Shown: positions 1 to 64,000 of the stretch, one piece after another
How the letters are laid out: each line of letters starts with the position of its first letter
Position numbering within the stretch: the stretch's first letter is position 1
Origin: Flavobacteriales bacterium
GTDB taxonomy: Bacteria > Bacteroidota > Bacteroidia > Flavobacteriales_F > PHOS-HE28
Reading direction: 5' to 3'
Length of the DNA: 64,000 bases
Assembly (NCBI GenBank): GCA_013360395.1
Contig: JABWBQ010000018.1
Coordinates: 11,428-75,427, forward strand
Made by a program: the position numbers and the translations under genes
The notes under the pieces: generated by a model
Database searches by the model: none
Told to the model about the DNA's origin: nothing
The model's input: the letters and a program-made list of their open reading frames with translations, nothing else

Positions 1-1
1 G

Positions 2-241
2 GTTCTTCGTGATGCCACTGCGTACCGGTTGCAGGTCATTGGTGGTGCAGCGTACAAGGTTTCGGATACGGTGAAAGAGGAACACCCCGAGGTGGAATGG
101 TTCAAGATCCAAGGCCTGCGCCACAAGATCGTCCACGACTATTATGCGTTGGATGACCGTACGATCCACCACATCGCCGTCGACTACGTCCCGCCCTTGG
201 TGGAGCAGTTGAAGAAGATCCTGGAGGCCGGCGTGGAATAG
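2..241 (+). CDS. HepT-like toxin (DUF86 RNase of HepT/MNT TA pair), C-terminal fragment; 5' end lies before window start
   Basis: Frame open from nt 2. Conserved DUF86 R-x4-H-x-Y motif present (LRHKIVHDYY). Cognate MNT antitoxin would be upstream, off-window. Confidence 0.5.
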   Translation, partial: VLRDATAYRLQVIGGAAYKVSDTVKEEHPEVEWFKIQGLRHKIVHDYYALDDRTIHHIAVDYVPPLVEQLKKILEAGVE

Positions 242-519
242 AACCTTCGGCGATCGTATGGTGAACCGCGCCTACATCAACTGGCGGCAGGGGAAGAACG
301 TGAGGGCTTACTGAGGTGTTGGCGGGTCAACGCCTTCGTGGCCCGCGCCAGACCGCACACCGTCAGGTGGAAGCACGTTTCACTCCGCGCCTTGTTCCAG
401 CGTGATGAAACTGATGCTCCGTGGCGGCAACGAAACCTCGCCTGCGTCCACGGGCAAGGCCCCGAAAACGGCCAACGCACCGCGTGCGGCAACCGATCAT
501 CCCTCGGCTTTCGGTACCT

Positions 520-1224
520 TCAAACGGACCGCTCCAGCCGGTCCTTCCACCTTTTCCAGTCCGGCATCACCCTTTCGAGCAAGTTGTAAAAAGCCTTGCC
601 ATGGTGGTGGTGAACAAGGTGACACAGTTCATGCAGGATCACATAGCGGATGCACATCACCGGGGTCTGGACCAGGTCCGGGTTGAGCACCAGCACCCCT
701 GCCGCCGTGCAACTGCCCCAGCGCCGCAACATGGTGCGATATGCGAGCTTCGGTGTACGCACGGGATGGTGCGCCCGAAGGATCTCCAATGCGGCGAGCA
801 CCTCGGCATTGAAGCGCTTCCGCGTGTGGGCATGGTACCATGCCGCCAACTGCCGCTTCACCAGAGCGCGGTCGGTGGTATCTGGCAGGTATACGATCAA
901 CTCACCGCGCGTGAGCTTCACGCAGGGCTGGTCCGACCTGCGGATCCGCAGCACATGCCGGCGGCCGAGATAGGACCAGGTCTCGCCGGCGATGCCTTCG
1001 CGCGCCGGACGGCCGGGCAGAAAGCGCTCGAAGTAACGTTGCTGCCGTGTGATCCAGGCGCCCCGCCGAAGCACGCGTTGCCGGATCACGTCGGGAGCGA
1101 TACCGGCCGGGGCCAGCACCACCACACTGCGGTCGGGGTGTACTTCGATGCCCAGCGTCCGCCGGGTGCGAAACTGCACGCTGTACACGATCGGCGTGGT
1201 GCCGTATTGCACGGTGCCCATCAT
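520..1224 (-). CDS. DUF45/YgjP-like M48-family zinc metallopeptidase (HExxH), the usual type I R-M accessory gene
   Basis: HELCHLVHHHH motif. 4-nt overlap with hsdR stop. This family is frequently found downstream of hsdR. Confidence 0.7.
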   Translation of the reverse strand: MMGTVQYGTTPIVYSVQFRTRRTLGIEVHPDRSVVVLAPAGIAPDVIRQRVLRRGAWITRQQRYFERFLPGRPAREGIAGETWSYLGRRHVLRIRRSDQPCVKLTRGELIVYLPDTTDRALVKRQLAAWYHAHTRKRFNAEVLAALEILRAHHPVRTPKLAYRTMLRRWGSCTAAGVLVLNPDLVQTPVMCIRYVILHELCHLVHHHHGKAFYNLLERVMPDWKRWKDRLERSV

Positions 1225-4200
1225 CCGTAATTCGCGCGGGCCACCTGCATGCAGCGCAGCAGCACCGCATCCAGCCTATCATAGTCCACGGTGCCGCCGA
1301 ACAGCTCGGGGTGCTGGAGTAATAGGTCCTCCACGGCGTTCTCCATGGCGCGTTGCACGTCCAGGTTGCGGTGCCAGTCCCGGATACGCCGCTGGCGGAT
1401 CAGGTCATCCACTTCCAGCGCAATGGTCCCGAGCCTATCCGACCATGCGGCACCATCACCCACGGGATCCAGCGCATCCTTCAGCACGCCGAAGAAGGCG
1501 CGCGCCTCGGGACGGCCTTGCACCCCGGCAGGGATGCCGCGCCCTACCCCGCTCTGCATGTCGCTCTGGATGCCCAGCACGCGCTGCAGGTACTCACGCT
1601 CATCGAGGCGCCCTTGGTGGAAGGCCTGGATGGTCTCCTCCACCATTTTGCTGAACGGTTTGTAGAAGCTCTCGTCCTTCTCCAGGTTCTCGGTGATGCT
1701 CCGCTTTAGGTTGTGCGCGATGGTGTCCGCCTTGGCCGCCACGCTTTGCTTGTCTTCGCCATAGTGGGCCAGCGCCTCGGCCACCATGTTCTCATTGAAG
1801 ATGTTCACCGTGGGCGTGGTGGACCGCACTTCACCGGCCCCGATGTGGCTGTCCAGCAATTTGCGGATGCGGCCTTCGTACTCGCGGTAGTTCACGCGGT
1901 CGTCGGCGTAGCGTTGCATGGCCGCCGTGCGCAGCGATTCGAACAGCTTCAGGTCCTTGCGCCATTGGTCCACGCGGCGCTCGTCGTAGCGGGCATAGAG
2001 GCCGGCCGTTCCGAATGCCATGTGCAACAGCCGTGCGAACAGGCTTAGGCGCTCGCGGAACTGGTCGCGGCGGTCGGCCGGTGCGAGGTGGCGCTGCAGC
2101 GCCTCATTGTCGTTGCGGTCCGCGCCGTTGAACACCGCCCACACCGCAGCGTGCGCATCCGGGAGTTTGGCCAGCTCCTCGTCCACGTCGTGCACCGTGT
2201 CCAAGAGGTCCTGTTCATCGAAGCCCGCGAGCGCATCGTAGAAGGTGAGCGCCTGGTCGAGCTTGCCGAGCAATCCGACGTAGTCGATGATGTGGCCGAA
2301 CTCCTTGCCTTCGAAAAGGCGGTTCACCCGGGCGATGGCCTGCAGGAGGTCGTGCCCGTGCAGCGGCTTGGCGAGGTACAGCACCGTGTTGCGCTCGGCA
2401 TCGAAGCCCGTGAGGTATTTGCTCACCACGATCAGCAGTTCCACCTCGCGCGAGGCGCTCTTGAACTTGTCGATCACCCAGGTCTCATACGTGGTCTGGT
2501 CGCCGTAGCGGTCCACGATGCCCTGCCAGTAGGTGCGGGCGCTCTCGCTGGCCTCGCTCCAGACATCGTCGTTCTCCTCGCGGGAATCGGGGGGTGTGAA
2601 GACCACCTTGCTGTTGAGCCGTAAGGCCGGGTCGGGCTGGTCCTCGAAGAAGCGCTGGTAGCGGATGGCGGTATCGATGGTGGGCACTGCCAACTGCGCC
2701 TTCAGTCCCGTGCCCTGCCAGGTGCCGCAATAGTGCTTGCTGATGTCGTAGGCCACTTCCTTCACCACTTGCTCGGCACTGAAGAGCTTGCCGATGCCGC
2801 GCGATCGGTTCTTCAAGGCCCTCTGCACCTCCTCCGGCAGGAAGCCGAACTGGCGGAAGAAGTCGCGGTCCAGCTCCTGCAACTTGGCGTAGAGCTGCGG
2901 GCTCCGGCCCTCGTAGAGCAGCGGCACCACGGCCTTGTCCGCCACGGCCTGCCGCATGGTGTAGGGCCTGATGAAACCGCCGAACTGCTTCACCGTGTTC
3001 TTGTCCTTGCCCAGCACCGGTGTGCCCGTGAAGCCGATGTAGCAGCCGTTGGGCAGCAGCTTGTGCATGGCCTGGTAGTTCAGGCCGTATTGGCTGCGGT
3101 GGCTCTCGTCCACCAGCACGAACACGTCGGTGCTCCGCTCCTTGAAGCCCCTGCGTTGCATGGCCCCCCGGAACTTGTTCACCACGGTGGTGATCACGGG
3201 CACGCCCTTGTCCTTCAGCAAGCGGATCAGGTCGCTGCTGCTGCTGGACTTCTCCACCTTCTTGCCGCAGTTCAGGAAGGTCTTGTGGATCTGCCGGTCC
3301 AGGTCCACGCGGTCGGTCACGAGCACCACGCGCGGATCGGCGATGGCTTTGTCCAGCGCCAGCGCCTTGCTCAGCATCACCATGGTGAGGCTCTTGCCGC
3401 TGCCTTGCGTATGCCAGATCACACCGCCCCGGCGCTTGCCGTCGGCATCCAGCTGGCGCACGCGCTCCAGGGCGTCCTGCACGGCGAAGTACTGCTGGTA
3501 GCGCGCCACCTTGCGCACGCCGGCATCGAACACGGTGAAGCGGTAGGCCAGGTCCAGCAGCCGCTCGGGGCGGCACAGCGCATAGAGCGCGCGGTCCTGC
3601 TCGGTGGGAAGCCGGTCCTCGGGCGGCCGATCTTCGTGCGGCCGGGCCAGCAGGTCCGTCACGGCGCGTTCCACGTCCTCCTTCCAGCCTGACCAGTACT
3701 TGGCCGGGGTGCCGGTGCAGGCATAGCGCACCTCGTTGGGCTGCGCGGCGATGAGCAATTGCGCGTAGTGGTAGAGCCGGGGCACGCCTTCCTCCCGCCG
3801 TTGATCGCGGATGTGCTGGCTCACCGCATCGTCGGTGCTCCACTTCACATCGCGGCGCTTGCACTGGACCACACCGAAGGGGATGCCGTTCACGAAGAGC
3901 ACCAGGTCGGGCCGGCGGGTGGCGTGCACGCCCTCCACGATGTACTCGTCGGTGACGTGGTACACGTTGTTCTGCGGTTTTTCCCAATCGATGTAGCGCA
4001 GGGTGAAGGCCTTCTGGTCGCCCGCCACGTTCTCGGCAAAACTCTTGCCCAGCGTGAGCAGGTCGTACACCTTCTCGTTGGTCTGCACCAGCCCTTCATC
4101 CGGCACGCGCTGCAGGGCCATGATGGCCGCGTTGATGCTCTGCGGGCTGAAGGGATACTCCTGCCCTTTGTAGGAAAAGCGGTTGATGGCCTTGAGCCGC

Positions 4201-4349
4201 TCGCGCAGCACCTCTTCCAGCAACACCTGGCCCAGCAGGCCGTCGCGCTGGCGCACCGCCTCTTCGCGGCTGAGCCATTGGTAGCCCAGCCGGCGCAGGA
4301 AGCGCAGCGCGGGCAGGTGGCTATCGGGGTATTCGGCGAAAGAGGGCAT
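1221..4349 (-). CDS. hsdR: Type I restriction enzyme R subunit (HsdR), 1042 aa
   Basis: DEAD-like helicase motifs (GSGKS Walker A, DESH) and a C-terminal HsdR domain. In operon context with hsdM/hsdS. Confidence 0.9.
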   Translation of the reverse strand: MPSFAEYPDSHLPALRFLRRLGYQWLSREEAVRQRDGLLGQVLLEEVLRERLKAINRFSYKGQEYPFSPQSINAAIMALQRVPDEGLVQTNEKVYDLLTLGKSFAENVAGDQKAFTLRYIDWEKPQNNVYHVTDEYIVEGVHATRRPDLVLFVNGIPFGVVQCKRRDVKWSTDDAVSQHIRDQRREEGVPRLYHYAQLLIAAQPNEVRYACTGTPAKYWSGWKEDVERAVTDLLARPHEDRPPEDRLPTEQDRALYALCRPERLLDLAYRFTVFDAGVRKVARYQQYFAVQDALERVRQLDADGKRRGGVIWHTQGSGKSLTMVMLSKALALDKAIADPRVVLVTDRVDLDRQIHKTFLNCGKKVEKSSSSSDLIRLLKDKGVPVITTVVNKFRGAMQRRGFKERSTDVFVLVDESHRSQYGLNYQAMHKLLPNGCYIGFTGTPVLGKDKNTVKQFGGFIRPYTMRQAVADKAVVPLLYEGRSPQLYAKLQELDRDFFRQFGFLPEEVQRALKNRSRGIGKLFSAEQVVKEVAYDISKHYCGTWQGTGLKAQLAVPTIDTAIRYQRFFEDQPDPALRLNSKVVFTPPDSREENDDVWSEASESARTYWQGIVDRYGDQTTYETWVIDKFKSASREVELLIVVSKYLTGFDAERNTVLYLAKPLHGHDLLQAIARVNRLFEGKEFGHIIDYVGLLGKLDQALTFYDALAGFDEQDLLDTVHDVDEELAKLPDAHAAVWAVFNGADRNDNEALQRHLAPADRRDQFRERLSLFARLLHMAFGTAGLYARYDERRVDQWRKDLKLFESLRTAAMQRYADDRVNYREYEGRIRKLLDSHIGAGEVRSTTPTVNIFNENMVAEALAHYGEDKQSVAAKADTIAHNLKRSITENLEKDESFYKPFSKMVEETIQAFHQGRLDEREYLQRVLGIQSDMQSGVGRGIPAGVQGRPEARAFFGVLKDALDPVGDGAAWSDRLGTIALEVDDLIRQRRIRDWHRNLDVQRAMENAVEDLLLQHPELFGGTVDYDRLDAVLLRCMQVARANYG

Positions 4350-4505
4350 GAGGCTTTACAGTGAACAGGCGGTTGTTACAAGAAACCATTTTCCACGATC
4401 GATCGTTGATAACCTTGTGTATATTTGCACCAGCTCATCTCACCATTCGGGAGAAGGAGTTCGGGGGACGGTAGGCCAAGATGCCTATCTGTCCCCCGCG
4501 TCATT

Positions 4506-5036
4506 TTAGCGCACATCGGGCAGCTTGCGTTTGGCGGCCTTCTTCATCATCTTTCGGTAGCTGTGGTCCCGGTCCAAGTGGTAGGCCGTGATCAGGTAGT
4601 ATGCACCGGGCTTCCGGTTCGGCTCCAGTACCACCACATAGCGTTCATCATGGTTCAAGATGTAGGTGCGCACTTTCCATGCGTCATCCACACGATCCTC
4701 TGCGCTGAAGACCTCCACCCGCGCACTAGTCCCTTCCTGTATGTGGGGCAATACCCAATGCAGTCTTCGGCTCCGTTCAAGTTCGAAGATCCTGGACTTT
4801 CGTTTGGTGCCATCGATGACCTCCAGCACCTCCACAGTGGTCAGATGCCTGAAGAGCAGCTGCATCGCCGGCTCCTCACCCTTTATTGGATAGATCGGGC
4901 GCTTGCGGAATGCGAACGCTGGGTTGTTCTCTATATCGCGTTGAAAGACCCCCCTTAGCGATGCCGTCCTTGACGCTTCGCTCATACCGCCGATGTCCAA
5001 CAGTTCAGGGTAGCGCTTGATCAGGTTCAACGGCAT
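4506..5036 (-). CDS. Hypothetical 176-aa protein, no family recognised; translationally coupled partner of DUF3800 gene
   Basis: TAATG stop/start overlap with the upstream DUF3800 ORF. Low GC relative to the flanking hsd genes. No motif recognised by eye. Confidence 0.6.
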   Translation of the reverse strand: MPLNLIKRYPELLDIGGMSEASRTASLRGVFQRDIENNPAFAFRKRPIYPIKGEEPAMQLLFRHLTTVEVLEVIDGTKRKSRIFELERSRRLHWVLPHIQEGTSARVEVFSAEDRVDDAWKVRTYILNHDERYVVVLEPNRKPGAYYLITAYHLDRDHSYRKMMKKAAKRKLPDVR

Positions 5037-5722
5037 TATTTCAGGTCGATGATGAAGATGTTGAACTTGTCCTTGTCCTTGGGGGTGGAGTGCACCAAAC
5101 TGGTTCCCGCATGGGTCTGTATCCGTTCGATCAATCGGGTCTTGGCGATCATCTTCTTCTCCGGTTCGTTCAGGTTGTACGCCAGTGCACCCATGATGAA
5201 GTCGGTAAGCTGCAGGAACACACTCTCGCTTGACCGGATGTTCTGCAGGTTGCGGATGCTGTTGTACCGGACATTCAGGATGTCTTTCAAGGTTTTCACC
5301 TTCCTTGCACTCAGGGTATCCTTCACATCCAGGTAGATATTGTATGTATTGAGCATGTCGATCTTATGGTGCAGCAGTTGGTAGTACATCTTGTAGTAGA
5401 ACGTATCATGGTCCTGCCCGAATGATGCGTTCCTGATGCGCGCCTTAGGTACCACCAAAGCACGGAACAAGAGCTCAGTGCCGAAGAATAGTTCCACCAA
5501 GTCGGCATAAAAGCTGTACTTGGACCTGGACACCTTACTCCACTTGATCTCCCCATAAAAATTATGCCGCTGCTTCAGTTGCTTGATCTGCTCGGTATAG
5601 AGACGTACCAGCGGATAAGCAACACTGATGTAGGCGATGAGCATGAAGTCCTTGCCATCATTCTCCAAATGGCTGCTCTCGTCGCAATACAGGTTGTAGG
5701 TCTTTCCTCCGTTCATTTCCAC
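5036..5722 (-). CDS. DUF3800 family protein (228 aa)
   Basis: Both DUF3800 signature motifs are present: N-terminal Y-x-DES (YNLYCDESS) and C-terminal Q-L-x-D (LQLTDFIMGA). AT-rich codon usage unlike neighbouring genes. Confidence 0.75.
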   Translation of the reverse strand: MEMNGGKTYNLYCDESSHLENDGKDFMLIAYISVAYPLVRLYTEQIKQLKQRHNFYGEIKWSKVSRSKYSFYADLVELFFGTELLFRALVVPKARIRNASFGQDHDTFYYKMYYQLLHHKIDMLNTYNIYLDVKDTLSARKVKTLKDILNVRYNSIRNLQNIRSSESVFLQLTDFIMGALAYNLNEPEKKMIAKTRLIERIQTHAGTSLVHSTPKDKDKFNIFIIDLK

Positions 5723-5727
5723 ATCGG

Positions 5728-7014
5728 TTAGTGGTTCATCAATCCGCCCGACAACAGCAACTGCATCAAGCCCCGCTTCTGCTCATGGAGTTCTTTCAGC
5801 TTCATGCGCAGTAGGTCGAGCTCATCATCGAATGAGGCTGTGGCGTTGGCAATATGATCCTGGGTCTCATTCGGCGGTAGCGGTACCTCCATTTCCGCGA
5901 GCTGTGAAGGATAGATGTGCACCACGCTGTGACCCTGCCCGAACTTCAGGCGTTGGCGATCTGTAATGGTACTGTTGAGCGCAGTGGCCAGATACAACGC
6001 GTTGATCCCATTCGGGCGAAGAATGATCACATCTCCTCCAGCGCATGCGCGTTCTTTGTCGAGATACACGGCCGCCTTCCCGATCTCCTCGGCCGTCTCA
6101 CCCGAACCAGCGAAGAGCACATCGTTGCGTTGGATGGGCTGACTTCCGTCGGCCACAGCTTCGGCCACGAAAGAGTGGAAGCGCTTGACCCGGACATGGT
6201 GAACGGTATAGAGCTCGCCATAGGTCACCACTGGTACGCCCTCGGGATGTATTTCGCTTTTCAGGATCCCCTTGCCTTTCGCGAAAGTCCCCAGCTCCCC
6301 CAACCGCACCCACCTCCACCCCTTGGGCAGTTGGCCGTTGGAGGCGCCGTGGCGTGCGCCGCTCACCAGCTGATCGATCAGCCCGCGCAGGCGCTCTTCC
6401 TTGGCGGCGATCTGCTGGCCCAGCAGGCCTATGGCCCGGTCCCAGGTGCCCAGGATACGCGCGATCCTCCGCTGCTCGGGGAGGGGGGGGAGGGGGATAT
6501 GGGATCGGAAGAGTTCAGTCCTGCTCAATGTCTTGTTCCTGCCTGCACCACCGGGTGAAGCATCATCAAGTATGACACGGCCACGATCGGTCTTGAAGAA
6601 GTACAGCACGAAATCAAGGTCCACCAGATCCTCTTTCGGCTTGAACATCGGAAACCGGTGGGAAGCGATAAGGCCTACCTCAGATCCGGTAGTCCGAGCT
6701 ATTCCTTGCTCCCAGGCGAACACGATGTTGGCGACCAAGCAATCCGGCTGTACCCAGAAGACGGACTTGTCACCGAGTTTGGCACCTGTTACGGGTTCCT
6801 TGTAGAACAACCCCTTGCCGTGCGATCGGATACCGATCTCTACGTAGTTCTGAGCGTCTTCGACATCAACTGCGACCTTTACTTCCTGGAATGCATCCCC
6901 GAAACGCATGGTCTTCCAATGCGCCGGGAGATGCCCGAGCTTGGGATGATACATCGGCTTGCCTTGCGCAGAACGAGAGTCCTGTTCGGCCTTGGCCCCC
7001 TTCCTCCCACTCAT
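5728..7014 (-). CDS. hsdS: Type I R-M specificity subunit (HsdS), two target-recognition domains
   Basis: Central and C-terminal conserved HsdS repeats (LPPLPEQRRIA...; VPLPPNETQDHIA...). True start may be the internal Met at 6954 (MYHPKLGHLPAHW...). Confidence 0.85.
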   Translation of the reverse strand: MSGRKGAKAEQDSRSAQGKPMYHPKLGHLPAHWKTMRFGDAFQEVKVAVDVEDAQNYVEIGIRSHGKGLFYKEPVTGAKLGDKSVFWVQPDCLVANIVFAWEQGIARTTGSEVGLIASHRFPMFKPKEDLVDLDFVLYFFKTDRGRVILDDASPGGAGRNKTLSRTELFRSHIPLPPLPEQRRIARILGTWDRAIGLLGQQIAAKEERLRGLIDQLVSGARHGASNGQLPKGWRWVRLGELGTFAKGKGILKSEIHPEGVPVVTYGELYTVHHVRVKRFHSFVAEAVADGSQPIQRNDVLFAGSGETAEEIGKAAVYLDKERACAGGDVIILRPNGINALYLATALNSTITDRQRLKFGQGHSVVHIYPSQLAEMEVPLPPNETQDHIANATASFDDELDLLRMKLKELHEQKRGLMQLLLSGGLMNH

Positions 7015-7096
7015 GGTTCCAGGTGGTTATTGTGGATGAACATGGAGCGCCGTGCGGCGGGCGTGTTCATCTCCACGAATCGTGACCAGGTGAGTT

Positions 7097-7951
7097 TCAT
7101 GACTTCTTCCTGGGCTTGAGCTTCTTGGTGGTCTTGAGCACCTGCTTCCGTTCGGAGGCCAGCCGGCGCTTCACCTTCTCCAAGTCCTCAGCTGCTGGCA
7201 GCTCTTCCGGTTTCACCCCGCGCTTCAGGAGCATGCTGCGCACTTCCCAGTTATTGTCGATATGCTCCCGTGTGATAGCCCGGTCGCCCTTCAGGTCCTT
7301 CTCGTTCACGTTGTGGCTGGTGAGCTCTGCGGCGAAGTCCTTGGCCTTGATGGTGAGCGTAGGCAGGAAGTCGGCCAGCGGACGGCTGCCCGGCACGCCC
7401 AGCTTCTTCTTCATGGCCTGGGTGCCGTGGCCGCCGAACAAGGCGCGGTCCCCCTCGTGGCGGATGTTGGCGAAACTGCGCTCGTCCACCCCGCGCTCGT
7501 AGATGATGCCGCTGAGCTTGCGCTCGGTCTCCTTCAGCTTCTCGCGTGCCGCCACCCGGTCGCTCTCCAGGAGCCGCTGCTCCACCAGCTCCTGCCGGCG
7601 GGTCTGGATGGCGAAGTAGGTTTGGGCAAAAGCGATCTCGGGTTTGGCCGGGTCGCCGTTCTGCGCGATGAGGTAGCAGGCATAGCGGGTGAGGGCGAAA
7701 TCGTCGATCGGACGCTGGGCACCGCTACCCAGGTCGACCATTTTGTTGACGCCAACAAAATGGTCCGCTGCCGGCTCACCTGAGTTGGCGCATGCATCTC
7801 GTGCTTTCTCCAAGGCATTCAAGAAGTTACGCCAGTCCGTGTAGCCGAAAATGGCCTGCAGGTCGCGCGCGCTCCAGCATTCAATGCCTTCCATGGTGCC
7901 GCTGGCCGCCTCGAAGCGCTGCCAGAGTTCGTTGATGAGTTCCTTCTTCAT
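7097..7951 (-). CDS. dinD: DNA-damage-inducible protein D / RhuM-family protein
   Basis: Strong similarity to E. coli DinD (…ECWSARDL…RYACYLIAQNGDPAKP…AQTYFAIQTR). Start placed at Met 212 of the track ORF (MKKELINEL); the first 211 residues are a GC-rich shadow overlapping hsdM. Confidence 0.8.
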   Translation of the reverse strand: MKKELINELWQRFEAASGTMEGIECWSARDLQAIFGYTDWRNFLNALEKARDACANSGEPAADHFVGVNKMVDLGSGAQRPIDDFALTRYACYLIAQNGDPAKPEIAFAQTYFAIQTRRQELVEQRLLESDRVAAREKLKETERKLSGIIYERGVDERSFANIRHEGDRALFGGHGTQAMKKKLGVPGSRPLADFLPTLTIKAKDFAAELTSHNVNEKDLKGDRAITREHIDNNWEVRSMLLKRGVKPEELPAAEDLEKVKRRLASERKQVLKTTKKLKPRKKS

Positions 7952-7962
7952 GTGCCTCGTGT

Positions 7963-9516
7963 TCAGTTCAATCCGAGTTCCTTCAGGTAGCCGGCCATCT
8001 CGCCCTTCACCTTCACGAGTTCCTTCTCCAGTTCGTCGATGCGTTGCTGCACGGCCTTCAGGTCCACGGGGGGCTCCTCCTGGAAGGTGTCCACGTAGCG
8101 CGTGATGTTGAGGTTGAAGTCGTTCTCGCGGATCTGCGCCAGCGTGGCTCGGGTGGCGTACTTCTCCTCGCTCCTGAAGGCCTGGAAGGTGCGCACGATC
8201 CGGGCGATGTCCTGCTCGCGCAGGTGGTTCTGCCGCTTCTCCTGCTGGTACTCGCGGCTGGCTTCGATGAAGAGCACATCGGTGGTGGTCTTCGCCTTGT
8301 TGAAGAGCAGGATGGCAGCCGGGATGGTGGTGCCGTAGAAGAGGTTGCCGGGCAGGCCGATCACGGCATCCAGCAGGTTCTCCTCGATGAGCTTGCGGCG
8401 GATGAGCTGCTCGCGGCCGCCGCGGAAGAGCACGCCGTGCGGCACGATCACGCCCACCTTGCCCGTGCCTTCGGCGGCGGTGTCCACCATGTGCAGGATG
8501 AAGGCGAAGTCGCCCTTGCTCTTGGGGGGCACGCCGCGCGTGAAGCGCTTGTACGTGTCGGCGGCGGCGGCGGCCTCGCCCCATTTGTCCAAGCTGAAGG
8601 GGGGGTTGGCCACCACGACGTCGAAGGTCATCAGGTGATCACCTTCGATCAGGCGCGGGTTGTTGATGGTGTCGCCCCATTCCACGCGCGCACTGTCCAT
8701 GCCGTGCAGGAACATGTTCAGCTTGCACAAGGCCCAGGTGTCGCCGTTGCTGTCCTGGCCGTAGAGGGAGAAGTCGGGGCTGGGCAGGCCCTTGGCGTCC
8801 TTCACTTCCTCGGCCACGGTGATCAGCAGGCTGCCGCTGCCGCAGGTGGGATCGCAGATGCGGGCCCCGGCCCTGGGGGCGAGCAGTTTCGCCAGCAGCA
8901 CGCTCACCTCGTGCGGCGTGAAGAATTCCCCGCCCTTCTTGCCCGCGTCCGACGCGAAGCGCTCGATGAGGTACATGTAGGCGTTGCCGATGAAGTCCCA
9001 CTTGGTGCCGAGCACGCTGGGGCGGAAGTCGAGGATGGGGTCGGAGAAATCGCCGATGAGGTTCTCCAGGCGGCGGTTGCGGTCCTTGGTCTGGCCGAGC
9101 TTCTCGCTGTTGAAGCTGATGCCGCGGAACACGTTCTCCAGCTTGGCCTGGTTCTCGTCCTCAATGTGGGTGAGCGCCTTGTCGATGAGCTCACCGATGT
9201 TGTCGGCGCGACGGTGCTGGAAGAGGTATTCGTAGGTGCACTCCGGTGGCAGCACGAAGCGCTCGCGCTTCAGCTTGCGGGCCACCAGTTCGGGATCCGG
9301 GTATTGCTGCTCCAGCTTTTCCTTGGTGTCCCGCCACACGTCGCTGAGGTACTTCAGGAACATGAAGGTGAGCACGTAGTTCTTGTACTCGCTGGGGTCG
9401 AACGCACCGCGGAAGCTGTCGCAGGCCTTCCAGAGCGTTTCGTTGATCAGGCGCTGCAGCTCCTTCGGGTCGGAAGGACGCTCGCTCGCGGGCGCGGTTT
9501 TGGTCTTGGTCTCCAT
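7963..9516 (-). CDS. hsdM: Type I R-M DNA methyltransferase subunit (HsdM)
   Basis: N6-adenine MTase motifs (VANPPF, DPTCGSGSLL) with HsdM N-terminal domain. Start at METKTKT (9516) instead of the extended track start. Confidence 0.9.
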   Translation of the reverse strand: METKTKTAPASERPSDPKELQRLINETLWKACDSFRGAFDPSEYKNYVLTFMFLKYLSDVWRDTKEKLEQQYPDPELVARKLKRERFVLPPECTYEYLFQHRRADNIGELIDKALTHIEDENQAKLENVFRGISFNSEKLGQTKDRNRRLENLIGDFSDPILDFRPSVLGTKWDFIGNAYMYLIERFASDAGKKGGEFFTPHEVSVLLAKLLAPRAGARICDPTCGSGSLLITVAEEVKDAKGLPSPDFSLYGQDSNGDTWALCKLNMFLHGMDSARVEWGDTINNPRLIEGDHLMTFDVVVANPPFSLDKWGEAAAAADTYKRFTRGVPPKSKGDFAFILHMVDTAAEGTGKVGVIVPHGVLFRGGREQLIRRKLIEENLLDAVIGLPGNLFYGTTIPAAILLFNKAKTTTDVLFIEASREYQQEKRQNHLREQDIARIVRTFQAFRSEEKYATRATLAQIRENDFNLNITRYVDTFQEEPPVDLKAVQQRIDELEKELVKVKGEMAGYLKELGLN

Positions 9517-9545
9517 GTGTTCGGTGGTGGTGGGCAGGGCGGTGC

Positions 9546-9866
9546 TCAGCGAAGTTGGGTGTTCAGCGGCGGCTGGTATTGGCGGATGAGTTCCCGCTCG
9601 ATGGTATCTCGGTCCGTCTGTGCACGAACCACGCGTGCATGCACATGCGTGGCGCCAAGACGCTGCGCGGGCTGCCATTGCTCGTGGGTGGCTGGGCGAT
9701 CAGCGAAGCTTGCCGACTGTCCGATGTAGAGGGCGCGCCACATGCCGTTGATCACGCCGCAGAAGATGTAGATGCCGGGGACGTCGTTCCAGGTCGCATG
9801 CTTGTCGCACACCTCGAAGGCGTATCCGCCCCAGGTGATGTGTTTCGCGGTCGTGTGGTGGTTCAT
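9546..9866 (-). CDS. Small GIY-YIG nuclease-domain protein
   Basis: GIY...YIG motif (PGIYIF...ALYIGQS) plus conserved R/E downstream. Sits between the half-hsdS and hsdM. Confidence 0.5.
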   Translation of the reverse strand: MNHHTTAKHITWGGYAFEVCDKHATWNDVPGIYIFCGVINGMWRALYIGQSASFADRPATHEQWQPAQRLGATHVHARVVRAQTDRDTIERELIRQYQPPLNTQLR

Positions 9867-9870
9867 GTTT

Positions 9871-10476
9871 TCAGGCGGTTGCGTTGGCGAGTGTCTGCTC
9901 CACCAGCACCCGGCGCTGATGCAGCAGTTCGTTGGTAAGGATCTCTTCCTGCACGGCCAACTGGTGTACCCGGGCGATGAGGCGCTGGCGCTCCAGCGGA
10001 GGCAGCGGAACGCCCAGTTCCTTCAGGACCGTCAACGGGATGTTCGGCACCGTGGTGCCCACCATGCTCGCCTTGAAGTGTGCCTGGGTGGCCGTGGAGT
10101 TCAGGAACCATAGCAGGTAGCCGGGGTCGAGCACATCGGCCTTCGTCCGGATCACCACGAAGAGCGAGCCGGCAATGACGCGTTCGGACAGGTCGAAGCG
10201 ATAGGCCTGCGAGCGGCCGCCCTTGCCCGCGAAGAGGATATCGTCCGGCTGCAAGTGCTCTCCTGCCCAAGCTTCCACCGCGTCGCATTGGCCCAGCACG
10301 CCATCGGCCGCGGCTTCCTTCCGGCCCAGCAGCCGCTGACCCTTCAGGTCCTTATAGCTGAGCACCCGGATTGCGTCCGGGGCCGAACTTTGGGGAGCTG
10401 CCCGAAAGGTCCGGCCTGTCCGTATGAAGGCGGACAGGTCATCAAGGCGTTCAATCGAAATGCTCATATGGATCAT
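9871..10476 (-). CDS. Half-size HsdS: one target-recognition domain plus the conserved C-terminal repeat
   Basis: C-terminal LPPLERQRLIARVHQL matches the HsdS conserved region. 201 aa is about half of a normal HsdS. First gene of the hsd operon. Confidence 0.65.
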   Translation of the reverse strand: MIHMSISIERLDDLSAFIRTGRTFRAAPQSSAPDAIRVLSYKDLKGQRLLGRKEAAADGVLGQCDAVEAWAGEHLQPDDILFAGKGGRSQAYRFDLSERVIAGSLFVVIRTKADVLDPGYLLWFLNSTATQAHFKASMVGTTVPNIPLTVLKELGVPLPPLERQRLIARVHQLAVQEEILTNELLHQRRVLVEQTLANATA

Positions 10477-10828
10477 TACGCACTGGCAATGTTACGACAA
10501 AAATGTGAAACCTGAATAATCAGAGTATTACTCATGTTGTGAAAATCAACTACCTACTCTTCTATGTCAGGCTGCTGAGCGTCCCGACCCGCTGAGGGTG
10601 AGTGCGTGTCGGTGCCTGTTTCTGAGCTTCCGTTCAGACCAGTCCCGCCCAGTATGATGCCACTGGCTGGTCGACGCCGTACCCGCAGGCCTTCAGCCGC
10701 TTCTTCAAGCTGCACACCGGACAAACGCCGATGGAGTTCGTGAAGGCGCAGGGTGGGTGAGGCCGGCAACCGCGGCACGGCCTGCCCATCCCGGGGGCCT
10801 GCTCCAACCGATTGAAAAATATTTTTTG

Positions 10829-10844
10829 TTCTGCACTTGCAGAA
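10829..10844. promoter_or_regulatory. Perfect 7-bp inverted repeat with 2-bp spacer (TTCTGCA-ct-TGCAGAA) in AT-rich leader upstream of the MarR-like gene; putative operator
   Basis: Seen directly in the sequence, about 45 bp upstream of the regulator start. An AT-rich TATTTTTTG stretch lies just before it. Confidence 0.3.
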
Positions 10845-10887
10845 CTAAAGAAACTTTCCATACCTTTGTCCCGTTCAAGTGATCGAA

Positions 10888-11361
10888 ATGGCACACAAGA
10901 CCCCCACACTGACCAAGGAGCAGCGCGAGCTGATCGAGCAGTTGGGCGTGGCCAATGAAAAGGCCAACCTGCCCCCGGCATCCGCCCGCATCATGGCCCT
11001 GCTGCTGGTGAGCCCCGTGGTGGAGCTGCCCTTCGAGGACATCTCCAGCATGTTGAACCTGAGCAAGAGCGCCACCAGCAACGCCCTGAACCACCTGCTG
11101 GCCCTGGAACGGATCGAGTACGTGACCCATCCCGGCGAACGGCGCCGCTATTTCCGCAGCCGCTTCTCCAAATGGAAGACGAACGTGACCGAGCAGCTGA
11201 GGTCGATCGAGCATGCCGCCCAACTGCTGGACAAGGCCTGTGCCGGCCGACCGGCCAACACCCCGGAGTTCAACGCCCAGCTCAAGGAGCTGGTGGACTT
11301 CATGAACTACATGGTCAGCGAGCTTCCCGGCATCCTGGCCCGATGGGAAAAACGGCGCTGA
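10888..11361 (+). CDS. MarR/GbsR-like winged-helix transcriptional regulator, first gene of the efflux operon
   Basis: Size and wHTH-like central region (SKSATSNALNHLLALERIEYV). Operon position ahead of the OMP/TolC/MFP/RND genes. Confidence 0.55.
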   Translation: MAHKTPTLTKEQRELIEQLGVANEKANLPPASARIMALLLVSPVVELPFEDISSMLNLSKSATSNALNHLLALERIEYVTHPGERRRYFRSRFSKWKTNVTEQLRSIEHAAQLLDKACAGRPANTPEFNAQLKELVDFMNYMVSELPGILARWEKRR

Positions 11362-11522
11362 AAATTTTTTGGCCCGAAAAGTTCTCTTTCTCCTGAACCA
11401 TCCCGTTGCTTACAAACCAACAAGCACTTCCAACGCATCCGCCCCCGCTTCGCCCAACGCGCGCAAAGGGCCCAGCCGGCGGACCTCTCAGACCAAACAA
11501 CAACCAACAAGAACCGAAGAAG

Positions 11523-12182
11523 ATGAAAACCAAGCTCTTCCTGGCAACGGCCCTCACCGCAGCGCTGACAGCTACCACGGCCTATGCGCAGCAGGGCCTC
11601 AACCTCAGCGTGAAGGCCATCGCCGCCAACAGCACCCTGCTCAACAGCGACGACTCCGACCTGGGCGCGCTCTACGACCGCCAATTCACCCTGGCACCGG
11701 CCTTCGGTCTGGGCGTGGGCTACGGCTTCACCGACAACCTGGGCATCGGCCTGGACGTGATCTACTCCATGCAGGGGCAGCGCTACGAGGTCCTGGGTGC
11801 CGAGCAGTTCCAAAAGAGCAACTACCTGAAGATCCCGCTCCTGTTCGTGTACAACACCGACCCCTCGAAAAGTGTGATGTTCATCGGCAAGGTGGGTCCG
11901 CAGCTGGGCCTGCTCACCTCCGCCAAGCTCAGCGACAACAACGGCAATGACCTGGTGGGCGACAACACGGACCGCTACAGCAGCACTGACTTCGGTGCGG
12001 TGCTCAGCCTGGGCGTGGGCTTCGGCCTCAGCGACAACCTGCGCCTGAGCGCAGCGGTGCGCGGCGACTACGGCTTCACCAACGCCGAGGACGAGGACGC
12101 CCTGTTCCACCCGGCCGGCCGTGCCACCACCAACAACCTGACCACGGGCCTGGAAGTGGGCCTGACCTACCTGTTGAACTGA
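11523..12182 (+). CDS. Small outer-membrane beta-barrel protein (OmpA-like/porin-family fold)
   Basis: Signal peptide (MKTKLFLATALTAALTATTAYAQ). Alternating amphipathic G/Y/F-rich strands. Ends with a hydrophobic C-terminal strand (LTYLLN). Confidence 0.6.
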   Translation: MKTKLFLATALTAALTATTAYAQQGLNLSVKAIAANSTLLNSDDSDLGALYDRQFTLAPAFGLGVGYGFTDNLGIGLDVIYSMQGQRYEVLGAEQFQKSNYLKIPLLFVYNTDPSKSVMFIGKVGPQLGLLTSAKLSDNNGNDLVGDNTDRYSSTDFGAVLSLGVGFGLSDNLRLSAAVRGDYGFTNAEDEDALFHPAGRATTNNLTTGLEVGLTYLLN

Positions 12183-12268
12183 ACCGCAGCACCGTCCCGG
12201 CGGCATGGGGCCGCCGGGACGGTCTGGTCCAGCCCGGACCCCAAGAGAACCCGAACGACCTGAACGCC

Positions 12269-12652
12269 ATGAACACCGCAGCAACCCTGCTCCCTACGGA
12301 CCTCGCAACGGAACTGATCGCCGTGAAACTGCACGGCCCCTGGACCGTCGACCTGCGCAAGGACCTGCTGAAGCGCTGGGACGACGCCGTGCAACGCCAT
12401 GGCCGTGTGCGCTTCCTGGCCGAAGCGCAGGACCAGCAAGCCTGGGAAGGGCTGGAGAAGTTCTTCTTCCTGGTGCGCTGGCTGCACCTGGGCCAGCCCG
12501 TGGACCAGCGCATAGCGCTGATCGCCGGATGGCCGCTGATCGACCAGGCCGCCGGCCTGTTGGCCGTCAACACGCCCAACATGCAGGTGCGGCCCTTCCT
12601 CCTGAACCAACAAAAGCACGCCCTCAACTGGCTTGAACAGGCCGAGGCGTGA
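12269..12652 (+). CDS. Hypothetical 127-aa protein translationally coupled (ATGA overlap) to tolC; possibly STAS-like
   Basis: Stop overlaps the tolC start. No confident family assignment. Confidence 0.45.
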   Translation: MNTAATLLPTDLATELIAVKLHGPWTVDLRKDLLKRWDDAVQRHGRVRFLAEAQDQQAWEGLEKFFFLVRWLHLGQPVDQRIALIAGWPLIDQAAGLLAVNTPNMQVRPFLLNQQKHALNWLEQAEA

Positions 12653-13992
12653 ACAGCAGATCCCTTTCGACCCCGACGATGAACTACCGCACCTCCCTGG
12701 CCGCCCTGCTCCTGCTCGCTGGCCTTTCGCCCGCGCAGGCGCAGACCGGCGTATCGCTCCGCGATGCCGTGCGCCATGCGCTGCAGGACAACACGGACGT
12801 GAAGAAGCAGAACCTGGCCATCCTGCAAAGCCGCCAACGGCTGCAGGAGGTCAACGGGCAGGGCCTGCCGCAGATCAGCGGCACGGGCCAGCTGGTGGAC
12901 AACCTGCTGCTGCCGCAGACCATGCTGCCGGGGGACATCCTCGGGCAACCGGGGACGACGATCCCGATGAAGATGGGCGTGCAGTACAACATCCCCTTCG
13001 CGGTGCGCGCCGACCAGATGCTGTACAACCAGGCCTGGATCGTGGCCCGGCAACAGGCGAAGGCCGGCGGCGAACTCGCCGATGCCCAGGCCGGCAAGAC
13101 GCGGCAGGACGTGGCCTACAACACGGCCACCGCCTATTACCAGGCATTGATCCTCCGGGAACAGGCCGACCTGGTCCGCGCGAACCTCCACCAGGTGGAG
13201 CAGAGCCTCAGCGCCGTGCGCTCGCAGTACGAGAACCAGATGGCGCGCAAGATCGACCTGGACCAACTGCAGGTGACCTACGCCAACACCAGCACCGACC
13301 TGCAGAACACGCAGGTGCAGTTCGCCTACGCCCTGGACAACCTGAAGCTGCTGATGGGCTACCCCATCGGCGACACGCTGGTGCTGAGCGAACCGATCGA
13401 CGAGGTCGCGCTGCCCGCGCCGGCGAACACCGTGGCCAACAACCCCAAAGTGGCGTTGCTGGACGCGCAGGAGCTGGCCAAGGTGCTCGAGATCAAGAGC
13501 ATCAAGGCCAAGTACCTGCCTTCGCTGGCGGCCTTCGGCTCCTACGGCTACCAAAGCCAGTTCAGCGACTGGGACAACATGCCCTGGAGCTCCAACGCCG
13601 CCATCGGCCTGCAGTTGAGCGTGCCGCTCTTCGACGGCCTGCAGAAGCACCGCCAGGTGAAGCAGCGGTCGCTGGAGCTGGACGCCATCCGCCTGGACCG
13701 CACGCTGCTGGACAACTCGCTGAACGTGGAATACCGCAACGCCGTGCAGCGCTACACGCAGAACCAGCGCACCGTGGCCAACCAGGAGGCCAACCTGGAG
13801 CTCGCCAACTCCGTGTACGCCGCCGTGCAGAACAACTTCCGCAACGGCCTGGCCTCGCTCACCGACCTGATCACCAGCGACACGGCCCAGAAGGAGGCCC
13901 GCTCGCAATACCTCACCGCGCTGCTCCAGGCGCGCATCGCCCTGCTGGACATCCTGTATGTGAACGGCGGCATGGAAGAACTGGGCAACTGA
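12649..13992 (+). CDS. TolC-family outer-membrane efflux protein
   Basis: Signal peptide. Two OEP repeats with the characteristic coiled-coil segments. Confidence 0.85.
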   Translation: MNSRSLSTPTMNYRTSLAALLLLAGLSPAQAQTGVSLRDAVRHALQDNTDVKKQNLAILQSRQRLQEVNGQGLPQISGTGQLVDNLLLPQTMLPGDILGQPGTTIPMKMGVQYNIPFAVRADQMLYNQAWIVARQQAKAGGELADAQAGKTRQDVAYNTATAYYQALILREQADLVRANLHQVEQSLSAVRSQYENQMARKIDLDQLQVTYANTSTDLQNTQVQFAYALDNLKLLMGYPIGDTLVLSEPIDEVALPAPANTVANNPKVALLDAQELAKVLEIKSIKAKYLPSLAAFGSYGYQSQFSDWDNMPWSSNAAIGLQLSVPLFDGLQKHRQVKQRSLELDAIRLDRTLLDNSLNVEYRNAVQRYTQNQRTVANQEANLELANSVYAAVQNNFRNGLASLTDLITSDTAQKEARSQYLTALLQARIALLDILYVNGGMEELGN

Positions 13993-14025
13993 ACCGACCG
14001 CTCACCTTAACCACGAACGCATCCC

Positions 14026-15108
14026 ATGAAAAAGAAGAATCGGATCATCCTCCTCGGGGCCCCGGCCATCCTGGTGCTCTTCACCGTGCTGAAACTCGCC
14101 GACAACAAGGACACCATCGACCAGCGCGCCGAGCACGCCCTGCAGCAGCAGGTCTTCGACCGCATCCCGGTGAAGACCGTCGCGGCCACGATGCAGGCCA
14201 CCAGCAACACCCTTTCGCTCACCGGTACTTTCGCCCCGCAGCAGGACCTGCAGCTCACCGCGCAGGCCCAAGGCCAGGTGAACACCCTGTTCGTGAAGGA
14301 GGGGCAGTTCGTGCAGAAGGGCACCTTGCTGGCCGCGATCGACAACTCGGCGCTCGCCTCGCAGATCGCCGCCGCGCGCACCGCGCTGGACAATGCCGAG
14401 CAGGATGCGCAGCGCATGCGCAACGCCTTCAGCACGGGCGGCGTCACCCAGCAGGACGTGGAGAATGCCGGCCTGAAGGCCCGCAACGCGAAGTCCACCC
14501 TGGCGCAACTGCAGCAGCAGGAGGCCAACTACCGGGTGACGGCGCCGGTGAGCGGCGTGGTGAACAAGATCTTCGCCGAGCAGGGCAGCTTCGTGTCGCC
14601 CGGCACGGCCGTGCTGCAGCTGGTGGACATCACCCGCGTGGTGCTGAACGTGGCCGTGGACCAGGTGTACGTGCCCTTGCTGAAGCCGGGCATGGCGGTG
14701 AAGGTGAGCTCCGAGGTGTACCCCGGCGTGGACCTCAAGGGCCGTGTGGAAACGGTGAACGTGCAGGCCGATGCCTCGCAGAAGATCACCGTGGGCGTGT
14801 ACGTGGACAACTCCCGGGAGCATCCGCTGCTCGGCGGCATGTTCGGCCGTGCGGACTTCAACTTCTCCGGTGCGGACACCCTGAAGTCCGCGCTCACCAT
14901 CCCCCGCGCGGCGCTGGTGGGATCGGTGCAGGCCCCGGAGGTCTTCGTGGTGAAGGCCGACAGCACCGTGGACCTGCGCGCCATCCGCGTGGAGCAGTCG
15001 CTGGGCAAGGTGGTGCACGTCACCGAAGGCCTTGCCGCCGGTGAACAAGTGGTGACCGCCGGGCAGATCAACCTGGAGGAGGGCACCCGTGTGACCGTCA
15101 AGAACTGA
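14026..15108 (+). CDS. RND efflux periplasmic adaptor (membrane fusion protein, HlyD family)
   Basis: N-terminal TM segment. Coiled-coil plus beta-barrel domain organisation. Located between tolC and the RND pump gene. Confidence 0.85.
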   Translation: MKKKNRIILLGAPAILVLFTVLKLADNKDTIDQRAEHALQQQVFDRIPVKTVAATMQATSNTLSLTGTFAPQQDLQLTAQAQGQVNTLFVKEGQFVQKGTLLAAIDNSALASQIAAARTALDNAEQDAQRMRNAFSTGGVTQQDVENAGLKARNAKSTLAQLQQQEANYRVTAPVSGVVNKIFAEQGSFVSPGTAVLQLVDITRVVLNVAVDQVYVPLLKPGMAVKVSSEVYPGVDLKGRVETVNVQADASQKITVGVYVDNSREHPLLGGMFGRADFNFSGADTLKSALTIPRAALVGSVQAPEVFVVKADSTVDLRAIRVEQSLGKVVHVTEGLAAGEQVVTAGQINLEEGTRVTVKN

Positions 15109-15113
15109 TCGCG

Positions 15114-18100
15114 ATGAACATCACTGAAACCGCGGTGAAGCGGCCCTCGCTCTTCATCGTCATCTTCACCATCCTGGCGCTGGTCGGCGTGATCAGCTTC
15201 CAGAGCCTGAACTACGAGCTACTGCCGAAGTTCAGCCCGCCGGTGCTCACCGTCTCCACCATCTACCCGGGCGCATCGCCCAGCGAGGTGGAGAACAGCG
15301 TGACGCGCAAGATCGAGGAGCAGGTATCGGGCCTGCAGGACGTGGACAAGGTGACCTCCACCTCCATGGAAGGGATCTCGTCCGTGGTGGTGACGCTGAA
15401 CTACGGCGCCGACGTGGACGAGGCCGTGCAGAACGCGCAGCGCAAGGTGAACAGCATCTACGCGCAGCTGCCCGAAGGCGTGGAGCAGCCCGCCGTGGAC
15501 AAGCTCTCGCTGGACGAACTGCCGGTGATGCTCATCGGGGCCACCTCCAACCTGGGGCCGACGGCCTTCGCCGACCTGATCAAGGACGAGATCTCCCCCG
15601 CGCTCGCACGCCTGGAGGGCGTGGCCCGCGTGGACGTGACCGGCGAGCGCGAACGCGAGATCCGCGTGAACGTGAACGCCGACAAGCTCTCCACCCACGG
15701 CCTCAGCATCGTGCAGGTGACCCAGGCCATCGCCTCGGCCAACCTGGACTTCCCCACCGGCAAGCTGAAGGACAACGCATCGCAGCTGCTGGTGCGCCTC
15801 TCCGGCAAGCTCAAGACCGTGGACGACCTGCGCAACCTGGTGATCACCACCACCCCCGCGGGCAACCCCATCTACCTGCGCGACGTGGCCGAAGTGGTGG
15901 ACGGCACGGCCGACATCGACTTCATCTCGCGCCTCAACGGCACGGAGTCCGTGGGCCTTTCCATCATCAAGCAGAGCGACGGCAACGCGGTGGAGGTATC
16001 CAAGCTGGTGCAAGCCGAAATGGCGAAGCTCACCGCCGAGCACCAGGCGCAGGACCTGCGGTTCGAGATCGGCAAGGACAGCAGCACCTTCACCTTGGAC
16101 GCCGCCGACGGCGTGATCCACGACCTGGTCATCGCGGTGCTGCTGGTGGCCTTCATCATGCTCTTCTTCCTGCACAGCCCGCGCAACGCCAGCATCGTGA
16201 TGGTGAGCATCCCGCTGTCCATCGTCAGCACCTTCATCGTGATGTACGCGCTGGACTACTCGCTCAACCTGATGTCGCTGCTGGGCCTGTCGCTGGTGGT
16301 GGGCATCCTGGTGGACGACAGCATCGTGGTGCTGGAGAACATCTTCTCGCACATGGAGCGCGGCCGCACACCGTACGAGGCGTCCATCGACACGGCCAAG
16401 GAGATCGGCCTCTCGGTGGCCAGCATCACGCTGGTGATCGTGGTGGTGTTCCTGCCCATCCTGTTCGTCAGCGGCACCATCGCCGACATCCTGCGGCAGT
16501 TCAGCGTGGTGATCATCGTGGCCACGCTCATCAGCCTGGTGGTGTCCTTCACCATCACGCCCTTCCTGGCCTCGCGCTTCACCAAGGTGAAGCACATCGA
16601 TAAGACCAAGGCCATCAACCTGCCCTTCAAATGGTTCGATGACGCCGTGGAATGGCTGGACGCCACCTACCGCAAGCTGCTGGCATGGTCGCTTGGCCAC
16701 AAGCTCTGGCTCATGGGCGGCGTGTCCGTGCTGATCGTGGCCTCCCTCTCGCTCCTGGGCACGGGCCTCATCGGCTCGGAGTTCGTGAGCGCGGGCGACA
16801 ACGGGGAGTTCATCATCGAGGCGGAGCTGCCCAAGGACGCCACCATCGAGCAAAGCAACCTGCTGGCGATCAAGATGGAGAACCTGGTGCGCGTGCACCC
16901 CGAGGTGGACAAGGTGTTCACCACCGTGGGCAGCAAGTCCGGCTCCCTGGGCAACCAGTCGCAGGCCAACGCCGTGCTGGTGAACGTGAAGATGGTGCCG
17001 CTGGAGGAGCGCAGCATCTCCTCCGCCGACTTCGGCGTGCAGGTGAAGCGCGAGCTCTTCATGGCGCTGCCGGGCGTGGAGCTGAAGGTGAAGACCGTGG
17101 GCCTGGTGGGCAACGCCACCACGCCGGTGCAGGTGGTGCTGGAAAGCACGAACCTGGACACGCTGCTGGTGTGGGCCGAACGCGTGAAGGCCGTGGTGAA
17201 GAGCGTGCCCGGCACCTCCGAGGTGGAATCCAGCGTGGAGGGCGGCAACCCCGAGCTGCGCGTGAACATCGACCGGCGGCGCATGGCCGACCTGGGCCTC
17301 ACCATCGGCACGGTGGGCGCCACGCTGCAGAACTCCTTCGCCGGCAACACGGACAACACCTTCACCGAGGGCGACCACGAGTACGACATCAACATCCAGC
17401 TGGACCAGCTGGACCGCTCCGAACCGGAGGACCTGCTGGGCATCATGTTCCTGAACAACCGCGGCGACCTGGTGCGGCTCTCGCAATTCGCCACGGTGAC
17501 GCAGGACCTCGGCCCCACCAAGCTGGAGCGTTACAACAAGGTGTCGTCCACCACCATCAGCGCCAACGTGGTGGGCCGCCCCGTGGGCACCGTAGGTGCC
17601 GAGGTGGAGTCCGGCCTGAACGCGCTGCAGCTGCCGGCGGGCACCACCGTCACCATGGGCGGCGACATGGAGAACCAGAAGAAATCGTTCAGCAGCCTGC
17701 TGACGGCCCTACTGATGAGCCTGGTGCTGGTGTACCTGATCATGGTGGCGCTGTACGACAACTGGGTGCACCCCTTCGTGGTGATGTTCTCCATCCCCGT
17801 GGCCATCATCGGCGCCTTCCTCGCGCTGGCGCTCACCATGAACAACATGAGCATCTTCTCCATGCTGGGCCTGATCATGCTCATCGGCCTGGTGGTGAAG
17901 AACGCGATCCTGATCGTGGACAACATCAACCGCCTGAAGGCCGAGGGCCACAAGCTGATCGAGGCGATCACCGAGGGCACCATGCAGCGCTTCCGCCCCA
18001 TCCTGATGACCACCATCGCCATGGCCTTCGCCATGCTGCCGGTGGCCCTGGCCCACGGCGCGGGCGCCGACTGGAAGAACGGCCTGGCCTGGGTGCTGGT

Positions 18101-18236
18101 GGGCGGCCTCACCAGCAGCATGCTCCTCACCATGCTCGTGGTGCCCGCCATGTACCTGGTGGTGGAAGTGATCACCGCCAAGATCAAGGGCCTGCGGAAG
18201 CCCAAGGTGACGGCCGTGCCTGAACTGAACGCCTGA
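15114..18236 (+). CDS. RND multidrug efflux permease (AcrB/CzcA family), 1040 aa
   Basis: 12-TM, two-large-loop architecture with conserved AcrB motifs. Confidence 0.9.
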   Translation: MNITETAVKRPSLFIVIFTILALVGVISFQSLNYELLPKFSPPVLTVSTIYPGASPSEVENSVTRKIEEQVSGLQDVDKVTSTSMEGISSVVVTLNYGADVDEAVQNAQRKVNSIYAQLPEGVEQPAVDKLSLDELPVMLIGATSNLGPTAFADLIKDEISPALARLEGVARVDVTGEREREIRVNVNADKLSTHGLSIVQVTQAIASANLDFPTGKLKDNASQLLVRLSGKLKTVDDLRNLVITTTPAGNPIYLRDVAEVVDGTADIDFISRLNGTESVGLSIIKQSDGNAVEVSKLVQAEMAKLTAEHQAQDLRFEIGKDSSTFTLDAADGVIHDLVIAVLLVAFIMLFFLHSPRNASIVMVSIPLSIVSTFIVMYALDYSLNLMSLLGLSLVVGILVDDSIVVLENIFSHMERGRTPYEASIDTAKEIGLSVASITLVIVVVFLPILFVSGTIADILRQFSVVIIVATLISLVVSFTITPFLASRFTKVKHIDKTKAINLPFKWFDDAVEWLDATYRKLLAWSLGHKLWLMGGVSVLIVASLSLLGTGLIGSEFVSAGDNGEFIIEAELPKDATIEQSNLLAIKMENLVRVHPEVDKVFTTVGSKSGSLGNQSQANAVLVNVKMVPLEERSISSADFGVQVKRELFMALPGVELKVKTVGLVGNATTPVQVVLESTNLDTLLVWAERVKAVVKSVPGTSEVESSVEGGNPELRVNIDRRRMADLGLTIGTVGATLQNSFAGNTDNTFTEGDHEYDINIQLDQLDRSEPEDLLGIMFLNNRGDLVRLSQFATVTQDLGPTKLERYNKVSSTTISANVVGRPVGTVGAEVESGLNALQLPAGTTVTMGGDMENQKKSFSSLLTALLMSLVLVYLIMVALYDNWVHPFVVMFSIPVAIIGAFLALALTMNNMSIFSMLGLIMLIGLVVKNAILIVDNINRLKAEGHKLIEAITEGTMQRFRPILMTTIAMAFAMLPVALAHGAGADWKNGLAWVLVGGLTSSMLLTMLVVPAMYLVVEVITAKIKGLRKPKVTAVPELNA

Positions 18237-18464
18237 GCCATGCGGACGAGCATCGCCTCAAGCCCAACCGCTGATGCCTCGCCACTCGCATCGCCGTATG
18301 TGCGACCCTGTCTTACGTTCCTGCCGTTCTGGGGCGGGTTTGTGAAGTGATGGCGAGCTGGCGATGGGCGTGGAAGCTTGTCCGGATCATGGGATCCGTA
18401 ACGCGTTCACTGGCGGGACCAGGGCGGCGAAGCGGATGCCGATATGGGGAATGATGATGGTCAG

Positions 18465-18499
18465 GGCGCGCCCCGGCTCAAAAGCAGCCGGGGCGCGCC
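18465..18499. terminator. Perfect GC-rich hairpin (14-bp stem GGCGCGCCCCGGCT, 7-nt loop); outer pairing extends to 18460-18507
   Basis: Lies between the convergent ends of the RND operon (+) and the small gene 18527-18754 (-). No clear U-tract. Confidence 0.35.
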
Positions 18500-18526
18500 T
18501 GCCTGACGGTAGACAGGTGCTCCGCT

Positions 18527-18754
18527 TCAGCCGGAATTGTCAGGGCGAGCGAGGGTCATGAGCACACCCATCAGGCGCTTCTTCGCCTCGGCCAGGGTAT
18601 AGGTGCGCCCGGCCTCGCTGTCGGCGATCGCACGTTCCAGCTTTTCGAGGATGATCATGCGATCCACCATATCATCCACGCCGAACTTATCCGGAAGGCT
18701 CTTGATCGACTGCAACACTTTCTTTTTGTCGAGGAGGTCGGTGCGCTTGGCCAT
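18527..18754 (-). CDS. Small hypothetical protein (75 aa), weakly antitoxin-like; no partner toxin visible
   Basis: Charged helical small protein. Low confidence; could be spurious. Confidence 0.3.
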   Translation of the reverse strand: MAKRTDLLDKKKVLQSIKSLPDKFGVDDMVDRMIILEKLERAIADSEAGRTYTLAEAKKRLMGVLMTLARPDNSG

Positions 18755-18812
18755 GGAACGAAGGTGATCACGTCTGACGCGAAAAAGCCGTGGAAAATGT
18801 CCGCTCGGCCCC

Positions 18813-19040
18813 TCATTCCCCTACGTGCCGCTTCACCGAGTCCGTGGGGCCTGCGATCACCCGTGCGGGCGCCGCGCCGTGCAAGCTGTCCCGATCGATC
18901 ATATCGGTGTGGGCGGGTTCCTTATCTCCATTGCTGGGGGTGCCGCAGCCAACCAAGGTTGCCAGGCAGGTGAGCAACAAGAGTGTGGTGTGGCGCACGG
19001 TTGCTGGGATGTGACAACGTGGTATTACAGGGACCGACAT
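18813..19040 (-). CDS. Possible small lipoprotein
   Basis: Start placed at the internal Met (19040, MSVPVIP…) of track ORF 18813-19082. Lipobox-like LVGCGTP after a hydrophobic stretch. Weak. Confidence 0.25.
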   Translation of the reverse strand: MSVPVIPRCHIPATVRHTTLLLLTCLATLVGCGTPSNGDKEPAHTDMIDRDSLHGAAPARVIAGPTDSVKRHVGE

Positions 19041-19190
19041 GTGCGAAGCCTTACCCATATGTTGCGGTTGACGATCCAGCACTCACGACCTGCTTCACAT
19101 CCAGCGAGAGAGACAGCATTCGGTCACATCGTTCCCGCCCGTGATCAACAATACTCAAAATCCAGTATGACCATGACCCTGCCGCGAACC

Positions 19191-19466
19191 TTACCTCCCC
19201 ACCACCATCTTCACCGTCACCTCCCTTTCCCCCTCCGCGACTTTCACCAGGTAACTTCCGGCGGCTTTCCCGCGCAGATCGAACGGTAGCTGGTGCGTGC
19301 CCACAGTGAAGCGGCCGTTGAAGAGGTGATCGATCTGATGGCCCAGGGTTTCGTGGAGCACGCCCGACAAACGGCCTGCTTCCGTAGTGCGCACGTTCAA
19401 CGTGGCCTGGTCGGCGGCATCGATGATCCGATGGGGTTGAAGCGTATGGTGATGCGTTGGTGACAT
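19191..19466 (-). CDS. 91-aa ORF consisting only of a T9SS C-terminal sorting domain; likely remnant of a secreted protein
   Basis: C-terminal GSYLVKVAEGEREVTVKMVVGR pattern typical of Por/T9SS CTDs. No upstream catalytic domain in frame. Confidence 0.3.
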   Translation of the reverse strand: MSPTHHHTLQPHRIIDAADQATLNVRTTEAGRLSGVLHETLGHQIDHLFNGRFTVGTHQLPFDLRGKAAGSYLVKVAEGEREVTVKMVVGR

Positions 19467-19516
19467 TCGTGCTCGAATACACGTTCGACACCTGATGCAA
19501 CCACATCCGGCCAGCC

Positions 19517-20044
19517 TCAGAGCCCGAAGTGGTAGCCCAGTGAGAAGGCGATCGGCAGGGGCTCGTAACGCAGGTCCACCGTCGGATCGGCCTTCACGCG
19601 ATCCAGGTCGTCGCGGAACTCCGCCGAACGGAAGGGCAGGAACAGGGCCAGCTGCAGGTGCCCGCTGCGACGCTTGGGATGGATCTCCAGGCCCACACCG
19701 GCCGTTGGCCCATAATAGGTCCGCGTGTTGTCCTCGTCGTCGGGGATCGCGATCACCGCGTTGTAGCCGTAGAGCCCCACGAGGTAGGGGCAGAAGCGTT
19801 TGTGGGGCAGCATGCGCCAGGCCGCCCCGGCGTTGATGCCGGCCCCGTTCAGGTTGTAGCCCACGCCCAGCAGCAGGTTCAGCATCGGCACCGGACGGCC
19901 GCTCAACTGCACGCCCAGGCCACCGTGATCGAGCCCAAGGCCCGGGCCGATGGTGATGGTGGCCGGTGCCATCCGGTCCGCAACGTCCTCCTGCGCATGC
20001 AGGGCCATGGACAGCAGGAGGGAGCAAAGCAACGGCCACCGCAT
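19517..20044 (-). CDS. Small outer-membrane beta-barrel protein (porin-like, 175 aa)
   Basis: Signal peptide MRWPLLCSLLLSMALHAQ. Glycine/aromatic-rich alternating strands. Confidence 0.55.
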   Translation of the reverse strand: MRWPLLCSLLLSMALHAQEDVADRMAPATITIGPGLGLDHGGLGVQLSGRPVPMLNLLLGVGYNLNGAGINAGAAWRMLPHKRFCPYLVGLYGYNAVIAIPDDEDNTRTYYGPTAGVGLEIHPKRRSGHLQLALFLPFRSAEFRDDLDRVKADPTVDLRYEPLPIAFSLGYHFGL

Positions 20045-20114
20045 GCGGTGAAGGTAGGGGGCCGCAAGGGCCGATCCCGGCCGATCCCGCAGCGATCCAT
20101 ACCGGTCCGGCGGC

Positions 20115-21461
20115 TCAACCCGGTCGCTTCAGTTCGAAATCCTCCAGGAACTTGGTGGTGAACTCCCCCTTGCGGAACTGTTCGTTCTGCATGAGCTGCT
20201 GGTGGAAGGGGATGGTGGTGTGCACGCCTTCGATCACGTACTCGCCCAAGGCGCGCTCCATCTTGGTGATCGCCTCCTCGCGGGTCTGTGCGCTCACGAT
20301 CAGCTTGCCGATCATGCTGTCGTAGTTCGGGGGGATGGTGTAGCCGGCGTACACGTGGGTGTCCACCCGCACGCCGTGGCCGCCGGGGCTGTGATAGCTG
20401 GTGATCTTGCCGGGTGTGGGCCGGAAGTTGTTGAAGGGGTCCTCCGCATTGATGCGGCACTGGATGCTGTGGCGCGTGGGCTCGTAGTTGAGGCCGCTGA
20501 TGGGGATGCCGGCGGCGATCTTGATCTGCTCGCGGATCAGGTCGTAGTCGATGACCTCCTCGGTGATGGTGTGCTCCACCTGGATCCGCGTGTTCATCTC
20601 CATGAAGTAGAAGTTGCGGTCCTTGTCCACCAGGAACTCCACGGTGCCAACGCCCTCGTACTTCACGCTGGCGGCGGCCTTGATGGCGGCCTCGCCCATC
20701 TTCTTGCGCAGGGCCTTGGTCATGAACGGCGAGGGGGTCTCCTCCACGAGCTTCTGGTGGCGGCGCTGGATGGAGCAGTCGCGCTCGCTCATGTGGCAGA
20801 AGGTGCCGTACTGGTCGCCGGCCACCTGGATCTCGATGTGGCGGGGCTCCAGCACGTACTTCTCCATGTACATGCCCGGGTTGCCGAAGGCGGCGCCGGC
20901 CTCCTGGCTCGCCTTCTCGAAGGCTTCCTGGAACTCCTCCTCCTTCCAAACCAGGCGCATGCCCTTGCCACCACCGCCGGCGGTGGCCTTCAGGATCACG
21001 GGGTAGCCGATGCGTTTGGCCTCCTTCTTGGCCAGGGCCACATCGGTGATGAGCCCTTCGGTGCCGGGCACCACCGGAACACCGGCCTTGATCATGGTGG
21101 CCTTGGCGGTGGCCTTGTCGCCCATGGCCTCGATCTGTTCGGGCAGGGCGCCGATGAACTTGATGCCGTGCTGCTGGCAGAGCTTGCTGAACTTGGCGTT
21201 CTCGCTCAGGAAGCCATAGCCCGGGTGGATGGCGTCCGCATTGGTGATCTCGGCGGCGGCGATGATCCGCTGCATGTTCAGGTAGCTGTCCTTGCCCGGC
21301 GGCGGCCCGATGCACACGGCCTCGTCGGCAAAGCGTACGTGCAGGCTCTCCTTGTCGGCGGTGCTGTACACGGCCACCGTTCGGATGCCCATCTCACGGC
21401 AGGTGCGGATCACGCGCAGGGCGATCTCGCCGCGGTTGGCTATGAGGATCTTCTTGAACAT
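20115..21461 (-). CDS. accC: Acetyl-CoA carboxylase biotin carboxylase subunit
   Basis: ATP-grasp biotin carboxylase motifs. Full-length 448 aa. Confidence 0.9.
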
Positions 21462-21583
21462 GAGCGTACGAGGATTACCGCAACGACGCTACGCTCAGCC
21501 GTGGATGCGTATCGTGTTGACGGGTGTTGGGACCATTGCATTGCCGTTGCGACCGTTGCGTCGTTGCGCGGTGCAATGGGGTA

Positions 21584-22093
21584 CTATGCCGGATCCACCA
21601 GGAACAACGGCTGGTCGTACTCCACCGGCTTGGCGTCGTCCACCAGCACCTTCACGATCTTGCCGCTCACGTCGCTCTCGATCTCGTTGAAGAGCTTCAT
21701 GGCCTCGATGATGCAGATGGGCTTGCCCTTCTCGATGCTGTCGCCCACGTTGACGAACACGGGCTTCCCGGGGCCCGGGGCCCGGTAGAAAGTGCCGATC
21801 ATGGGTGCCTTGATGGTCACATAACGGCTCTCTTCCTTGGCCGGGGCGGGCGGTGCCGGGGCAGGTGCAGCGGCCGGGGCGGGGGCCGGGGCGGGGGCGG
21901 CGACCATCGGGGCCGACGGCACGGGGTAGGCGGGCGGCGGTGCGGCGGCGATCACCTGCACCTCCTTTTTACCTGCGGGGGTCTTGATCGTGATCTTGAA
22001 GTCCTTCTGCTCGATCTCGACCTCGCTCACGCCGCTCTTGGCGACGAACTTGATCAGCTCCTGGATCTGCGAGAGGTTCATCGGTTCGCTCAT
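21584..22093 (-). CDS. accB: Biotin carboxyl carrier protein (AccB)
   Basis: C-terminal biotinyl domain with EAMKLFNEI motif. Pro/Ala-rich linker. Start re-set to the internal Met. Confidence 0.85.
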   Translation of the reverse strand: MSEPMNLSQIQELIKFVAKSGVSEVEIEQKDFKITIKTPAGKKEVQVIAAAPPPAYPVPSAPMVAAPAPAPAPAAAPAPAPPAPAKEESRYVTIKAPMIGTFYRAPGPGKPVFVNVGDSIEKGKPICIIEAMKLFNEIESDVSGKIVKVLVDDAKPVEYDQPLFLVDPA

Positions 22094-22158
22094 TGTTGGG
22101 GCGGCGCCGGCCGGTGATCGCACCGCCAAGGAACCGCCAATGTATCAAGTCCGGCGGT

Positions 22159-23154
22159 TCAGCTCCCGTAAGCCCACTTCAAGTAGACCGCCCCCCAGGT
22201 GAACCCACCTCCGAAAGCACTGAGGATCAGGTTGTCCCCTTTCTTCAGGCGGGGTTCCCACTCCCAAAGGCAAAGCGGCAGGGTGCCGGCCGTGGTATTG
22301 CCGTAGCGGCCAATGTTGACCATCACCTTGCTGTCGTCCAAGCCCATCCGGCGCGCCGTGGCGTCGATGATGCGCAGGTTGGCCTGGTGGGGCACCAGCC
22401 AGGTGACATCGGCGGCCGAAAGGCCATTGCGTTCCATGACCTGGGCGCTCACGTCGGCCATGTTGGTGACGGCGAACTTGAAGACGGACTTGCCCTCCTG
22501 ATAAACGTTGTGCTCGCGGGCCTCCACGGTGCGCAGGGTGGCGGGCTTCACCGAGCCGCCGGCCTTCTGATGCAGGTACTGGCATCCGGAGCCGTCGGCG
22601 TGCAGCAGGCTGTCGAGCACGCCCAGGCCCTCGGTGTTGGGCTCCAACAGCACCGCACCGCCGCCGTCGCCGAAGATGATGCAGGTGGCGCGGTCCTGGT
22701 AGTCGATGATGCTGCTCATCTTGTCGGCGCCCACCACCACCACCTTGCGGCACTTGCCCGTTTCGATGAACTGGGCCGCGGTGGTGAGGGCGTAGAGGAA
22801 GCCGCTGCAGGCGGCCATCAGGTCGAAGCCCCAGGCGTTGCGGGCACCCAGCCGGTCGCAGATGATGTTGGCCGTGGCGGGGAACTGGTGGTCGGGGGTC
22901 ACCGTGGCGCAGATCAGCAGGTCGATCTCCAGGGGGTCGATGCCGCGCTTGGCGCACAGGGCCTGCACGCTGCGCACACCCACCTCGGAGGTGCCCACGC
23001 CACGGTCCATGATGCGGCGTTCCTTGATGCCGGTGCGTTCGGTGATCCACGCATCGTTGGTGTCCACCATGCGCTCCAGGTCGTGGTTGCTCAGCACCTT
23101 GTCGGGCACCCAGCCATGGACGGCCGTGACGGCGGCGGTGATGCGGGGTTTCAT
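22159..23154 (-). CDS. fabH: 3-oxoacyl-ACP synthase III
   Basis: Cys-His-Asn active-site context (…ACSGF…, …HQANLRI…, …GNTTAGTL…). Confidence 0.9.
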   Translation of the reverse strand: MKPRITAAVTAVHGWVPDKVLSNHDLERMVDTNDAWITERTGIKERRIMDRGVGTSEVGVRSVQALCAKRGIDPLEIDLLICATVTPDHQFPATANIICDRLGARNAWGFDLMAACSGFLYALTTAAQFIETGKCRKVVVVGADKMSSIIDYQDRATCIIFGDGGGAVLLEPNTEGLGVLDSLLHADGSGCQYLHQKAGGSVKPATLRTVEAREHNVYQEGKSVFKFAVTNMADVSAQVMERNGLSAADVTWLVPHQANLRIIDATARRMGLDDSKVMVNIGRYGNTTAGTLPLCLWEWEPRLKKGDNLILSAFGGGFTWGAVYLKWAYGS

Positions 23155-24068
23155 ACCAGGGCCTCGCGGATGCGGTCGTTCAGCCGGCTCTCCACCACCT
23201 CCCGGGTGAAGAGCAGCATGTTCTTGATGGTGATCTCGTTGCTGATGCCGTGGCCGATGATGACGTTGCCGTTGACGCCCAGGACGGGCAGGCCGCCGTA
23301 GTTCTCGTAGTCGAAGCGGTCGAAGAAGGGCTCATGCACCCCGCGCAACTTCAGCAGGTCGTGGAAGGCCTCCACGGCCTTGAGCACGATGTTGCCCGTG
23401 AAGCCGTCGGTGACCAGCACGTCGGCCTTGTCGTTGAAAAGATCGCGGCCCTCCACATTGCCGATGAAGCGGTACTGGGTCTGCTCCTTCATGAGGGCAT
23501 GGGCGGCCAGCGCGGTGGTGTTGCCCTTCTTGTCCTCCTCGCCGATGTTGAGCAGGCCCACCTTGGGTTCGGGGATGTGGTACACATGCTTGGCCAGCAG
23601 ATGGCCCAGCAGGCCGAACTGGGTGAGCACATCGGGCTTGCAGTCGGCGTTGGCGCCCACGTCGAGCAGGATGCCGTAGCTCCCGTTCTCCTTGGGCACA
23701 ACGCTGGGGATGCAGGGGCGGATGACCCCGGGGATGGGCTTGACGCTGAGCACCGCGCCCACGAGCATGGCGCCGGTGTTGCCTGTGCTGGCGAAGGCAT
23801 CGAGGCGTCCGTCGCGAAGCATGCCGAAGCCCTGGCTGATGCTGCTCTCGGGCTTGGTCTGCAGCGCCTTGGTGGCGCTGTCCTGCATGGTGATGTCGTT
23901 GCGGCTGGGCACCACCTCGAAGGCCGCCGGATCCGCTCCTTCGCGCGCCAGCCCGGCGGCGATGGCGTCCCGGTCGCCCAGAAGCACCAGGCGCACGTCG
24001 GGGGGCAGTTCGCGGGCGGCCAGTACGGCGCCTTTCACGGGCACTTCCGGCCCGTGGTCGCTGCCCAT
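23151..24068 (-). CDS. plsX: Phosphate acyltransferase PlsX
   Basis: PlsX family motifs. Starts at the conserved MGSDHGP (shorter N-terminus than E. coli). 6 nt downstream of the rpmF stop. Confidence 0.85.
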   Translation of the reverse strand: MGSDHGPEVPVKGAVLAARELPPDVRLVLLGDRDAIAAGLAREGADPAAFEVVPSRNDITMQDSATKALQTKPESSISQGFGMLRDGRLDAFASTGNTGAMLVGAVLSVKPIPGVIRPCIPSVVPKENGSYGILLDVGANADCKPDVLTQFGLLGHLLAKHVYHIPEPKVGLLNIGEEDKKGNTTALAAHALMKEQTQYRFIGNVEGRDLFNDKADVLVTDGFTGNIVLKAVEAFHDLLKLRGVHEPFFDRFDYENYGGLPVLGVNGNVIIGHGISNEITIKNMLLFTREVVESRLNDRIREALV

Positions 24069-24074
24069 GATCGG

Positions 24075-24266
24075 TCACGCTTCGGTCGAGCCGCTCACCA
24101 CCACCTTGCCGCGGTAGTACAGGTCCTCGCCCACCTTGTAGGCGCGGTGGCGCAGGTGCATCTCCCCGGTGTTGGGGTCCTTGGACACCGTGGGGGTGCC
24201 GGCGCGCTGGTGGGTGCGCCGCTTCATGGTGCGCGTCTTGGAATGGCGTCGCTTCGGGTTGGGCAT
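24075..24266 (-). CDS. rpmF: 50S ribosomal protein L32
   Basis: MPNPKRRHSKTRTMKRR… typical L32 N-terminus. Confidence 0.85.
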   Translation of the reverse strand: MPNPKRRHSKTRTMKRRTHQRAGTPTVSKDPNTGEMHLRHRAYKVGEDLYYRGKVVVSGSTEA

Positions 24267-24280
24267 GGCTCAGACGGGAT

Positions 24281-24823
24281 CTAACGTTTGTCTTTCAAGG
24301 CGTTCAAGGCGGACCAACGGGGGTCGTTGCCGGCCGGGGTGCCTCGTTGATGGTCGAGGATGGCGTCCACGGCGGGATCGCACCCGCCGGGAGGGTGCAC
24401 ACGGCGCGCAGGCAGGGCCAGACGCAGGCACTCGTACATGGGGTGGGTCAGCTGGATGGCGTGGTCGTCCGGGTCCAGGCCGATCACGTCGTCGTCCCCG
24501 TCGAACCGTTGGCGCCCGTTGAGGTGATACACCTGGCGCAGTCGGCCGTCCACCGGGTGGTCCAGCGGCGCGTTGCAATGGTCGCAGTCCAGGCGTACGG
24601 AGCCCACCAGGTGCAGGTCGGCCACCAGCAGGTTGGGGTTCTTGTCGAGTTTCACCGCCACGGCACAGGAACCGCCGTGCAACTCCTCGTCGGCCGCGGC
24701 CGCGAAGAACGCATCGTCCAGGGTGAAGTGCAGGTCGTGCAGACCATCCTTGAGCCCGGCGAACTCCACGGTATGCTCCTTCAGCGCGTCCACGGGGTGG
24801 TTGGTCCGGAAAACGAACGGCAA
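24281..24823 (-). CDS. YceD/DUF177 family protein, the usual rpmF-upstream gene
   Basis: Cys-x2-Cys … Cys pattern and conserved position upstream of rpmF. Confidence 0.7.
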   Translation of the reverse strand: MPFVFRTNHPVDALKEHTVEFAGLKDGLHDLHFTLDDAFFAAAADEELHGGSCAVAVKLDKNPNLLVADLHLVGSVRLDCDHCNAPLDHPVDGRLRQVYHLNGRQRFDGDDDVIGLDPDDHAIQLTHPMYECLRLALPARRVHPPGGCDPAVDAILDHQRGTPAGNDPRWSALNALKDKR

Positions 24824-24873
24824 ATGTAGGGGATCGGCGCGGATCCCACAGGGTGTTGAAAAACCCTTGTGGC

Positions 24874-26286
24874 TCAGCGGGTGGGCAGGTGGGCCGCGGC
24901 CCGCAGCAGCACCTCCTCCCCGAAGGGCGCGGCCAGGAGCTGCGCACCGAAGGGCATGCCGTCGGCGTCGGTGCCCAGGGGTACGCTGATGGCCGGGGTG
25001 CCCGCCAGGTTGGCCTGCACGGTGAAGATGTCCTGCAGGTACATGGCGATGGGGTCGGCGGCGAGGGCGCCCCGCTCGAACGCGGTGATGGGGCAGGTGG
25101 GCAGCAGGATCAGGTCGTGGCGGGCCAGGGTGCGCAGGGTGGCCTCGCGGATCAGGCGGCGCACTTTCTGGGCCTGGGCGTAGTAGGCATCGTAGTAGCC
25201 GGCGCTGAGCACGAAAGTGCCCAGCAGGATGCGACGCTGCACCTCGGGGCCGAAGCCCTCGCTGCGGCTTAGGCGGTAGGTGTCCTCCACGCCGGAGGCC
25301 GCCTTGCTGCGGTGGCCGTAGTGGATGCCGTCGAAGCGGGCCAGGTTGCTGCTGGCCTCGGCCGTGGCGATGATGTAGTAGGTGGGCACCTGCTGGTCGG
25401 GCAGGGGCAGCTCGGCGGGTTCCACGGTGTGGCCTGCGCGCTGGAGGCGCTCCACCAGGGCGGTCATCGCCTCACGGACGGCAGGGGCCACCCCGGGGCG
25501 CTCCACGCAGTCGCGGTAGTAGGCGATGCGCAGGGGGCCGGTATGCTCCAGGGTCACGGGCGGTGCGGGCCTGCTGCTGGTGGTGCTGTCCAGGGGGTCC
25601 ACCCCCGCCATGGCGTTGTACACGTCGGTGACGTCCTCCACGGTGTGGCCGAAGGGACCGATCTGGTCGAAGCTGCTGGCGAAGGCGATCAGGCCGTAGC
25701 GGCTCACGCGGCCATAGGTGGGCTTGAGGCCCACGGTGCCGGTGAAGGAGGCCGGCTGGCGGATGCTTCCGCCCGTGTCGCTGCCCAAGGCGGCATGCAC
25801 GATGCCCGCCGCCACGCTGGCCGCCGCACCTCCGCTGGAGCCGCCGGGCACCCGCTTGGGGTCCAGCGGGTTGGCCACCGGGCCGTAGGCGCTGGTCTCG
25901 TTGCTGCTGCCCATGGCGAACTCGTCGCAGTTGGTGCGGCCCACGATCACCGCGCCGGCGGCCAGCAGGCGTTCCACCGCCGTGGCGCTGTACAGGCTGG
26001 TGAAGCCCTCCAGGATGCGGCTCGAGGCGCCTGTACGGTGGTCCTTGTAGCAGATGTTGTCCTTGATGCTGAGCAGCAGCCCGGCCAGCGGTCCGGCCGT
26101 GCCGGTGCGCAGGGAGGCGTCCACGCGATCGGCCTGTTCCAGCGCCGAAGCATCGAAGAGCTCCAGGAAGGCGTTGAGGTCCTGCTGCCGGCGCGCCTCG
26201 GCCAGGGCGGCCTCGGTGAGGGCACGCACGGTGGTGCCGGAAGCCACGGCCTCGCGGGCCTCGCGCAGGGTGCGTACGGGGCGCAT
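24874..26286 (-). CDS. gatA: Glutamyl-tRNA(Gln)/aspartyl-tRNA(Asn) amidotransferase subunit A
   Basis: Amidase signature (GGSSGGSAAAVA-like GGSSGGAAASVAAG). Start reset to MRPVRTLREAREA… at 26286. Confidence 0.85.
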   Translation of the reverse strand: MRPVRTLREAREAVASGTTVRALTEAALAEARRQQDLNAFLELFDASALEQADRVDASLRTGTAGPLAGLLLSIKDNICYKDHRTGASSRILEGFTSLYSATAVERLLAAGAVIVGRTNCDEFAMGSSNETSAYGPVANPLDPKRVPGGSSGGAAASVAAGIVHAALGSDTGGSIRQPASFTGTVGLKPTYGRVSRYGLIAFASSFDQIGPFGHTVEDVTDVYNAMAGVDPLDSTTSSRPAPPVTLEHTGPLRIAYYRDCVERPGVAPAVREAMTALVERLQRAGHTVEPAELPLPDQQVPTYYIIATAEASSNLARFDGIHYGHRSKAASGVEDTYRLSRSEGFGPEVQRRILLGTFVLSAGYYDAYYAQAQKVRRLIREATLRTLARHDLILLPTCPITAFERGALAADPIAMYLQDIFTVQANLAGTPAISVPLGTDADGMPFGAQLLAAPFGEEVLLRAAAHLPTR

Positions 26287-26303
26287 CAGGGGCGGTGGTG
26301 CGC

Positions 26304-26462
26304 TCAGCGCTTGTCGTCGGTGGGCGCCTCGCCCTTCTGGGCGTCCTTGAACTCCTTCATGCCCTTGCCCAGGCCGCGCATGAGCTCGGGGATCTTCTTG
26401 CCGCCGAAGAGCAGCAGCAGGGCCAGTACGATGAGGATGATCTCCCACATGCCGAGTTTCAT
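26304..26462 (-). CDS. tatA: Twin-arginine translocase subunit TatA/E (52 aa); absent from the ORF track because <60 aa
   Basis: Hand translation gives MKLGMWEIILIVLALLLLFGGKKIPELMRGLGKGMKEFKDAQKGEAPTDDKR. The TM helix plus FGxKKLPEL amphipathic-helix signature is diagnostic. Confidence 0.7.
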   Translation of the reverse strand: MKLGMWEIILIVLALLLLFGGKKIPELMRGLGKGMKEFKDAQKGEAPTDDKR

Positions 26463-26532
26463 GGTCGTTGGGCGGGCGCCCGGTGGTGCGGGGCGCTGGC
26501 CAGGGCAAAAGTAGCCCGATCGGGCGTTGTGC

Positions 26533-27831
26533 TCAGGGCTGGGCCAACCAGGGCGCGGGGTCCACCTTCACCAGGCCGTCGGCGGTCACCTTCCAGAGCT
26601 CCACGTGTGCCAGGGCCGCCCCGTCCTCGCTGAGCACGGTGCCCAGGGCCTGCTTGGTGTCCACCTTCTGCCCTTTGGCCACCGTCACGTCCCGCAGGTT
26701 GCTGTACACGGTGCGGTAGGCACCGTGGGAGAGGATCACGGCCTTGCCCGCACCGGGGATCACGATCACGCTGCTCACCTCACCCCGGAAGATCGCGCGG
26801 ACCGTGGCCCCCTTCTCGGTGGTGATGTCGATGCCATTGTTCTCGATCACGATGCCCTTGAGCACCGGGTGCGGTTGTTTGCCGAAGCGGCTGGTGATGA
26901 CACCCTTGACCACCGGCCAGGGCAGGCGGCCTTTGTTCTTCTCGAGATCGGCGTTGAGCTCCCGGGCCTCGGGGGTGAGGGTGAGGTCGAGCTTGCCCCC
27001 TTTGGCGGCCCCGCCGCCGCTCTTGGGCTTGAGCTCGGCCTCGATGGCCTTGCGGATGGCGGCATCGAGCTCGCGGCGCTGGCCTTCCTGTTTGCGCAGG
27101 GTGCCCTTCAGGCGGGCTTCCTCCTTGCGCAAGCGGGCCAGGGCGGCCTCGCGGGTGCTCTTGTCGCGGTCCAGTTCGGCCCTTTCCTGTTGCTGGCCGC
27201 TCAGCAGGGTCGTTTTCTCATCGCGGCGTTCGCGCAGCTGTTCGATGCGTGCGGCCAGGTCGGCGCGGGTGGCGGTGATCTGGTCCACCTGGTGGCGGCG
27301 GTGCTCGGCCAGCTGGTCCAGGTAGCGACTTCGCTTCCAGGCTTGCTGGAAGCTTTCGGCGGCGAACAGGTAACTGAGGCGGTCGTACGCGCTGCGGTTG
27401 CGGTAGGCATAGTGCAGCATGCGGCCGTATTCGGCGCGCAACACCTCCAGGTCGTCCTCCAACGCCTTCACCACCGCTTCGTCCTCGGCGATCCGGCGTT
27501 CGGTCAACCGCAGTTCTCCGTCCAGGGCGTTGATCAGTTCCTGGCGGGCCTCGAGCTGCCGGTCCAGGAGCTGCAGTTGGCGCTCGGTGCCCTGCTGTTC
27601 CTGGCGGGCCTGTTCCAGCAGGGTGTTGGTGGTGCGGATCTGCTTGTCGAGCGCGTCGCGTTTACGCTCCAGTTTCTTGCGGTCCTGCGCCGATCCGGGA
27701 AGCAGCAGGAGCAGAAGGGCGGCGGCCAGCAGGCGCCTACTCCATGGGGACGAACCGCTCGGGCACGCGGAAGGGGAGCTGGAGCGGACCGAGGGTGTCG
27801 ATGCGGGAGAGCTGCAGGGTGCCTGAGGCAT
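26533..27831 (-). CDS. M23-family peptidase with long N-terminal coiled coil (EnvC-like murein hydrolase activator)
   Basis: C-terminal LytM/M23 domain (…GIDI…, …HVELW…). Start uncertain: the track ORF extends to 27915, overlapping the 3' end of the DUF4292 gene. No ATG/GTG/TTG lies next to the hydrophobic RRLLAAALLLLLLP segment. Confidence 0.7.
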   Translation of the reverse strand: MPQAPCSSPASTPSVRSSSPSACPSGSSPWSRRLLAAALLLLLLPGSAQDRKKLERKRDALDKQIRTTNTLLEQARQEQQGTERQLQLLDRQLEARQELINALDGELRLTERRIAEDEAVVKALEDDLEVLRAEYGRMLHYAYRNRSAYDRLSYLFAAESFQQAWKRSRYLDQLAEHRRHQVDQITATRADLAARIEQLRERRDEKTTLLSGQQQERAELDRDKSTREAALARLRKEEARLKGTLRKQEGQRRELDAAIRKAIEAELKPKSGGGAAKGGKLDLTLTPEARELNADLEKNKGRLPWPVVKGVITSRFGKQPHPVLKGIVIENNGIDITTEKGATVRAIFRGEVSSVIVIPGAGKAVILSHGAYRTVYSNLRDVTVAKGQKVDTKQALGTVLSEDGAALAHVELWKVTADGLVKVDPAPWLAQP

Positions 27832-28642
27832 GGCGGGCCGGATCGGACAAAGAAAGGGAGATGCGGTGGGGGAAAGGCGGGGCTTCCCCGGTGCCGATGT
27901 CCGCATAACGCACATCGGCCTGTTGATCGTGCGCCAGGTCGCTCACCAGCACGCGCACCACGCGGAACCCATCGGGCTCCACCCAGTAGCGCAGCACGAC
28001 GGCCTCGCGTTCCCCCGCCTTGCGCAGGGTGCGCTCCAGGCGGCGTTCGTTCATGGGGCGCTCGTTGGCCAGGGTATCGTCCGGCAGGATGTCCTCGGCG
28101 GCGCGTACGAAACGCCTGCGCTCCCGGCTGGTGAGCACGTAGTGCCCATCCTCCCGGTCCACGCGGTACCTGGCCTGGGGATCGAGCCCGATGGGTCGGC
28201 CCAGAAGCGCCTGCTGCAGCAGGTCGAGGTCGGGGTCGATGCCGAAGCGGGCCCAGGCACTGTCGCGGTCTCCCAGGAAATAGCTGTCCTTCAGCCGGTC
28301 GAGCAGTTTCACACTGTCGGTGGTCACCAGGGCCCGTGCGACCTCGATACCCAGGGCCGGTGTGATGCTCACCCACACGGCGCTGTCGGCCACGGACCGC
28401 ACCGTACTGCGGAAGGAGCGGGCGGCATCGGCCATGGTCAGTTCCACATCGGCCTTGGCGCTGAAATAGCGGGGTTGCGGAGGCAGGACGCGGAACACAT
28501 GCTCCACCACGCGCTCGGCCGAGCGCAGGGGCAGTTCGCGGTCGGCCTGGAACACCTTCTTCACGGGCCGGCAGCCCAGGGCCAGCAGCAGCAGGAGGGC
28601 AAGAGCGGTATGGGCCGGGCGGACCATGGGCCGCAACATCAT
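27737..28642 (-). CDS. DUF4292-like lipoprotein
   Basis: Lipobox (LLLLLALGC). Conserved Bacteroidota gene order TPR-DUF4292-M23. 4-nt overlap with the TPR gene stop. Confidence 0.55.
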   Translation of the reverse strand: MMLRPMVRPAHTALALLLLLALGCRPVKKVFQADRELPLRSAERVVEHVFRVLPPQPRYFSAKADVELTMADAARSFRSTVRSVADSAVWVSITPALGIEVARALVTTDSVKLLDRLKDSYFLGDRDSAWARFGIDPDLDLLQQALLGRPIGLDPQARYRVDREDGHYVLTSRERRRFVRAAEDILPDDTLANERPMNERRLERTLRKAGEREAVVLRYWVEPDGFRVVRVLVSDLAHDQQADVRYADIGTGEAPPFPHRISLSLSDPARHASGTLQLSRIDTLGPLQLPFRVPERFVPME

Positions 28643-30438
28643 TCGGGCGGGCGCCCGGCGCTGACCTTGCTGCCGATGGCGTCGCTGGCCCCGCCCAAGG
28701 CCATGGCTTTGCGCCACTGCTCCACGGCACCGGCCTGGTCGCCCAGCGCGTAGAGGATGTCGCCGTAGTGTTCCACCACTTCGCCGCTGGTGGCCCCACC
28801 GCTGGCCAGGGCCTTCTCGATCCAGGTGCGGGCCTCCGCGTGGCGGCCCATGCGGTGCAGCACCCAGGCATAGGTGTCCTCGAAGGAGGTCTGCCCGGGG
28901 GCCAGCTTGTTGCTTTGATCGCTCATCTCCCGGGCACGCTCGAGCTTCTCCCCGCGCAGGCTCAGGTAATAGGCGTAGTTGTTGAGGGTGGTGGCGTTGT
29001 GGGGGTCCAGCCGCAGGGCCTGGTCGAAGGCCTCGTCGCTGCGGTCGTGTCGGCCGGCGGCATGGTTGGCATCGCCCAGGCTGGTCCAGAAGGAGGCCAG
29101 CAGCGGATCGTTGTCCACCACCAGGTCGCGCCCGGTGATCAGGGCCTCGATCGCCGGGTCGAAGGCCTTGAGCTGGGTCTGTGCGATCCCCAGGTAGAGC
29201 CAGGGCTCGGGGCTGGTGGGGAAGAGCTCGGTGGCGGCCTGGGCATCGTCGCGAAGACCGGCATGATCTCCGGCCTGCAGGTCCATTTGCAACACCTGCA
29301 GCCAGATGGGGAACTTGTCCCGTTCGTGGTCCAGGGCCTTGCGGAAGGCATCGCGAGCCTCGGCCATCCGGCCGTCGCGCATCAGGAAATCGCCGCGGAT
29401 GGTGCTGGGCTTGCCGCTTTCCGGATGGGTGCGCTCCAGCACGTCGATCAGGGCGTACGCGCGGCGCACCAGGTCCCTGCTTGCAGCGGTATCCCCGGTG
29501 GAGCTCAGCTCAAAGAAGCCCAGCAGCACCTGCACCTTGGGGTCCACCTCCAGGTCCGGATCGCCGAAGGCCAGGGCGAGCTGCGCGAAGGCGGGGTCCA
29601 TGTCGCCCTTGGCATAGTGGTGCTCGGCCAGGGCCAGGCGGGTCATGCTGTCGTCCGGATCGGTTTCAAGCACACGGCGGTAGAGGTCCAGGGCCTTGTC
29701 GCTCTCCCCCATCTCATCGCACAGCTCGGCCAGCATGCCCATGTAGCCCACATTGTCGGGGTCGTCCTGCAGGGCGGTCTCCAGCACCTGGCGGGCCTCC
29801 TGCAGCTTGCCGGCGTTGGCCAGCATGCCGTACTCCTGGGACACCACCTCCTCATTGTTCCCCAACCGGGCGCGGATATCCTTGAACACCTTGCGCGCAT
29901 CGTCGATGCGGCCGGCCATGGCCAGCGTGTGGGCCAACTGGAACCGCACTTCGTGCCGCTCGGGCCAGCGGTCCACGATCCCTTGGAAGGCCTCGGCCGA
30001 CCGGTCGAGCTGGCCGTACTGGCCGTAGAGGTCGGCCAACAGGAACCGGTACCAGATGTTGTCCGGGTCGGTGGCCTGTGCTTTCCGCGCCCAGGCGAGG
30101 GCCTCATTGGGCCGCTGCTGCATGTGCAGCAGCTTGGCCAGCTCGAACATGGCGGCGTGGTTGTCGGGGTCCAGCCGCAGGCATTGCTCGAAATGTGCGA
30201 CGGCCTTGCCCGGCTGGCCATTGAGGCGGGCCTGGGTGGCGTCCATGAACAGGCGCATCACACGCGCCCGCTGATCGCTGGCCTGGGTGTGGTCGCCGGG
30301 ATCGCCATGGCCGCCGGGCGGGGCCCCTACGGTGGCGTGCCGCGCGCCGCCGCAGGCCGTGGCCAGCACCAGCAGGAGGCTCAGGAGCGGAAGGGGACGG
30401 CGCATGGGCGGGGGTCCGAGGGTCGTGTCCGCGGCCAT
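28639..30438 (-). CDS. Tetratricopeptide-repeat lipoprotein (599 aa)
   Basis: Signal/lipobox (LVLATACGG) followed by multiple TPR units. Confidence 0.8.
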   Translation of the reverse strand: MAADTTLGPPPMRRPLPLLSLLLVLATACGGARHATVGAPPGGHGDPGDHTQASDQRARVMRLFMDATQARLNGQPGKAVAHFEQCLRLDPDNHAAMFELAKLLHMQQRPNEALAWARKAQATDPDNIWYRFLLADLYGQYGQLDRSAEAFQGIVDRWPERHEVRFQLAHTLAMAGRIDDARKVFKDIRARLGNNEEVVSQEYGMLANAGKLQEARQVLETALQDDPDNVGYMGMLAELCDEMGESDKALDLYRRVLETDPDDSMTRLALAEHHYAKGDMDPAFAQLALAFGDPDLEVDPKVQVLLGFFELSSTGDTAASRDLVRRAYALIDVLERTHPESGKPSTIRGDFLMRDGRMAEARDAFRKALDHERDKFPIWLQVLQMDLQAGDHAGLRDDAQAATELFPTSPEPWLYLGIAQTQLKAFDPAIEALITGRDLVVDNDPLLASFWTSLGDANHAAGRHDRSDEAFDQALRLDPHNATTLNNYAYYLSLRGEKLERAREMSDQSNKLAPGQTSFEDTYAWVLHRMGRHAEARTWIEKALASGGATSGEVVEHYGDILYALGDQAGAVEQWRKAMALGGASDAIGSKVSAGRPPE

Positions 30439-30507
30439 ACCGGCTCAATGTAGCCGGTGGTGGCCGGGATGTTCAGGGGTACAAAGGTCGCAAATCGGCG
30501 GGCCGGC

Positions 30508-31515
30508 TCAGCCCACGGCGGCATCGTCGCCCAGGCTCAGGTCCAGGGCCCGGCCGGTCACGGTGGCCCGCGCGCCGATCATGCTGTTGTCCATCACGCA
30601 GTCCTGTACACGGACCCCGCCGCGCAGGATCGAGTTCTTCACGACGCTGCCGGAGATGACCGCCCCGGCCTCGATGGACACGTTCGGCCCCACGATGCTG
30701 TTGGTCAGCGTCACGTTATCGCCGATGAAGCACGGCTCGATCACCACGCTGTTCTCCTGCTTCACGGAACCGCTCACGAGGTCCTTCGCACCCTTCAGGA
30801 AACCGAGCACCTTGGTGTTGGTGTCCACCATGGCGTTCTTGTTGCCGCAGTCCATCCACACGTCCACCGCCCCGGCCTTGAAGCGCGCGCCCTTGCGCTT
30901 CATGTTCTCCATGGCGTTGGTGAGCTGGTACTCGCCCTTCTCCTTGATGTCGTTGTCGATCAGGTACTGCATCTCCGTCCGGAGGCGCTCCCCGTCGGCG
31001 AAGTAGTAGATGCCGATGATGGCGAGGTCGCTGACGAACTCCACGGGTTTCTCCACGAACTCGGTGATGAGGTCCTTGTCGTCGAGCTTCACCACGCCGA
31101 AGGGGCGCGGGTCATCCACCTTGTTCACCCAGATCACGCCGTCGCAGTCCTTGTCCAGCTTGAGCTGGGCCCGGAAGAGGGTGTCGGCGAAGGCCACGAT
31201 CACGCGGCCGCTCAACGCGCTTTGGGCGCAGAGGATGGCATGTGCGGTGCCGAGGGCTTCCTTCTGGTAGTGGATGCTGCCCTTGCTGCCGATGGCCGTG
31301 GCGATGGACAGCAGGTCCTTCTCCACCTGGGCGCCGAAGCTGGGGTGAATGATGTAGGCCACCTCTTCCACGGGTTCGCCGGCCACGGCGGCGAGGTCCT
31401 CCACGAGGCGTTGCACGATGGGCTTGCCGGCGATGGGCAGCAGGGGCTTGGCGGTGGTGTGGGTGTGCGGGCGCATGCGCTTGCCCATACCCGCCATGGG
31501 GACGATGATCTTCAT
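30508..31515 (-). CDS. Sugar-phosphate nucleotidyltransferase with C-terminal left-handed beta-helix domain
   Basis: N-terminal NTP-transferase G-x-G-x-R-x-P-like motif (MAGMGKRMRP). C-terminal hexapeptide repeats. Confidence 0.8.
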   Translation of the reverse strand: MKIIVPMAGMGKRMRPHTHTTAKPLLPIAGKPIVQRLVEDLAAVAGEPVEEVAYIIHPSFGAQVEKDLLSIATAIGSKGSIHYQKEALGTAHAILCAQSALSGRVIVAFADTLFRAQLKLDKDCDGVIWVNKVDDPRPFGVVKLDDKDLITEFVEKPVEFVSDLAIIGIYYFADGERLRTEMQYLIDNDIKEKGEYQLTNAMENMKRKGARFKAGAVDVWMDCGNKNAMVDTNTKVLGFLKGAKDLVSGSVKQENSVVIEPCFIGDNVTLTNSIVGPNVSIEAGAVISGSVVKNSILRGGVRVQDCVMDNSMIGARATVTGRALDLSLGDDAAVG

Positions 31516-31627
31516 CTCAAGGGTCAGGGTTCACCACAGGGACACAGAGGGCACCGAGATCTGCATTGGGTCTCATTCCTCCGTGTTCTCTGTGCCTCGG
31601 TGGTGAATGTATCCGGCGCGAAGATCT

Positions 31628-32086
31628 TCATTTTGTGCCAGTATGCCCGAAGCCGCCGGCCCCGCGTGCTGACGAGGTGAGGTCGGCCGCTTCCCGCCAT
31701 TCGGCGCGCATGTACCGGGCGATCACCAACTGGGCCACCCGTTCGCCATCGTTCACGGTGAAGGCTTCTTGGCCGTGGTTGATGAGGAGCACGCCCACCT
31801 CGCCCCGGTAGTCGGCGTCAATGGTGCCGGGGCTGTTGAGCACGGTGACCCCGTGCTTGAGGGCCAGACCGCTGCGGGGGCGCACCTGGGCCTCGGTGCC
31901 TTCGGGGAGTTCCAAAAAGAGGCCGGTGGGGATCAGGGCGCGCTGGCCGGGAGCGAGCACCACCGATGCATCGAGGTTGGCGCGCAGGTCGAGGCCGGCA
32001 CTATGCGGCGTGGCGTACTGAGGCAGCGGGTGCCTGCCCTTGTTCACGATGCGGACGGGAGGCATCTCCGTGTCGGTGGCGTTCAT
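31628..32086 (-). CDS. dut: dUTP diphosphatase
   Basis: All dUTPase motifs present ([42 protein letters not shown]). Start at MNATDTEM (32086) or MPPVRIV (32065). The N-terminus lies inside direct-repeat copy 1. Confidence 0.85.
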
Positions 32087-32100
32087 GCGGGCAAAGGTCG
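32010..32100. repeat. Direct repeat copy 1 (91 bp, 2 mismatches to copy 2). Contains the flippase 3'-end codons and the dut start/first ~25 codons
   Basis: Aligned by eye: tggcgtactgag[g/a]cagcgggtgcctgcccttgttcacgatgcggacgggaggcatctccgtg[t/g]cggtggcgttcatgcgggcaaaggtcg. Confidence 0.8.
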
Positions 32101-32123
32101 CTGTGTACGCTACATTTGGAACT

Positions 32124-32357
32124 GTGAATGCCAAGAACCACACACTTCAGGTCGTCATCGAACACGACAAGGACGGCTACTTCGCCTTTGTGCCCGAGTT
32201 GAAGGGTTGCCATACGCAGGGCGATACGCTGGACGAGGTGATGAAGAACATCAAGGAGGCGATCGATCTGTACTGGAGCACGCTTCGTCCGGCGGAGATC
32301 AAGCGGATCACGAAACGGCGGGTGTTCACCACGTCAATGCCGGTGAGCGTTGGCTAA
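32124..32357 (+). CDS. hicB: HicB-family antitoxin, short form (N-terminal RNase-H-like fold only)
   Basis: …[46 protein letters not shown]… matches the HicB/UPF0150 consensus. GTG start at 32124 is in frame within track ORF 32040-32357. Confidence 0.7.
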
Positions 32358-32541
32358 GCAGGTGGTCCTTACGGCCAAGGAGGCCGAGAAGCTGTTGTTG
32401 AAAGCCGGGTTCGTATGGGTGCGCACGAGCGGCAGCCATCGCGTTTACATGCGAGGGAATGTGCGCGTGGTGCTGCCCTTCCATGCGGGCAGGTCGCTGC
32501 ACCCGAAGATCGTGAAAGAAGTGCTGGAGGCGACCGAGTGA
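32350..32541 (+). CDS. hicA: HicA-family mRNA interferase toxin (63 aa)
   Basis: …LLKAGFVWVRTSGSHRVYMRGNVRVVLPFH…, the YcfA/HicA dsRBD-like motif with catalytic His. 8-nt overlap with hicB. Confidence 0.75.
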   Translation: MAKQVVLTAKEAEKLLLKAGFVWVRTSGSHRVYMRGNVRVVLPFHAGRSLHPKIVKEVLEATE

Positions 32542-32775
32542 GTCTGCATCGCCGATCCTCAACTCAACGAGAAGAGGAAGCATGCTTCCGCGCCATGCCT
32601 GCGTTCACCTCCCACGCCAGTTCATCCACCTTGGCTTGGGGCACGTCCATGCCCTTGGTCAGGTCCAAGCAGCGCAGATAGTCAAGTGCGCGTGCAGATC
32701 GGTGGGGTCTATGCCTACGCTCAAGGTGATGACCACCTCGTTCTTCTCGCCGCGTGTGACCTTCAAGGCCATGCT

Positions 32776-32898
32776 TCAAAAGTAAGCGATCGCGAAACGG
32801 GACCGGTCGGCGCAGTGGGAGGTGGCGTACTGAGACAGCGGGTGCCTGCCCTTGTTCACGATGCGGACGGGAGGCATCTCCGTGGCGGTGGCGTTCAT
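32776..32898 (-). pseudogene. Truncated dut 5' fragment. The first ~26 codons are identical to dut, followed by unrelated sequence and a stop after 40 codons
   Basis: Hand translation gives [40 protein letters not shown]. Its ATG overlaps the flippase TGA stop (ATGA), exactly as the real dut start does in copy 1. Confidence 0.6.
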
Positions 32899-32912
32899 GC
32901 GGGCAAAGGTCG
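32822..32912. repeat. Direct repeat copy 2 (91 bp), 812 bp from copy 1
   Basis: See copy 1. This copy contains the true flippase stop codon. Confidence 0.8.
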
Positions 32913-34385
32913 GAGCGTTGTACGCTCCCTCCGCCATACCATCACCATAAAGAGCACGAGCACCAGCGCCCGTACCCCGTACGTCGCCACTCCCTCCAGC
33001 GGCACCTGCTCACAGCCCCACCACAACACCACCGCGCCCGCCATGTACAGCAGCACGCGCGTCACGTTGTAGGGAATAGGGTAGTGTTTCTGCCCCCACA
33101 CGTAGCTGATCGCGGCCATGCTCGCGTAGCAGATCAAGGTGGCCCACGCCGCGCCCATGTAGCCCAGCGAAGGGATCAGCGCGAAGAGCAGCACGATGGT
33201 GATGGCCGCGCCGATCAAGCTGATGGTGCTGCCCACACGCGGCCGGTCGGTGAGCTTGTACCACACGCTCTGGTTGTAATAGATGCCGAGAAAGACGTTG
33301 GCCAGCATGAGGATCGGTACCACACGCAGGCCCTCGTGGTAGGCCGGATTGGGGATGAACCACTTGAACAGGTCCAGGAAGAGCATCACCACCAGGAAGG
33401 CGCTCATGCACACGGCCACGAACACATTCATGATGCGGGCGAAGGTCTCGCGACTGTTCTTCTCCTTGGCGTGGTTGAAGAAAAAGGGCTCGGCGCCCAT
33501 GCGGAAGGCCTGGATGAAGAGCGTGATGAGTACGGCCAGCTTGTAGCACGCGCCGTAGATCCCGAGCTCACTGTCGGCGACGTCCTTGGGCAGCAGGTAC
33601 TTCAGGATCACGCGGTCGGCCGTTTCGTTCACCATGCCCGCGAGGCCGGCCACCATGAGGGGCGCCCCGAAGGCCAGCAGCGCGCGCAACAGCTCCCGGT
33701 TGAAGCCGCGGAACGCGGGCCACGACGGCAACAGCACCAGCAGCTTCACGGCAGTGCTGGCGAGGTTGATGGCGAACACATAGCCCACGCCCAGCGACGG
33801 GTCGTACACGGCGTCGATCAAGGCATCGCTGGCGCCCATGTTGTACCGCTTCATGCAGTACAGCAGGAAGAAGAGGCTGAGGGCGATGTTCACCCCCACG
33901 CTCAGCAGGTTGATGAAGGCGTACTTCCAAGGACGCCCCTGTTGCCGCAGCCGCGCCATGGGGACGGCGGTGATGGCGTCGATGCCGATGATGAGCGCGA
34001 GCATGAGCACCGAGCTCGCGTAGGCCCCGAAATGCAGGCCCTCGGCGATCTGCGCGGAGAACACGGTGCCCAGCACCATGAAGGCGAGGGCCGGGAAGAA
34101 TAGTCCCCAGGTGGCGGTACTGTACAGCACGGATCCCTGGTCGGGGTTGTCCCGCACATGGTCCTTCGCGGCGAAACGGAAGTAGGCGGTCTCCATGCCG
34201 AAGGTGAGGATCACGTTGAGCAGGGCCGTCCACGAATACAGCGCGGTGACCACGCCGTACTCCGCCGGTTCGAACACGAACTGGCTGGTGTACAGCGGCA
34301 CCAGCAGGAAGTTGAGGAAGCGCGCAACGATGCTGCTCAGCCCATAGATGGCCGTCTGTCCGGCAAGTTTTCGGAGGGCGCTCAT
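32895..34385 (-). CDS. MOP-superfamily polysaccharide/oligosaccharide flippase (Wzx/MurJ-like), 496 aa
   Basis: 12-14 TM helices and a polysaccharide biosynthesis protein N-terminus. Confidence 0.8.
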   Translation of the reverse strand: MSALRKLAGQTAIYGLSSIVARFLNFLLVPLYTSQFVFEPAEYGVVTALYSWTALLNVILTFGMETAYFRFAAKDHVRDNPDQGSVLYSTATWGLFFPALAFMVLGTVFSAQIAEGLHFGAYASSVLMLALIIGIDAITAVPMARLRQQGRPWKYAFINLLSVGVNIALSLFFLLYCMKRYNMGASDALIDAVYDPSLGVGYVFAINLASTAVKLLVLLPSWPAFRGFNRELLRALLAFGAPLMVAGLAGMVNETADRVILKYLLPKDVADSELGIYGACYKLAVLITLFIQAFRMGAEPFFFNHAKEKNSRETFARIMNVFVAVCMSAFLVVMLFLDLFKWFIPNPAYHEGLRVVPILMLANVFLGIYYNQSVWYKLTDRPRVGSTISLIGAAITIVLLFALIPSLGYMGAAWATLICYASMAAISYVWGQKHYPIPYNVTRVLLYMAGAVVLWWGCEQVPLEGVATYGVRALVLVLFMVMVWRRERTTLRPLPA

Positions 34386-34681
34386 GGCTTCAGTCGGCTC
34401 TCCGGATCCATGCGACCGTGCAGCACTCTTATGATCTCAATGGTCCGGTCCGTGTGGTCCGGTCGGTAGAACACCACATGGGATCCGGCCTTCAGGCCAA
34501 GGTAGCCTAGGCGAACATGGCCGAAAGTCTTGCCAGCACCGGGGTCGCGCTTGATGCGGTCGAAGGCATCGAGGATCAAGCGTACATACCGGTCGGCCTG
34601 TTCCACTGACCAATGCTCGACCGTGTACAGCCAGATGCCCTCGAGGTCATCGGCCGCAGCACGGCTGACGATCAGCCTCAT
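34382..34681 (-). CDS. parE: ParE/RelE-family toxin
   Basis: Typical ParE sequence (…AADDLEGIWLYTVEHWSVEQADRY…IEIIRVLHGRMD). 4-nt overlaps with the parD stop and with the flippase start. Confidence 0.8.
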   Translation of the reverse strand: MRLIVSRAAADDLEGIWLYTVEHWSVEQADRYVRLILDAFDRIKRDPGAGKTFGHVRLGYLGLKAGSHVVFYRPDHTDRTIEIIRVLHGRMDPESRLKP

Positions 34682-34929
34682 CCCTTCCTGGCGTGCTTCT
34701 GGTGAAGGCCCTTCAGGAAGGTGTCCCCATCAAAGTCGGGCATGAACCCGGAGCGCTCCCCCTTCTTCAACTCCTTGATCAGGCTTTCCTTCCTCGTTTC
34801 CTCCACCTCGAACAGCCGCAGCGCCGCACGGATCACTTCGCTTACGGAGGTGAACCTGCCGGACTTCACTTGCTTGGCCACGAACGATTCGAAGTGGTCG
34901 CCCAGGAGAATGGATGTGTTCTTGCCCAT
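34678..34929 (-). CDS. parD: ParD-family (CC2985-type, RHH) antitoxin
   Basis: MGKNTSILLGDHFESFVAKQVKSGRFTSVSEVIRAALRLFE matches the ParD antidote family. Confidence 0.75.
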   Translation of the reverse strand: MGKNTSILLGDHFESFVAKQVKSGRFTSVSEVIRAALRLFEVEETRKESLIKELKKGERSGFMPDFDGDTFLKGLHQKHARKG

Positions 34930-35128
34930 GGTTCAGTGATCAACGCGAAGATACCATGATCTGGTATTACCGGAACCGCAAGGCTGGAGGACCGGCGAGT
35001 TTTCGGAGGGCGCTCAAGACAGTGGAAGTTCGACCACGGATGAACCCAAATGGACACAGCTGGAGAGGCCGGGGTGCATCACCGACCGATGGATATCGGA
35101 TCCGTGTTCACCCGTGCCCATCTGTCGT

Positions 35129-35911
35129 TCAAGCACCCGTGAAATCCGCCTTGCGCTTCTCCATGAACGCGCTCGTCCCCTCCTTGAAATCAGGTGTGCC
35201 GAAGCACTTGCCGAACTCCTCGATCTCGCGCTGCATGCCGTTCACACCGGGTTCGTAACCGGCGTTCACCGCGCGGATGGCGGCGGCGAGCGCGGTGGGG
35301 CTGTTCTTCAGGATGGCGCCGGCCAGCTCGTTGCATTTCGCCGTCAACTGGTCCTGGGGTACCACGTGGCTCACCAGGCCCCATTGCAGGGCTTCATCGG
35401 CCTTGATCATGCCGGCGGTGAAGATCATCTCCATGGCCTTGCCCTTGCCCACCAGTCGGGCCAGGCGCTGTGTGCCGCCGTAGCCGGGGATCACGCCGAG
35501 CGAGACCTCGGGCAGGCCCATGCGGGCGTTGTCGCTCGCCACGCGGATGTGGCAGCTCATGGCCAGCTCCAGTCCACCGCCGAGCGCAAAGCCGTTCACC
35601 GCGGCGATCACCGGCTTGCTCATGTTCTCCACATGATCGAAGAGTTTGCGTTGTCCATCGGCGCTGAGCGCGCGGCCTTCCTCCACGCTGAAGTGGGCGA
35701 ACTCCTTGATGTCGGCACCCGCCACGAAGGCCTTGGGACCGCTGCCGGTGATGATCAGGACGCGGACCTTCTTGTCGGCATCAGCTTCGCTCAGAGCGCG
35801 ATCCAGTTCATCGATGGTGGCGCGGTTCAGCGCGTTGAGCTGGTCGGGGCGGTTGATGGTGATGGTGCGGATGCCCTCGGCATCGGACACCAGGAGGTTA
35901 TGGTATGACAT
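35129..35911 (-). CDS. Enoyl-CoA hydratase/isomerase (crotonase family)
   Basis: Crotonase fold motifs (…AFVAGADIKEF…, …NGFALGGGLELAMSCHIRVA…). Confidence 0.85.
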   Translation of the reverse strand: MSYHNLLVSDAEGIRTITINRPDQLNALNRATIDELDRALSEADADKKVRVLIITGSGPKAFVAGADIKEFAHFSVEEGRALSADGQRKLFDHVENMSKPVIAAVNGFALGGGLELAMSCHIRVASDNARMGLPEVSLGVIPGYGGTQRLARLVGKGKAMEMIFTAGMIKADEALQWGLVSHVVPQDQLTAKCNELAGAILKNSPTALAAAIRAVNAGYEPGVNGMQREIEEFGKCFGTPDFKEGTSAFMEKRKADFTGA

Positions 35912-35929
35912 CAGGTCAAAAGTATCCGG

Positions 35930-38900
35930 CTATCGGGTAAGGGGGATGGTGATGCTGAACGTGGTGCCCTCGTCCACGTTCGTGGAGAAGCTCACACTCC
36001 CACCCGCCTGTTCCACCATGCGCTTCACCATGGCCAGGCCCAGGCCCATGCCGCTGCCCTTGGTGGTGAAGCTGGGGGTGAAGATGCGCTCGCGCACCTC
36101 TTCGGCGATGCCCGTGCCGTTGTCGCGCACCTCCACCACGGCGCGGTCGCCGGACCGGAACGCGACCACTTCGATGCGGCCCGGTCGACCATCGGGGATC
36201 GCCTGCACAGCGTTCTTCAGCAGGTTGTTCAACACGCGCAGCATGTGCTCCCGGTCGGCCATGACGGGCAGTTCCGGGGGTTCGGGCACGGTGATGGTGG
36301 TGCCGGGGGTGGCCTGGAAGACGGCCGTGGCGGCACGCAGAACCTCGCGCAGGTCGAGGGGTTCCGGTCGGGCGGGCGGCATCTGCGCGAACTGGCCGAA
36401 GGCGGTGGCCACACCGTTCAGCGCATCGATCTGTTGCACCAGGCCCGCACTGAGTTTTTCCAGCCTCTCCCGCGCATCGGGCGCGGCCGGGTCCCAGCTG
36501 CGCTGGAACTGCTGGATGCTCAGCTTCATGGGGGTGAGCGGGTTCTTGATCTCGTGCGCCACCTGGCGGGCCATTTCGCGCCAGGCGCTCTCGCGTTCGC
36601 TGCGGGCGAGCTTCTCGGCACTGGCCCGCAACTCCTCCACCTTGCGGTTGTACACTTCCACGAGCCGGCCCACCTCGTCCTCGCCCCGGTACCGCAGGGG
36701 CACATTGGCCCCGGTGAGCGCCACGCGCGCCAGGCTCTCCTTGAGGCGGTCCAGCGGACGGGCCGTCCAGTTGCTGATGAACACGGCGACACCGACGCTC
36801 AGGGCGAAGAACAGGACGAACAGGTTGACCACCGCCACGAGCACCGAGGCGCGTTCGCGGTCCTGCAACGCCTGGTCGGCGAAGGAGGGCAGGCCCAGGA
36901 AACCGAGCAACACGCCCTGATCGTCGCGCAGGGGCATGTAGGCCGTGCGGTGAAGGGCTCTGCCCAGGGATTCGTCGTGCACATAGGCGTTGGCCCCGCC
37001 GAGCACCACTTTCAGATAAGCGGCCGGGTCCATGCGACGGCCCAGGAGACCCGCATTGAAGAGCTGCGGCCGCGAGGAGGACAGCAGGCGTCCATCACGA
37101 CGGTACACGTGGATGTCCGTGAAGAACACGTTGCTGAGCCGTCCCAGCAAGTGGTCCAGGTAGGCGTCGGTGCTGCCCTTGAGGGGCCCCGCGCCGTCCA
37201 GCCGGCGTTGCAGCTCGGCATGCACGCTGCGGGTCTTCTCCAGCAGGGCAGCGGTACTGCGTTCCTCGTAGGAGCGCTCCAGCAAGCGGCGCGCACCGAG
37301 CCCGAAGAACACCAGCCCCAGGAGCGAGAAGCCCACCAGGGCGAGCCGCACCTTGCCCGCGATGGTGAGCCCGGGCAGGCCCTGGTTGCGGACCAGGGCG
37401 CGCACCACGATGGCCAGGCCCAGCATCAGGCTGAGGAAGGCGAACAGGTAGCTGAACCCGGTGGCCCGGTCCAGCCAGCGCGCGGGCGGCACGCGCAGCA
37501 CCACCAGGGACCGGACCGGGTCGCCGTAGGCCCGCACCCCCTGTGGTGTGCGCAGGCTGTCCCAGCGCACCGGCAGCGGGCCCGCCCCCGTCTGCTCCAC
37601 CAGCTGTCCATCCTCGTACCGCCCCCAGTCGTACCGGTCCACGCGCTGGTCCAGCGGATCGCGACCGGCGAGCAGCAATTCGGGGAACCCAAGCCCCTCG
37701 GGCACCAGGCGAGGGTGCAGTTCCAACACGAGCTGCGCGGGCTCCAGGGTGTCCGCAGGCATGATGGCCAGTCTCGCGTGGCGATAGGTGCGGCCGGCCT
37801 CGTCGGTGGATTGGTGCAGGTCCGGCATGTCGGCCGCAGCCAGCACCCGCAGGCCTTGGGTAAGTGGGCCCGTGCCCGCCGTGGGCAGGGCGGCATCGGT
37901 GGCGCAGCGCAGGCGGCCGTCGGTGCCGTAAGCGAAGAGGCGCACATCGTAGCGCTCCCAGTACCCGGTGAAACGTTCCTGCCGCACGGTGCGGTCCAGG
38001 TCGGCCGCGGTGCATACGGCCGTGTCCGTGAGCAGGCGGTAGAGGGCCGGGTCCGTGCGCAGGCTGGGGGCCACTTCGCGGAAGAGCAGCTCCACCACCG
38101 GGTCCTCCTGGGTCAACAGTCGTTCGGCCACCGCCTGCCGGGTGCGCTCCTCGCGTGCATCGACCGCCCTCGCGATCACCTGGGCGCACAGGGCCGCGAT
38201 CACCGAAAGCGCGAGAACGGCCTCGGTGAAGCCAGGACGGCGTGTGCGCAAGGAGAGGGCCAGCGCGAGCAGGGGCAACGACCAGAAAGCCTCCAACAGG
38301 CCCGGGGGCGCGGAGGGCCAGCGCAGGGCCAGGTTGAGGACAAAGGCGATGGCCAGCCCGATGGTGTTGTGCGCCAGGGTCTGCCGGTGCACGAGCCGCG
38401 CCCACAGGTCGGCCAGCAGGCACCAGGCAGCGAACAGCAGGGCCACGGCGCCGAGGGCCAGGAAGCTGTACCGGTCGAAGGCCTCGATGTGGCGCAGGTC
38501 GAGTTCGATGCGGCTGTCGCTCACCAGCCCTTGGACGATGTTCGTGAGCATGTCCGCCGCCAGCAGTAATGCCAGCGGGAGGAGCACGGTGCCCAGGCGC
38601 CCGGCCCTCCCTTGTGGTGGCAAGGGTTCGCGGAAGGCGATCCGCAGATAGGCCGCGACCAGCACCAAGAACACGGCGTGGATGAGCAGGTCGCCCAAAG
38701 AGGGCAGCCAGGCCGAACTGGCATAGAGCCCTGGATCGAAGACCCGGAAAAGGCCTTGGTCCGGCAGGTTGCCGAAGCTGATACCCGCCCATCGCAGCAC
38801 CAACAGCACCACCGGGAACAGCGTTGCGCCGGCCCAAGGACCGTGGTCCCGCTGCACGCGCACCGCCAGTCGCCAGGTGGTCAGGATCAGCAGGACCAGG

Positions 38901-39535
38901 CCCACAGCCACGGCCAGCGACCGCGCCAGCGGCCATCCGGCGCCCTGGGCAACGTCCCCGCCCGTCACGGCTCGGAACATCACCGCCCCCTGCCCATCGC
39001 GGATCACCGGGCCCAGGCCGGGGCCCACTTCGGCCCACACGCCGGCCGGTGCGGCCAATGCGGGATGGAAGCCGCGCTCCAGGTAGCGGTTCTCGATCGG
39101 CGGGGCGTACCACACCTGCCGGAGCCCATGCACCTGCAGATCGCCCTGGCGCACCAAGGCATGCAGATAGATGCCGTCGGGCAATCGCATGTGCGCGGCA
39201 TGGCCATGCAGCAGGTCGGTCCTTTCCACCGGAGCGCGGCCGGTCCACCAGACCATCCGGTCGTTGCGCAGGACGTACAGTTCGATGCCCTCCTGTTCCG
39301 CCAGCATCACGAGGGTGCTTCCCTCTCGCGCTGCGACGATCTCCACGGGTTCGCGAGCCGCTTCGGCAGCGAAGCCCTCCACACGGGTCTTCAGTTCGGC
39401 CTCGGCCTGCGCCACCCGCCGTTGAAGTCGTCCTGCCCGGTGCTCCAAGGCACTGTCCTCCGAGGGTCCGGGCACCCACCAGGGGACCAGGCACAGGAAG
39501 AGCCCGGCCACCAGCGGCAGTAGGATCCGGCGCAT
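35930..39535 (-). CDS. Large multi-TM sensor histidine kinase (~1200 aa; HisKA + HATPase_c at C-terminus)
   Basis: H-box HEIKNPL and N/G1/G2 boxes in the C-terminal 250 aa. Many predicted TM segments in the N-terminal two-thirds. Start reset to MRRILLPLVAGLF at 39535. Confidence 0.8.
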   Translation of the reverse strand: MRRILLPLVAGLFLCLVPWWVPGPSEDSALEHRAGRLQRRVAQAEAELKTRVEGFAAEAAREPVEIVAAREGSTLVMLAEQEGIELYVLRNDRMVWWTGRAPVERTDLLHGHAAHMRLPDGIYLHALVRQGDLQVHGLRQVWYAPPIENRYLERGFHPALAAPAGVWAEVGPGLGPVIRDGQGAVMFRAVTGGDVAQGAGWPLARSLAVAVGLVLLILTTWRLAVRVQRDHGPWAGATLFPVVLLVLRWAGISFGNLPDQGLFRVFDPGLYASSAWLPSLGDLLIHAVFLVLVAAYLRIAFREPLPPQGRAGRLGTVLLPLALLLAADMLTNIVQGLVSDSRIELDLRHIEAFDRYSFLALGAVALLFAAWCLLADLWARLVHRQTLAHNTIGLAIAFVLNLALRWPSAPPGLLEAFWSLPLLALALSLRTRRPGFTEAVLALSVIAALCAQVIARAVDAREERTRQAVAERLLTQEDPVVELLFREVAPSLRTDPALYRLLTDTAVCTAADLDRTVRQERFTGYWERYDVRLFAYGTDGRLRCATDAALPTAGTGPLTQGLRVLAAADMPDLHQSTDEAGRTYRHARLAIMPADTLEPAQLVLELHPRLVPEGLGFPELLLAGRDPLDQRVDRYDWGRYEDGQLVEQTGAGPLPVRWDSLRTPQGVRAYGDPVRSLVVLRVPPARWLDRATGFSYLFAFLSLMLGLAIVVRALVRNQGLPGLTIAGKVRLALVGFSLLGLVFFGLGARRLLERSYEERSTAALLEKTRSVHAELQRRLDGAGPLKGSTDAYLDHLLGRLSNVFFTDIHVYRRDGRLLSSSRPQLFNAGLLGRRMDPAAYLKVVLGGANAYVHDESLGRALHRTAYMPLRDDQGVLLGFLGLPSFADQALQDRERASVLVAVVNLFVLFFALSVGVAVFISNWTARPLDRLKESLARVALTGANVPLRYRGEDEVGRLVEVYNRKVEELRASAEKLARSERESAWREMARQVAHEIKNPLTPMKLSIQQFQRSWDPAAPDARERLEKLSAGLVQQIDALNGVATAFGQFAQMPPARPEPLDLREVLRAATAVFQATPGTTITVPEPPELPVMADREHMLRVLNNLLKNAVQAIPDGRPGRIEVVAFRSGDRAVVEVRDNGTGIAEEVRERIFTPSFTTKGSGMGLGLAMVKRMVEQAGGSVSFSTNVDEGTTFSITIPLTR

Positions 39536-39578
39536 GCGCTCCGCAGGGCACAAGGCCCGGGCCAAAGTAAGGTCCGCC

Positions 39579-41438
39579 TCAGCGATCGAGCACCACGCGG
39601 GCCACGCCCAGGCGTTCGCCTTGTGCGCATCGCACCATGTAGGTGCCGTCGGGCAGGTCGCCCAGGTCCACCACCACGTGCGGCGCACCCTGCCCTTGCA
39701 CGGTGCGGACGATGCGGCCCAGCGGGTCCAGCACCTCCACCATGGCGGGGACGTCCGCGTCCACGGTCAGGGCGAAGCGACCATCGGTCGGGTTGGGGAA
39801 GGCCACCGGGGACCGCACCCCGGACCACCACGCCGACCGTACGGGCAGGTCGGTCGTGGCGCCGTCCGTGTCCACCTGGCGCAACCGGTAGTAGTTGGCT
39901 CCCTGGAGTGGCTCGTGGTCCATCCAGGTATAATCCTGGCGTTCCTGGCTGTTGCCCGCACCCGGCACGCTGCCCAGCACATGCCAGGACACCGCGTCCG
40001 AGGACCGCTGGATGTCGAACCGGGCGCTGCCGCGCTCGGTGGCCGTGCTCCACGAAAGGGCGATACCTGCAGGCGCTTCGGTCCGCGCTTCGAAGGTGAT
40101 CAGCTCCACGGGAAGCGGGGTGCTCGTGAGGTTGATCGTCCCCAGGGTGAACCGACGCTGGTCCACAAGTTGGGTCACACCGCTGAAGCGGTAGATACCG
40201 CCACCGATGGATGTGGGCGGACCGATGGGGGTCTCATCGGCGAAAACCCCGTCGTTGTCGGTGTCCACCAACAGGCGGATGTCCGGTCCGGCGATGGGGC
40301 TGAAGCCGTTCAGGTCGAAGTCCATGGTCACGCTGCCCACGTCGATCGGGACCGCCGACGTGTTGCGCTCACTGACCCGCCACACCCGGTGCCACCGGCC
40401 CTGGATCCCTGCGGGCAGGTCCACCGACCCCCAGGTGCCCAGGATGCCGTTATCATGGCCCCACATCATGAACTCGTTGTTGCCCAGGTTGCTCGGTGAG
40501 TGGATGCGGACGATGCTGCTGCCGCGCGCATCGGTGTGTTGGTTGCTCGCATTGATGCGTCCGATCCCGGCCACCTCATGATCGAAGTTCCCCGAGGCCG
40601 CATCGTCCATGCGGTACACCTCTTCGGCCCCGAGCCACAGCCCGTACTTGGCCGAGAGGTAGTTCCCCACGATGATGCGCTGGGCGCTGTTCAGCCGGTT
40701 GTTGTACATGATGAGTTCCGCGATGTCGCCGTCCAGGTTCCACCCCGTGACACCAGCGGCATTACCGATCCGGAGCGGCTGGTTGTTGTGCTGCGGAAGC
40801 TGCAGTATGCTGATATCCGTATAGATGCTCGCGCCATTGCGGTACACGCTGCGCGAGGGGAAGATGCCCAGGTAAAGCGTATTGGAGTACTCCTCCACCG
40901 TGAAGGCCGCGCCTGTGACGTTGGCCACCGTGGCCGGGGCTCCGAACAACCCGAAGATGTCATAGATCGGCATCTGCATGGCGTTGGTGGCGGTGCTCCA
41001 CCACCCGTAGTTGCATGTGGTGTTGGTGCTCTTGGTGAACCATGCGTTGTTATTCTTGGCCGCGTCCACGGCGTTCACCAGGAAAAAATCCCAGGCATTC
41101 AGGTCCAGCGAGGCCGCGTCGTTGATGAGCAGCTCATCATCCACGCCATCGAAATCGATGCTGGGGTAGCCGTTCTGCGAAGCGGCGACCAATGTGGGCC
41201 GTCGTGCGGGGAAGCCGGCCTGGAAGGCCGCATGGTTGTTGTTCCCCGAACGGTCATTCCACGAATCCACGGCCGTGCCGGTGGTGTTCACACCCACATC
41301 AGCGCTCAACCACAGCACGTTGCTGGTCGCCGAACCCACTCCTCCGGGACCGGTCTGCGCACACGCCGGCAACACCGTCAGCACCAGTGCCGAGGTCATT
41401 AAGAAGGTCTTCATGGCGGCTCTTTTGCCGGCGTTCAT
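39579..41438 (-). CDS. Secreted LamG/concanavalin-like protein with T9SS C-terminal sorting domain
   Basis: Signal peptide. C-terminal CTD (…DGTYMVRCAQGERLGVARVVLDR). Alternative start at 41414. Confidence 0.65.
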   Translation of the reverse strand: MNAGKRAAMKTFLMTSALVLTVLPACAQTGPGGVGSATSNVLWLSADVGVNTTGTAVDSWNDRSGNNNHAAFQAGFPARRPTLVAASQNGYPSIDFDGVDDELLINDAASLDLNAWDFFLVNAVDAAKNNNAWFTKSTNTTCNYGWWSTATNAMQMPIYDIFGLFGAPATVANVTGAAFTVEEYSNTLYLGIFPSRSVYRNGASIYTDISILQLPQHNNQPLRIGNAAGVTGWNLDGDIAELIMYNNRLNSAQRIIVGNYLSAKYGLWLGAEEVYRMDDAASGNFDHEVAGIGRINASNQHTDARGSSIVRIHSPSNLGNNEFMMWGHDNGILGTWGSVDLPAGIQGRWHRVWRVSERNTSAVPIDVGSVTMDFDLNGFSPIAGPDIRLLVDTDNDGVFADETPIGPPTSIGGGIYRFSGVTQLVDQRRFTLGTINLTSTPLPVELITFEARTEAPAGIALSWSTATERGSARFDIQRSSDAVSWHVLGSVPGAGNSQERQDYTWMDHEPLQGANYYRLRQVDTDGATTDLPVRSAWWSGVRSPVAFPNPTDGRFALTVDADVPAMVEVLDPLGRIVRTVQGQGAPHVVVDLGDLPDGTYMVRCAQGERLGVARVVLDR

Positions 41439-41615
41439 ACGACGAGCGGGCGTAATTGTTCGACAAAGGTCCGGGGACCCAACAATACGTGTCAAGTATT
41501 TACGACGCCAACTGAAGTCGGGGTCGGTCAGGACGGAACTGTTCCCGGGCCCGGTCCGGAAGTCCCGGGAGCCGCTTCGGTACTTTGCCGTCAACGCCGA
41601 GCCACCCTCATCGCC

Positions 41616-42122
41616 ATGAACAAGCCCCTCCATCAATTCTTCACCGAGGACCATCGGCGGCTGGACGCCCTGCTGGAAGAGGCCACCGTCCGGCCCGATG
41701 CCGTGCAGATGGACCTCTATCACCAGTTCCGCACGGGCCTGCTGAAGCACATCAAGATGGAGGAGAAGATCTTCTTCCCCGCCGCGCAGAAGGCCAACGG
41801 CGGCGAGCCGCTCCCCCTGGCCGCCAAGCTGCGCCTGGACCACGGCGCGCTCACCGCCCTGATGGTGACGCCGCCCACGCCCGAGGTGCTCCGCCTGGTG
41901 CGCCTTGTGCTGGAGCAGCACGATGAGCTGGAGGAAGCCCCCGGTGGTATGTACGATGTCTGCGAAAAACTCACGGAGGCGGAAACGGAGGAACTGCTGG
42001 AGCAGCTGCGCCAGGCCACCGAAGTGCCGGTGCACCCGCACAACGTGTCGGACAAGGCCTTCATTTCCGCCCGGAACGCGTTGATCCGCGCTGGTTTCGA
42101 TCCGGGGGAGCTGGGGAAGTAA
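41616..42122 (+). CDS. Hemerythrin HHE cation-binding domain protein
   Basis: H…HxxxE…H…HxxxxD pattern. Confidence 0.65.
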   Translation: MNKPLHQFFTEDHRRLDALLEEATVRPDAVQMDLYHQFRTGLLKHIKMEEKIFFPAAQKANGGEPLPLAAKLRLDHGALTALMVTPPTPEVLRLVRLVLEQHDELEEAPGGMYDVCEKLTEAETEELLEQLRQATEVPVHPHNVSDKAFISARNALIRAGFDPGELGK

Positions 42123-42242
42123 TGGATCACGGATGGCATCATCGACTCCATCCTCCTCTTTGGACGGATCAACGGCAGGCGCTGGTAACCGATGGATCCC
42201 CGGAAGGAGCTCGCCCTATCTTTGACTACAGCCCACCAAGCG

Positions 42243-42479
42243 ATGACCAAGCTCGACCTGAAACAGGCTGCCATTGCCAAACAAGTGTTCAACACCACGG
42301 ATGAGCAGGTGCTGGACCAGGTGAAGGCCGTGCTGGAATCCCAGAACAATGCTTGGTTCAGCAGCCTGCCTGCCAAGGTGCGCAAGGAGATCGAGACGAG
42401 CCTGGGCCAAGCTGACCGGGGCGAGACCCTGAGCCACAAGGAAGCCATGGCAATGGTGCAGGCATGGCGAAAGCGGTAA
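42243..42479 (+). CDS. Putative antitoxin of RelE/ParE-type pair (78 aa)
   Basis: Small charged helical protein immediately upstream of, and overlapping, a RelE/ParE-family toxin gene. Start at the internal Met (MTKLDL…). Confidence 0.5.
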   Translation: MTKLDLKQAAIAKQVFNTTDEQVLDQVKAVLESQNNAWFSSLPAKVRKEIETSLGQADRGETLSHKEAMAMVQAWRKR

Positions 42480-42781
42480 GGTGGACGCCCCAGGCGATCG
42501 ACAGCTACATCGAAGTGCTCGCCTGGCTGCGCAAGCAATGGACGGCGAAGGAAGAGCAGCATTTCGTGGAGGATGTGGAGCGCACGGTGCGCTACATCGT
42601 GAAATTCCCGCGAGGATTCCGTAGCGCGGGACATGCACGGCTCCGGGAAGCACCGATCAAACCCTACAACCTGCTCTTGTACCGCATTGATCCGGCCGCC
42701 ATCGTCATCATCGGCCTGTTCGATATGCGCCGCCACCCCAAGGCACTTCGTCACCTGAAGCGCGGTTGGCGCGAGAAATGA
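42464..42781 (+). CDS. RelE/ParE-family toxin
   Basis: …YNLLLYRIDPAAIVIIGLFDMRRHP… is the characteristic RelE/ParE C-terminal strand pattern. Confidence 0.7.
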   Translation: MAKAVRWTPQAIDSYIEVLAWLRKQWTAKEEQHFVEDVERTVRYIVKFPRGFRSAGHARLREAPIKPYNLLLYRIDPAAIVIIGLFDMRRHPKALRHLKRGWREK

Positions 42782-42826
42782 AGGTGGTGCGGCCTTTCGG
42801 CCTCACGCGCCCCTTGGGAAATACAC

Positions 42827-43834
42827 ATGGGCCCGACTCCCGCCATCACCATCCTCCTCCCCTTCCGCAACGCGGCGGCCACGTTGGATGCGGCCATTGC
42901 GAGCATGGCGGCACAGACCTTCCAAGATTGGGAGCTGCTGCTGATCGATAACGCCTCCACGGACCCAGGCACCACCATGGCGGGATCTTGGGTGAAGCGC
43001 GATCCACGTATCCGGCTGGTGCAGGAACCACAAGTGGGCATAGCCCATGCGTTGGATCGTGGACTGGAGCAGGCCCAGGGGCGCTACATCGCCCGCATGG
43101 ATGCGGATGACAGCAGCCATCCCGAACGACTGGCCAAGCAGATCGGGTTCCTTGAAGATCATCCCGAGATCGGTGTGCTGGGCACACGCACGGACTTCGC
43201 CACCACGGTGGAGCGCAGCAGCGGGATGCGCTGGTTCGTGCAATGGCAGAACGCGATCATCTCGCCGCAGGAGCACTATGTGAAGCGCTTCGTGGACGCG
43301 CCGCTGGCACATCCCACCGCGATGTTCCGGCGCGAACTGGTGGATCGCCACGGCAACTACAGCACCGCACCGCTGCCGGAGGACCACGAACTGTGGCTGC
43401 GCTGGATGGACGCCGGGGTGCGTTTCGCGAAGCTGCCCGAAGTGCTGCTCACCTGGAACGACCATGCGCATCGCCTCAGCCGCACGCATCCCCACTACAG
43501 CACCGAGGCCTTCTACACGACCAAGATGAAATGGCTGGCCCGGTGGCTGCATCGTCATCTGAACGGCAGGCCGGTGATCATCGCCGGAACAAGCGGCATC
43601 TGCCGGAACAGGGCCGCCCTGCTGGAAGCCGAGGGCATCCCCGTTCAAGCCTTCACGGACGTGCGGCCGCGCGAGGTGCCTGGCTATGCGTTCATCCCGC
43701 ACCACCAGCTTCCGCCCCCGGGCCAAGCGTTCATTGTTTCCATGATCTCCCAGCGCGGCTCCGGCGACCGCATCGCGGATTTCCTGGCTTCAAGGGGTTT
43801 GGAGGAAGGGGGGGATTTTATTCTCGCCGCTTAA
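42827..43834 (+). CDS. Family 2 glycosyltransferase
   Basis: LPFRNAAATL…IDNASTD…DADD motifs. Confidence 0.8.
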   Translation: MGPTPAITILLPFRNAAATLDAAIASMAAQTFQDWELLLIDNASTDPGTTMAGSWVKRDPRIRLVQEPQVGIAHALDRGLEQAQGRYIARMDADDSSHPERLAKQIGFLEDHPEIGVLGTRTDFATTVERSSGMRWFVQWQNAIISPQEHYVKRFVDAPLAHPTAMFRRELVDRHGNYSTAPLPEDHELWLRWMDAGVRFAKLPEVLLTWNDHAHRLSRTHPHYSTEAFYTTKMKWLARWLHRHLNGRPVIIAGTSGICRNRAALLEAEGIPVQAFTDVRPREVPGYAFIPHHQLPPPGQAFIVSMISQRGSGDRIADFLASRGLEEGGDFILAA

Positions 43835-43926
43835 TGATCAGCTCTTTGCGCGGAGTTCTACTACCAACAACTACTGATCGCTTGATAAACTAGTAATTCA
43901 GGCGACTGAAGTCGTGCGGTACTATC

Positions 43927-45324
43927 TTGTCCGTTCGGATGGAATCCATCACAATGCCGGTCAATTCGGCCGCCCTGGCCCACCATTTCCGCAGCGGTGC
44001 CACGCTCCCCCGCCAGGCCCGCCGCGATGCGCTCCGCGCCCTGAAACGCGCCCTGAAGGACAACGAGGAGGCGTTGCTCACCGCCCTGCACGCCGACATG
44101 CGCAAGCCGCGCTTCGAGGCCTACATGGCGGAGATCGGCCAGGTGCACGCGGAACTGGACCATGCCCTGCGGAACCTGGGCGATTGGATGGTACCGCAGG
44201 GGGTGCCCGATAACCTTTCGCTGTGGCCGGCCACGGGCGCGGTGCATCCCCGACCCGTGGGCGTGGTGCTCCTCATCGCCCCGTGGAACTACCCGGCCGT
44301 GCTGGCCTTGAGCCCGCTGATAGCCGCCGTGGCCGCCGGCAATTGCGCCGTGCTGAAGCCCAGCGAGGAAGCGCCGCGAACCGCACAGGTGCTGGAACGG
44401 ATCATCGCCCAGGCGTTCGCCAAGGAGCATGTGATGGTGGTTCAAGGGATCGGCAGTGAAGTGGTGCCGCCGTTGATCGACGGTTTCCGTTTCGACCACA
44501 TCTTCTTCACCGGCTCCGTGCCCGTGGGCCGTAGCATCCTGGCACAGGCCGCCAGGCAATTGGTGCCCGCCACCTTGGAGCTGGGCGGCAAGAGCCCCGC
44601 CATCGTGGACCGCCGCGTGGACCTGAAGCGCGCCGTGCGACGCATCGCCTGGAGCAAGTTCTTCAACGCCGGACAGACCTGCATCGCCACGGACTACGCG
44701 CTGGTACACACCGAGGTGATGGGACCGTTCATGGAGGCCATGGCCAAACAGATCGAAGCGTTCTACGGCACGGAGCCGCAGCGCTCACCGGACTTTGCGC
44801 GGCTGGTGAACGACAAACATTTCAACCGGGTGAAGCGCTTCCTCTCCGATGGCACGGTGCGCATGGGCGGGCAGCACGAGGCCGCCGAACGCTACATCGC
44901 GCCCACGGCGCTCACCGACGTGTCCTTGGACAGCCCCGTGATGCGCGAGGAGATCTTCGGACCCGTGCTGCCGGTGATCCCGTGGAACACCGTGGACGAA
45001 GCCGAAGCCATCATCCGCCGCAACCCCACGCCGCTGGCCCTGTACGTGTTCAGCAAGGACCGCCGGGTGCAGCGCCATTTCACGGAGCGGATCGCGTTCG
45101 GCGGTGGCTGTATCAACCATTGCATGCTGCACTTCGGCGATGTGCACCTGCCCTTCGGCGGCGTGGGCACCAGCGGCATGGGGCGCTACCACGGCAAGGC
45201 CGGCTTCGACCTGTTCTCACACCAGCAGAGCATCGTGAAGGCCGGCATGTTCCCGGAGCCCGGCGTTCAATTCCCGCCCTACGCGGGTTGGAAGGAGAAG
45301 CTGCTGCGGCGGGTGCTGGGCTGA
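43927..45324 (+). CDS. NAD(P)+-dependent aldehyde dehydrogenase
   Basis: ALDH catalytic Cys (GQTCIA) and Glu (ELGGKSP) motifs. Confidence 0.85.
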   Translation: MSVRMESITMPVNSAALAHHFRSGATLPRQARRDALRALKRALKDNEEALLTALHADMRKPRFEAYMAEIGQVHAELDHALRNLGDWMVPQGVPDNLSLWPATGAVHPRPVGVVLLIAPWNYPAVLALSPLIAAVAAGNCAVLKPSEEAPRTAQVLERIIAQAFAKEHVMVVQGIGSEVVPPLIDGFRFDHIFFTGSVPVGRSILAQAARQLVPATLELGGKSPAIVDRRVDLKRAVRRIAWSKFFNAGQTCIATDYALVHTEVMGPFMEAMAKQIEAFYGTEPQRSPDFARLVNDKHFNRVKRFLSDGTVRMGGQHEAAERYIAPTALTDVSLDSPVMREEIFGPVLPVIPWNTVDEAEAIIRRNPTPLALYVFSKDRRVQRHFTERIAFGGGCINHCMLHFGDVHLPFGGVGTSGMGRYHGKAGFDLFSHQQSIVKAGMFPEPGVQFPPYAGWKEKLLRRVLG

Positions 45325-45326
45325 GG

Positions 45327-45563
45327 TCAGGCCCCCAACACCTGTTCCGCGCGGCGTGGTCGCAGGCGGTCGCGGACGGTGCGCAGGTGCGCCTGGTCGC
45401 ATTCCAAGGTGGCCGTGGCCCGCAAGGAATGTCGGGTGACCCAGTGCCGGTGGCCCGTGATGCCTTGGTGGGCGCAGAACTCGTCCACGTGTTCCAGAAA
45501 GCGGTCCGCCGTGGCGCCCGCATCGGGGCCGAAGAAATCCCAGTGGAAACGCAGCAGCGGCAT
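45327..45563 (-). CDS. Hypothetical small protein; may be spurious
   Basis: Fills the gap between the convergent ALDH gene and the divergent LysE gene. No family recognised. Confidence 0.25.
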   Translation of the reverse strand: MPLLRFHWDFFGPDAGATADRFLEHVDEFCAHQGITGHRHWVTRHSLRATATLECDQAHLRTVRDRLRPRRAEQVLGA

Positions 45564-45600
45564 TGCGATCGGACGGCTACTTTGCGCAAAGGTGGGCACG

Positions 45601-46221
45601 TTGCTCTATTTCCTGCTGGCCGCCGTGGCCAGTTTCATCGGTTCGCTGCAGGCGGGCGTGGTGAACACGGCCGTGCTGGCGCACACGGTGAAGTGGGGCC
45701 GTACTGCGGGGCGCAGGATGGCCGTGGGCGGTTCGATCCCCGAGTTGCTTTACGCCGCGGTCGCCTTCTGGGGTGCGGGCCGGCTGGTGGTGTTGCTGGA
45801 CATGGGTGCCCGCGGTATCACCACGGTGGTGGCCTCGATCCTGCTCGCGTTGGGGTTGTATTTCGTGTTCTTCTTCCGGCCGCGGCCGGCAGCGCCCGGA
45901 GAGGACAAGCTGGCGGGCGACCTGTGGCGGGGGGTGCTGCTGGGCCTGGCCAACCCGCAACTGTTGTTGTTCTGGTGCGGGGTCAAGCTGCTGTTCGTGT
46001 CGTTGGGCCTGACGGGCGAAGGGGTGGCGCAGCTGGTGGCCTTCGCCCTGGGGGCCTTCGCCGGGGCGCTGGTGCTGCTGCTGGTGCTCGTGCGGCTCGG
46101 CGTCCGGGCGCAGGAGCGCCTGTCCCCGGCCGGGTTGCGGCGTCTATTCCGCGCGGTGGGACTGCTGTTGCTGGCCAGCGGGTGTTACGGGCTGCTGCGC
46201 GCCCAAGGCTGGGTGCCCTGA
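45601..46221 (+). CDS. LysE/RhtB-family amino-acid exporter
   Basis: 6-TM small translocator with LysE-type motifs. GTG start at 45601 chosen to avoid overlap with the opposite-strand ORF. Confidence 0.65.
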   Translation: MLYFLLAAVASFIGSLQAGVVNTAVLAHTVKWGRTAGRRMAVGGSIPELLYAAVAFWGAGRLVVLLDMGARGITTVVASILLALGLYFVFFFRPRPAAPGEDKLAGDLWRGVLLGLANPQLLLFWCGVKLLFVSLGLTGEGVAQLVAFALGAFAGALVLLLVLVRLGVRAQERLSPAGLRRLFRAVGLLLLASGCYGLLRAQGWVP

Positions 46222-46225
46222 GGGC

Positions 46226-47221
46226 TCAGGCCAGGCGTTCGCTCAACAGGCGCATCTCCATCAGGGGCGCCATGCGCTCGTAGAGCATGCGGTAGGTCGC
46301 CTCGGTGATGGGCATGTCCACCTTGAGCCGCGCGTTGATCTCGTGCACGCATTTGACGGCGTGGTACCCTTCGGCCACCATGTTCATCTCCAGCTGGGCC
46401 GCACGCACGCTGTAGCCCTTGCCGATCATGGTGCCGAACTCGCGGTTGCGGCTGAAGGTGGAATAGGCCGTCACCAGCAGGTCGCCCAGGTAAGCGGGCT
46501 CGTTGATGTCGCGGGCGATGGGATGCACCGCCGCCACGAACCGGGCGATCTCCTGGATGGCCCGGCTCACCAGCACCGCACGGAAGTTGTCGCCATAGCC
46601 CAGGCCCACGCTGACCCCGGCGCACACGGCGATCACGTTCTTCAGGATGGCCGCGTACTCCGTGCCATAGATGTCGTCGCTCAGCGAGGTCTTCAAGAAG
46701 CGTCCGTCAAGCGCGGTGCCCATGGCCTGTGCCTTGGCGGGGTCCTGACAGGCGATGGTGAGGTAGCTGAGACGCTCCAGGGCCACCTCCTCGGCGTGGC
46801 AGGGTCCGCAGATGACCCCGAAATCGCGTTCGGCCACGCCCCGGTGCTGGAAGAGGTATTCACCCACGATCTGGTTGGTCTCCGGCACGATGCCCTTCAC
46901 CGCGCTGAAGAGGGTGCGGCCCTGCAGCTCGGCGGGTCCCAGCCGGTCGAGCACCCCCTTGAGGAAGGCGCTGGGCACGGCGACCACGAGCACATCGGCC
47001 TGGCGCACCACGGCGTGCAGGTCGCTGTCCATGGCCAGACGGCCCACGTCGAGCTGCGCGGCGCTGATGTATTCGGGGTTGTGGCCGTAGTTGGTGATGT
47101 GGGCGATGGTCTCCGGCCGCCGCACCCACCAGCCCACACGTTCGGCGTTGGTGGAGAGCAGCTTCACCAGGGCGGTGCCCCAGCTGCCGGCGCCGATGAC
47201 GGCGATGCGCGGTGCGCTCAT
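46226..47221 (-). CDS. gpsA: NAD(P)H-dependent glycerol-3-phosphate dehydrogenase
   Basis: N-terminal GAGSWGTA Rossmann motif and GpsA C-terminal domain. Confidence 0.9.
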   Translation of the reverse strand: MSAPRIAVIGAGSWGTALVKLLSTNAERVGWWVRRPETIAHITNYGHNPEYISAAQLDVGRLAMDSDLHAVVRQADVLVVAVPSAFLKGVLDRLGPAELQGRTLFSAVKGIVPETNQIVGEYLFQHRGVAERDFGVICGPCHAEEVALERLSYLTIACQDPAKAQAMGTALDGRFLKTSLSDDIYGTEYAAILKNVIAVCAGVSVGLGYGDNFRAVLVSRAIQEIARFVAAVHPIARDINEPAYLGDLLVTAYSTFSRNREFGTMIGKGYSVRAAQLEMNMVAEGYHAVKCVHEINARLKVDMPITEATYRMLYERMAPLMEMRLLSERLA

Positions 47222-47250
47222 CGGGGGCGAAGGTCGCGGATCCTTCCGGC

Positions 47251-48924
47251 TCAGAAGGTCACCTCGGCCTCGACCTCCCGCCCTTCGCGCAGCACCACCA
47301 CCTTGGCGGTATCGCCCTTGCTGAACTGGCCCAGGGCCTTCATGTAGCCCATCATGTCGGCCACTTCCAGGGCGCCCAGGCGCACCACCACGTCCCCGGC
47401 CTTGAGACCCGCGGCGGCGGCGGGCTTGCCCTCGCTCACCCCGTCGATCCGCATGCCCTTGCCGTCGTACATGTAGTCCGGCACCACCCCCAGGGTCACC
47501 TTGAAACGCGGCGTGCTGGCGCTGTCGGCGTCCTGGGTCTTGGTGAAGACCAGCTTGCCGTCATCGTTCAATGTGGTGATCAGGCTCTCGATGTAGCGGG
47601 TGACGCGCAGCATGCCGTCGTAGTTGATCTTGTCCTCGTCGTCGCCGGGCTTGTGATAGTCGCTGTGGGTGCCTGTGAAGAAGTGGATGGCCGGAATGTC
47701 GTGCAGGTAGAAGCTGGTGTGGTCGCTGGGGCCGATGCCGCTGGTGGTGGTCTTGATATGGAGCGCACCGGCCTGCACACGGGGCAGCTCGGCCCAGGCG
47801 GGCGAAGTGCCCACGCCGTTGATGCCGATGCTGCTGTCGGCATCGAGGCGGCCCACCATGTCCAGGTTGATCATGTAGTTGAGCTCGGCCAGCGGCACGG
47901 TGGGGTGCTTGGTCCAATGGTTCGATCCGAACAGGCCTTTCTCCTCACCGCTGAAGGCGATGAACAGGTAGTCGTTGCCCTTGGCCTCGTCCATCGCGCT
48001 CAGGTCCCGGGCCAGCTGCAACATCACCGCCACGCCGCTGGCGTTGTCGTCGGCACCGTTGTGGATGGCCGGCTCGCCGCGGTGCAGGCTGCCCTCGTCG
48101 CCGAAGCCCAGGTGGTCGTAGTGCGCACCGATCACCACCACGTTCGGCCGGCCGTTGTCGAGCAGGCCCACCACGTTGTGCGCGGTGCTCACCGGGCGGT
48201 CGATGGTGACGGTGAGCGAGACGGGGTTGCCGTCACGCACCAGTTCGGCATGGCGGTCGCCTTTCAGGAACACCACCGGCACGGAAAGGGCCGCGGCCTT
48301 GGCGCGCAGGGTGGGATCCGGGTCGTCCACGGCCTTGTCGTCGTTGTAGAAGAACACGCAGGCCGCCCCCAGCTCCGCAGCCCGGGCGGCCCGGGCCCGC
48401 AGGTCGTGGTAGGCGACGAACTTCGAGTGCGGGTGGATGCCGTCGGGCGAGCCCACCGCAATGGCCGCGCATTTTCCCTTGAGATCGATGTCGGCGAAGT
48501 CGTCGCGGCCGAGCTCGGGGGCCTGGATGCCGTACCCGCAGCGGGCCACCGTGGCCAGCACCGCCCCGTTCCCGCTGAAGGATAACGGGAAGTATTGTTC
48601 GCCGACCTCGAGCCGCTCCCGGCCTAGCTGGAACACCTGCTTGTCGCCCAGCACAGGCTGCCCCGCGAAGGTGAAAGCCTGGCGGTAGGTGGCGCTGTCC
48701 CCGTACGGCATCAGGCCGATGGAGGCCATCTTCTGCACGATGTAGTCGCCGGCCATGCGTTCACCTCTGGTGCCGGCCTCGCGGCCCTCGAGCAGGTCGC
48801 TGGCCAAGTACTGCACATCGTACTTCATCTGGTCGCGGGCCTCCTGGTCGCCCAGCAGCTGGGCGGGCAGTGGTGCGGCGGAGATGGACAATAGAGCGAG
48901 GACGAGGGGGCGGGAGTGGCGCAT
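47251..48924 (-). CDS. M28-family peptidase with C-terminal PDZ domain
   Basis: HYDHLGFGD / NGADDNASG metal-binding motifs. PDZ region (…GLKAGDVVVRLG…). Confidence 0.8.
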   Translation of the reverse strand: MRHSRPLVLALLSISAAPLPAQLLGDQEARDQMKYDVQYLASDLLEGREAGTRGERMAGDYIVQKMASIGLMPYGDSATYRQAFTFAGQPVLGDKQVFQLGRERLEVGEQYFPLSFSGNGAVLATVARCGYGIQAPELGRDDFADIDLKGKCAAIAVGSPDGIHPHSKFVAYHDLRARAARAAELGAACVFFYNDDKAVDDPDPTLRAKAAALSVPVVFLKGDRHAELVRDGNPVSLTVTIDRPVSTAHNVVGLLDNGRPNVVVIGAHYDHLGFGDEGSLHRGEPAIHNGADDNASGVAVMLQLARDLSAMDEAKGNDYLFIAFSGEEKGLFGSNHWTKHPTVPLAELNYMINLDMVGRLDADSSIGINGVGTSPAWAELPRVQAGALHIKTTTSGIGPSDHTSFYLHDIPAIHFFTGTHSDYHKPGDDEDKINYDGMLRVTRYIESLITTLNDDGKLVFTKTQDADSASTPRFKVTLGVVPDYMYDGKGMRIDGVSEGKPAAAAGLKAGDVVVRLGALEVADMMGYMKALGQFSKGDTAKVVVLREGREVEAEVTF

Positions 48925-48980
48925 GGCGGGAAATGGGCAGCGAAGGTACTGGCGTGGCCAAGGGTGTGCACCTTTGTCAT

Positions 48981-50846
48981 ATGCGCGTCATGCTTCCGGC
49001 CCTGCTGGTGCCCGTCCTCCTTGCGGGATGCGACACAGGCACCACCGCCGACCTCAGCACGCCCAAGCCCGGCGGCCGCTGGACCGATGCCCGGATGCAG
49101 GCGGTGTTGCAGGCGCAGGACCAGCGACGCACGACGGACCTCTGCGCGCTGCTGAAGGACAGTACGGCCAGTGTGCGCGAAGCGGCGGCGCTGGCCCTGG
49201 CCAGCGTGCAGGACAGCGCGGCACGCCCCTTCTTGGCGGAAGCGTTGCGCGATGGCGATGCCACGGTGCGGGGGGCCGCCGGGTTCGCCCTGGGTGCTGT
49301 GGCTGACAGCACGGCCCTGGCCGCCCTGCGCCAAGCGGCGGACCAGGAACCGGACCCGGCGGTGAAAGCCCAGTTGAACAATGCCGCCTTCGCGGCGGAA
49401 CTGCGATCATCCCGGCATGAGGCGGCGTGGTATCTGAGCTACCTGGAGAGCACGGACCGGAACATCCGCCTGCGCGCCGCCCAAACCCTGGCCCGCCTGC
49501 CGCGCGAGGCCCTTGCCCCCACGGCACCCGACGTGCTGCACGCCGCAAGTGTGGAACGCGATCCGGCGGTGCGTCAGTTCCTGGTGGCCTCGCTGAAGCA
49601 CCATGCCTCCCGGGCGGTCACCGACACCCTCCGACACCTGGCCGTGCACGACAGCCTGCCGCAGGTGCGCATCGCAGCGGTGCGGGCGATCGGTGCCAAG
49701 GAGGACACCCTGCTGGCTCCGTTGCTGCTGGAGCGTGCCACCATGGACGCGGACCCCGGCGTGCGCCAGGCGGCCGTGGAGCAACTGCAGCGCTACCACC
49801 TGCACCTGGACGGGGAGGCCATCTGGAAGGCCGCGCAGGAGAGCGCGGACTACGGTGTGAAACTGCCGCTCTACGGGCTGGTGATGAAGCACGCCGGGCC
49901 GGGCACCCGCGTGATCTGTCGTATGCTGATGGAGAGCATGCGGCGGCAGGACCTGGGGCCCTACCTCAACGCCGCGTTGCTCACGGCCCTGGGCCCGGCC
50001 CTGCCGCAGGACACCCTGCTGGCCGTGGTACTGGGCGACCGGCCGGCCGTGGAGCGCCAGGCGGCCTTCGCAGCCTCCATGACCCAGTTCCAGGACAAGC
50101 TGAAGGCCGGGGAGATCGACCAGAAGGGGCGCGATGCCTGGCTGTCCGACCAACTGCGGAAGGTGCTGGGCACGGGCGATGCGGGCTTGATCGCCGCCGT
50201 GTGCGAACGGCTCGCCGAGGAAAGACCGGCCTTCCTACAACTGCTGCTGAGCACCGATCTGGTGGAACGGACCCGCGGCACCCTGCATCCGGTGCGTGAC
50301 CTGGAGACCCTGCAATTGCTGGAACAGGCCACGGCGCGGCGCGAAGGGCGTGCGGCCCCGCCGCATGCGGCGCCTCCCTACAACCACCCCATCGACCTGG
50401 ACCGGCTGGGGCTGCTGCGCGACGGGCAGCGCTATCGGATCGTCACCGCGAAAGGCACCATCGTGCTCGCCTTGGAACCGGCCACGGCGCCGGGCAGCTG
50501 TGCGGCCTTCGATTCACTGGCCACCGCCGGCTATTACAACGGCAGGGCCTTCCACCGCATCGTGCCCAACTTCGTGGCCCAGGGCGGTTGCCCGCGTGGC
50601 GATGGGTACGGCGGCATGCCGTGGACCTTGCGCACCGAGGTGAGCCCCATGGGGTTCGTGGAGGGTGCCGTGGGCCTGGCCTCGGCGGGTCGCGATACCG
50701 AGAGCTGCCAGTTCTTCATCATGCTCGCCCCCGCCCCGCACCTGGACGGCCGCTACACGCGCTTCGCCCGGGTGGTCAGCGGGCTGGAAGTGGCGCGGCG
50801 GCTGGAGGTGGGCGATGCGATGTTGAAGGTCGAGCGGGTGCGCTGA
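48981..50846 (+). CDS. Lipoprotein with N-terminal HEAT/PBS-lyase repeats fused to a C-terminal cyclophilin-type peptidyl-prolyl isomerase
   Basis: Lipobox LLAGCDTG. Repeated …VR.AAA.ALG… HEAT units. C-terminal cyclophilin motifs (FHRIVPNFVAQGG, SCQFFIML). Confidence 0.7.
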   Translation: MRVMLPALLVPVLLAGCDTGTTADLSTPKPGGRWTDARMQAVLQAQDQRRTTDLCALLKDSTASVREAAALALASVQDSAARPFLAEALRDGDATVRGAAGFALGAVADSTALAALRQAADQEPDPAVKAQLNNAAFAAELRSSRHEAAWYLSYLESTDRNIRLRAAQTLARLPREALAPTAPDVLHAASVERDPAVRQFLVASLKHHASRAVTDTLRHLAVHDSLPQVRIAAVRAIGAKEDTLLAPLLLERATMDADPGVRQAAVEQLQRYHLHLDGEAIWKAAQESADYGVKLPLYGLVMKHAGPGTRVICRMLMESMRRQDLGPYLNAALLTALGPALPQDTLLAVVLGDRPAVERQAAFAASMTQFQDKLKAGEIDQKGRDAWLSDQLRKVLGTGDAGLIAAVCERLAEERPAFLQLLLSTDLVERTRGTLHPVRDLETLQLLEQATARREGRAAPPHAAPPYNHPIDLDRLGLLRDGQRYRIVTAKGTIVLALEPATAPGSCAAFDSLATAGYYNGRAFHRIVPNFVAQGGCPRGDGYGGMPWTLRTEVSPMGFVEGAVGLASAGRDTESCQFFIMLAPAPHLDGRYTRFARVVSGLEVARRLEVGDAMLKVERVR

Positions 50847-50934
50847 GCGTGGTCGACGGCGCGCACCGGCCGGGTGGAAAAACCGGGGGGCCGCCCCGCA
50901 ACGGGACGGCCCCCCGGCCTTGGTCGTTCGTGGC

Positions 50935-51699
50935 TCAGCGGGCCAGCACGAACTTCTCGCGGGTCACCTTGCCGTTCTGGCGCAGGTTCACGAAGTAAGT
51001 GCCGTTGCTGAGGTCGCTCAGGTCCAGGCGCTTGGTGGTCTCACCGGCCTTCAGGTTGGTGCTGAGGGCGATGCGGCCGCTCACTTCCATCACTTCCAGC
51101 ACGCCCTGGCCTTCCATGCCCTCCAGGGTCACGGTGATCATGCCGTTGGACGGGTTGGGGAACACCTCGATGGAAGCCTCACCGGCGAGCTCGGCCATGC
51201 CGATCGTCCCACCGCAGGTGATCGACGGGTAGCCGTTGTTGGTGCTGGCGTTGGCGCTGGTGCCGCAGGCCCCCACCTCGCTCACCACGATCAGGTAGGT
51301 ACCGGTCTCGGAGGCCGTCCACGAGAGCGCGCAGTTCGAGCCCGCGTTGGTGCCGTAGGCATCGACCGTGCCGCTCGGGTTGATGATGGTGAACATCAGC
51401 GGCCAGGCCGTTCCGCCCGTACCGTTGCAGGCGCTCCACGTGTAGGTCACACCCTGCTGGATGTTGTTCATCGCGTACGCCTCGTCCGCGTACACCTCGA
51501 ACGCCGTGATCTCGTTCGTTGCGCAGTTGCCCGAACCGTCGGGCGTGGGCGCACCACCGAACTGGCTGTTGAAATCGCTCCAACCCGAGGAGTCCGTGGG
51601 GTTGACCCAAGTGGTGCATTGGGCCTGTGCGTTCGTGGCCGTCAGGGCCAGCAGGCCGACGAGGGCCGAGGAAAGGATCCCTTGCGTAATGTGCTTCAT
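50935..51699 (-). CDS. Secreted protein with T9SS C-terminal sorting domain
   Basis: Signal peptide (MKHITQGILSSALVGLLALTATNAQA). CTD ending …NGTYFVNLRQNGKVTREKFVLAR. Confidence 0.6.
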   Translation of the reverse strand: MKHITQGILSSALVGLLALTATNAQAQCTTWVNPTDSSGWSDFNSQFGGAPTPDGSGNCATNEITAFEVYADEAYAMNNIQQGVTYTWSACNGTGGTAWPLMFTIINPSGTVDAYGTNAGSNCALSWTASETGTYLIVVSEVGACGTSANASTNNGYPSITCGGTIGMAELAGEASIEVFPNPSNGMITVTLEGMEGQGVLEVMEVSGRIALSTNLKAGETTKRLDLSDLSNGTYFVNLRQNGKVTREKFVLAR

Positions 51700-51849
51700 G
51701 TGTTCGTGTTTAAGGTTTGGGACTTCGCCGCCAAGGTACGGAGGATCACGGGATGCCCAATGCACCGACGGCCCCGGTTCATCACGATCCGCTGTTGGTG
51801 GATCCGCAGGAAGGGATGGACGGGGGCTGACGACCTCGGCCCCTGCCGT

Positions 51850-53364
51850 TCACTCGAACTTCTCGGGCCGCATCTGCGGGAAGAGCAGCACCTCCTGGAT
51901 GGCGGGATTGTCGGTGAGCAGCATCACCAGGCGGTCCACCCCGATGCCCACGCCGCTGGTGGGCGGCATGCCGTACTCCAAGGCCCGTAGGAAATCCCGG
52001 TCGATGAACATGGCCTCGTCATCGCCGCGCTGTTGCAGCTTCAGCTGCTCCTCGAAGCGTTCGCGCTGGTCGATGGGGTCGTTGAGCTCGCTGTAGGCGT
52101 TGGCCAGTTCGAAGCCGTTCACGAACAGCTCGAACCGCTCGGTGAGCCGGGGGTCGTCGCGGTGCTTCTTGCACAACGGGCTCATCTCCACCGGGAAATC
52201 GGTGACGAAGGTGGGCTGGATGAGCTCCGGCTGCACCAGGGCGCTGAAGAGCTCGTCGATCAGCTTGCCCTTGCCCATCGTGGGCGCCACTTCGATGCCG
52301 TGCTTCACGCACAGCTGGCGCACCGCGCTCTCGTCCAGTTCAAGCACATCGGCCCCGGTCTTCTCCCGGATCGACCCGCACATGCTGATGCGCCGGAAGG
52401 GTGCGGTGAAGTCCAGGGTGTTCCCGCCGAAGGTGGCGGTGGCCCCCCCGTTGGCCGCCGTGCACACCCGTTCGAGCATCCGCTCCATACAGCCCATCAT
52501 CCAGCGGTAGTCCTTCCAGGCCACATAGAGCTCCATGATGGTGAACTCCGGATTGTGCGTGCGGTCCATGCCCTCGTTGCGGAAGTTGCGGCTGAACTCG
52601 AACACGCCCTCGAAGCCCCCGACGATGAGGCGCTTGAGGTAGAGCTCGTTGGCGATGCGCAGGTAGAGCGGCACATCCAGCGCGTTGTGGTGGGTGACGA
52701 AGGGGCGCGCCGCCGCACCGCCCGGGATGGGTTGCAGCACGGGCGTGTCCACTTCGTGGTAGCCGCTCTCCACCAGGAAGGCCCGCATGGCCGCGATGAT
52801 GCGTGTCCGCTTCAGGAAGGTCTCCCGCACGCCGGGGTTCACGTTCAGGTCCACATAACGCATGCGGTAGCGCTGCTCGGGGTCGGTGAAGGCATCGTGC
52901 ACACGGCCTTCCTCGTCCGTCTTCACCACGGGAAGCGGTCGCAGCGCCTTGCCCAGGACGGTGAGCGCCTCCACATGCACGGTGACCTCCCCGGTGCGGG
53001 TCTTGAACACGTGCCCCTCCACGCCGATGAAGTCGCCCAGGTGCAGCAGGTGTTTCCACACCTCGTCGTAAAGCACCTTGTCCTCGCCGGGGCAGATGCT
53101 GTCACGGGCGATATAGACCTGCTGGTCGCCGGTGTGGTCGCGCAGCACGGCGAACGAGGCCTTGCCCATCAGGCGCACGCTCATCAGCCGGCCGGCCAGG
53201 GTCACCCGGGCGGGCTCGCCCGCTTCGCGGAACAGGCCCTTGACCTCCTGCGCGGTGGCCGTGACGGGGAATTCGGCGGCGGGGAAGGGTTCGATGCCGA
53301 GGGCGCGGAGCTTGCGGAGCGCTTCGCGGCGCACCAGCTCCTGGTCGGAAAGGGCGTGGGACAT
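51850..53364 (-). CDS. lysS: Lysine--tRNA ligase (class II)
   Basis: OB-fold anticodon-binding N-terminus plus class II motifs 1-3. Confidence 0.9.
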   Translation of the reverse strand: MSHALSDQELVRREALRKLRALGIEPFPAAEFPVTATAQEVKGLFREAGEPARVTLAGRLMSVRLMGKASFAVLRDHTGDQQVYIARDSICPGEDKVLYDEVWKHLLHLGDFIGVEGHVFKTRTGEVTVHVEALTVLGKALRPLPVVKTDEEGRVHDAFTDPEQRYRMRYVDLNVNPGVRETFLKRTRIIAAMRAFLVESGYHEVDTPVLQPIPGGAAARPFVTHHNALDVPLYLRIANELYLKRLIVGGFEGVFEFSRNFRNEGMDRTHNPEFTIMELYVAWKDYRWMMGCMERMLERVCTAANGGATATFGGNTLDFTAPFRRISMCGSIREKTGADVLELDESAVRQLCVKHGIEVAPTMGKGKLIDELFSALVQPELIQPTFVTDFPVEMSPLCKKHRDDPRLTERFELFVNGFELANAYSELNDPIDQRERFEEQLKLQQRGDDEAMFIDRDFLRALEYGMPPTSGVGIGVDRLVMLLTDNPAIQEVLLFPQMRPEKFE

Positions 53365-53483
53365 GGGTGGCGGAAGGGGAGCGCGAAGTTACCCGGCAAC
53401 TCCGGAAGCCGATGGTGCGTATGAGCCGTCTAATTTCGGCCCGCCAACAGGCCCCATTCCCGCCGCCCCGCGGCACCCCCGCC

Positions 53484-54470
53484 ATGTACAAGCTCATCGA
53501 CGCCTTCCCCGAACAACTGAAGGAAGCCCTGGAGATCGGCCGGAAGGCCACCCTGAAGACCGCCGGGGGGCCCTACGCCAACGTGGTCGTCACCGGGCTG
53601 GGCGGAAGCGGGATCGGCGGCCGCATCGCCGCGCAGCTGGTGCACAAGGAGGCCCGCTGCCCGATCGAGGTGTTCAACAACTATTACCTGCCGGGCTACG
53701 TGGACCACCGGAGCCTGGTGATCGCGTGCAGCTACAGCGGCAACACCGAAGAGACACTGGCCGCCATGGAGCAGGCCCTGGCCAGGGGCGCCCGCACGGT
53801 GGCGATCACCAGCGGCGGCACCATGTTGGAGACGGCCCGGGCCAGGGGTCTTGACCACATCGTGATCCCCGGTGGCAACCCGCCGCGCACCATGCTGGCC
53901 TATTCGCTGGTGCAGCAGTTCTTCGTGCTGCATCACTTCGGCATCATCGGCGATGGTTTCGCCGGCGCCATCCGCACCGCCGCGAACATGCTCGCGGACG
54001 AGAAGGAGGGCATCCGGAAGGCCGCGCAGGAGCTCACCGGCAAGCTGGTGGGCAAACGGCTCGTGATCTACAGCGAGGCCAACACCGAGGCCGTGAGCAT
54101 CCGTTTCCGCCAGCAGGTGAACGAGAACAGCAAGGAGCTCTGCTGGCACCACGCCATCCCCGAGATGAACCACAACGAGCTCGTGGGCTGGGCCGGCGGC
54201 CGGGACGACATCGCGGTGCTGATCTTCCGCCACAAGGAGGACCATGAACGCAGCCAGATCCGCATGGAGATCAACAAGGATGTGTTCCGCAAATACACGC
54301 CGCACATCCACGACGTGTGGAGCCGTGGCGACACCGCCTTCGCGCGGCAGCTCTACCTGATCAACCTCGGCGACTGGGTGAGCTACTACTGGGCGGAACG
54401 CAAAGGCGTGGACCCCACCGAGATCGCCGTGATCAACATGCTGAAGGGGAAGCTCGCCGAGGTGCGGTGA
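53484..54470 (+). CDS. Bifunctional phosphoglucose/phosphomannose isomerase (SIS domain)
   Basis: Two SIS domains, archaeal-type PGI/PMI pattern. Start reset to MYKLIDAF. Confidence 0.75.
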   Translation: MYKLIDAFPEQLKEALEIGRKATLKTAGGPYANVVVTGLGGSGIGGRIAAQLVHKEARCPIEVFNNYYLPGYVDHRSLVIACSYSGNTEETLAAMEQALARGARTVAITSGGTMLETARARGLDHIVIPGGNPPRTMLAYSLVQQFFVLHHFGIIGDGFAGAIRTAANMLADEKEGIRKAAQELTGKLVGKRLVIYSEANTEAVSIRFRQQVNENSKELCWHHAIPEMNHNELVGWAGGRDDIAVLIFRHKEDHERSQIRMEINKDVFRKYTPHIHDVWSRGDTAFARQLYLINLGDWVSYYWAERKGVDPTEIAVINMLKGKLAEVR

Positions 54471-54509
54471 TGAGCGGCCGGCGGTGAGCGGCCCCGTCCG
54501 GGTGTTCGC

Positions 54510-55253
54510 GTGCCTCCCGCTTCCCCGACCTTTGCGCCCGTGCGACACGTTCACTTCCGCGACCTCGGTCCCATCGACTACGCCGCCGCCTGGGCGCTGC
54601 AAAAGGAGCTCTTCGAGGGAACGGTCGCCATCAAGCTGGAGAACCGCTCGCGCCCAGCGGACGGGCAACGACCCACGCGGGACCATCTGCTGTTCTGCGA
54701 GCACCCCCACGTGTACACCCTGGGCAAGAGCGGCCGGCAGGACCACCTCTTGCTGGATGAGCAGGGGCTGCGTGAAAAGGGCGTGCACTTCTTTCCCATC
54801 GACCGGGGCGGCGACATCACCTACCACGGACCGGGCCAGTTGGTGGTGTACCCCATCTTCGATCTGGACCATCACTTCACGGACATCCACCGCTTCCTGC
54901 GCACCCTGGAGGAGGCCGTGATCGGCACGCTGGAGGCGTTCGGCATCCGTGCCGGCCGCATCGATGGCCTCACCGGGGTGTGGCTCGATGCCGACGACCC
55001 CGCGCGGGCCCGCAAGATCTGCGCCTTCGGCATCCGCGCCAGCCGCTGGGTCACCATGCACGGTCTGGCCTTCAACGTGAACACGGACCTGGCCTATTTC
55101 GGCCACATCGTGCCCTGCGGCATCGCCGACAAAGGCGTCACCAGCCTGGCCCGGGAACTGGGCGGGCCGGTGGACATGGAGCAGGTGAAGCAGCGCATGA
55201 AGCTGGAGCTCGCCGATCTGTTCGACGTGGAATTGGTGGAAGAGCCCCGCTGA
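54510..55253 (+). CDS. lipB: Lipoyl(octanoyl) transferase
   Basis: …HPHVYTLGK…RGGDITYHGPGQLV… are LipB catalytic motifs. True start is probably the in-frame GTG near 54540. Confidence 0.8.
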   Translation: MPPASPTFAPVRHVHFRDLGPIDYAAAWALQKELFEGTVAIKLENRSRPADGQRPTRDHLLFCEHPHVYTLGKSGRQDHLLLDEQGLREKGVHFFPIDRGGDITYHGPGQLVVYPIFDLDHHFTDIHRFLRTLEEAVIGTLEAFGIRAGRIDGLTGVWLDADDPARARKICAFGIRASRWVTMHGLAFNVNTDLAYFGHIVPCGIADKGVTSLARELGGPVDMEQVKQRMKLELADLFDVELVEEPR

Positions 55254-55387
55254 CGCAGGCCCGCCGCCTTCGCCGCAGCTTCCGGCAGTCCCGGTCATGC
55301 CCCTGGAACGCCGGAGCCACGGTCCACCGGCCACGGGTTGAGCCGCCGGCCACGTCGTGACCCTACCTTCGGCCTCCACCCGCCGCC

Positions 55388-56560
55388 ATGCGCAAGCTCA
55401 AGAAGTTCCTGTTCCTGACCGTCGGCCTCGTCGTGCTGCTCGTCGTGCTGGCCTACGCCACGGGCAACGGCCACATCCCACGCGGGGTGCGCTACACCTA
55501 CCTCCTGGGGCGCACCTCCCCCGAGATCGACGACCGCGATTTCTTCCCCTACGGCACCATTGCCGCCACCGCGCCGCAACCCTGGCCCAAGGGCGCCCGG
55601 TACGGCCGGCTCGCCCTGAAGCCTGAACAGGAACAACAGCTCAAGGACCTGTACAGCGTGGGCTTCGCCGTGTTCCAGCACGACAGCCTCATCTTCGAAC
55701 AGTACTGGAACGGCTGGGACGCCGACAGCGTGAGCAACAGCTTCAGCGTGGCCAAGAGCTATGTGAGCGTGCTCACCGGCATCGCGATCAAGGAGGGCGT
55801 GATCAAGAGCGTTCAACAACCGGTGAGCGACTTCCTGCCCGAATTCACCGCGATGGATCCCTGCCACGGGGCGATCACGATCGAGCATGTGCTGACGATG
55901 AGCACCGGGCTGGACTGGGGCGAGAGCGGCGCCGACCCCTTCAGCGACAACGCCAAGGGCTACTACGGCACCAACGTGCGGGAACTGAGCCTGGACCAGC
56001 CGTGCCGCATCGCACCGGGCCGGGAGTTCGACTACATCAGCGGCGCCACGCAGATCATGGCCGAGGTGCTGGAGGCCGCCTGGAAGCTTCCGCTGGACGA
56101 GCTGGTGGCCGAGAAGCTCTGGGGCCCACTGGGCTGCGAGCACCCGGCGTACTGGGGCAAGGACCGCGCGGAGGGCGACTTCAAGGCCTTCTGCTGCCTC
56201 TACGCCACGGCGCGCGACTTCGGCCGCATCGGGCAGCTGTACCTGGACAGCGGGATGTGGAAGGGTCGCGAGATCGTGCCGCGCGACTTCTTCCTCGCTT
56301 CGGTGACGCCGGCGAAGGTGATGGACAAGGGCAGGCCCAACGCCCGCTACGGCTACTTCTGGTGGCTGGCCGAGCTTGATGGGAAGCCCATCCACTACTG
56401 CCGCGGCTTCCACGGCGAGTACGTGGTGGTGATCCCGCATGAGGACCTGGTGCTGGTGCGCACCGGCATGAAGCGCGAGGAGGTCAACGAGGAGGGCCAC
56501 CCCCAGGACGTGTTCCACTGGATCGCCATCGCCCGTGAACTGGCCGGGCGCAAGGGTTGA
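55388..56560 (+). CDS. Serine hydrolase of the beta-lactamase/transpeptidase-like family
   Basis: SxxK motif (SVAKS) and overall class-C-like pattern. N-terminal TM anchor. Confidence 0.7.
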   Translation: MRKLKKFLFLTVGLVVLLVVLAYATGNGHIPRGVRYTYLLGRTSPEIDDRDFFPYGTIAATAPQPWPKGARYGRLALKPEQEQQLKDLYSVGFAVFQHDSLIFEQYWNGWDADSVSNSFSVAKSYVSVLTGIAIKEGVIKSVQQPVSDFLPEFTAMDPCHGAITIEHVLTMSTGLDWGESGADPFSDNAKGYYGTNVRELSLDQPCRIAPGREFDYISGATQIMAEVLEAAWKLPLDELVAEKLWGPLGCEHPAYWGKDRAEGDFKAFCCLYATARDFGRIGQLYLDSGMWKGREIVPRDFFLASVTPAKVMDKGRPNARYGYFWWLAELDGKPIHYCRGFHGEYVVVIPHEDLVLVRTGMKREEVNEEGHPQDVFHWIAIARELAGRKG

Positions 56561-56566
56561 CGGTCG

Positions 56567-56971
56567 ATGCGCAAGGACATCCACCCCCCCAAGGTGCAAG
56601 GCGTGGCCATGGCCGTGGTGCGCGAGCCGGACCCCGAGGGTGGCGAAGGCTGGTACGTGTATCTCGTGAACCGGAACGACTACGCCCTGGAGAACGTGCT
56701 CATCAGTTCGCGCGGCTACGGGGAACTGGCGGGCGAGGCACGCCGCACCAGCGAGATGCGGCACTTCCTGGGCAAGCTCGGCCCACGAAGCTGGGCGCGC
56801 ATCGAACCCATCATGGAGGAGCTCTTCGGCCTCAACAACCAGTACTGGCTGAGCTACTACGCCAACGGACAGCTGCACGACAAGAAGTACATCTTCCTGC
56901 CGGAGAGCATCCAGGAGGCCAACTTCACCCCCCTGCCGCTGATGCAGGTGCGCGGGGTGATGATCGAGTGA
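56567..56971 (+). CDS. Hypothetical protein (134 aa)
   Basis: ORF with plausible composition, tightly spaced after the serine hydrolase gene. Confidence 0.4.
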   Translation: MRKDIHPPKVQGVAMAVVREPDPEGGEGWYVYLVNRNDYALENVLISSRGYGELAGEARRTSEMRHFLGKLGPRSWARIEPIMEELFGLNNQYWLSYYANGQLHDKKYIFLPESIQEANFTPLPLMQVRGVMIE

Positions 56972-56982
56972 GCACCGCATCG

Positions 56983-58119
56983 ATGCCACGCCGTCGCCTC
57001 CTGCTCCTGTTCGCGCTGCTGCTCGTGGCCGCCGCGGCCGCGCTGGCCCTGCTGCGGCCCGATGCCGTGAAGCGCGAGCTCCGCACCCTGCGCGACACCG
57101 TGCAGCGGCCCGCCGGACCTTCCGCTGTGGACCTGTCCGCCGAACGCACCTCCCCCATCACGTCCGATGGTCGCACGCTGACAACGAACGACCCGCCGCC
57201 GTTCGACCGGCCGGTGGCCGAGCGCTCCGGACCATCCATCGCCATCGGCGACCGCACGCTGCGGCCCAACCTCCACTTCGACATGGAGTCATCGGCGGAC
57301 AGCAGCCTGCTGGTGCGCGGCATCGCCCATGGCGGCGAACGCTCCATGCTGCTCAAGGCCGCTGCGGAATACGGACCGGCCATCCGGCGGCGGGCCGGGG
57401 ACGTGGGCGCCCCGCTCACCGCCGTCGCCGCCGGCCTCTGGTGCCGTTCGGACGACCCCGGGCTGGTGATCGTCACCACCATCCACCGTGGCGAGGAACA
57501 ACGGGCCTGGTACGGCAAGGAGCTGCGTGCCGGCGAGCATGCGCCGGGCGTGTGGCAGCGCCTGCAGGGCGAACTGCTGCTGCGCGGTCTGGAGGTGGCG
57601 GACGATGATGTGGTCACCATCTACCTCTGGAACAAGCACCGGCACGACACCTGGATCGACGACATGGACGTGGTGTTCCGCAGCGGCGATGTGCTGGGCC
57701 GCGACAGCATCCGTGCGCACGACCTGGAGGACAGCGCACGCACCACACGGCCGCTGTCCTTCGCCACCGTGGAATGCCTGGACCTGGTGGATCCCGCACA
57801 GGTGGGTGTCCGGATCGGTGAGCCCGCGCCTGCGGCGACCGAGCTCATCGCGCTGCCCGACGGGGCCTATCGGTGGCGATACACGCCTGGTGATGGGGTC
57901 GCGCGATTGATCGATGGCGCTGGACAGGCCCGCTACCTCGTCCGCCCCTGGTGCCCCGCGAGTGGCGACCTGCTCGGTTTCGAACGGGTCCACGTGGCCG
58001 CAGAGGCGGGCGCCTTGCGGCTGGTGGGCTATGACGTGGACCCCTCGGCCGACGGCACCCTGAGGATCGCCGCGACGCCCGCGCCACGGGGAGCCCTGAT
58101 CCGCATCACCGCCCCATGA
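56983..58119 (+). CDS. Hypothetical secreted protein (378 aa)
   Basis: Start at MPRRRLLLLFALLLVAAAAALA (signal peptide). 4-nt overlap with the next gene. Confidence 0.5.
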   Translation: MPRRRLLLLFALLLVAAAAALALLRPDAVKRELRTLRDTVQRPAGPSAVDLSAERTSPITSDGRTLTTNDPPPFDRPVAERSGPSIAIGDRTLRPNLHFDMESSADSSLLVRGIAHGGERSMLLKAAAEYGPAIRRRAGDVGAPLTAVAAGLWCRSDDPGLVIVTTIHRGEEQRAWYGKELRAGEHAPGVWQRLQGELLLRGLEVADDDVVTIYLWNKHRHDTWIDDMDVVFRSGDVLGRDSIRAHDLEDSARTTRPLSFATVECLDLVDPAQVGVRIGEPAPAATELIALPDGAYRWRYTPGDGVARLIDGAGQARYLVRPWCPASGDLLGFERVHVAAEAGALRLVGYDVDPSADGTLRIAATPAPRGALIRITAP

Positions 58120-60029
58120 ACCGCGCGCGCTCCCTTCCGCATCGCATCGCCGTGGCCTTCGGCGCAGGTCTGCCCTTGCTGTTCGCGGCCTGTGGCGTGC
58201 GGCCCGCGCAGGGGCCCGGTGCGCTGCAGGAGTTCACCGCGCTCACCAACTGGCCGGTGAACGATACCGGTGTGGCGGTGATCGCCATGGACTACACCGA
58301 TGCGCTCGACAGCGGATTCGTGGTCCCCAGCGCGCGCCAGGTGGCCGAAGGGCGCTTCACCTTCCGCTTCACGTTGCGCGACACCACGGGCACGGGCGCG
58401 CGGTTCCACTACAAGCTGTACTACCTCAACGACAGTTACAAGTTCGCGCACACCGCGCCGGACGGAAAACAGCATCCGCTGGCGCACGAGAACTTCTACG
58501 GCAGCTGGGAGGATGCCGGCGAGGGGTTCCGCCTGAGCCCTCCGGCCTCGAAGGAGGGCATCACGGTCACCGATGCCTTCCGCATCCGGGGCGATCCGCG
58601 CGACCAGCCCGAGCACCGCGATGACCGGGGCCGCCCGGCGCGCTGGTCACGCAACCCGCGCGTCGGCGAGTATGTGTTCATGCTCGTGGTGGTGCCCGAG
58701 GCGGACTTCGCCCGCACACCGCCGGCCGCCGAGGTGCAGGACATCCGCCGCACGGTGGAGGGGCGGCACATGGACCCCTTCTGGTACTGGATCAGCGGCC
58801 CGGGTGCGCGCATGAAGGGGGCCGAGGTGCGCGTCGCGTCACAGCGCCTGAAGGTGGAGGCCCGGCCCCCGCTGGGCGCAGGCATCCATGTGCGGCCCGA
58901 GCACGCGAAGGACCGCTCGGCCTTCTCGGCGGACTGCGGCGACGATCCGAAGCTCTCGGCCCAGGCGCCGTTCGAGCAGTTCATCCACTACGTGGACGCC
59001 AGCACGCGGTTCGCCAACATCCCGTTGATCGCCGATGTCCTGGGCAACGAATACACGCCGGCGGACCACGACCGCTACCGCTGCTTCTTCCCCACGGACC
59101 AGCTGGTGGGCCTGCGCCCCATGGTGGCGCGCACACCGTGCAGCACGGTGCGCAGCGATCCGGAGCGCAACGTGATCGAGCTGAGGAACCCCGCGAGCAC
59201 CGAGGGCGACTGGCGCAAGGAGAACGTGGGCATCCGTTCGCGGCACGGCCTGGCCTATGGCCGCTACCGGGTGAAGTGCAAGCTCACGCGGCTGCTGAAC
59301 GACTCGGACATGTGGGTGGGCCTCACCAACGCCATCTGGCTCATCTACGATGGGGCCCCCGGCGGACTGCGGCGCCCGTGCGCGAAGGACGGCTACATGG
59401 CCAACTACTATGGGGGCGACAACGACCAGCGCGTGCCCCGCGTCGCGTATTCGGAGATCGACTTCGAGATCCTCAAGACGCCTTCCTACTGTCCGGACCG
59501 CGCCTTTCCGCCCACCTATCCGCAGCAGCTGGCCCTGCCGGACGACCGCAACGCCTGGACCTACAGCACCAGCGACGACCGCACCGACGGCCCAGGCATG
59601 ATCACCGTGGCCTGCACCAACTGGGACATGGCCTGCCACGACCCCGAGGACTTCGACGTGGGCTGCCATGCGATCGAGAAGGACGGCCGCACCTATGTGA
59701 ACCATCGCTGGGACCACAACTACCGGGCGATCACCCAGAAGACCGAAGCGCCGGACCGCGAGCTCTTCGGGGGCGACCACTATTGGTTCGAGATCGACTG
59801 GCGGCCGCAGGAGATCTTCTGGCGCATCGGTCCCGACCTGGAGCACCTGCGCACCGTGGCCTATATGAACAACACGGTCACGGAAGTGAGCAACGTGCAG
59901 ATGCACCTGATCGTGACCCAGGAGTGGCACAACACGCGCTGGTGGCCGGGCACGCCGTTCGACCAGGGCTACATCCCCTTCCCCGCCAAGGACCTGGTGG
60001 GCGAGGTGCAGGAGGTGATCATTGATTGA
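58116..60029 (+). CDS. Lipoprotein with putative GH16-like (concanavalin-fold glycoside hydrolase) C-terminal domain
   Basis: Lipobox LLFAACG. ExDxE motif (SEIDFEIL) in a Trp-rich region resembles the GH16 catalytic strand. Assignment tentative. Confidence 0.45.
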   Translation: MNRARSLPHRIAVAFGAGLPLLFAACGVRPAQGPGALQEFTALTNWPVNDTGVAVIAMDYTDALDSGFVVPSARQVAEGRFTFRFTLRDTTGTGARFHYKLYYLNDSYKFAHTAPDGKQHPLAHENFYGSWEDAGEGFRLSPPASKEGITVTDAFRIRGDPRDQPEHRDDRGRPARWSRNPRVGEYVFMLVVVPEADFARTPPAAEVQDIRRTVEGRHMDPFWYWISGPGARMKGAEVRVASQRLKVEARPPLGAGIHVRPEHAKDRSAFSADCGDDPKLSAQAPFEQFIHYVDASTRFANIPLIADVLGNEYTPADHDRYRCFFPTDQLVGLRPMVARTPCSTVRSDPERNVIELRNPASTEGDWRKENVGIRSRHGLAYGRYRVKCKLTRLLNDSDMWVGLTNAIWLIYDGAPGGLRRPCAKDGYMANYYGGDNDQRVPRVAYSEIDFEILKTPSYCPDRAFPPTYPQQLALPDDRNAWTYSTSDDRTDGPGMITVACTNWDMACHDPEDFDVGCHAIEKDGRTYVNHRWDHNYRAITQKTEAPDRELFGGDHYWFEIDWRPQEIFWRIGPDLEHLRTVAYMNNTVTEVSNVQMHLIVTQEWHNTRWWPGTPFDQGYIPFPAKDLVGEVQEVIID

Positions 60030-61461
60030 GCTCCTTGGCTTGAGCTCCGGCGAACACCGGGAGCGCATGCAGTGAAGAAGGGTCAAGGTCGACCCCGAAT
60101 CGCTCTCGATCCAGCGGATAGTGCATATCCTGAAGCCAGAAGGGAAGCTGTTCCCATTGCGCTCCCACGGGAACGGGTTCGCTGGGAAGCAGCATGACCG
60201 GCGTTCCACCGTCCGAAGTGCTCAGCAGAACGGTCTCGAACGGCAGTCCCCAATCATCCATGAGCCCGTACATGCGCCGCGCGTCCTCGGTGATGTAGCG
60301 CACCCCACCTCCCGCTGCCCTGCCATCTTCCACCAACTGACGAAGGCGGGCCAGCCGGTCTTCGAACAACGTGGCGGCCATGGCGATGGTGCACAGTTTA
60401 ATGGCCAGCACGACCACCAACATGACCCTCCAGAGCCGCGCGATGCGCGCATCCTTTCCGATCCGCGCACCACCGCACACCCAGGGAAGCGCGACCAGGA
60501 GGCCGGCAGGCAGGATGCTCTTGTCCATCATGATCTCCTGTTGACCGTAGGGTGATGACAGGAAGACCACTCCCAGATAGACCGGGAACGCCATGAGTGC
60601 GGCGATAGCATGGAGGTGGCGACCCGAACGCAGCAGTGCAGCGACGCCCATAAGCAGGAGTGCGAGGGGCAGGATGTAAAGCTTGCCGGGAAGCAGCAAG
60701 CCATCCAGGAAGAAGCCCGTGGAACGGAGCTCTGCGATGCGGCCGGGTTCAGAAAGCCCGGTCCTCAGATTGGTGCTGAACTCCAACTCATATGCGCTCG
60801 GCGGGAACCATGTCCGATGCATCATGGCCCATAGCCCGGTGACCAGGACCGCTGCGACAGGTAGCTGCCAGGTGTGCCCCGGCAGGAGGAAGGCGAACAA
60901 GGCCATGAACAGGACGAAGGCGAACGCGGTGGGATGCACCATGAGGATGGGGATGAGCAGAACCAGGCTCAGGAACCAGGTCCATGGCTTATGACCCACG
61001 CCCTTGCTGAACGACCATTCCCAGAACGCGAGCAGCAGGAACGGATATGACAGCAGATAATGCGCCTCCAGCACCATGCCATAGAACGAAGTATGCATAC
61101 AAAGCAAGGTCGCCAATGGCATGGCGACGGCGACCGTACGGGAGCGAAGAACATGCACACAGAACATGTAGGTGACATAGGCCACGAGAACGTGGGTCAC
61201 GGAGGCGGCAACCAACAGCACGTTCATGCCCGCACCACAGGTATCCAGGAGTTTGACCAGGGCCTGCGGTAGAACGGCCGAATAGCGGTAGGCCTCGATC
61301 TTATATGCGGGGTCGTTGATCCAACTGAAGACCTGATACGCGGAATCCACATGGACTATCCGAATGTCCCAATGCCACCAGGAAAGCAGCAGGAGCAGGA
61401 TGAACGTCAAGTGACCCAGCAGTGTCAACGACCCATCAGCGTGCCAGCGATGCATGTTCAT
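60019..61461 (-). CDS. Polytopic membrane protein, GT-C fold (ArnT/PMT/DUF2029-like) putative glycosyltransferase
   Basis: ~11 TM helices. Start at MNMHRWH (61461) with ATGA overlap onto the upstream gene stop. Confidence 0.55.
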   Translation of the reverse strand: MNMHRWHADGSLTLLGHLTFILLLLLSWWHWDIRIVHVDSAYQVFSWINDPAYKIEAYRYSAVLPQALVKLLDTCGAGMNVLLVAASVTHVLVAYVTYMFCVHVLRSRTVAVAMPLATLLCMHTSFYGMVLEAHYLLSYPFLLLAFWEWSFSKGVGHKPWTWFLSLVLLIPILMVHPTAFAFVLFMALFAFLLPGHTWQLPVAAVLVTGLWAMMHRTWFPPSAYELEFSTNLRTGLSEPGRIAELRSTGFFLDGLLLPGKLYILPLALLLMGVAALLRSGRHLHAIAALMAFPVYLGVVFLSSPYGQQEIMMDKSILPAGLLVALPWVCGGARIGKDARIARLWRVMLVVVLAIKLCTIAMAATLFEDRLARLRQLVEDGRAAGGGVRYITEDARRMYGLMDDWGLPFETVLLSTSDGGTPVMLLPSEPVPVGAQWEQLPFWLQDMHYPLDRERFGVDLDPSSLHALPVFAGAQAKELNQ

Positions 61462-63320
61462 GAGCGCGCGTGCACGGTGATGAGCAGTTTCCTCAACTCC
61501 AGCCATCCACCGCCTGGGATCCACCAGTAGAGTTGATCCCTGACCCCCTCTTCGCGATGCGGTATGCGGAGGGTGGTGTGGAACGGGCCGTTCCCGAGGT
61601 CCACTTGGTGGTAGCGCAGCTTGTTCCCGTCCGCATCGGTCTCCGTGTAAACAAGGTGCGCCGAAGCCCCTTCCCCCAGCCCGACATCACCTTCGATGTG
61701 CATCTCCTTGAGCACCGCGTCATCCTTGGGCAGCAGATGGTCAAGAGCAAGCGGATACTCGCCCTGAAGGCAGCGCATGGGGGGACGCGAACAAGCATTG
61801 AGCGCATCCCGCATCAGGGGTGGAAGGACCTCCCAGCGGTCCAGGTCGATGAGCGTATCCACTTGGGTCCGCCAGCCCCTCGATCGGCGTTCGAACACAT
61901 ACACTTCGAAGGGTTGGCCACCGGCGTAGAAATGCTCCGGCTCCTGTCGGCTCCATCCGCGCAGCAAGGTGAACCCCGGTTCGAACAACAATCGTTCAAG
62001 CTCGACCCCCCCCTCATGAGGCCCCATTCGCGAATCCCAGCAGATCAGATCCCCTTCGGCCAGCCCCAGGTCCGTGCGCTTATGGTGCAAGCGCCAGAAG
62101 GTGGGGGTGCGGGTGCTGTCGAACGGATCGCGCTGCAAGGCGAACGCCAGATAGGGCTGGGCCAAGGCAATGCGACGCCTCTCCCGATCATCGGCCCGGA
62201 GGAATGCGGCCGCATCGTCCATGACCAGTTCCGGCACGGACCTCACAACAGGCAGGTCCACGCGGTGATAGGCTTCGACCGTGGTAAGAAGACCAAAGAG
62301 CAGAAGCACAAGGCCGCGGATGCGTAGCGACAGCGACCGGAGAACCGGCGCCGAACCGTCGACGGCCACCAGCACAAGGAAAGGCAGCACGGTGGCCATC
62401 ACACGCAGAAGGCCGAAGGACCCATTGGTGCCACGCCACCAGATCCACGAATGAATGAAGGTGATGGCGAACACGGGTGCCGCGGCAAGGCAGAGCGTGA
62501 AGAGGTTCCGGTGTCTCTTTTCCGACCGCCTTCCAAGGGAGATCGCCAGCGCGCACAGACCGATCGCCGCCAGGACCAGCAAGGGCGCCCCTGCGATGTC
62601 CCTGGCGTGCACGACATAATGCCAGAACGAGCCTCTCCCATAGAAGTCGATGGTATGCTGATAAGGGTGCTCCTTCAGCAACCAGAGCAGGTCCTGCTTT
62701 ACGAGGCCGCCGATCACGCTCATCATCACCGTGCCGAGGGCCAGCCAGGGTAGTGCACGCAAGGCGCCGCACCAGATGAACCAGAGCACGAGGAATGGCA
62801 GGAACCCCACCCACTCCGGTCGTGTGAACGGCAACAGGGAGGCCACCGCTGCGGCCGAACGCCAGCGTTCGGTCAGGATGAGCAAGAGCACCCAGGCCGT
62901 CAAGGCCCCGAACAGGACCTCGGTCATTCCGCCAACGGTCACCTCCAGGTACATCGGCGCAAGCATCAACAGGGGCACGGCCCAGGCCGTACCCGGCGAT
63001 CGCGCCTCCGTCATCCGCATCAACGGCCAGCATGTCGCTAGAAAAAGCAGCGCGTTCAACAGGGTCATGCCCCACGCACCGAGTTGGGCGAAAGGAATGC
63101 CCAGGAAGGTGAACAGGGGCTTGGCCCACAGGTCGAGAAGCAACCGGGGGTGTTCCGGCGCATAGCGGGCGAACAGATAGTGGAAGACGCCGTCACCGGT
63201 ATCCGGAGTACCAGGCAGGTACACACGGAGAAGTACGGCCCCGGTGGCCAAAAGACCGGCCAGGATCATCGGGCCGTATAGGGCACGCCGTGCGTGCATG
63301 CTATCGCGCTCAGAGGCCAT
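61458..63320 (-). CDS. Second GT-C-fold membrane glycosyltransferase-like protein (ArnT/PMT-like)
   Basis: Many TM helices and a periplasmic C-terminal domain. Start uncertain (63320 or 63299). Overlaps the GT2 stop. Confidence 0.55.
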
Positions 63321-64000
63321 ACTTGATGATGCACCAGATGGCCCGGAAGCCGTCCTTCCAGCCGATCTTCTTGCCCTCGGCATACGTCCGGCCGTAGTAA
63401 CTGATGCCCACCTCGTAGATGCGGATGCCCTTCACCCGCGCCAGCTTGGCGGTCACCTCCGGTTCGAAACCGAAGCGCTGTTCCCGCAGGTCGAGCCCCT
63501 TGGCGATGTCGCTGCGGATCAGTTTGTAGCAGGTCTCCATGTCCGTCAGGTTCAGGTTGTTGAACGCGTTGGACAGGAAGGTGAGCACCTTGTTGCCGAT
63601 GCTGTGCCAGAAGAAGAGGATGCGATGCGGGTGGTGCCCCATGAAGCGCGATCCATAGACCACATCGGCGAAGCCCTCCACCACGGGGCGCAGCAGCAGG
63701 TTGTACTCGCGGGGGTCGTATTCCAGGTCGGCGTCCTGCACGATGAGGTGATCCCCGGTGGCCTCGCGGATGCCGCGGTGGATCGCGGCGCCCTTGCCCA
63801 TGTTGCGCGGCTGTTCGAAGAACCGGATGCCCAGGGAAGGGTGCTCGGCCATGTAGGCCTTCACCGCGTCAGCGGTCCCATCACGGCTGCCATCGTTCAC
63901 CACGATCACTTCTTTGGTGATGCCATGCTCCAACTCCACTCCACGCACCTTGTCAAGGATGCCGCGGATGGTGCGTTCCTCGTTGTAGGCGGGGATGATG
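63310..64000 (-). CDS. GT2 polyprenyl-phosphate sugar synthase (DPM1/GtrB-like); N-terminus runs past window end
   Basis: …[12 protein letters not shown]…DADLEYDP…. Reading frame stays open to 64000 ([22 protein letters not shown] upstream). Confidence 0.75.

Follow-up and report, generated by a model that had tools for sequence, protein, structure and literature searches.

A PDC-M04 (RlfA/RlfB) cassette between hsdS and hsdR of a type I restriction-modification operon adjoins a conserved two-hairpin RNA element

Between hsdS and hsdR of a type I restriction-modification (R-M) operon in the window (the whole stretch of 64 kb that was analysed) lie two genes and a spacer, which raises the question of what they are, how they came to be there and whether they act together with the R-M system or by themselves. 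An earlier reading of this DNA from its letters alone (the sequence-only reading) gave the order as hsdM, dinD, hsdS, a DUF3800 gene, a gene for a 176-aa protein and hsdR. This order was confirmed, with all genes on the minus strand. The hsdM gene occupies about 7963-9510 and is followed by a dinD-like gene for a DinD/Bro-N protein (7097-7903) and by hsdS (5728-7014; Pfam Methylase_S, PADLOC Specificity_I), which forms the upstream edge of the insert. The DUF3800 gene (RlfA type, 226-228 aa) extends over 5036-5722 from a GTG or 5036-5716 from an ATG, and its RlfB-type partner over 4506-5036 (176 aa, PADLOC PDC-M04B). The two overlap in the claimed TAATG stop/start at 5034-5038. The 156-nt spacer holds a conserved structured non-coding element (4407-4506, listed on the minus strand), which starts at the stop codon of the partner gene, and a remainder (4350-4406) that reaches to the hsdR ATG. 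The downstream edge is hsdR (1221-4349; Pfam HSDR_N, SWI2_SNF2 and T1RH-like_C; PADLOC REase_I, E 9e-170), followed by a YgjP-like peptidase gene at 520-1224. The hsdS stop and the DUF3800 start are separated by 5-11 nt only, and the cassette is probably co-transcribed with hsdM-dinD-hsdS.

The AT-richness that had been noted for the two middle genes was borne out by the base composition of the window. The segment 4350-5727 (1378 nt) has a GC content of 0.519, the lowest among all intervals of equal size in the 64 kb, for which the mean is 0.652 with an sd of 0.035. By feature, the GC content is 0.491 in the DUF3800 gene, 0.559 in the partner gene and 0.500 in the spacer; it is 0.649 in hsdR, 0.639 in hsdM and also somewhat low in hsdS (0.583). 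The limits of this segment are also exactly those within which the sequence departs from that of L084, the closest related hsd locus. The HsdR of that locus is 91% identical and other cargo occupies the same hsdS-hsdR gap; homology breaks at the hsdS stop and resumes at the hsdR ATG, so that positions 4350-4406 belong to the swapped segment as well. Homologous hsd loci that lack the cassette, the existence of which had been left as a question, are represented by L084 and by other related loci; RhuM, Metallophos+TIR and KilA-N are the cargo of related loci. The hsdS-hsdR gap is read as a hot-spot for exchangeable cargo, and the data support that 4350-5727 is a discrete, horizontally acquired, co-oriented cassette in the operon. 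A search for flanking direct or inverted repeats, or for repeats in common with the orphan half-hsdS, gave only short, chance-like matches.

The proposal that the cassette is an undescribed module did not hold. By its profile matches, it is a member of the PADLOC candidate PDC-M04, and it is homologous to rlfA-rlfB of phage P1. PDC-M04 corresponds to cassette CAS_00034 with 679 RefSeq copies, has candidate status, is written FAM_00014>>FAM_00043 with two proteins only, and was defined through its embedding in type I R-M (Payne et al. 2024, bioRxiv 10.1101/2024.01.29.577857). Both proteins are full-length matches, and the gene order (A then B, adjacent and co-oriented), the orientation and the type I R-M context agree with the PDC-M04 layout. 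While the definition of PDC-M04 contains no RNA element, the cassette here comes with a conserved one. Recurrence of the pair elsewhere, which had likewise been asked about, was observed throughout, with the partner directly downstream of the DUF3800 gene in 79 of 79 loci. Since the protein pair is already catalogued, the present locus adds one more embedded example. In the literature searched, no paper mentions PDC-M04, other PDCs having been tested instead, and no experimental test of PDC-M04 or P1 rlfAB for phage protection or toxicity was found.

P1 RlfA is 43% identical to the DUF3800 protein over 98% of length (tblastn E 4e-47), and P1 RlfB is shorter than the partner described here (154 vs 176 aa). 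The overlapping stop/start is the same in P1 rlfA-rlfB (L001 4193), and the RNA element adjoins the rlfB stop there too (NC_005856, 52905-53001). The P1 genes are named for ‘replication-linked functions’, with the name rapA in P7. They are located beside the lytic replicon (repL/oriL), with an annotated C1 operator in front and no R-M context, and are non-essential for lytic growth. Carriage of the pair by phages is also seen in PHROG families 3732 and 16230.

The DUF3800 protein scores 44 bits against Pfam PF12686 (gathering cut-off 21) and matches the PDC-M04A model PDLC04353 at E 4.2e-82, with residues 4-227 on profile positions 2-228 of 232. The DES and QLxD motifs reported for it are both present, as CDESxH at residues 11-16 and QLTD at 169-172, and both are invariant in the family. 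Invariant residues comprise D12, E13, D130/D133, E164, Q169 and D172. The structure model has an RNase H2-like fold, and the protein is predicted to be an RNase H2-like nuclease, with only 9-16% identity to RNase H2 enzymes in the comparison with type 2 RNase H (RNase HII/H2A, RNase HIII). Relatives with solved structures were searched for by sequence, and none were found for this protein or for the 176-aa partner.

The partner had been said to match nothing recognisable, which was found to be wrong. The PDC-M04B model PDLC04358 matches it at E 7.3e-62, with residues 1-175 on profile positions 1-166 of 167, and 11 further M04B models match as well. PHROG 16230 was matched at E 3e-6 and P1 RlfB at E 9e-9 by BLASTP, with an hhalign value of 95.7% over 146 columns, while Pfam and NCBIfam gave no match. 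The AF2 model (pLDDT 83) shows a mixed alpha/beta fold, for which Foldseek returned nothing significant; fold comparison gave weak matches only, with RNase toxins of the RelE/ParE/BrnT/colicin D type (BECR) considered. A HEPN-like Rx4H motif (R88-x4-H93) was rejected, as H93 is Arg in P1 RlfB and the model, being mixed alpha/beta, is not all-helical. A DUF3800-partner fusion (P0290), considered as evidence of interaction, is a garbled frameshifted read.

The spacer downstream of the partner gene contains a structured RNA element of about 100 nt with two hairpins and strong covariation, the first base of which lies at the partner stop codon. Hairpin 1 is formed by 4497-4483 paired with 4476-4463 and is followed by the linker GAACTCCTT (4462-4454), by hairpin 2 (4454-4449 paired with 4444-4438), by ATGAGC (4438-4433) and by GCAAATATA (4428-4420; plus strand TATATTTGC). 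Paired cells make up 95.6-96.1% in the alignment, compared to 77-79% after shuffling and 33-45% with the partner columns slid. Compensatory changes occur in 14-16 of the 20 pairs. Cells changed on both sides number 306-362 vs 94-104 after shuffling, and 0 of 500 shuffles reach the observed value. Hairpin 1 was recovered independently by RNAalifold. The unpaired stretches, namely the CGAAACTCCTT linker, the TC..G loop and ATGAGC, are nearly invariant. While the partner proteins of L092 and L095 are only 78-81% identical to the one here, the RNA element is about 95% identical. The sequence-only reading made no mention of a conserved RNA element in this spacer.

Covariance model R1 gave a single hit in the 64-kb window (75 bits, E 7e-18). 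Across 1.28 Mb, exactly one copy per locus was detected in 88 of 88 loci, in every case at the partner stop codon, and hits outside the training set were obtained in P1 (E 5e-9) and in a Rhizobium plasmid (E 1e-8). The same search of ten hsd loci without the pair found no RNA element. As the element occurs in every member examined, the two-protein candidate becomes a three-part module. Rfam searches gave no match at E<=1 for 3500-7500 of the window, nothing at gathering score for 20 loci, and, for 12 loci, nothing at E<=5 except a weak and unrelated RAGATH-7 hit at another place. The Rfam 15 families, including DUF3800-I and DUF3800-IX, gave no covariance-model match to the element. A small ORF starting from the conserved ATGAGC was discarded: L092 reads ATGAGCTGA with an immediate stop, and the sequence downstream is unconserved. 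An integron attC-like or general cassette recombination site was discarded as well, as sister hsd loci with other cargo lack the element and no integrase is present.

The wobble counts are ambiguous for the strand: the sense reading has 73 G-U, of which a single pair contributes 51, vs 43 A-C. Matches to promoter and terminator consensus sequences were seen in Bacteroidota and in P1. In 64 of 82 Bacteroidota loci, the opposite strand has a TAnnTTTG motif at a constant position, and its TTTG peaks 19-20 nt upstream. The opposite strand of P1 carries TTGAAA-17-TAGATT as well as a 14-bp hairpin followed by a U-tract. The A-run after the partner stop codon is conserved and would be the terminator U-tract of a convergent RNA. 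Judged by such sequence signals, the element is probably a small antisense RNA that is read convergently from the plus strand. In this window, 6 nt lie between the stem and the U-tract and no good -33 element was seen, and the Rhizobium locus has a terminator-like hairpin on the sense strand after the element. Conservation of the spacer with L092 and L095 reaches about 4385, and since the first part of 4350-4406 is thus conserved, a promoter of the small RNA or of hsdR may have elements in that stretch.

The genomic context was compared in the 42 loci for which each flank extends 4 kb or more. The cassette is embedded between hsdM/S and hsdR in 25 of these (about 60%), lies near an hsd gene in 3, and has no hsd gene in its flanks in the remaining 14. 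With hsdR as the reference point, it was found directly downstream of the cassette in 30 of 58 loci. The embedding systems are very divergent, their HsdR proteins being 19-98% identical to each other. Some solo loci have housekeeping genes as neighbours, and in P1 and the Rhizobium plasmid the module likewise stands alone. The majority of copies are on chromosomes and away from phage genes. In the cassette tree, embedded and solo copies are intermixed, with 15 or more changes of state.

The reading preferred here, at a probability of roughly 0.5, is that of a three-part autonomous RlfA/RlfB/RNA module in an hsd cargo hot-spot, which would act alone as a toxin-antitoxin-like or abortive-infection nuclease system. 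The RlfA-type DUF3800 protein with its conserved acidic residues is taken as the putative nuclease effector, and the translationally coupled RlfB-type partner as a regulator, sensor or second nuclease. The third part would be a structured RNA of about 75-100 nt, most likely a convergent small RNA with its terminator abutting the stop codon. Antisense pairing to the mRNA 3' end or binding to the proteins would let this RNA keep the operon or its proteins in check until phage infection relieves the restraint. The R-M complex would not be needed, and dependence on it is unlikely given the 14 of 42 loci without hsd and the solo copies in P1 and on the Rhizobium plasmid. The annotated C1 operator before the P1 operon counts against this model, since it implies that the operon is off in lysogens and on in lytic growth, which is unexpected for a prophage defence gene. 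Only tentatively can the proposal be taken further, to an unrecognised RNA-containing immune or addiction system in which RlfA and RlfB have the RNA as an obligatory third part (antitoxin, sensor or guide).

A role outside defence is rather unlikely. The module would then be either a cassette for selfish addiction (toxin-antitoxin) or an accessory of phages and plasmids, serving for example the processing of RNA-DNA hybrids in replication, and would accumulate in R-M loci because those tolerate insertions. The position of the P1 pair beside repL/oriL and under the C1 operator, its name, which implies a role in replication, and the phage carriage seen in the two PHROG families are consistent with such a role, as are the RNase H2-like fold of the DUF3800 model and the solo copies outside defence islands. 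In its small size and cis-encoded RNA, the module is also similar to toxin-antitoxin loci of type I or type III. The dispensability of the pair for P1 lytic growth and the chromosomal location of most copies away from phage genes argue against it, as does the strong enrichment in defence operons beside TIR and RhuM/PDC-S05, the latter of which is reported to be protective.

The guardian role that the sequence-only reading had suggested by analogy with PrrC appears improbable. The pair would be held latent by HsdMSR and freed when a phage anti-restriction protein disables R-M, leading to abortive infection as a back-up. As in EcoprrI, accessory genes lie inside and co-oriented with a type I hsd locus, and this positional part of the parallel stood. 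The recurrence of embedding in very divergent type I systems, the frequent position directly before hsdR and the probable co-transcription with hsdS fit it as well, and the 60% embedding just upstream of hsdR could stem from a functional link with type I R-M. The parallel went no further than position. PrrC, an anticodon nuclease, is a single protein, while the cassette consists of two proteins and an RNA element. PrrC is among the systems that PADLOC detects (Payne et al. 2024, bioRxiv 10.1101/2024.01.29.577857). No sequence or domain relationship of PrrC to either protein was detected. Both match only PDC-M04 in PADLOC (E<=0.01), and Pfam assigns DUF3800 alone to the first protein and no family to the partner. 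A third of the cassette family has no hsd nearby, with solo copies beside housekeeping genes as well as in phage P1 and the Rhizobium plasmid. Unrelated cargo occupies the same gap in sister loci, so a general landing site fits better than a specific partnership. What remained of the earlier interpretation as a whole is a discrete cassette tied to an hsd position; its novelty and the PrrC-like coupling were not supported.

It is very improbable that the element is no functional RNA partner and serves only as a promoter combined with a terminator for both directions, or as a DNA palindrome to which a protein binds and which would insulate the cassette from its neighbours. For this reading, hairpin 1 with its upstream A-run is terminator-like, the element always lies at the operon 3' end and the wobble pairs leave its strand unfixed. 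Against it, ordinary terminators are not kept over the distance that separates Bacteroidota from Gamma- and Alphaproteobacteria, the unpaired stretches show almost no variation and are accompanied by a second covarying hairpin, conservation of the element exceeds that of the coding sequence, and DUF3800 genes are already tied to 11 other structured RNA motifs (PMC5737381).

The three-part module can be set beside several known systems. RNA-antitoxin loci of types I and III (TxpA/RatA, ToxIN) likewise combine a small operon with a cis-encoded structured RNA at the 3' end, possibly share convergent transcription, and occur, as does the module, in phages, plasmids and defence loci. There is no homology to them, however, and neither of the two proteins here is a small membrane peptide or a ToxN-like RNase. 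DUF3800 domains also occur in type VII retrons and in the TPR-DUF3800 proteins linked to Cas12a2/Cas12a3; reverse transcriptase, TPR and Cas partners are all missing here. The DUF3800-I to -XI motifs are structured non-coding RNAs linked to DUF3800 genes (Weinberg et al. 2017, PMC5737381). They are likewise structured, covarying and tightly linked to DUF3800, and some end in terminators and occur on either strand. The present element is tied specifically to RlfA+RlfB pairs and always starts from the partner stop codon; by covariance model, it is set apart from those of the motifs that are present in Rfam 15.

What is new is the covarying two-hairpin RNA at a fixed position in every member examined, which is absent from both the catalogue entry and the P1 annotation and ties the locus to the unexplained association of DUF3800 with structured RNA. 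If the RNA is an obligatory part, it would give a first functional handle on the DUF3800-RNA puzzle, open since 2017, and the RNA-containing system would be one whose conservation extends from Bacteroidota to the plasmids of rhizobia and to coliphage P1. With its orthologue in phage P1 and E. coli, the module is open to Northern blots, to deletions and to assays with phages or plasmids, all of them routine there. The 91%-identical hsd scaffold with other cargo indicates that the hsdS-hsdR and hsdM-hsdS junctions swap cargo exactly at gene boundaries, and this precise exchange is an aid for reading other genes embedded at hsd junctions.

A structured RNA element is strictly linked to two proteins, an RNase H2-like DUF3800 protein and its partner. 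The trio is mobile and is found recurrently upstream of hsdR, also alone, and in phage P1. The protein pair was already known; new in this analysis are the RNA element and the orthology with P1, and because of these two the PDC-M04 family becomes experimentally approachable.

Every gene of the region is encoded on the minus strand of the window. The operon runs from hsdM (about 7963-9510) over hsdS (5728-7014), the DUF3800 ORF (5036-5722, alternative ATG start at 5716) and the 176-aa partner ORF (4506-5036) to hsdR (1221-4349), with dinD between hsdM and hsdS. This co-oriented order, proposed by the sequence-only reading, agrees with Pfam and PADLOC, which confirmed the three Hsd subunits and the DUF3800 domain. 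The TAATG overlap of the two middle genes is present, the gap between the hsdS stop and the DUF3800 start is 5-11 nt, and the DES and QLxD motifs noted earlier were seen as CDESxH and QLTD, both invariant across the family. The segment 4350-5727 is indeed AT-rich, with a GC of 0.519 as the minimum among sliding 1378-nt windows in the 64 kb (mean 0.652, sd 0.035). The compositional dip extends beyond the cassette, since the GC of hsdS is also low (0.583 overall, below its neighbours, and 0.54-0.56 in the parts nearest both ends). Upstream of hsdM, a half-size HsdS of 201 aa with a single target-recognition domain is encoded at 9871-10476 (minus), adjoined by a 106-aa ORF (9546-9866, minus) with weak similarity to the UvrC/Cho N-terminus. 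Long repeats in common between the half-size HsdS region and the full hsdS were looked for and none were found.

The sequence-only reading regarded the pair as undescribed and its 176-aa protein as matching nothing, and neither holds. The DUF3800 protein and its partner matched PDC-M04A and PDC-M04B over their full lengths in PADLOC-DB v2, with E values of 4e-82 and 7e-62, respectively. PDC systems are phage defence candidates that were derived by "guilt-by-embedding" from loci of BREX, DISARM and type I R-M (Payne et al., 10.1101/2024.01.29.577857), and cassette CAS_00034 (FAM_00014>>FAM_00043) is listed there at a count of 679, with the entry "Assign as candidate PDC-M04" (Table S8). The window locus is a further member of this known candidate family. 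A literature search returned no paper mentioning PDC-M04 by name, and the published PDC tests it covered used other candidates. The DinD-like Bro-N gene (7097-7903, minus) is a second embedded cargo, its product matching the NCBIfam DinD equivalog (E 9e-105) and the PADLOC candidate PDC-S13 (E 3e-112).

Genomic context was surveyed in 80 loci encoding a partner homologue, which came from genomes scanned at one per species. The pair recurs throughout, with the DUF3800 gene directly upstream of the partner in all 79 loci for which upstream DNA was available, mostly at a gap of 1-8 nt. Flanks of at least 4 kb on either side were available for 42 loci, of which 25 were embedded between hsdM/hsdS and hsdR, 3 had hsd genes nearby and 14 had no detectable hsd. 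In every embedded locus the pair is followed by hsdR, after a spacer of 57-1416 nt, and then usually by YgjP, and the pairwise identity of HsdR among these loci ranged from 19 to 98%. Solo copies occurred amid housekeeping genes (adh_short and patatin, or NrdD and NrdG) or beside a TIR gene. On an approximate tree of the pair, embedded copies were intermixed with solo ones, with at least 15 changes compared to a mean of 20 with shuffled labels. The hsd operons of the closest relatives (partners 78-81% identical) also carried RhuM, Metallophos and TIR, KilA-N or Bro-N cargo. This extra cargo lies at 3285-6031 in locus L092 and 2897-7324 in locus L095; in one of the two it comprises RhuM, a TIR protein and a Metallophos phosphoesterase, and in the other Bro-N, Metallophos, KilA-N and a 217-aa protein encoded immediately 5' of the DUF3800 gene.

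Over some 125 nt the window spacer was about 95% identical to those of the closest relatives, a higher identity than in the adjacent coding sequence. This RNA element was discernible 3' of the partner stop codon in essentially all 80 loci. On the gene strand it begins with TAA and an A-run followed by CGCA, continues with hairpin 1 (about 13 bp, loop (A/T)TCnnG), the linker CGAAACTCCTT and hairpin 2 (5-6 bp with a one-base bulge), and ends with ATGAGC and then GCAAAnnTA. In the MAFFT alignment 95.6% of cells were paired, compared to 78.8% when shuffled and 33-42% with slid partner columns. Changes on both sides accounted for 306 cells versus 93.5 +/- 9.7 in shuffles, none of 500 reaching the observed value; 14 of 20 pairs covaried, and hairpin 1 was recovered independently by RNAalifold. 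The covariance model R1 gave exactly one match per locus in 88 of 88 loci (1.28 Mb), always at the partner stop codon, which in the window is a 75-bit match at 4407-4506 (minus), and nothing on ten hsd loci without the pair. Outside the training set it matched a faecal phage contig (68 bits), phage P1 directly 3' of rlfB (44.8 bits, E 5e-9) and a Rhizobium plasmid (37.6 bits, E 1e-8); its score in a Bifidobacterium phage was not significant. No conserved ORF was present within the element. It had no match in Rfam 15, though at least DUF3800-I and DUF3800-IX are included there. Eleven unrelated structured RNA motifs adjoin DUF3800 genes, for which the authors offered no hypothesis (Weinberg et al. 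2017, PMC5737381). The Mannheimia phage PHL101 locus has a solo DUF3800 gene at 2498-3307 that is more distant (27% identity). It belongs to a P2-like prophage, in which the CI repressor is encoded a few genes upstream of it; an RlfB-like partner and, by R1 search, the RNA element are both absent there.

Read on the opposite strand, the element has the appearance of a small RNA gene in its own right. TAnnTTTG stood at a fixed place in 64 of 82 Bacteroidota loci, with a TTTG peak 19-20 nt upstream, which is the Bacteroidota sigma-A promoter consensus, and the terminator U-tract would correspond to the conserved A-run that follows the stop codon. In the window this U-tract is 6 nt from the stem, and no clear -33 element was seen. 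A promoter and terminator scan of P1 found TTGAAA-17-TAGATT on the opposite strand, then a 14-bp hairpin and AGCTTTTTAT. Wobble counts were ambiguous between strands, and the Rhizobium locus has a sense-strand terminator-like hairpin 3' of the element. The favoured candidate transcript is a small RNA, convergent and about 70-85 nt long. The rlfB-pmgF interval of P1 holds an unannotated candidate small RNA gene on the opposite strand to rlfB (4654-4760 of the P1 locus; NC_005856 52905-53011), to which the TTGAAA-17-TAGATT promoter and the 14-bp terminator hairpin belong.

"RlfA" is the database name of one DUF3800 homologue. In a tblastn search of phage genomes, P1 RlfA (RapA in P7) was 43% identical to the DUF3800 protein over 98% of the protein. 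In P1, rlfB comes after rlfA, and the stop and start of the two genes share one base, as in the window pair. RlfB and the 176-aa protein are homologous by sequence comparison (BLASTP E 9e-9, 32% identity, 101 residues; hhalign against the partner family profile 95.7% probability, 146 columns). PHROGs families 3732 and 16230 cover both proteins, the latter labelled "replication protein" after RlfB.

The trio may act as an autonomous nuclease module of toxin-antitoxin-like or abortive-infection type, in which the RNA would control the operon or its proteins. A non-defence role, such as addiction or replication-linked processing, is a serious rival, given an annotation that places the P1 copy under repressor control, with a C1 operator ahead of rlfA and rlfB. 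The two P1 genes carry no further annotation than "possibly associated with lytic replication", and in a CRISPRi screen they scored as non-essential. The analogy with PrrC in the sequence-only reading extends to position only. Its PrrC-like model, with an effector kept latent by the R-M complex, may hold for embedded copies but is weakened because solo copies exist and similarity to PrrC is lacking.

Homologous hsd loci without the cassette were found, as that reading had suggested looking for. A metagenome scan with HsdR identified the closest one, L084, with an HsdR 91% identical to that of the window. There, at 3703-4752 and 6448-7803, a RhuM-like gene replaces dinD and a 451-aa ORF replaces the RlfAB cassette. 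As read from the breakpoints, the exchanged unit is the entire 4350-5727 including the 156-nt spacer, since DNA homology ends at the hsdS stop codon and restarts at the hsdR ATG; with breakpoints exactly at gene ends, both junctions exchange cargo. More distant hsd loci carry no cargo, and their hsdS and hsdR abut or overlap. The YgjP-like metallopeptidase gene of the window (520-1224, minus) overlaps the hsdR stop codon, and in most of the related type I loci examined, with or without cargo, such a gene lies 3' of hsdR.

Follow-up and report, generated by a model that had tools for sequence, protein, structure and literature searches.

How small toxin-antitoxin (TA) cassettes move within chromosomes without a mobility gene is poorly understood. 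The locus described here, part of a 64-kb stretch of Flavobacteriales DNA that was analysed as a whole (the window, 64,000 nucleotides), raises the question in a concrete form: a hicBA pair lies between a flippase gene and dut, the gene for dUTPase, and is bracketed by two near-identical copies of the junction between these genes. What brought the pair there, and why is the junction present twice? With its 100-plus relatives, the locus forms a natural series of empty sites, single and stacked cassettes, decayed antitoxins and orphan stubs.

The direct repeat and its flanking genes

A repeat search of the window recovered a 108-nt direct repeat (31993–32100 and 32805–32912; 92% identical, spacing 812), within which the alignment delimits a core of 91 nt (32010–32100 and 32822–32912) with two mismatches, exactly the difference that the original prediction had read from the letters. 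The self-comparison that it had asked for returned this pair as the one long near-identical direct repeat of the 64-kb window; the runner-up at close range measures only 33 nt at 91% identity, and chance is therefore excluded for the 91-nt repeat. Copy 1 spans dut codons 1 to ~26–31 plus 14 nt upstream and continues into intact dut (31628–32086, minus strand; 152 aa, Pfam PF00692 dUTPase, E = 9.9e-33), whose first 77–94 nt form most of it. Copy 2 lies at the true end of the flippase gene (32895–34385, minus strand; putative MOP-family polysaccharide biosynthesis flippase of 496 aa, Pfam Polysacc_synt, E = 3.1e-15) and continues into a dut stub, an open reading frame (ORF) of 40 codons (32776–32898, minus strand) that tblastn aligns to dut residues 1–30 at 87% identity (E = 8e-13). 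Stub codons 1–26 are almost the same as those of dut, and the remainder is degraded, up to an old junction at codon 37. GCATGA, the overlap of flippase stop and dut start, is present in both copies, the stub start overlapping the true flippase stop (ATGA); this overlap and the different continuations of the two copies had been predicted correctly. Directly upstream of the dut ATG is a 15-nt relic of the flippase 3′ end, GCGACCTTTGCCCGC (32087–32101, minus strand), which accompanies hicBA in relatives, stands directly before dut in L025, L042, L037, L036 and L100, and forms the genuine end of the flippase gene at empty sites. In L015 and L059, a single flippase-end/dut-start is the match for both repeat copies. 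The unique sequence of the insert amounts to 721 bp; the insert has a lower G+C content (55–60% versus 65–70%), and the repeat search of the window detected no terminal inverted repeats of the insert.

The source being a metagenome-assembled genome (MAG), and short-read graphs breaking at the repeat, assembly or binning could in principle have joined two strain variants. The probability of such an artefact is negligible: the identical arrangement occurs in two independent MAG assemblies (GCA_021463405.1, L001; GCA_019187595.1, L002), and the sister species L012 (flippase 94% identical) has it too. Contigs L010 and L011 run from hicA/hicB into dut, the two mismatches tell the copies apart, and 91 bp is probably below typical short-read length, which we assume. 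The seven Logan contigs listed as ending downstream of the flippase (L003–L009) stop 35–40 nt beyond it, exactly 40 nt in six cases, where a k=31 graph must branch at the 91-bp repeat. On Logan contigs the dut protein is identical and adjoins hicB.

Two cassettes between the repeat copies

The sequence between the copies had been described as an 812-bp hicBA insertion with hicB-hicA on the opposite strand. Coordinates and Pfam matches agree with the presence and orientation of the pair: hicB (32124–32357, plus strand; antitoxin of 77 aa from GTG; HicB_lk_antitox PF15919, E = 1.1e-8, 35.7 bits) is followed by hicA (32350–32541, plus strand; toxin of 63 aa from TTG; HicA_toxin PF07927, E = 1.1e-12, 48.2 bits; cut-off 27 for each), which overlaps the hicB stop, the two genes sharing 8 nt. 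By domain content and gene overlap, the pair is a predicted type II HicAB toxin-antitoxin system. The ATG of hicB in relatives reads AAG here, and GTG is the probable start. In L012, hicB is 100% and hicA 98% identical; hicB identity is 78–89% in L025, L042 and L067, and its homologs form about 50 clusters at 73–92% identity, those with a source name being Flavobacteriales bacterium.

The notion of a single cassette does not stand. The 812 bp hold two, namely the intact hicB-hicA and a pseudogene of a 70-aa antitoxin, here called X (32585–32772, minus strand), which was missed at first and came to light by tblastn: the X protein of L055 matches the window in two HSPs, at 60% and 76% identity in frames −2 and −1 (joint E = 2e-18), and aligning the DNA with that of L055 and L012 also places the pseudogene. 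Its frameshift is a 1-nt deletion common to L012, and it occupies the 264 bp between hicA and the stub. X, like several other cargo ORFs, has no Pfam match. Its partner in relatives is a PIN_2 toxin (Pfam, E = 2.6e-25), for which tblastn found no match in the window.

In relatives, X-PIN_2 is usually preceded by a dut stub. Specifically, L055 and L092–L097 have the order stub-X-PIN_2-dut, with the stub-X junction at dut codon 37, as in the window; this junction is intact in L055, where GCCAAC meets CGCTACTTTTGA, and degraded in L092–L097, and L098 has a decayed stub. The same parts are stacked otherwise in L100 (flippase-X-PIN_2-stub-Y′-hicA-hicB-tail-dut). Across a survey of X covering three of 12 X-family clusters and three further metagenome loci, all loci with sufficient flanking sequence had X next to dut or a piece of it, which is what homology-bound spread predicts; a metagenome scan with X matched four loci, one of them previously known, and the junction statistics are thin. 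Stop/start coupling shows at three points: flippase and stub share ATGA, the stub TGA is separated by 3 nt from the X ATG that follows, and the dut ATG of relatives overlaps the PIN stop.

Promoter-like boxes were read with TAnnTTTG, which we take to be the Bacteroidetes −7 promoter box. One match, TACATTTG (32111–32118, plus strand), lies 5 nt before the probable hicB GTG and represents a putative hicBA promoter; boxes of this kind also precede hicB in L025 and L109, and X and Y in relatives. The X cassette has a −7-box-like TACTTTTG (32777–32784, minus strand) 4 nt upstream of the X ATG, its last two bases overlapped by the stub TGA, and TAnnTTTG is conserved 5–8 nt upstream of X in L055, L092, L098 and L100. 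Within the 15-nt flippase relic, GACCTTTG is TAnnTTTG with one mismatch and may be a putative promoter upstream of dut. A scan for sigma-70 promoters, with a model that does not cover Bacteroidetes promoters, returned none, terminator-like hairpins were weak, and Rfam gave no match at E ≤ 0.1 in 31000–35500, that is, no structured RNA in the insert.

Empty sites and cargo in relatives

Among 80 related loci compared, the flippase abuts dut or lies within ~30 nt of it in about 20 (including L015, L016, L021, L022, L026, L032, L045, L050, L057–L059, L064, L068, L072 and L074), the gap being 0 in L015, L021, L050 and L058. These empty sites, the very comparison that had been proposed as a check, identify the segment as inserted DNA. 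The original prediction would have given way to an ancient tandem duplication had all relatives carried the same arrangement with diverged repeats; instead, empty sites are common. At the junction, other relatives carry higBA, DUF6364/PIN_3 or non-TA genes, and this variety of cargo, together with the empty sites, marks the flippase-dut junction as a hotspot. L037 (higBA) and L042 (hicBA) have different cargo within identical flanks. Two unrelated cargoes join dut 3 nt apart, at +111 and +114, and the right edges of dut repeats vary (+77, +111, +114 and at least +141). No duplication without cargo was found among the relatives, and neither a circular or excised form nor a same-species empty-site variant was observed.

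Several relatives (L025, L042, L067 and L102–L106) have hicBA at the flippase-dut junction without a dut stub, and in other species such stub-free hicBA sits ~17 nt upstream of the dut ATG. In L025, L042 and L067 its dut-side boundary equals the window's copy-1 edge, directly upstream of GCGACCTTTGnnnnnATGA, a position that falls in the last six flippase codons, outside dut. At a second locus, upstream of NIF3, hicBA has no flanking repeat. That hicBA always makes flanking repeats is ruled out by the NIF3 locus and by L025, L042 and L067.

As originally noted, nothing integrase-like is nearby: among the genes called within ~6 kb either side of the locus (DUF8202, HisKA/HATPase, ECH, ParD, ParE, flippase, HicA, HicB, dUTPase, NTP_transferase, TPR, DUF4292 and Peptidase_M23) there is no integrase or transposase, nor, near the locus, a cognate recombinase as a site-specific integrative element would have. 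No recombinase was found around 30 X/hicBA places in relatives or in ten gap ORFs, most cargo ORFs of the 80 loci being unannotated. The argument that 91 bp is too long for a transposase target-site duplication holds, and the insert also lacks terminal inverted repeats; with no transposase nearby and a repeat of 91–128 nt that is variable among relatives, insertion of a transposon or IS is ruled out. Large gaps 3′ of the flippase in L019, L031, L034, L041 and L047 reflect a different gene order; an integrase-bearing element in these gaps is ruled out by that difference, and two of their ORFs read as sigma/anti-sigma factors. At that position L112 has CHAT and T9SS-tail genes.

A second repeat at the flippase start

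A parD-parE cassette (34382–34929, minus strand; Pfam ParD, E = 4.5e-28; ParE, E = 8.3e-19) lies directly upstream of the flippase, with the parE stop overlapping the flippase ATG, and is a second cassette of like architecture in the same operon. It is 80–81% identical to that of L012, versus 94% for the flanking genes. The flippase start is repeated here: the proximal copy (34360–34384) corresponds to bases 2–26 of the flippase ORF and the distal copy (34992–35016), in the ech-flippase intergenic region upstream of parD, is the original flippase start, the sequence upstream of it matching the native leader of L020, L021 and L023. These 25-nt copies are 96% identical at a spacing of 632, and the repeat extends to 53 nt in L012. 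Repeat-cassette-repeat arrays upstream of the flippase reach four copies in relatives (L039, L055). Of the 38 additional copies of the flippase start, 33 have their left edge precisely at the start codon; the measured right edges range from +19 to +82, a spread that rules out a strictly site-specific right edge. L013 has a repeat of 141 nt from the ech 3′ end. By eye, no motif is common to the three duplicated targets (ech 3′ end, flippase 5′ end and dut 5′ end).

Origin of the repeat

The codon 37 junction ties the left edge of the repeat to the X-PIN_2 cassette, and its right edge goes back to the point at −17 where hicBA inserted. Since hicBA has its edge at −17 without a stub and the stub is tied to X, the two edges stem from two separate events. 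The 98%-identical 91 bp are a homogenised core inside an older duplication of ~128 bp (−17 to +111). Past +77 the stub is degraded, and L012 has the same degraded sequence; the L012 repeats are more diverged (105 nt, 91%) and its stub contains a stop codon. With distal stub decay and X frameshift common to L012 and the core near-identical, the repeat must have two ages. Identity between the window and L012 is a mosaic of 70–100%, in which a tract of 95–100% runs from ~33410 to 32010 and falls to 83% just beyond the repeat, indicating a recombination tract that ends in the dut 5′ end.

Within one genome, stub and real dut are 93–95% identical (L055, L092 and L100), versus 63–83% between genomes, and stubs are much closer to their own genome's dut than to other stubs. 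In L055 and L100, the first ~30 nt (the first 10 codons) of stub and real dut are unrelated and identity begins sharply at ~+31; the copy in native context retains the flippase tail and the other overlaps the PIN stop. The two copies are therefore of different origin, joined inside a conserved segment. Such likeness within a genome, combined with differing first 10 codons, points to homologous recombination or gene conversion rather than staggered-cut duplication; gene conversion and repeated independent homologous integration predict one and the same similarity pattern within a genome.

The reading that we favour, with a probability of about 0.6, is that the repeat is the scar of TA cassettes piling up stepwise where flippase stop and dut start overlap in a compact operon. 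An X-PIN_2 cassette would have arrived with a copy of the dut 5′ end attached, leaving the flippase, then a stub (−17 to +111) that had been the original dut start, X-PIN_2 and a regenerated full dut. A hicBA unit, bringing along the last 15–17 nt of the flippase, would then have replaced the PIN_2 toxin and the PIN-linked dut start, after which the lone antitoxin X would have decayed; the reverse order of these two steps is possible. Finally, the stub and the true dut start would have recombined or undergone gene conversion, so that −14 to +77 became homogenised into the 91-bp repeat. Host homologous recombination is the most likely enzymology: a cassette with a piece of a conserved essential gene may form a circle, or may pair with that gene in a related genome, and one crossover of Campbell type would integrate it and duplicate the homologous piece while the essential gene stays intact, selection retaining only arrangements that preserve dut and the stop/start coupling. 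The 91-bp repeat could drive precise RecA-dependent loss of the 812 bp, which a working HicA toxin would penalise. The choice originally left between site-specific and homology-driven capture thus falls best on the latter; no recombinase was called within ~6 kb and the edges vary, both against the former.

Originally, one event had been proposed to put hicBA ~26 codons into dut and regenerate the target, a scheme that the stub-free hicBA and the X-linked stub contradict. Its fuller form, in which the hicBA-bearing 721-bp segment entered dut at ~26–31 codons and staggered breaks with fill-in produced a long target duplication, draws on the 98%-identical repeat that brackets the whole insert and on the long, variable target duplications without mobility genes documented for restriction-modification units (PMC2853133). 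It is quite improbable, given that elsewhere hicBA occurs without any stub at the identical dut-side boundary, that the degraded stub reaches to codon 37 and abuts the X pseudogene, a junction that intact relatives keep in distant species, and that the repeat is of two ages. Still less probable is an old tandem duplication of flippase-end/dut-start, with unrelated insertions later arriving between the copies and one copy decaying; the sharing of the arrangement with L012, where the repeats are more diverged and the stub has a stop codon, would suit it, but the junction that terminates the stub belongs to the X cassette alone and is conserved with it across distant species, empty sites dominate in relatives, and no locus compared shows flippase-stub-dut without cargo.

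That the cassettes are miniature non-autonomous integrative elements, with att sites copying the dut or flippase 5′ end and a recombinase encoded elsewhere, is unlikely, although it retains some weight: the four-copy arrays of L039 and L055, left edges of homology that coincide with the start codon in 33 of 38 copies, the two dut junctions only 3 nt apart, and the different cargo of L037 and L042 within identical flanks all speak for it. Against it are the lack of a called recombinase within ~6 kb, around the 30 related places and in the ten gap ORFs, the varying right edges (flippase, dut and the 141-nt ech repeat of L013), the three targets that by eye share no motif, and the hicBA upstream of NIF3 without a flanking repeat. 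Somewhat more doubtful is a dedicated mechanism of cassette capture, integron-like in function, with a trans-acting enzyme targeting the first codons of conserved operon genes. Flippase-start copies that each head a different cassette, up to four in number, would fit it, as would left edges fixed at the start codon, different cargo within identical flanks, and cargo ORFs that are fused in frame to flippase codons 1–17 or end in the TGA of xTGAGC. Undirected recombination would not be expected to give start-codon edges in 33 of 38 copies unless translational coupling is under strong selection, and the L037/L042 pair would also suit a directed exchange mechanism.

Under stepwise pile-up, the cassettes would ride on a fragment of an essential conserved gene, so that ordinary homologous recombination can place them in related genomes with the gene unharmed. 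For annotation, the locus teaches that a 40-codon ORF can be a stub, that a pseudogene can lie beside hicA, and that MAG assemblies break at such repeats.

Relation to known systems

Chromosomal integron arrays, such as the Vibrio superintegron, are rich in TA cassettes. Both there and here, small and often TA-type cassettes between similar repeats are gathered at one locus; unlike in integrons, no IntI was called near the locus, the repeats are coding 5′ ends of flippase/dut and not attC hairpins, and no R′/R″ (GTTRRRY) cores were seen by eye in the repeats examined. SCC and pseudo-SCC arrays at rlmH, and CIMEs at the ends of tRNA or protein genes, arise by tandem accretion of integrative elements, with defined att cores and identifiable serine or tyrosine recombinases. 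They share with the present locus cassette arrays bounded by repeats that copy a conserved gene's end, some cassettes lacking a recombinase, whereas the present repeats have variable edges and no recombinase was called near the locus.

Campbell-type single crossover of a circle carrying a gene fragment duplicates exactly that fragment as direct repeats around the insert and makes the copies chimeric, one joining a resident 5′ part to an incoming 3′ part and the other the reverse. Chimeric copies of this kind are seen in L055 and L100. Campbell-type or homology-facilitated integration of transforming DNA is familiar chiefly from laboratory use or as an uncommon event, whereas here it would be how TA cassettes naturally pass between related genomes, by way of a hypothetical circle.

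By analogy, the nearest known counterpart is the insertion with long target duplication of restriction-modification (R-M) systems (Nobusato et al. 2000, Gene 259:99; Furuta, Abe and Kobayashi 2010, NAR, PMC2853133); beyond these Kobayashi-group papers, we found no other relevant literature on TA cassettes and duplication. The R-M insertions have direct repeats of 30 to >400 bp, variable in length and derived from a single-copy target, with no transposase or integrase; gene fusions can form at the junctions, the repeats can drive amplification or loss, and the mechanism was left open (PMC2853133). In both cases a small addiction-type unit is missing from the empty site of relatives, and the present repeat likewise exceeds 30 bp (91–108 nt) on one single-copy target, around an insert with no mobile-element genes and, at 721 bp unique, far below 20 kb. 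The locus differs in its cargo, type II TA pairs and some non-TA genes in place of R-M genes; in its history, two cassettes of different age with edges from two events instead of one insertion, which the older stub-X-PIN_2-dut unit (L055, L092) does fit; in its target, the start of an essential gene in a translationally coupled operon, reused by many cargoes; and in its copies of different origin, which favour homologous recombination. The locus would thus extend insertion with long target duplication from R-M to TA systems in uncultured Bacteroidota and suggest a mechanism for it; it belongs to a known kind of rearrangement and is not a new kind of system.

A duplicated flippase-dut junction around hicBA

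The pair of near-identical 91-bp direct repeats noted earlier is confirmed. The repeat search of the window returned them as a single family of 108 nt (31993-32100 and 32805-32912; 92% identical, spacing 812), within which pairwise alignment delimits a 91-nt core with two mismatches; beyond it, identity falls to 11/17 and then lower on the dut side, and only a short, looser likeness is seen on the flippase side. A whole-window scan and self-BLAST recovered this repeat and nothing comparable elsewhere in the window, the runner-up among close-range direct repeats being 33 nt long and 91% identical. ORF and Pfam searches place the dUTPase gene (dut, 31628-32086) and a Polysacc_synt (MOP-family) flippase gene (32895-34385) on the minus strand, with a HicB-like antitoxin (32124-32357) and a HicA toxin (32350-32541) on the plus strand between them. 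A 40-codon ORF duplicating the dut 5' end (the stub; 32776-32898, minus) starts with an ATG overlapping the flippase TGA. The G+C content of the insert is 55-60%, versus 65-70% in the surroundings. The window also holds a 41-nt direct repeat (11704-11744 and 12004-12044; 85%, spacing 300) and two palindromes, 30-35 nt long and perfect or nearly so (7736-7765 and 50883-50917).

The exact flippase protein is present on 23 contigs. An assembly artefact is ruled out by the same arrangement in two NCBI MAGs (GCA_021463405.1 and GCA_019187595.1; L001 and L002), by the matching layout of a sister species (L012; flippase 94% identical, repeat 105 nt, 91%) and by contigs on which hicA and hicB are linked to the exact dut protein. 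Among the short-read Logan contigs listed, the seven that terminate downstream of the flippase (L003-L009) do so 35-40 nt beyond its end, six of them at exactly 40 nt; because 49 identical bases separate the two core mismatches, a k=31 graph must branch there.

Separate origins for the two repeat edges

The 264-bp segment that separates hicA from the stub matches X, a 70-aa antitoxin of the related locus L055, in two frames (identities of 60% and 76%; joint E 2e-18), with a 1-nt deletion common to the window and L012; no trace of X's partner, a PIN_2 toxin (Pfam E 2.6e-25), was found in the window. The repeat is 81 nt long in L055, where the order is flippase, 347-aa ORF, dut stub, X, PIN_2, dut. 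DNA alignment places the stub-X junction identically in the window, L012 and L055, at dut codon 37 (...GCCAAC, then CGCTACTTTTGAAGC..ATG), and TACTTTTG, X's own -7-box-like element, is kept upstream of X everywhere. The X family is small (12 clusters), and, wherever the flanking sequence is long enough to tell, X adjoins dut or part of it: as stub-X-PIN_2-dut in L092-L097 (83-nt repeat, 90%), beside a decayed stub in L098, as flippase-X-PIN_2-stub*-Y'-hicA-hicB-tail-dut in L100 (82-nt repeat, 94%) and as further variants in L116, L117 and L119. The 488-aa gene upstream in L092-L097 (hicB'-stub-X-PIN_2-dut; for example, L092 150-1616) was recorded with a Fic-domain hit, not Polysacc_synt. Given the X pseudogene and these junctions, the window reads flippase, stub, X pseudogene, hicA-hicB on the opposite strand, a 15-nt flippase tail and dut. 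The stub belongs to a second, decayed cassette (X) and not to hicBA, with the left edge of the repeat set by the X cassette and the right edge by the hicBA insertion point.

In three relatives (L025, L042 and L067), hicBA lies between flippase and dut without a dut stub. Its dut-side boundary there corresponds to window 32100/32101: the cassette stops just before (C/G)GCGACCTTTGnnnnnATGA, a sequence that, as in empty sites, comprises the final five or six codons of flippase (LRPLPA*) and the ATG of dut. In these species the flippase merely gains a new short tail. The original prediction that hicBA inserted into dut and duplicated its target is thus not borne out. The higBA pair of L037 and the L036 cargo are inserted at the same point. 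The hicBA unit is minimal: it spans the hicA stop to a TAnnTTTG-like box lying a few nucleotides ahead of hicB. Close homologs of HicB (73-92% identity) fall into about 50 clusters; one widespread allele again lies between dut and flippase, another adjoins dut even where the flippase is separated from it, and a third occurs upstream of a NIF3-family gene, with stop/start overlap. At the NIF3 locus (L107-L111; hicB at 3001-3225, beside a DUF2281/PIN pair), hicBA is 79% identical and has no flanking repeat; no hicA is called at L107, L108 or L110, three of the five sites, the L107 frame looking largely intact by eye. Stub-less at the flippase-dut junction and repeat-less at NIF3, hicBA insertion as such therefore makes no long duplications. 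Where relatives start hicB with ATG, the window and L012 read AAG and have 7 nt inserted (window 32124-32140), and a GTG at 32124 is the only plausible start in the window sequence; the product is 77, 84 or 95 aa long depending on the gene caller.

Insertion hotspots in the operon

The empty site expected in relatives was found: among 80 flippase loci from Flavobacteriales MAGs (a scan of species-representative genomes; contig names suggest wastewater or activated sludge as the source of several), dut follows flippase directly or almost directly in about 20 (gap 0-30 nt). At other loci, varied cargo of 0.3-1.9 kb fills the junction. Besides hicBA, it comprises higBA (L037 and L038), DUF6364 with PIN_3 (L024), X with PIN_2 (L055), a HicB-like/HicA-like pair recognized by eye with no Pfam hit (L060), an opposite-strand ORF of ~495 aa, T9SS-like by eye (L020, L023, L046, L048 and L056), and lipoprotein-like ORFs (L014 and L027). 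Identical flanks (left ...GGGTGATCAG, right CCGGAWCCATT GCGACCTTTGACCCCATGA) enclose higBA in L037 (6495-7146) and hicBA in L042 (6516-6953), the cargo having been swapped with both boundaries kept. Directly downstream of the flippase, a Cryomorphaceae MAG (L087 2846-4090) carries dense 40-136-nt repeats of 85-100% identity. A perfect 3982-bp inverted repeat in L068 (2950-6931), with ntp-dut-flippase facing flippase-dut-ntp, is most likely a palindromic assembly artefact.

The junction between the enoyl-CoA hydratase gene and flippase is a second hotspot, often holding parDE. In the window, parD-parE (34382-34929, minus) directly precedes flippase, whose ATGA includes the parE stop, and is bracketed by a 25-nt repeat (96%) of the flippase start (34360-34384 and 34992-35016); the latter copy, 53 nt in L012, lies in the native leader, ahead of parD. 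Identity to L012 is only 80-81% for ParD and ParE, against 94% for flanking genes. The parDE pair is a second cassette of the same architecture in the same operon. Relatives carry one to three extra flippase-start copies, each heading a different cassette; across L012-L074, arrays hold up to four copies of the initial ~20-80 nt of the ORF, each before a different small cassette (L039 537/975/2101/2805; L055 3341/3972/4615/5001; L035 3081/3785/5001). The left edge is the start codon in 33 of 38 copies, the right edge falls at +19 to +82, and flippase codons 1-17 form an in-frame fusion with several lipoprotein-like ORFs of the cargo. In L013, a 141-nt duplication (96%) of the enoyl-CoA hydratase 3' end (1657-1797 and 2438-2578), a third duplicated gene end in this operon, brackets parDE.

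TAnnTTTG, the Bacteroidetes -7 promoter box, occurs 4-8 nt upstream of the starts of the hicB, X and Y cassettes (window; L025, L055, L092, L098, L100 and L109), with putative boxes of this type at window 32111-32118 (+) and 32777-32784 (-). The conserved flippase tail GACCTTTG (window 32092-32099, minus) takes the same position upstream of dut, a possible reason why every insertion leaves the final 17 nt ahead of dut intact.

Origin and upkeep of the duplication

Stub and real dut are 93-95% identical in their conserved part within L055, L092 and L100 and 63-83% identical between genomes, even though these share an orthologous X junction. The two copies of L055 and of L100 are unrelated over their first ~30 nt (variable N-terminal codons), and identity begins abruptly at about +31 from the dut ATG; the native-context copy keeps the flippase tail, whereas the other opens with an ATGA that overlaps the stop of PIN. 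Such chimeric copies would be expected if a circle or repeat-flanked fragment carrying a foreign dut 5' end recombined with the resident dut inside the conserved segment. The window repeat has two ages, -14 to +77 being 98% identical and +77 to +111 degraded alike in L012 and the window. Between these two, nucleotide identity is strongly mosaic (70-100% in 100-nt steps across window 27900-38400): it stays at 95-100% between about 33410 and 32010 and drops to 83% just past the repeat, indicating frequent homologous exchange across this region.

Within-genome similarity, copies of different origin, two ages and mosaic identity argue for homologous recombination over a staggered-cut target duplication. 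Repeat edges also differ from locus to locus, and, in line with the earlier remark that nothing integrase-like is nearby, no recombinase gene was called within about 6 kb; with the four observations, these favour RecA-mediated integration. Integration would have been Campbell-type or homology-facilitated, probably followed by gene conversion and by selection that preserves both dut and the stop/start coupling. Of the two routes originally suggested, site-specific and homology-driven capture, the latter is thus favoured; the single hicBA event is not, since two cassettes lie between the repeats and the edges differ in origin. Undirected recombination alone does not fully explain the fixed left edge of the flippase-start copies, the in-frame fusions and the L037/L042 swap. 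A directed capture mechanism may lie behind the flippase-start regularities and the swap, but strong selection for translational coupling is the preferred account.

Comparison with known systems

The locus is a composite scar in a hotspot of toxin-antitoxin accretion, of interest mainly for the comparative series, which suggests how such cassettes spread. Transposons and integrons fail on the tested features, as do classical integrative elements, for which no recombinase gene was called within about 6 kb of the locus. The closest described phenomenon is the 'insertion with long target duplication' of restriction-modification gene complexes (Nobusato et al. 2000; Furuta et al. 2010, PMC2853133), small addiction modules between long, variable direct repeats of a single-copy target, with no mobility genes, sometimes with gene fusions and with the mechanism left open (PMC2853133). 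The older stub-X-PIN_2-dut unit has the defining features of that phenomenon, and the window repeat shares all of them except origin in a single event.
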